15,491 bases of DNA, from contig JBEPZV010000053.1 in NCBI GenBank assembly GCA_041640655.1, positions 1-15,491 on the forward strand, given 5' to 3'. Under the pieces are notes generated by a model. It worked only from the letters and a program-made list of their open reading frames with translations. It did not search any database and was not told the DNA's origin. Source of the stretch: a bacterium. Lineage in GTDB: Bacteria; Acidobacteriota; Blastocatellia; HR10. Positions 1 to 15,491 of this stretch are shown here, one piece after another. How positions within the stretch are numbered: position 1 is the stretch's first letter; each line of letters begins with the position of its first letter. Both the position numbers and the translations under genes were made by a program.

Positions 1-66
1 GTCCACCCGACCTTCGTCCATCGCGCGACGGACGGCAGGAGATCGAGGGAGGAGCGGGGGCGTCAT
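1..66 (-). CDS. 5' end of an unidentified gene running off the left edge (MTPPLLPRSPAVRRAMDEGRVD...)
   Basis: ATG at 66-64 on the minus strand, preceded by GAGGAG and open to the window edge. A sigma-54-type promoter points at it. Too short to assign a function. Confidence 0.6.
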   Translation of the reverse strand, partial: MTPPLLPRSPAVRRAMDEGRVD

Positions 67-131
67 GATTCTCCTCACTCGACCCTTCCCTACCGTCCGT
101 GCTCTCCCCACCTTCCCGACTGATGGGTATT

Positions 132-147
132 TGCAATTTGCGTGCCG
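132..147 (-). promoter_or_regulatory. sigma-54 (RpoN) -24/-12 promoter
   Basis: The minus strand reads CGGCACG-CAAA-TTGCA against consensus TGGCACG-N4-TTGCW, with exact GG-N10-GC spacing. It lies about 65 nt upstream of the ATG at 66. Confidence 0.75.
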
Positions 148-356
148 CAGGAGCCCCGGCGTCGCCCGTGCTTCGCACAAAGACGCAGAGCCCTCACGCA
201 CGAAGAATTACGCGACAATGGCGTGGACGGTCGGGCGCTCATCCCTTCCCCGCTGCTGTGGCGTTCTGGCGCAGGGCGGCAAAACTGCCTCACTTGGATC
301 CGTCGAAAGATGATTCGACTCCCGCCTGCTCCGAGGATGCGTCAAGTGATATGCCC

Positions 357-386
357 TTGAGCATGAGCGCGAGCCTGCGATATGAT
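357..386 (+). promoter_or_regulatory. Putative sigma-70 promoter for the lysE-bpsA-VIT1 operon
   Basis: TTGAGC (357-362), 18-nt spacer, TATGAT (381-386), just upstream of in-frame ATGs at 400 and 406. Confidence 0.45.
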
Positions 387-399
387 TACAACCCGCCGT

Positions 400-1032
400 A
401 TGGGCATGGAATATGTCGCATGGCTGTGCCTCGGATTGGTCCTTGGCCTCATGTCCTCGATGCCCATTGGGCCGATTAACCTGGCCTTCGCGATGATGAT
501 GACTCGTGGACAGGGGCGAGAAAGCTCGGTCCTTGCTGCCACCGTCGCTCTCCTGGATGGCGGCTGCGCTTTCGCCGCCCTCTCGATGATGGCTTCGAGT
601 CGCCTTCCCCTCGCCTCATCTCTCCCCCTCCCCGTAGAGATCGTCGCCTGCGCGCTCGTGATCGGATACGGGGTTTCCCTGCTCATCCCCCGTTCGGCGC
701 TACCATCTCCACCCGCAGTCGCCTGGCGCATGCGAAAGGCGGTGGCCGCAGCGGCCCTCGGCGCTGCTCTCTACGTGCTGAATCCGGCATTCGTCGCCTT
801 CTGGTTCAGCACGGCGCTCACCCTGCGAGCGACAGCTCCGACGATCGCATTGCTGACCCACCGGATATGCTTCGCCATCGGCGCGAGCATGGGGGTCGGA
901 ATGTGGTTTGCTGCACTTCGCGAACTGCTCCGTCATCATCCATTCCCGCTGCCCATCGCACACCGTATGGCGCAAGGGATGGGAATCGTGCTCATCGGAT
1001 TGGGGGCGTATCTCATGGTGAAACGCTTGTGA
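400..1032 (+). CDS. LysE/RhtB-family translocator (membrane exporter)
   Basis: Hydrophobic protein with N-terminal GLVLGLMSSMPIGPINL (LysE PxGP motif), internal LNPAFVAFW (LysE NP motif) and about 6 TM segments. The start is uncertain (382, 400 or 406). Confidence 0.8.
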   Translation: MGMEYVAWLCLGLVLGLMSSMPIGPINLAFAMMMTRGQGRESSVLAATVALLDGGCAFAALSMMASSRLPLASSLPLPVEIVACALVIGYGVSLLIPRSALPSPPAVAWRMRKAVAAAALGAALYVLNPAFVAFWFSTALTLRATAPTIALLTHRICFAIGASMGVGMWFAALRELLRHHPFPLPIAHRMAQGMGIVLIGLGAYLMVKRL

Positions 1033-2066
1033 GCATGGGACGTAAGTGGCGGAACGCCTCCTCGGGATCCTCTGCGGATTCCTCCGATTTATCGAGACGG
1101 GGTGGAAGCGCTTTGACTGCAGCGCCTTCTCCGGCGACGGTCTCGCATCTGCGTCAGTCCCTTCGTTTCGCAGACGAACCAGAGCGCGCTCGCGTGGAGG
1201 CCGCGCTCGAACGAGCCAAGCGCTGGGCGCGAAGGCTGGGCCTGCACTGCGTATTTCATGAAATTCGGACGTTCGTGGAGACGGAGAACGAAGCGCTCCT
1301 GGAAGCGCTCTTCACTCAAGGGGAGACCTTCCTCCAGCGGCCTGAGGAAGAAGCACCCCCATCGGCGTCTGAGGCGCTGCAGGTGGTCGCCTCGCTGCAG
1401 AAGCGCTTGCGCGTGAAGTCGCACGCGTTGCATCAGCTCCCGTGCACGCCCGCCACGACCGTGAAACGCGCCGAGTTGATCCGCTCGTACGCAACGACAG
1501 GGAGTCGCATCCTCTGCCTCGGCGACGACGACTTCGTGAGCGTCGCGTTGGCTCTGCTGCTTCCGAACGAGATCACCGCCCTTGATCTCGATCCCGAAGT
1601 CCTCGAATTGATCACAGCAGCGGCGCACGAGCGACAGCTTCGCATCACCTGTCGGCGCGTGGACCTTCGAGGCCCTCTCCCGGAGGACTTAAAAGAAGCC
1701 TATGATATCGTGATCACCGACCCGATCTACGCCGTGCCGGACATGGTGCTCTTCCTCTCGGCCGCCGAAGCGTGCCTTCGCAAGGCGCCGACCTCATACC
1801 TCTTCACGGGATGCTCGCGCGCGCTGGCGGGTCGCTCGTGGGCGAAGATCGAGGAGTGGGCGGCGGCCCACGGACTCACCCTCACGGCTTTTTTCCCGGG
1901 TTTCAACGCGTACCCGAAGACCAGGCGCCTCCGCTTCTTCCTGAATCTGGCCGAGCGCCTTCTCCTGCGCTCGCCTCTTTCGCGCGCGTGCGTTGACCTG
2001 CCGTATCTGTATTCCGATTACGCCGTCTTTCGCTTCCACGGGGAACCCTTCACACCGAGCCCGTGA
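1029..2066 (+). CDS. bpsA: BpsA-like protein (N4-bis(aminopropyl)spermidine synthase / DUF43 family, SAM-fold aminopropyltransferase)
   Basis: The ordered motifs HQLPCTPATTVKRA, ILCLGDDDFVSVALAL, ALDLD, VDLRGPLPE, YDIVITDP and GFNAY parallel Thermococcales BpsA (DQxxxTPETTVAR, LGDDDLTS, LDID, DLRxPLP, FDTFITDP, NFNEY). A GTG at 1029 overlaps the lysE stop (GTGA); the alternative start is ATG 1035. The ORF-track extension to 867 overlaps lysE and is unlikely. Confidence 0.75.
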   Translation: MSMGRKWRNASSGSSADSSDLSRRGGSALTAAPSPATVSHLRQSLRFADEPERARVEAALERAKRWARRLGLHCVFHEIRTFVETENEALLEALFTQGETFLQRPEEEAPPSASEALQVVASLQKRLRVKSHALHQLPCTPATTVKRAELIRSYATTGSRILCLGDDDFVSVALALLLPNEITALDLDPEVLELITAAAHERQLRITCRRVDLRGPLPEDLKEAYDIVITDPIYAVPDMVLFLSAAEACLRKAPTSYLFTGCSRALAGRSWAKIEEWAAAHGLTLTAFFPGFNAYPKTRRLRFFLNLAERLLLRSPLSRACVDLPYLYSDYAVFRFHGEPFTPSP

Positions 2067-2096
2067 TCCGTTGAGACCATCAGGAGGAGATCCGCG

Positions 2097-2792
2097 ATGC
2101 CCACGATCCCTCATATGGAGCGACACTTCCGCGGAGCACAGACGATTCGCGACATCGTCATCGGCATGTCCGACGGACTCACAGTCCCCTTCGCCCTGGC
2201 GGCTGGGCTCTCGGGCGTCGGCACCTCGACGAGCATCATCGTCACGGCCGGTCTGGCCGAGATCGCCGCCGGCGCCATCGCCATGGGACTTGGCGGGTAT
2301 CTGGCCGCGAAGACGGAGCTCGAACACTACGTGGCCGAACGCATGCGCGAGCAGCGGGAGACCGAGAGAATCCCCGAAGAGGAAGCCGAAGAGGTCGCTC
2401 AGATCTTCCGCCACTACGGGCTCGCCGAGGAGCAGATCGCGCCGCTGGTCGCCGCGATCCGCTCCGACCCTGAACGCTGGGTGGACTTCATGATGCGCTT
2501 CGAGCTGGGACTGGAAGCGCCCGACCCTGTGCGCGCGCGAAGGAGTGCATTCACGATCGGGTTCTCCTATATCGCCGGCGGGCTCATTCCTCTCTTTCCG
2601 TATATGCTTCTTGAACACGTCCTCACGGCGCTCGGCCTCTCGGTTCTCATCACGCCGCTGGCGCTCTTTCTCTTCGGATATATCAAGGGGCGGCTGACGG
2701 GAATCCGACCGTGGCGCAGCGCCCTTCAGACTCTGTCCATCGGTGGACTCGCCGCGACGGCCGCCTTCCTGATCGCGCGCGCGATCGGATAA
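2097..2792 (+). CDS. VIT1/CCC1 family Fe2+/Mn2+ transporter
   Basis: RDIVIGMSDGLTVPFALAAG, GLAEIAAGAIAMGLGGYLA, Glu-rich cytosolic segment, FMMRFELG and GGLIPLFPY. Strong RBS AGGAGGAG at 2082-2089. Confidence 0.95.
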   Translation: MPTIPHMERHFRGAQTIRDIVIGMSDGLTVPFALAAGLSGVGTSTSIIVTAGLAEIAAGAIAMGLGGYLAAKTELEHYVAERMREQRETERIPEEEAEEVAQIFRHYGLAEEQIAPLVAAIRSDPERWVDFMMRFELGLEAPDPVRARRSAFTIGFSYIAGGLIPLFPYMLLEHVLTALGLSVLITPLALFLFGYIKGRLTGIRPWRSALQTLSIGGLAATAAFLIARAIG

Positions 2793-2806
2793 CAGGGCGC
2801 GATCCG

Positions 2807-3232
2807 TCACTCACGGCGGCGCTCGATGATTCGCTCCAAATGCTCGATCAAGACCAGGAGTGCCTCGATCTCCGGATCCAACGTCTGCTTCAATTGAGGA
2901 GCGACCTCCCCATATCCCCTCAGCTTGCTCGCGCGACAATCCGAGAGCGTGGCCCAGAAGTGCGAGAAGTATCCGCGCAAGAGACTCCGCACATCCCTCC
3001 GATGCGGTTCCAGATGAAAGGCCTCGCGAAGACGGCGCAGCCGATGCCGAATCTGCACGATCGTCGCCCGAATTCGGGATTCCTCCTCAGGCGTGAGATC
3101 ACTCGTCAGCTCGAACATCTCGCCCCGCGGGAGATCGGCGGAGAGATAATTCCGCTCCACCTCCAAGAGGGCGCGATCGAGAAGCCCGAGGCTCACTTCC
3201 AGGCGCCGTCGCTGGTGCTCATTGAGGGCCAT
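2807..3232 (-). CDS. Conserved-type helical hypothetical protein (LNEHQRRRL...KLRGYGEV), resembling the N-terminal domain of some bacterial dynamin-like proteins
   Basis: 141 aa amphipathic helical ORF with an AGGAGG RBS, overlapping the upstream HEAT gene by 14 nt. The family resemblance is from recall and was not searched. Confidence 0.75.
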   Translation of the reverse strand: MALNEHQRRRLEVSLGLLDRALLEVERNYLSADLPRGEMFELTSDLTPEEESRIRATIVQIRHRLRRLREAFHLEPHRRDVRSLLRGYFSHFWATLSDCRASKLRGYGEVAPQLKQTLDPEIEALLVLIEHLERIIERRRE

Positions 3233-3626
3233 GGGCGTTTCCCTCCTCTTGCGGAAACTGCGCGAGCGCTCGTTCCGCCGCCCGCCTCACGCGCAACGCC
3301 CCCTGCGTCACACAGCGGGTCAGAAACGGCCGCGCGCGCGTGTCCCCGATCTCTCCGAGGGCTTCCACCACCGATTCGATCACGTATGGGTCTGCAGTCC
3401 GCTCTCCCAGGTCCAGCAGCGCGGGAACAGCCTCACGAGCTTTCAATCGGCCCAAAATCCAGGCGGCGCGCCTCACCGTCTGAGATTCCGGATGGCGCAA
3501 CGCCGAAATGAGCTTCTCCACATAGCGCGCCGAGCGCGAGTACCGCGCGATATCCATCCCACAGCTCGGACAGACGCGAAGCCGCGCGTCTACCTCCCGC
3601 CAGCACCCCGGGCAGAAGAAGACCAT
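3219..3626 (-). CDS. Zinc-ribbon + HEAT/PBS-lyase repeat protein
   Basis: Starts MVFFCPGCW...CPSCG (two CxxC), followed by HEAT repeats (VRRAAWILGRL, AVPALL, VVEALGEIGD, VRRAAERAL). The ATG at 3626 follows GAGGAGG. The ORF-track start at 3677 lies inside the terminator. Confidence 0.85.
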   Translation of the reverse strand: MVFFCPGCWREVDARLRVCPSCGMDIARYSRSARYVEKLISALRHPESQTVRRAAWILGRLKAREAVPALLDLGERTADPYVIESVVEALGEIGDTRARPFLTRCVTQGALRVRRAAERALAQFPQEEGNAHGPQ

Positions 3627-3659
3627 CTCTTCCTCCTCCCCCAGCCTCGCCAGGACACT

Positions 3660-3700
3660 AAAACAGAAGACTCCCACTTGGAACGGCCCAGGTAGGAGTC
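3660..3700 (-). terminator. Intrinsic terminator forming the riboswitch expression platform
   Basis: Minus strand GACTCCTAC-C-TGG-gccgtt-CCA-A-GTGGGAGTC followed by TTCTGTTTT. The 5' arm is the 3' end of the aptamer. Confidence 0.85.
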
Positions 3701-3747
3701 ATCAGCCCCGAATCCCTTCGAGGCGGTTCCCGGCGGACTCCATCGCC
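3692..3747 (-). ncRNA. Fluoride riboswitch (crcB motif) aptamer
   Basis: Minus strand GGCGATGGAGTCCGCC-GGGAACC-GCCTCGAAGGGATTCGGGGC-TGATGACTCCTAC. P1 is GGCG/CGCC, the pseudoknot is GGAGTC/GACTCC, P2 is GCCTCGAA/TTCGGGGC, and the conserved GATG and TGATG...CTAC nucleotides are present. Confidence 0.95.
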
Positions 3748-3756
3748 AAAGCGGAA

Positions 3757-3762
3757 ATTATA
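3757..3762 (-). promoter_or_regulatory. -10 box of the riboswitch-led transcript
   Basis: Perfect TATAAT on the minus strand 9 nt upstream of the aptamer's first G. The -35 match is weak. Confidence 0.7.
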
Positions 3763-4352
3763 CTCTGTGTCTCTCTGGGGGAGAAACCGTCTTTTGAGCA
3801 CCAGGCCGAGCTCGTCGCATGACAGAAGGCGACGGCTGGCGAACTTGCTCGTGGTAGAGGAGTGTGATACATTATCGTACGTGCTGAATCTGCGGATCGG
3901 TCGAAGGCTCGTCCTTCTCGCGGCGATCAGCGCGACCCTGTATTGTGCTCGCTCTTTCCTCTCGCCAAATGGGGTACTCATCGCGCCCCCGGCGATAGGA
4001 CCTGCCTTCGCTGATCGAACGAGCGAACATGCGTTCTCCCCATGGTCGCCCTTTGAGGGGGATCAGCTCGGCCCTCTTCCTAAGGCGAACGATCTCGCCA
4101 CTGGCCCCCACCGAACAGCGGCCATCCACGGTACAGCGCATCTTGCGTTCGTCACTCCTTTTCTGAAGCTTCGGGCTGGGAAAGAGAGTCCCCGAAGTTC
4201 GTGCTGGCGCCTACTCACTCAAGACCTCAGTGAGAGAAGCCCTCCCATGGTTCTTCTTTGACCCCGGTCACATACTCCCAGTGCATCGGTGACACTTCAG
4301 AGCGGGAGGGGAAGATCTCTCCTCCTGTCACGATCGGAGTGGGAGGGCATGT

Positions 4353-5423
4353 ATGGAAGGCGCTCGACTCTTTGAGCCGCTGGAATCGGAATCACTGGCG
4401 ATCCGACTCCTCCGAGCGATCGGAGAGAGTTGGCGAGAGATTCGAGAAGATCCCACGGGCTTTCTCAAGACCCTCTTCGGCATCGAAGAAGAACCGCTCT
4501 GGAAGAGACTTCGGCGCGGCGCGCGCGACCACTGGAGGGAATTCCGCGCGGACCCGAGAGGTTACTTCCGCTTCCTGCTCAGTATGGGCGAGCCACGGGA
4601 GAGAAGGTGGCGCGTCCTCCTCGTGAGCAGCCTCCTGTATGTGGTGGTGATCCTCGCTCTCCTCGCCTTCGAGCGAGCGAGATTCGCCACCCCCCCACCG
4701 GCAGCTTCGATCATCGCCAAGGAATCCATCACACTGATCGAACCGTTGCCTCCGCCGCCCCTCTATGCGCCACAGCGAAAGGAACGAGCGGGAGGTGGAG
4801 GGGGAGGGGGAAGAAAGGAGCCTCATCCGCCTTCATTCGGGAGGCTTCCAAAAGCCGAATTACGTCCCCCCATTGTGGCCCCGAGTCCCCATCTCCCTGA
4901 GATCAGACAGCCCTCTCTCCCCGTCCTCCCCACCATCATGGCGCAGCCCGAGCTTCTCCCGAAACTCGACCTCAGTCTCCCCTTAGGAGACCCAACGAGC
5001 CGCTCCTCTATCCCCTCATCGGGGCCGGGGACCGGAGGCGGTATAGGGACAGGTTCTGGAGGCGGCGTTGGTCCTGGCCAAGGGGTTGGCTATGGCCCCG
5101 GAGAAGGTTGGAATACGGGCGGTGGAGCACCCCGGATCGGGGGAGGAGACCTTGCCAGTCGTCCCGTCATCACGTTCAAACCCCGACCAGAATGGACGGA
5201 AGAAGCGCGTCGCAATCGAATCGAAGGGACCGTGGTCCTGAGCGCCACCTTCGGGGCGGATGGGAGGATCAAGCATGTCCGCATCCTCCGCGGCTTAGGA
5301 TATGGCTTGGATGAGAAGGCCATCGAGGCCGCTTTGAAAATTCGATTCATCCCAGCGCGGGATGCCCGCGGGAATCCGATCGATTGGCGAGGCGTGATCT
5401 ACGTCGAATTCCATCTCCTGTGA
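4353..5423 (+). CDS. TonB-family energy transducer protein
   Basis: One TM helix, Pro- and Gly-rich linker (GGGGGG, GPGTGGGIGTGSGGG) and C-terminal TonB_C domain (KPRPEWTEEARRNRIEGTVVL...GLGYGLDEKAIEAALKIRFIPA). RBS GGAGGG. Confidence 0.92.
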   Translation: MEGARLFEPLESESLAIRLLRAIGESWREIREDPTGFLKTLFGIEEEPLWKRLRRGARDHWREFRADPRGYFRFLLSMGEPRERRWRVLLVSSLLYVVVILALLAFERARFATPPPAASIIAKESITLIEPLPPPPLYAPQRKERAGGGGGGGRKEPHPPSFGRLPKAELRPPIVAPSPHLPEIRQPSLPVLPTIMAQPELLPKLDLSLPLGDPTSRSSIPSSGPGTGGGIGTGSGGGVGPGQGVGYGPGEGWNTGGGAPRIGGGDLASRPVITFKPRPEWTEEARRNRIEGTVVLSATFGADGRIKHVRILRGLGYGLDEKAIEAALKIRFIPARDARGNPIDWRGVIYVEFHLL

Positions 5424-5430
5424 GGAATCT

Positions 5431-5628
5431 ATGTCTGAAATGGGGTCTCGACAACGCATGAGTTTTTGGGGCGTCCTCTCCATATTCACCTTGGGCGGGG
5501 TCATCTATGTCCTCATCGAACGGGGGTATTTCCTTCTCCTCTATGCTCTGGCGACCGGCGCCCTCTGCCTCTTCCTGATCGTCGTCGCCTTCGACATCGG
5601 CTTGGACCGTGCGGGACGCGAGGAGTGA
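5431..5628 (+). CDS. Small two-TM membrane protein, unknown function
   Basis: 65 aa with two hydrophobic helices and GAGGA upstream. It fills the gap between tonB (7 nt) and the APC gene (33 nt). Confidence 0.65.
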   Translation: MSEMGSRQRMSFWGVLSIFTLGGVIYVLIERGYFLLLYALATGALCLFLIVVAFDIGLDRAGREE

Positions 5629-5661
5629 GCAAGAGAAGCATTCCTTCAGGAGTAGGATGCC

Positions 5662-7194
5662 ATGAGCGAAATCTCCACAGCACCTCAACGCCCGCGGCTT
5701 CGACGCGAAGTCACGATTTGGGGCTCCTTCTGCTGGGGATATGCCGATGTCGGAGCGGACGTCTACGTCGCGCTCGGATTGGTGATGGCCGCTGCTCACG
5801 GCGGTACCCCACTGGCATTCGCAATCGCCGGGGTCGTCTATGTCCTGGTGGGATTGACGTACACGGAGCTGGCTTCGACTTACCCATCGGCGGGCGGAGG
5901 CCAGTACTTCACGTTGCGAGGATTGGGAGATTTCTGGGGTCTCATCGCCGGCGCCGCCCTGATGCTCGATTACACCGTTGATGTCGCCCTCTTCGCCATG
6001 GCTTCGGCCGGTTACATCAACTTCTTCTTCCCCCCGGTTCGCGAATTCGCGATGACCCTAGGGCCCTTCCACAACGTCAACCTCATCTGGCTCATAGAGA
6101 CGCTCGGTCTGATCATCTTTCTGACCATCCTCAATATCAAGGGGATCCGCGAGTCTGCTCTCTTCAACGAGATCCTCGGAGCTCTGGACCTGGTCATGGA
6201 GACCACCATCATCGTGATCGGCTTCGCTTTCGCCTGGAAGCCCGAACACTTCCTGCATCAGTGGAGGACCGAGTTCCCAGGGTGGCATGATCTGCTCTAC
6301 GGCACTTCGATCGCGGTGATCTCTTACGTCGGCCTCGAATCCGTCTCCCAGGCGGCTCAGGAAACGGTCCGTCCAGGTACGGTGATTCCGCGGACGTCGC
6401 TCACTCTGGTCGGAGTGGTCTTGCTCTTCGCCTTGGCCTTCCCCACAGTCTCGCTGGGGATCGTCTCATGGCAAGAGATCGCGGCCCGCGAGGGGGATCC
6501 GGTCGCCCTGCTGGCGAGCAAACTCCCCCTCGTCGGGTTCCTCGCTGGTCCGATCGCTGCCGTGTTGGCGGCAACCATCGTGCTTATCTCCGCCAACACG
6601 GGCGTCATGGGAGCCAGTCGCTTGGCGTTCAATATGGCGGAGCTCGGTCTGGTGAGCGAGCGACTCGCCCACGTACATCCCCGGTTTCATACCCCCGTTC
6701 GCGCCATCGTCCTGTTCTCGGGAATTGCCGCCGTGGAAGCGATCTTCGCTTTCCTCAGCGGCCACCGGGCGATGGAGACGATGGCGAATATGTATGCCTT
6801 CGGTGCTATGCTGGCTTACTTGCTGAGTGTCATCGCCTTGCTCGCTTTACGGATCAAAGAGCCCCACGTGCCCCGCCCGTATTTCGTTCCCCTCAACGTG
6901 CGCTTCCGAGATCGTAGCATCCCAATCCTGGGAGTAGTGGGCATCCTGGGCACAGCACTGATGGTCGTCCTCGTGCTGTGGACGCACGAGCTCGCGCGCG
7001 TCGCCGGCCCACTTTGGGTGATGGGGTGGATCTGCTACTACGCAATCTACAGACGCCGGATGGGGAGACCGATTTGGCGGAGCCTCCCCCGGGATTGGGA
7101 GACACAGCATCTCCTCCTCCTAGAGGAGGCCGAGGAGTGGGACTCTCTGGAATCGTTCAGGAATGAACTGAAGCGGAGGGCGAAGAGGAGATGA
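5662..7194 (+). CDS. APC superfamily permease (amino acid/polyamine/cation)
   Basis: About 12 TM segments; YTELASTYPSAGGGQYF, SYVGLES, ASRLAFNMA and HPRFHTPVRAI are typical APC motifs. RBS AGGAG. Confidence 0.92.
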   Translation: MSEISTAPQRPRLRREVTIWGSFCWGYADVGADVYVALGLVMAAAHGGTPLAFAIAGVVYVLVGLTYTELASTYPSAGGGQYFTLRGLGDFWGLIAGAALMLDYTVDVALFAMASAGYINFFFPPVREFAMTLGPFHNVNLIWLIETLGLIIFLTILNIKGIRESALFNEILGALDLVMETTIIVIGFAFAWKPEHFLHQWRTEFPGWHDLLYGTSIAVISYVGLESVSQAAQETVRPGTVIPRTSLTLVGVVLLFALAFPTVSLGIVSWQEIAAREGDPVALLASKLPLVGFLAGPIAAVLAATIVLISANTGVMGASRLAFNMAELGLVSERLAHVHPRFHTPVRAIVLFSGIAAVEAIFAFLSGHRAMETMANMYAFGAMLAYLLSVIALLALRIKEPHVPRPYFVPLNVRFRDRSIPILGVVGILGTALMVVLVLWTHELARVAGPLWVMGWICYYAIYRRRMGRPIWRSLPRDWETQHLLLLEEAEEWDSLESFRNELKRRAKRR

Positions 7195-7224
7195 ACGCCT
7201 CCCCCTTCAGGAATGTCCTCCGCC

Positions 7225-9576
7225 TCACGCGCGCCGTTGGCCCGATAAAGCGGCCGGCGCCTCCTGCTGCAACATCTCCGCCAGCGATCCGCGCTTGCTG
7301 AAGAGAATGGCCAGGCTGAGCAACAGCGCGCACACGAGCACGATCCCTCCGCGCACCGTCCACGAGAGTGGGCGCGTGGCGAACGGCGCCACCAGAATGC
7401 TCACCAGATTCATGACCTTGATCAATGGATTGAGCGAAGGCCCGGCTGTATCCTTAAACGGATCGCCGACCGTATCGCCGATCACCGCCGCCTTATGCTC
7501 CTCGCTCCCCTTCCCACCGAGGAATCCATCCTCGATCTTCTTCTTCGCGTTATCCCACGTCGCTCCCGTGTTCGCCATGAAGACGGCCAGCAGTTGCCCG
7601 GTCAGGATCGCTCCGGCCAGAAATCCCCCGAGCGCTCCCGGCCCTAACGCGAAAGCGACAAGCAGTGGAGAGAAGATACCGAGGATGCCCGGTCCGAGCA
7701 ATTCCTTTTGCGCCGTCGCCGTCACGATCTCCACGCAGCGACCGTAGTCGGGTCGCTCCTTCCCCTCCAGGATGCCCGGCTTCTCGCGAAATTGACGGCG
7801 CACTTCCTCGACGACCTGATGCGCCGCTCGCCCGACCGCCTTCAGCGCGAACGCGGAGAAGAGGAAGGGCACCGCGCCGCCGATCAGGAGGCCGGCGAAG
7901 ACCTCTGGCAGATTCACCTGAATCCCTCGCTCGAAGAGGCGCGCCTCATCAATGAACGACCGGAACAGAGAGACCGCAGCGATCACTGCCGTCGCGATGG
8001 CCAAGCCCTTGGTGAGCGCCTTCGTCGTATTGCCGATGGCATCCAGCCAAGCCAGGTTCCGTCCCACCTCCGGAGCGGCCTTGATGCCGGACATTTCAAA
8101 GATGCCCTGCGCATTATCGGTGATCGGCCCGTACGTATCCATCGCCAGGACGAATCCCGTCGTCGTCAGCAACCCCAATCCCGCGAGCGCGATCCCATAG
8201 GCAGCCAGCGCCGGACTCCCGGCGAAGATCACCAGCGAGGCCACGATCGTGCCGACGATCGCCAGAATCGCCCAGACCGTGCTCTCCAATCCCGCTCCCA
8301 TGCCCGTCAGGAGCATCGTCGCCGCACCCGTTCGCGTGGAGATCGCCGTCTCCGTCGCTGCCGGCTTATCCGGATGCGTGAACAAATTGGTGATCCACAG
8401 CGTCACAAGCGCCAACCCGATCCCCATGCTCGTAGCCAAGAAGAAGCGGAAATCCGGCCGCCCCGTCACCGGATCCACGAGATAGAAGGCATTCAAGAGC
8501 GCGAATCCGAGGACCGAGCTGAGCCCCGCGACCCAATACCCCACCGTGATGGGACGCATCGGATCTTTCACCTGCTCGCTCCGCATCCGCACGCTCCAAA
8601 TGCCGAGTATGGACGAGAAGACCCCCAGGGCGCGCACCAACAAAGGAAACAGGATCAGCTTCAGCGCGAAGGCCGAGGCGTGCGCTCCGTAATACCGCGT
8701 GAACGCCGGATCCAGCAGCGTGGCCGCGGCCAGGATGATAGCGGCCACCAGCGTCACCTCGTAGCTCTCAAAGACATCGGCGGCCATCCCCGCGCAATCC
8801 CCCACGTTGTCACCGACATTATCCGCGATGACGGCCGCATTGCGAGGATCATCCTCAGGGATCCCCTTCTCGACCTTCCCAATCAGGTCCGCCCCGACGT
8901 CCGCCGCCTTCGTGTAGATGCCACCGCCGATGCGCATGAAGAGCGCTGCCAGACTCCCCCCGAAGCCAAATCCCACCAGCACCTTCATCGCGTCTTCCTG
9001 AAAGAGCAGGAAGATGAGCGTCGCGCCCAGCAGTCCGAAGCCCACCGTGAACATGCCCGAGACCGCGCCTGCGCGAAACGCCAGCTCAAACGCCCGAGGG
9101 AAGCTCGACCGCGCTAGATTCGCCGTGCGCACGTTGCCCTTGACGGCCAACCACATCCCCACATATCCGGCGCCATAGGAGGCCATCACCCCCATCAGAA
9201 AGGCGACGGCGATGCCCGCCGGGAATCTCCAGTCCGGATAAACCCGCTGGTAGACGATGAAGAGCAAGAGGGTGATCGCCAGCACGAACCAGATCATCGT
9301 GCGAAATTGCCGCCCCAAATACGCCATCGCGCCTTCCTCAATCGCCCGCGCGACGCGAACCATCGCCTCCGGCCCCGCCTCCTGTCGCGTCACCCGCCGA
9401 ACCAACAGCGCGCCATAGAGGAGCGCGAGCAGGGCGGATGCCAGAACCGCCCACAGGATCATCCACTCCGTGCGCCCCAGCGTCGGCAACGTGATCTCAC
9501 GTTCGGACTGCGCCCATACATCCCCGCTCACGAAACACGCCAGGAGAAGAGAAAGCGCCAAGTGCCTCACCCTCAT
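7225..9576 (-). CDS. hppA: Membrane-integral pyrophosphatase (ion-pumping PPase), K+-independent type
   Basis: GGGIYTKAADVGADLIGKVE, EDDPRN, DNVGDNVGD, YGPITDNAQGI, GNTTKA, WDNAKK and GDTVGDPFKD are all present. The preferred start is ATG 9576 after GGAGGG (alternative GTG 9615). Confidence 0.97.
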   Translation of the reverse strand: MRVRHLALSLLLACFVSGDVWAQSEREITLPTLGRTEWMILWAVLASALLALLYGALLVRRVTRQEAGPEAMVRVARAIEEGAMAYLGRQFRTMIWFVLAITLLLFIVYQRVYPDWRFPAGIAVAFLMGVMASYGAGYVGMWLAVKGNVRTANLARSSFPRAFELAFRAGAVSGMFTVGFGLLGATLIFLLFQEDAMKVLVGFGFGGSLAALFMRIGGGIYTKAADVGADLIGKVEKGIPEDDPRNAAVIADNVGDNVGDCAGMAADVFESYEVTLVAAIILAAATLLDPAFTRYYGAHASAFALKLILFPLLVRALGVFSSILGIWSVRMRSEQVKDPMRPITVGYWVAGLSSVLGFALLNAFYLVDPVTGRPDFRFFLATSMGIGLALVTLWITNLFTHPDKPAATETAISTRTGAATMLLTGMGAGLESTVWAILAIVGTIVASLVIFAGSPALAAYGIALAGLGLLTTTGFVLAMDTYGPITDNAQGIFEMSGIKAAPEVGRNLAWLDAIGNTTKALTKGLAIATAVIAAVSLFRSFIDEARLFERGIQVNLPEVFAGLLIGGAVPFLFSAFALKAVGRAAHQVVEEVRRQFREKPGILEGKERPDYGRCVEIVTATAQKELLGPGILGIFSPLLVAFALGPGALGGFLAGAILTGQLLAVFMANTGATWDNAKKKIEDGFLGGKGSEEHKAAVIGDTVGDPFKDTAGPSLNPLIKVMNLVSILVAPFATRPLSWTVRGGIVLVCALLLSLAILFSKRGSLAEMLQQEAPAALSGQRRA

Positions 9577-9666
9577 ATTACCCTCCATGCCGTTTGCGGT
9601 TCTCGTCTCCTCCACCTCCCGGAGAGGTCGAGGCGTGACGCCCCCCCTTCACGCCCGTTCCCGATC

Positions 9667-10368
9667 TCAATTCGCATATGGGATCGGATCCTCGATCCCC
9701 GCTTCGGCGAAACCGCGCCGTCGAATCTGACAGCTATCACACCGCCCGCAGGCGAGCATCTCCCCCTCTCGCGCTACGGGATCATAGCAACTCCATGTGA
9801 GGCGATAGTCCACACCCAATTCTCGCCCCCGCCGAATGATCTCGGCCTTGGTCATCGAGAGGAGCGGCGCGTGAATGCGAAATCGCGACTGTCCCGAGAC
9901 GCCCGCGCGCGTCGCCAGATTGGCCATCTGCTCGAACGCCCGCAAATATTCGGGCCGACAATCCGGATAGCCGCTGTAATCGAGGACGTTCGCCCCGAAG
10001 AAAATGTCCTCGGCGCCGAGCACCTCGGCCCACGCGAGCGCGAAGGCGAGGAAGATCGTGTTCCGCCCCGGGACGTAGGTGATCGGAATCTCGGCGCCGA
10101 TCTCCTCCGGTGTTCGATCCTTCGGCACGGCGATGCTCTCGTCGGTGAGCGCCGAACCGCCGATCTCCCGCAGGTCAATGGCGATCACCAGATGTCGGGC
10201 GACACCGAAAGCCGCGGCGATGGCCCGCGCGCGCTCGAGCTCGATCTCATGCCGCTGACCGTACCGGAAGGAGAGGGCGTAGACCTCGTACCCCTCGGCG
10301 CGAGCGATCGCGAGCGTCGTCGTCGAATCTATCCCTCCACTCAACAGGACGACGGCTCTCTCGGCCAT
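9667..10368 (-). CDS. queC: 7-cyano-7-deazaguanine (preQ0) synthase
   Basis: [37 protein letters not shown] and CGRCDSC. Confidence 0.97.
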
Positions 10369-10374
10369 ACCCCC

Positions 10375-11343
10375 TCACGCGAATTCGCGGGCTCCGAGAA
10401 GGGACGAGGAGGCCTCCGATCGCGCCACCTCCGGGGGGAGGGCGAACTGCACGCCCTCCTCCTCGGCGGGCATCTCTTCGATGCTCTCGGCTCCGAGCGC
10501 GCGAAGATACGCGATCACGCGCGCGACCAGCTCCTCAGGCGCCGACGCGCCAGCCGTCACGCCCACGGATGTCACCCCCTCCAGCCACGCCGGCTCGATC
10601 TCCGCCTCATCGTTGATCACATACGCGGGAACGCCCGCCGCTTGAGCGACCTCCCGCAACCGCTGCGAATTCGAGCTGTTCTGCGAGCCGATCACGAGGA
10701 TGAGATCCACGTCGCGCGCCAACGCCTTCACCGCATTCTGCCGATTCTGCGTGGCGTAGCAGATGTCCTCCTTGGGCGGCGATTCCAACCGCGGGAACCG
10801 ACGTCGCAACGCCTCGACGATATGCGCCGTATCGTCCACGCTGAGCGTCGTCTGCGTGAGATAGACGACCCGATCGGGGTGCTCCACCTGCAACCGCTCC
10901 ACATCGGCGACGGAGCTGACCAGATGCATGGGCGCCTCGCCCATCGTCCCCTCGACCTCCTCATGCCCGGGATGCCCGATGAGCACGATCGAATACCCCT
11001 CGCGGGCGAATCGCACAGCTTCCACATGCACCTTCGTCACCAGCGGGCACGTCGCGTCAATGACTCGCAGCCGACGCTGCGCCGCCTCCGCCCGAACGTG
11101 AGGGGAGACGCCGTGCGCGCTGAAGATGCACGTCGCGCCCTCGGGCACATCGGCGATCCGATCCACGAAGATAACCCCGCGACGGCGCAAGCGTTCGACG
11201 ATATGTCGGTTGTGCACGATCTCGTGGAAGACGTAGATGGGCGGAGGAAAGAGCGCGAGCGCGCGCTCGACAATATCAATGGCGCGCACGACGCCGGCGC
11301 AGAACCCCCGCGGTTTCGCCAGAACGACTCGACGAATCGCCAT
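10375..11343 (-). CDS. ispH: 4-hydroxy-3-methylbut-2-enyl diphosphate reductase
   Basis: PRGFCAGV, IVHN, SAHG, DATCPLVTKVH, HEEV, QTTLS, ICYATQNRQ, SSNS and TAGASAP. RBS spacing favours ATG 11343 over 11349. Confidence 0.97.
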   Translation of the reverse strand: MAIRRVVLAKPRGFCAGVVRAIDIVERALALFPPPIYVFHEIVHNRHIVERLRRRGVIFVDRIADVPEGATCIFSAHGVSPHVRAEAAQRRLRVIDATCPLVTKVHVEAVRFAREGYSIVLIGHPGHEEVEGTMGEAPMHLVSSVADVERLQVEHPDRVVYLTQTTLSVDDTAHIVEALRRRFPRLESPPKEDICYATQNRQNAVKALARDVDLILVIGSQNSSNSQRLREVAQAAGVPAYVINDEAEIEPAWLEGVTSVGVTAGASAPEELVARVIAYLRALGAESIEEMPAEEEGVQFALPPEVARSEASSSLLGAREFA

Positions 11344-11372
11344 ACCCATTCCCTCCTCGCTGGGGGAGGCCT

Positions 11373-12350
11373 TTAAGCGTATCGCTCACAGGGCGAGACG
11401 TCAACACGGAGCAGAGCGCGAACGCGCGGATGCGTGAAGTACCGGCGCGCGCGCGCGATGTCCTGCTCGATCTGAGCGCGCAAGGCATCCACCGTCTCGA
11501 ATCGGCGCTCCGACCGCAACCGCCGCAGGAATCGCAGCGCCACCGACGCGCCGAGCGCATCCCCGCGCCAATCCAACAAATGCGTCTCAACGCTCATTGC
11601 CCCTCCCTCGTCGAAGGTCGGTCGGTGTCCGACGTTGGTCACTCCTGGATGCCACTGCTCCCCAAGACGCACGAGGGTGACATAGACGCCGGTCGCCGGA
11701 AGAATCGGGTTCTCTGACTGGAGATTCGCCGTCGGGACGAGCCGTTCGCGACCGCGACCGGATCCCGCGATGATGCGCCCGCGAACCTCATACGGACGCC
11801 CCAGCAGACGCCGCGCCAGATTCACACACCCCGTCCGCAACAGGCGCCGAATCGTCGTCGCGCGCACACGATGGCCGCGCAGCGTCACCTCCTCGATCTC
11901 CACCGCCCGCCGTCCCAATCGCGCGGCGACCTCCACGGCCAGATCAATCCGCCCTTGCCGATCGCGCCCGAAGGCCGCCCCCTTCCCCAGGTACAGCTCG
12001 CGCGCGTCCAAGCGCCCGAACACGTACGTGAGCAGAAAATCCTCGGCCGAGACGGCCGCCAGCTCGCGAGTGAAGCACATGAGAATGACCTGCTCCACCC
12101 CCAGTTCGGCGAACGCTTCCAAACGTTGCTCCAGTGTCTGAAGCAGCGGAGGCGCCGTCTCCGGATGCAAGACCTGTCGCGGATGCGGATCGAAAGTGAT
12201 GACCGTCGGCGTCGCCCCCAACGCTCGCGCCCGCTCGACGACCGTGCGCAGAATGCGCTGATGGCCGAGGTGAACCCCATCGAAGACGCCGAACGTCACC
12301 ACCGTGGGGCACCGAATGGTCTCCTGCCACAGATCGCGAACGATCTTCAT
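11373..12350 (-). CDS. ribF: Bifunctional riboflavin kinase / FAD synthetase
   Basis: FDGVHLGH, TFDPHP, LLGRPY, PTANL, GVY, NVGHRPTF, ETHLLD and LRSERRF. The start is probably ATG 12350 (alternative GTG 12374). Confidence 0.96.
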   Translation of the reverse strand: MKIVRDLWQETIRCPTVVTFGVFDGVHLGHQRILRTVVERARALGATPTVITFDPHPRQVLHPETAPPLLQTLEQRLEAFAELGVEQVILMCFTRELAAVSAEDFLLTYVFGRLDARELYLGKGAAFGRDRQGRIDLAVEVAARLGRRAVEIEEVTLRGHRVRATTIRRLLRTGCVNLARRLLGRPYEVRGRIIAGSGRGRERLVPTANLQSENPILPATGVYVTLVRLGEQWHPGVTNVGHRPTFDEGGAMSVETHLLDWRGDALGASVALRFLRRLRSERRFETVDALRAQIEQDIARARRYFTHPRVRALLRVDVSPCERYA

Positions 12351-12501
12351 CGAACCCTGACGCCGCCTCGCCACCGAAGGGAGAAGAACGCCCGTTCCAC
12401 ATGTGCTCCAATGGGACGTGAGATCTTCATCGGCGAGGGATCACCCCCCGTCCCCACCGGCAGCCGCCCAGTGCTCAAGAGGAGCGCGCACGTCCCCCTC
12501 C

Positions 12502-12936
12502 TCAAGCCCCCGCCTCCCGCTCCCTCGGCTGCCGATTCGCTAACTGAACGAAGCGCATGCGCAACTGCGTGAGCGCTCCATCGAACAGTTCCTCCTCCTC
12601 GCGGGAGAGGTTGCCGCGCGTCTTCTCCCGCAACGCCCCCAGCCAATCAATCATCTGCTTGGCGGCCGATAAATCCACCACCCGCTTCCCCAAAGCCGGG
12701 TGTTCCATCATCCCCAGATTGACTTCCGCCGAGGAGATGAGATTCACGAGCAGCTCGACAAAGAGCGGCGACGTCTCGATCGAAGGGGGCGTCGGTGCGG
12801 GCTCTTCGACCTTCGGCATCTCCGCGGGTGCGCTCACCTGCTCCCGCTCCACAATCTCCACCCGCAATGTCCCATCAGGGTTGAAGAGCCGGCGATCCGT
12901 CACCTTGAACGTGACCTCACCCTCCTTGTTGCTCAT
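12502..12936 (-). CDS. DUF1844 domain protein
   Basis: FKVTDRR N-terminus and C-terminal DLSAAKQMIDWLGALREKTRGNLSREEEELF signature. AGGAG/GAGG RBS. Confidence 0.88.
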   Translation of the reverse strand: MSNKEGEVTFKVTDRRLFNPDGTLRVEIVEREQVSAPAEMPKVEEPAPTPPSIETSPLFVELLVNLISSAEVNLGMMEHPALGKRVVDLSAAKQMIDWLGALREKTRGNLSREEEELFDGALTQLRMRFVQLANRQPREREAGA

Positions 12937-12995
12937 GCGCCCTCACTCCTCACCGTTTCCTCATCCTGCGCACTGCGCGCGATGTCGAGGCATTC

Positions 12996-13024
12996 ATCTT
13001 ATCACTCCCCCTTTTCGACAGCAA
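12996..13024 (-). promoter_or_regulatory. sigma-70 promoter with extended -10 for the DUF1844-ribF-ispH-queC run
   Basis: Minus strand TTGCTG, 17-nt spacer ending TGA, then TAAGAT (TGnTAAGAT), about 60 nt upstream of the DUF1844 ATG. Confidence 0.65.
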
Positions 13025-13309
13025 GAGAGGCCCGCCCCACCCTGCAGGAGAATGCCGGGGACCGCCCCCCAACGCGCATCTCCGCCGCTGCAATTGACCG
13101 CTTCGGCAACAAGATCGCACGCGACAATCGCTCGACTTCCCGCAGACCGGATGGGATCCGCTCCCCACCGGCACGCCGATCGCAAAAATGAGCCGGGAAC
13201 GCCTGAGGTCTCCGATGCGACGCCTATCGAGGAAGACGATCCGGATGGGAACACCCCGGCGCCACGTCAGTGAAACGACTCCGCCGACTCCTGATACACG
13301 GCTTCGTCA

Positions 13310-15490
13310 TCACTGGCGGCGTCGGAAGGTGCCGGTTTCGCTATTGAGCCAGACCTGAAGCGCACTTCCGGTCACGTCGAGGACGACGAGGTCCAATCGT
13401 CCATCGTCATCCAGATCCACGGCGACGACCCCCGTCGGTACAGCGTTGATGTTCATCCGCTGTCGAGAGCCCCACCGCCCGCTGTCTTCTCGCACATGCA
13501 CCCAGACCTGTTGCGCCAGAGAACCGGCGCTGGCGATGCCCACCCCATCGCTGAAAAATCGCCCGATCACCACGGCCACCGGTTGTTCGGCCGTTGGCAC
13601 CGTCGCAACGACCCGCAGGCGCAGGCGGGACCCAGCCATCCCCTCGTTGCGCACAATCGAGAGCGTGGAGGCGCGAACATTGGCGGTGACCACATCCACC
13701 CGCCCATCTTCATCCAGGTCAGCGGCCGCAATCGTGACCGGTTCGCGATCTACCGTGACCTCGCCACCCATGACGAACGTCCCATCTCCGCGTCCGAGAA
13801 GCACGGCCACGCTGTCAGAAGCCGCATCGGCGATCGCCACATCCACGATGCCCTCGCCGCTCAAATCGGCCACGGCCAGCGCGACAGGCCGCCTCCCGAC
13901 ATGAACGCGTTGCCCGGCGACGAACGTCAGGTCACCTCGCCCGCGAAAGATCTGCAGCTCACTCTCGTCCGGATAAATGACCACGATGTCCGCTCGCCCA
14001 TCCCGGTCGAAATCGCCCACAGCTACAGCCACAGGCTTGGCCGGAACCAAAAGGGCGCGCCCGCGTCGAAACGTGCCATCCCCCACCCCCTCCAGGATCG
14101 TCAACGTTTGCGACTGAAAATCAGCCGTGACGACGTCCGTCGCCCCATCGCCGTTGAGATCGCCAGCGGCAGCCGCCACCGGCTCCCTCCCGACGAGAAC
14201 CCTCTGCCCCGGCCGCAACGTCCCATCCCCGGAATTCAAGAACACGCGCATCTGATCCTGAACCGCGTCCACCACGATCACTCCCCGTGTACCCTCCGCA
14301 GCAGCATGGGCGGCTACTCCACGAGCCGCTTCAGATTGAATGCGGAAGGTGATCCCCACAAGACTCGCCCGCTTGAGCCGGTTCGTGAATGTGCAGGTGA
14401 CGGTCTCTCCCGGATCCACACGGAATGTCGCCCTCGCCTGAGAGACATCGCCAGAACTCGGCTGAGGACTCGCACCATCATCGCACGAGATCGAGACCAG
14501 CTCGAACTGACTCGGAACGGCCTCCGTCACCACGTACGTGCCCGGCACGAGATTATCCCTCGTGAGCGTCTCACCATTCCGAAGACTGCCGGTCACCGCT
14601 CCCGTGAACGAGAACTGCGTGTTTGTCGGATCGGGATTCGGTTCGGTGACCTTCCTCACCACAATCCGCCCCCGCTTCACATTCCGAAACGTACAGGTCA
14701 CCGTATCCCCAGCCCCCAACGCGCTCACTGTCGCCGTCGCCCCACTCACCACAACCGTGGACGTCCCTAACGCACTCCCACACGATACACTCACCAAATC
14801 CCACCCCGACGGGATCCCCGACTCCGTCACCGACCGCGACCCCCCAGCCCCCCCAGGCACCAAATTGTCAAACGTCTGCACCCCACTCCCCCCACTGGTC
14901 ACAATCGTGAAATTGCTCATCCCATCCCCCGACCCCGTGAACCCAAACGCCCCATCCCCTCCCACCGCCTCCTTCCTCACCACAATCCGCCCAAACCTCC
15001 GATTCGTGAACGCGCAGGTGATCGTCTCCCCAGGATCCACCGTGACCGTGATGCTCGTCCCCACTCCACTCCCCTCAGCCCCACAATTCACCTCACTCGC
15101 ATACCCCGATGGCCCACTCTCGCTCACCGTGTACACCCCAGGCACCAAATCCGAAAACGTCGCACTCCCCCCATCCCCAATCGTCTGCGCCGGCTGCCCC
15201 GTCACACTCATCACCCACGACGACCCGTCATCCGGCACCACATCCTTGCTCACCACAATCCGCCCCCGCTTCACATTCCGAAACGTGCACGTGATCACCT
15301 CCCCAGCCCCCGCCACAAACGTCGCCGTCCGCGTCCCCACATTCCCCGTGCTGTCGTTGCTGGGGTCGCTGCAACTGATGCTCACCAAATCCCACCCGCT
15401 CACCGCACCCTCCGTGCTCGCGTACGTCCCCGGCACCACCTCCGCCGTCAACGTCCCCCCATCCACACTGATCGTCCCACTGGGCGTCCC
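13310..15490 (-). CDS. Large extracellular/surface protein (5' truncated): tandem CnaB/prealbumin-like modules plus C-terminal FG-GAP/VCBS propeller
   Basis: The frame is open to the right edge. Modules of about 90-110 aa read GRIVVxK...VxE...C...GxxxTCxFxN. The C-terminus carries repeated DxxxDGxxD motifs (GDLNGDGATD, GDFDRDGRAD, ADLDEDGRVD, VDLDDDGRLD). Confidence 0.9.
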   Translation of the reverse strand, partial: GTPSGTISVDGGTLTAEVVPGTYASTEGAVSGWDLVSISCSDPSNDSTGNVGTRTATFVAGAGEVITCTFRNVKRGRIVVSKDVVPDDGSSWVMSVTGQPAQTIGDGGSATFSDLVPGVYTVSESGPSGYASEVNCGAEGSGVGTSITVTVDPGETITCAFTNRRFGRIVVRKEAVGGDGAFGFTGSGDGMSNFTIVTSGGSGVQTFDNLVPGGAGGSRSVTESGIPSGWDLVSVSCGSALGTSTVVVSGATATVSALGAGDTVTCTFRNVKRGRIVVRKVTEPNPDPTNTQFSFTGAVTGSLRNGETLTRDNLVPGTYVVTEAVPSQFELVSISCDDGASPQPSSGDVSQARATFRVDPGETVTCTFTNRLKRASLVGITFRIQSEAARGVAAHAAAEGTRGVIVVDAVQDQMRVFLNSGDGTLRPGQRVLVGREPVAAAAGDLNGDGATDVVTADFQSQTLTILEGVGDGTFRRGRALLVPAKPVAVAVGDFDRDGRADIVVIYPDESELQIFRGRGDLTFVAGQRVHVGRRPVALAVADLSGEGIVDVAIADAASDSVAVLLGRGDGTFVMGGEVTVDREPVTIAAADLDEDGRVDVVTANVRASTLSIVRNEGMAGSRLRLRVVATVPTAEQPVAVVIGRFFSDGVGIASAGSLAQQVWVHVREDSGRWGSRQRMNINAVPTGVVAVDLDDDGRLDLVVLDVTGSALQVWLNSETGTFRRRQ
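14650..15286. repeat. Intragenic direct repeats at module junctions
   Basis: A 38-bp identical repeat CTCACCACAATCCGCCCCCGCTTCACATTCCGAAACGT occurs at 14655-14692 and 15249-15286. A 22-bp CCTTCCTCACCACAATCCGCCC occurs at 14650-14671 and 14971-14992. Confidence 0.9.
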
Positions 15491-15491
15491 C

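Follow-up and report, generated by a model that had tools for sequence, protein, structure and literature searches.

What does a fluoride riboswitch control when the genes behind it encode neither a channel nor an antiporter? To our knowledge, microbial fluoride resistance has been explained almost wholly by export (Fluc/CrcB, CLC-F and FEX) and by extra copies of sensitive enzymes. On the minus strand of the stretch of DNA analysed here (15,491 nt, hereafter the window), such a riboswitch precedes two overlapping genes, ORF1 and ORF2, whose products are predicted to be soluble. This locus is very probably a real, conserved and fluoride-induced module. Gene and genome comparisons make it likely, in our judgement, that it represents a fluoride-inducible two-gene operon encoding a soluble ORF1-ORF2 adaptor, the stripped core of a larger cluster.

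Riboswitch, expression platform and gene layout

The aptamer, a crcB motif (RF01734), was located on the minus strand at 3686..3756 by a covariance-model match of 53.5 bits (E 1.2e-12, model positions 1-64 of 64), the Rfam gathering score being 34 bits, and is the sole match to this model returned by the covariance-model search of the whole genome. Stems P1 and P3 are kept in an alignment of nine leader sequences, with compensatory changes present, and the pseudoknot strands were read by eye from the sequence: the P1 loop carries GGAGU, complementary to the ACUCC of the 3′ tail. Read directly from the sequence, a -10 promoter box, TATAAT (3757..3762, minus strand), stands about 6 nt 5′ of the aptamer match, and a leader comparison places a TAnnnT box at the same position in seven relatives. 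A sigma-70 scan of positions 2700-4300 returned no passing -35/-10 pair, and TATAAT is a sequence match only.

The aptamer runs into an intrinsic terminator (3660..3700, minus strand). In the MFE fold, GACUCCUAC (3700-3692) pairs with GUGGGAGUC (3677-3669) to form a 9-bp core stem, followed by the U-tract UUCUGUUUU (3668-3660). A simple terminator scan did not pick up the 3700-3669 hairpin because its loop measures 14 nt. The RNAalifold consensus of nine leaders features a 13-pair hairpin ahead of a U run; the hairpin includes one compensatory pair and several changes on one side only, and the relative G007 has just a weak version. The 5′ arm of the terminator contains ACUCC, the very strand that partners the P1-loop GGAGU in the aptamer pseudoknot. 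Because terminator and aptamer thus compete for this strand, fluoride should block termination, with RNA polymerase reading into ORF1 and ORF2, and the leader should behave as an ON-type switch.

A Shine-Dalgarno-like, purine-rich sequence, GGGAGGAGGA (3631..3640, minus strand; sequence read), lies 4 nt 5′ of the ATG of ORF1. ORF1 (3219..3626, minus strand; ATG at 3626, TGA at 3219) encodes 135 aa comprising a putative Zn-ribbon and PBS-lyase-type HEAT repeats, and ORF2 (2807..3232, minus strand; ATG at 3232, TGA at 2807) encodes an all-helical protein of 141 aa from an unnamed family. The two reading frames share 14 nt, an overlap suggestive of translational coupling. The boundary is formed by a convergent VIT1-family gene outside the unit (2097..2792, plus strand; PF01988 at 247 bits), whose stop is separated from that of ORF2 by 14 nt. 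All the elements of this unit that the earlier note had listed are present. The intact crcB-motif aptamer that it had placed at 3747-3692 falls inside the match at 3756-3686, and the Rfam covariance model that it had proposed as a check recognizes it above the gathering score. ACUCC indeed sits in the 3700-3692 arm, as implied by its statement that the 5′ arm of the terminator is the pseudoknot strand, and the unit does end against the convergent VIT1 gene.

Sequence and predicted structure of ORF1 and ORF2

Neither protein has a transmembrane helix, in agreement with the earlier note: no hydrophobic 19-residue window above 1.6 on the Kyte-Doolittle scale occurs in ORF1 or ORF2, whose maximum means are 0.64 and 0.85, respectively, versus 2.34 for VIT1. 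Three identities known from fluoride operons and their neighbourhoods were rejected for both proteins, namely CrcB/Fluc (PF02537, four TM helices; no Pfam match and no hydrophobic segment), DUF190 (PF02641; no Pfam match in either) and dynamin-like GTPase (no Pfam match, and a probability of 1% when the ORF2 family was compared by hhalign with the dynamin-like proteins of the clusters described below).

ORF1 matches the Pfam families HEAT_2 (PF13646; 61.5 bits versus a cut-off of 27.7) and HEAT_PBS (PF03130; 44.5 bits versus 20.9). The cysteines of its CxxC..CxxC pattern (C5, C8, C19 and C22) are invariant across 16 homologs from three phyla. Scores against Pfam zinc-ribbon models are 13-19 bits for ORF1 itself (cut-offs 27-29) and 24.6-25.6 bits for its homologs against Zn_Ribbon_1 (cut-off 25). 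ORF1 is 40.6% identical to a homolog from Thermodesulfovibrionia, and its dN/dS is 0.14-0.30.

No Pfam or NCBIfam family matched ORF2. Used as a seed, it defines a family characterized by a helical domain of about 140 aa with W93, G108 and an LRGYGxVxPxLxxxLDP-like motif, and the ORF2 profile retrieves 1233 cluster representatives at E<=1e-3, or 339 at E<=1e-10. The AF2 model of ORF2 (pLDDT 96.1) features helices at residues 5-29, 48-71, 81-97, 101-107 and 112-138, and the gene displays a dN/dS of 0.08-0.23 at dS values up to about 3. In an alignment of 80 family members, G108 is the sole invariant column, and the seven further columns conserved at 90% or more correspond to five Leu, one Trp and one Gln. 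No catalytic or ion-binding signature emerges from this pattern.

The nearest clusters to ORF2 in the ESM Atlas are unnamed proteins of 139-140 aa from Acidobacteriota and Chloroflexota (0.92-0.93), DUF3907 reaching only 0.84. Foldseek gave no match in the PDB at E<=1e-3 for either ORF2 model, and a PDB sequence search with the 80-sequence family profile returned nothing below E 0.06. The best VIA-align wide match of the ORF2 model (Z 7.7) is limited to the hairpin at 79-141 and involves ESCRT-I, CdvA, CHMP4B and many unrelated hairpins, a range indicating a common arrangement, and such matches were set aside as functional clues. GvpK (PF05121) was also rejected: ORF2 has no match, and 10 of the 80 members match weakly (at most 19 bits versus a cut-off of 25) over about 35 residues, that is, one helix and part of the profile, with gas-vesicle genes absent nearby. 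We regard this similarity as noise, or as a remote likeness between helices at best. Weak MscS_porin matches to the family were discarded as below the cut-off or coiled-coil-like.

Conservation in the lineage and recurrence in other phyla

ORF2 is present in all eight genomes of the Blastocatellia family, and in each of them the sole riboswitch above the gathering score sits upstream of it; the orthologous aptamers score 52.4-57.8 bits in 7/7 related genomes. ORF1 is missing from the sister genus g2, in which the riboswitch directly precedes ORF2 and a TetR-family gene lies 3′ of ORF2, and its C-terminal frame is changed in genome G004. Comparison across the family strongly supports ORF2, rather than ORF1, as the evolutionarily constant cargo of the riboswitch. 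The two-gene unit described in the earlier note stands, with ORF2 rather than the Zn-ribbon/HEAT gene as its constant member.

Outside this family, RF01734 matches at or above threshold occur within about 5 kb of an ORF2-like gene in 22 of 27 Acidobacteriota loci (upstream and on the same strand in 19/27) and near an ORF2-like gene in 10 of 17 Nitrospirota/Planctomycetota loci, kin genomes being non-independent samples in these counts. The Acidobacteriota genomes concerned contain only 2-3 such riboswitches each per 3.5-6.2 Mb. Five weak partial ORF2-like matches (G519, G547, G508, G461 and G679; E 7e-6 to 8e-4) were left out, and second ORF2-like copies in G035, G073 and G540 added no locus to the counts. 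No riboswitch was found nearby in 5/27 Acidobacteriota loci, four of which lack any even at E<=0.05, and in loci L090 and L091 the ORF2-like gene lies upstream of the riboswitch, not downstream. Scoring the linkage between homologs and riboswitches, another check put forward in the earlier note, thus strongly supports the recurrence of the ORF1 and ORF2 families in fluoride-riboswitch clusters of Acidobacteriota, Nitrospirota and Planctomycetota. An operon without an exporter or known target might also have arisen by a rearrangement that placed the switch before unrelated genes. This is hardly credible for protein families found behind fluoride riboswitches in three phyla, and the comparative data contradict it.

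A custom HMM map of the 27 Acidobacteriota loci identified crcB in 14, a dynamin-like gene in 18 and ORF1 in 5, ORF1 being found in 10/17 Nitrospirota/Planctomycetota loci. CRCB and DUF190 were confirmed by Pfam in the neighbourhoods of ORF2-like genes, DUF190 sharing their operons at 14/27 Acidobacteriota loci, and the other Pfam neighbours include MFS, enolase, Usp, MutS_V and Na_H_Exchanger. Judged by gene neighbourhoods and fusions, the strongest putative protein partner of the ORF1-ORF2 pair elsewhere is the dynamin-like GTPase: 7/7 frames tested, from seven genomes, encode an ORF2-like domain at the N-terminus and then Dynamin_N within a single open frame. Two further fusions, P0129 (322 aa) and P0194 (276 aa), share a Zn-ribbon + HEAT_2 + ORF2-like architecture. 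A search of a 5.8-billion-protein set for longer, fused forms yielded none at E<=1e-5; this is weak evidence, and fusions did surface by other routes. A text search limited to the available papers found no description of the ORF2-like/ORF1 gene cluster.

The earlier statement that the window holds no fluc/clcF is borne out, and the absence of CrcB and CLC extends from the window to its own genome (89.8% complete). CrcB and DUF190 were each found in 0/8 family genomes, and CLC in only 2/8, as a long form not typed as CLC-F. A tblastn search of the genome with five cluster-type dynamin-like proteins gave nothing, and a dynamin-like GTPase query against the eight family genomes yielded just two unconvincing 20-bit matches. 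A Dynamin_N match in the genome itself (46.8 bits, 361-aa frame) was rejected as the cluster GTPase and probably represents a generic one, since 12/14 control genomes were also positive in that search. Among the genes found in the clusters of relatives (crcB, DUF190, MFS and dynamin-like GTPase), the lineage retains only MFS, in the form of a homolog 43-45% identical to the MFS proteins encoded behind fluoride riboswitches elsewhere, present in 7/8 family genomes without a riboswitch; in the genome of the window it lies at C4:9988-11121.

These losses raise the question of whether the riboswitch and the two genes are themselves a leftover without useful role, persisting after crcB, DUF190 and the GTPase disappeared. 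The other cluster members are missing from 8/8 family genomes, and ORF1 is lost in one genus and altered in G004. Such decay is nevertheless very unlikely, given a riboswitch intact in 8/8 genomes (52-58 bits), a terminator conserved with a compensatory change and the low dN/dS of ORF2 even at high dS. The unit looks, rather, like the pared-down core of a fluoride-stress gene cluster that is widely distributed.

How would this core act? In the explanation that we favour, fluoride bound by the aptamer would avert termination, and the transcribed ORF1 (Zn-ribbon/HEAT) and ORF2 (helical bundle) would form a complex, as suggested by single polypeptides elsewhere that unite the two. That they bind each other is probable, the basis being their overlapping, adjacent genes and these fusions. 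Their complex would most likely serve as a soluble adaptor of fluoride-stress machinery, not as a transporter or exporter; the specific role of an adaptor of membrane-associated machinery is a tentative proposal, in which we place distinctly less confidence. In relatives, the complex would work with the dynamin-like membrane GTPase, often fused to an ORF2-like domain, beside CrcB, DUF190 or MFS. The hot-spring Blastocatellia lineage would have lost the exporter, DUF190 and the GTPase, leaving a minimal riboswitch-ORF1-ORF2 core that presumably works on a partner from another locus, with the conserved homolog of the cluster MFS as one candidate. Since this lineage has no dynamin-like GTPase, a GTPase-adaptor role is not the whole story here.

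Two other functions of the pair were weighed against an adaptor role. The first is that of a regulator relaying the signal to unlinked tolerance genes or proteins, such as the constitutive MFS homolog, in place of direct control of an exporter by the riboswitch. It would suit the only riboswitch of a genome heading an operon without an effector, the MFS homolog without a riboswitch of its own, the TetR-family gene after ORF2 in genus g2 and the Zn-ribbon and HEAT domains, which are typical interaction modules. We nonetheless consider a relay improbable, as neither ORF1 nor ORF2 has a DNA-binding or kinase-type domain and many relatives encode the pair and an exporter in one operon, where a relay would therefore be redundant.

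The second is direct protection, in which ORF2, with or without ORF1, would confer exporter-independent tolerance either by binding fluoride or a metal-fluoride complex or by shielding a Mg-dependent enzyme that is sensitive to fluoride. Hot-spring waters are often fluoride-rich, and a sequencing-run listing, which shows no RNA run for the DNA of the window, places this DNA in hot-spring metagenomes. The lineage has kept the riboswitch and ORF2 with neither CrcB nor DUF190 and with few CLC proteins, and ORF2-like genes accompany fluoride-sensitive enzymes, lying behind a pyrophosphatase in the riboswitch operon L092 and adjoining an enolase in L069. The conserved columns of the family, nearly all hydrophobic or glycine, offer no polar pocket signature, and ORF2 resembles no solved ion-binding fold in PDB sequence and fold searches, so that we also rate direct protection as a doubtful prospect.

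Returning to the soluble adaptor, both inferences drawn in the earlier note find support, and as complementary halves rather than alternatives. A fluoride-induced function, for which the note had offered a scaffold, a chaperone or an enzyme-protecting complex as candidates, is supported by the riboswitch-ORF2 link in 8/8 family genomes and in the other loci counted above (22/27 and 10/17), and the remnant of a larger operon is supported by the loci of relatives, which add crcB, DUF190, MFS and dynamin-like GTPases, all but MFS gone here. More speculatively, and with rather low expectation, ORF2 and its Zn-ribbon/HEAT partner might be the core of an exporter-independent defence, a soluble complex that protects alone. 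If true, this would explain why the family keeps just the riboswitch-ORF module without CrcB or DUF190, and the set of ORF2-like protein, Zn-ribbon/HEAT protein and dynamin-like GTPase would be a second fluoride-response arm beside ion export in several phyla.

Significance and comparison with known systems

A riboswitch of known ligand here labels as fluoride-responsive two protein families without assigned function, one of them nameless and exceeding 1000 sequence clusters, and comparative data tie both to dynamin-like GTPases in three phyla. Hypothetical proteins hence gain a defined inducer and a simple testable phenotype. A lineage without CrcB or DUF190, and with an untyped CLC in 2/8 genomes, is a natural place to search for a new tolerance mechanism or exporter, the MFS homolog being a candidate. 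Being short, of thermophile origin and equipped with a clean terminator platform, the leader might find further use as a switch for fluoride-inducible expression.

DUF190 (PF02641) is a P-II-like small soluble protein usually encoded beside crcB in fluoride operons. ORF2 is likewise a small soluble protein of fluoride operons, some shared with DUF190 as counted above, but it is non-homologous (no Pfam match) and all-helical, and DUF190 is absent from the lineage. The classical fluoride-riboswitch operons include those of crcB/Fluc and eriC-F/CLC-F, with the crcB motif corresponding to RF01734 (Weinberg 2010, PMC2864571). The present unit shares with them the aptamer family, the terminator-competing ON logic and the position in the 5′ leader; it differs in its cargo, two soluble proteins instead of a channel, antiporter or known fluoride-sensitive enzyme, and in a genome without CrcB or CLC.

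ORF1 has the repeat type of PBS-lyase-type HEAT proteins such as CpcE/CpcF and NblB, as reflected by its HEAT_PBS and HEAT_2 scores. Unlike them, it reaches only 18-31 bits against NCBIfam cut-offs of 200-330, is much shorter, bears a putative N-terminal Zn ribbon and occurs in a non-phototroph context. The bacterial dynamin-like proteins include IniA, DynA, LeoA and Nostoc BDLP. ORF2 is not a piece of a dynamin, as the hhalign comparison indicates, and its own genome is without such a GTPase, whereas ORF2-like domains are fused N-terminal to Dynamin_N in seven genomes and adjoin it in many more, often behind a riboswitch.

The riboswitch unit and its surroundings

A minus-strand unit at 2807-3762, described in the earlier note, was borne out element by element. 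Its fluoride aptamer is recovered by a covariance-model match to RF01734, the Rfam fluoride riboswitch (crcB motif), at 3756-3686 on the minus strand, which covers the full model and scores 53.5 bits against a gathering score of 34 (E 1.2e-12). This is the sole family-level RNA match in the window and the single fluoride riboswitch in the assembly (3.13 Mb, 89.8% complete). A sequence match to a -10 box, TATAAT, lies at 3762-3757 (-). In the minimum-free-energy fold of 3765-3620 (-), GACUCCUAC (3700-3692) pairs with GUGGGAGUC (3677-3669) and is followed by UUCUGUUUU, forming a terminator hairpin. The P1-loop GGAGU is complementary to ACUCC, which sits in the 5' arm of this hairpin, so that the arm contains, as previously claimed, the predicted pseudoknot strand of the aptamer. 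Because ACUCC is common to both structures, aptamer and terminator are predicted to exclude each other, as is usual for ON switches. For this riboswitch family, passages of Weinberg 2010 (PMC2864571) and of a review (PMC7266159) describe ligand binding as stabilizing the aptamer, blocking the terminator and raising expression.

An alignment of nine leaders, seven from the window's GTDB family and two from a neighbouring one, keeps P1, P3, a 13-pair terminator and the U run, with compensatory changes at five pairs. The leader of one relative (genome G007, locus L008, 998-1112) is without the strong terminator of the others, having just a 5-bp ACUCC/GGGGU pairing ahead of the U run (fold z-score 0.61), and may use a different expression platform.

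An SD-like tract, GGGAGGAGGA, precedes the ATG of ORF1 at 3626 (-). ORF1 (3626-3219) encodes 135 amino acids with a CxxC..CxxC motif and HEAT repeats by Pfam (HEAT_2, 61.5 bits; HEAT_PBS, 44.5 bits). ORF2 (3232-2807, 141 amino acids) belongs to no Pfam or NCBIfam family and overlaps the 3' end of ORF1 by 14 nt, in agreement with the overlapping pair reported earlier. The absence of transmembrane helices from both proteins likewise stood, the maximum mean of a 19-residue Kyte-Doolittle window being 0.64 for ORF1 and 0.85 for ORF2, with no hydrophobic segment in either, versus 2.34 for the VIT1 protein. The convergent VIT1 gene (2097-2792, +; PF01988, 247 bits) bounds the unit, as had been noted.

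Elsewhere in the window, a membrane H+-pyrophosphatase gene (7225-9615, -; PF03030, 809 bits) lies 3.5 kb off the riboswitch and outside its control; pyrophosphatases are fluoride-sensitive. The gap of ~590 nt (3763-4352) between the riboswitch promoter and a TonB_C gene (4353-5423) contains only two ORFs, 3767-4261 (+) and 3872-4141 (-), both without a Pfam family. The gene at 867-2066 (+) carries a branched-chain polyamine synthase C-terminal domain (BpsA_C, 95 bits), an enzyme type typical of thermophiles, which fits a hot-spring source of the DNA. The window DNA is present in hot-spring metagenome sequencing runs, and one run that contains 0.97 of the sampled words carries no flag marking it as a potential origin of the assembly.

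Conservation of ORF1 and ORF2

All eight genomes of the window's GTDB family (seven of genus g1, the window's own included, and one of genus g2) carry ORF2 together with exactly one RF01734 match above the gathering score (52.4-57.8 bits), always upstream on the same strand. The order riboswitch, ORF1, ORF2, convergent VIT1 holds in 7/7 g1 genomes; at the locus of the one g2 genome, ORF1 is absent and ORF2 stands directly behind the riboswitch, its start codon ~90 nt from the end of the aptamer, with a TetR-family gene next in line. As judged from gene order, the conserved cargo of the riboswitch is thus ORF2. Close homologs come from sources named 'Blastocatellia bacterium' and 'bacterium HR08'. 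Both genes are under purifying selection, with pairwise NG86 dN/dS values of 0.14-0.30 (ORF1) and 0.08-0.23 (ORF2) and dS reaching ~3. In one relative (G004, locus L004), either a frameshift or an assembly error puts the last third of the ORF1 homolog into a frame other than that of its orthologs, ORF2 being intact.

Among 16 ORF1 homologs from three phyla, C5, C8, C19, C22 and an ALxHPExxTVxRAxxILG core vary little or not at all, and ORF1 shares 40.6% identity with a Thermodesulfovibrionia homolog. A profile of 12 close ORF2 homologs, searched against 1.84 billion cluster representatives, retrieved a large unnamed family: 1233 proteins pass E<=1e-3 and 339 pass E<=1e-10, almost all of them 130-160 amino acids long. 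The source names seen were all 'hypothetical protein', and among the taxa named are Blastocatellia, Nitrospirae, Candidatus Brocadia and Planctomycetes. G108 is the lone invariant column of an 80-sequence alignment, in which conservation is 90% or higher at L3, Q7, L15, L74, W93, L104 and L118 and an LRGYGxVxPxLxxxLDP-like motif stands out. AlphaFold2, run on a deep alignment, confidently predicts an all-helical ORF2 (pLDDT 96.1, pTM 0.77; helices 5-29, 48-71, 81-97, 101-107 and 112-138), for which structure searches (Foldseek, VIA-align) and a PDB sequence search gave no informative relative.

Riboswitch association and fusions across Acidobacteriota

By profile search, 15/401 sampled genomes of the class and 28/401 of the phylum carry an ORF2-like gene, the window's genome counted in both. 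We then considered the best match with about 5 kb on either side in 27 genomes outside the family, five weak partial matches being excluded. The proximity of ORF2 homologs to fluoride riboswitches extends to these loci: RF01734 reaches the gathering score in 22/27, and in 19/27 it precedes the ORF2-like gene on the same strand. By our own arithmetic a random 10-kb stretch would hold a riboswitch in about 1% of cases, five of the 27 genomes having 2-3 riboswitches each in 3.5-6.2 Mb; these counts come from sampled, related genomes, and since kin genomes are not independent, no p-value is given. L085 has a same-strand copy slightly below threshold (33.2 bits). In L090 and L091 (~4780-5600), the ORF2-like gene sits between two fluoride riboswitches pointing apart, upstream of the one that heads a dynamin-like gene. 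Five loci have no riboswitch: L087, L094, L098 and L104 lack one also when the cut-off is relaxed to E<=0.05, and the fifth, L097, is cut short by the end of its contig.

The neighbours, mapped with HMMs built from the loci themselves and confirmed by Pfam for key members (in high-GC loci, ORFs were called by HMM matches to six-frame translations rather than by gene prediction), include crcB and DUF190 (14/27 each), a dynamin-like GTPase (18/27), strong matches to a cluster-type MFS transporter (5/27) and an ORF1 homolog (5/27). Gene order varies: riboswitch, ORF2, crcB, DUF190 in L082 and L083; riboswitch, crcB, DUF190, ORF2 in L089; riboswitch, crcB, three DUF190, dynamin, ORF2 in L086; and riboswitch, MFS, two ORF2, ORF1, crcB, DUF190 and, further on, dynamin in L095. 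Tandem triplets of DUF190 genes or domains run from crcB to the dynamin-like gene in L085 (2075-3193), L086 (7205-8252) and L103 (1619-2654). In genome G206 (L032/L088), a Usp-DUF190 fusion (285 amino acids) lies upstream of an ORF2-like gene with an internal TGA, possibly a pseudogene.

A Zn-ribbon and HEAT_2 are fused to a C-terminal ORF2-like domain in two database proteins, P0129 (322 amino acids) and P0194 (276 amino acids). An N-terminal ORF2-like domain is joined to Dynamin_N (70-90 bits) in a single open frame in 7/7 frames tested, from the Acidobacteriota loci L096, L101, L102, L103, L106, L107 and L108, with a riboswitch directly upstream in 5/7. ORF2 as a diverged piece of the GTPase was ruled out (hhalign probability 1%). 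The fusions, the occurrence of the two genes side by side in either order and their overlap make a complex of ORF1 and ORF2 probable. Fluoride binding would block the terminator and induce the pair, which would be translationally coupled, and the putative complex could, more tentatively, be a soluble accessory, or adaptor, of a fluoride-stress machinery that in relatives would be centred on the dynamin-like membrane GTPase and exporters. Less probably, the pair might instead serve as a regulatory relay, or act through direct binding or enzyme protection; in L092, one riboswitch precedes both a soluble pyrophosphatase gene and an ORF2-like gene. Full-text literature searches found no paper joining the fluoride riboswitch with dynamin or HEAT repeats, nor one joining crcB with dynamin-like proteins, and titles and abstracts on fluoride riboswitches in Acidobacteria concern unrelated subjects; both ORF families may already be listed among unnamed riboswitch neighbours in the supplements of Weinberg 2010 and Baker 2012.

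The window's family would, on the adaptor reading, retain merely the minimal core. In assemblies that are 73-98% complete, neither CrcB (PF02537) nor DUF190 was found in any of the eight genomes, of which five have a completeness of 94% or more; the CrcB search matched 11/14 control genomes. When six CrcB and three DUF190 proteins from relatives were searched by tblastn against the window's genome, no match was better than E 0.2, and the CrcB HMM gave none better than E 0.4 over 27,687 six-frame ORFs. The family also lacks the dynamin-like GTPase: five queries gave zero matches in the window's genome, and a 488-aa query of the cluster type gave only two 20-bit matches among the eight genomes. 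Voltage_CLC, which may or may not be of the fluoride-specific CLC-F type, occurs in 2/8 genomes (601-642-aa frames), not adjoining a riboswitch. Two further rivals, a decaying remnant and an orphaned switch, are unlikely; an intact aptamer-terminator, purifying selection on ORF1 and ORF2, and conserved riboswitch linkage of ORF2 and, less strictly, ORF1 are together very probable. The cluster MFS transporter, which follows fluoride riboswitches in Nitrospirota and Acidobacteriota, has a 43-45% identical homolog in 7/8 family genomes, with no riboswitch adjoining; in this CrcB-less lineage, that homolog (C4:9988-11121, -, in the window's genome but beyond the window) could be a fluoride exporter. 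Its neighbours, by eye, are HAD-like hydrolase, MurQ-like and SagB-like genes and give no further hint.

Loci in Nitrospirota and Planctomycetota

Subgroup alignment yielded 17 loci from Nitrospirota/Thermodesulfovibrionia and Planctomycetota, Brocadia and Kuenenia included. RF01734 reaches threshold in 10/17, where all 16 matches share the strand of the ORF2-like gene, and nine loci have a match upstream of that gene; several of the seven riboswitch-less loci are truncated by contig ends <1.5 kb upstream. Pfam assigns ORF1 homologs among the neighbours, the copy in L064 overlapping the ORF2-like start as in the window, together with a 276-aa HEAT protein, 600-aa Dynamin_N proteins, STAND-type ATPases, DUF6062, an ABC ATPase, MFS_1, PHO4, Usp, P-II, formate/nitrite transporters (FNT), enolase, a MutS_V protein and a Na+/H+ exchanger; CrcB was seen in none of the 17 (Pfam, HMM map).

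In the anammox-type Planctomycetota, operons behind fluoride riboswitches combine P-II with one or two FNT genes (L070, 3943-5209; L071, 1693-3483; L076, 2814-3152 and 4899-6741). They occupy the place that DUF190/crcB holds in Acidobacteria, and FNT and P-II might together take over the function of CrcB/DUF190. On the Nitrospirota contig L073 (1100-2896), a riboswitch of 65.4 bits stands directly 5' of the gene for a 530-aa MutS domain-V protein. Weinberg 2010 (PMC2864571) lists mutS among fluoride-riboswitch neighbours, alongside genes for K+/Cl- transport and formate hydrogen lyase, and the order in L073 agrees with the mutS association described there.
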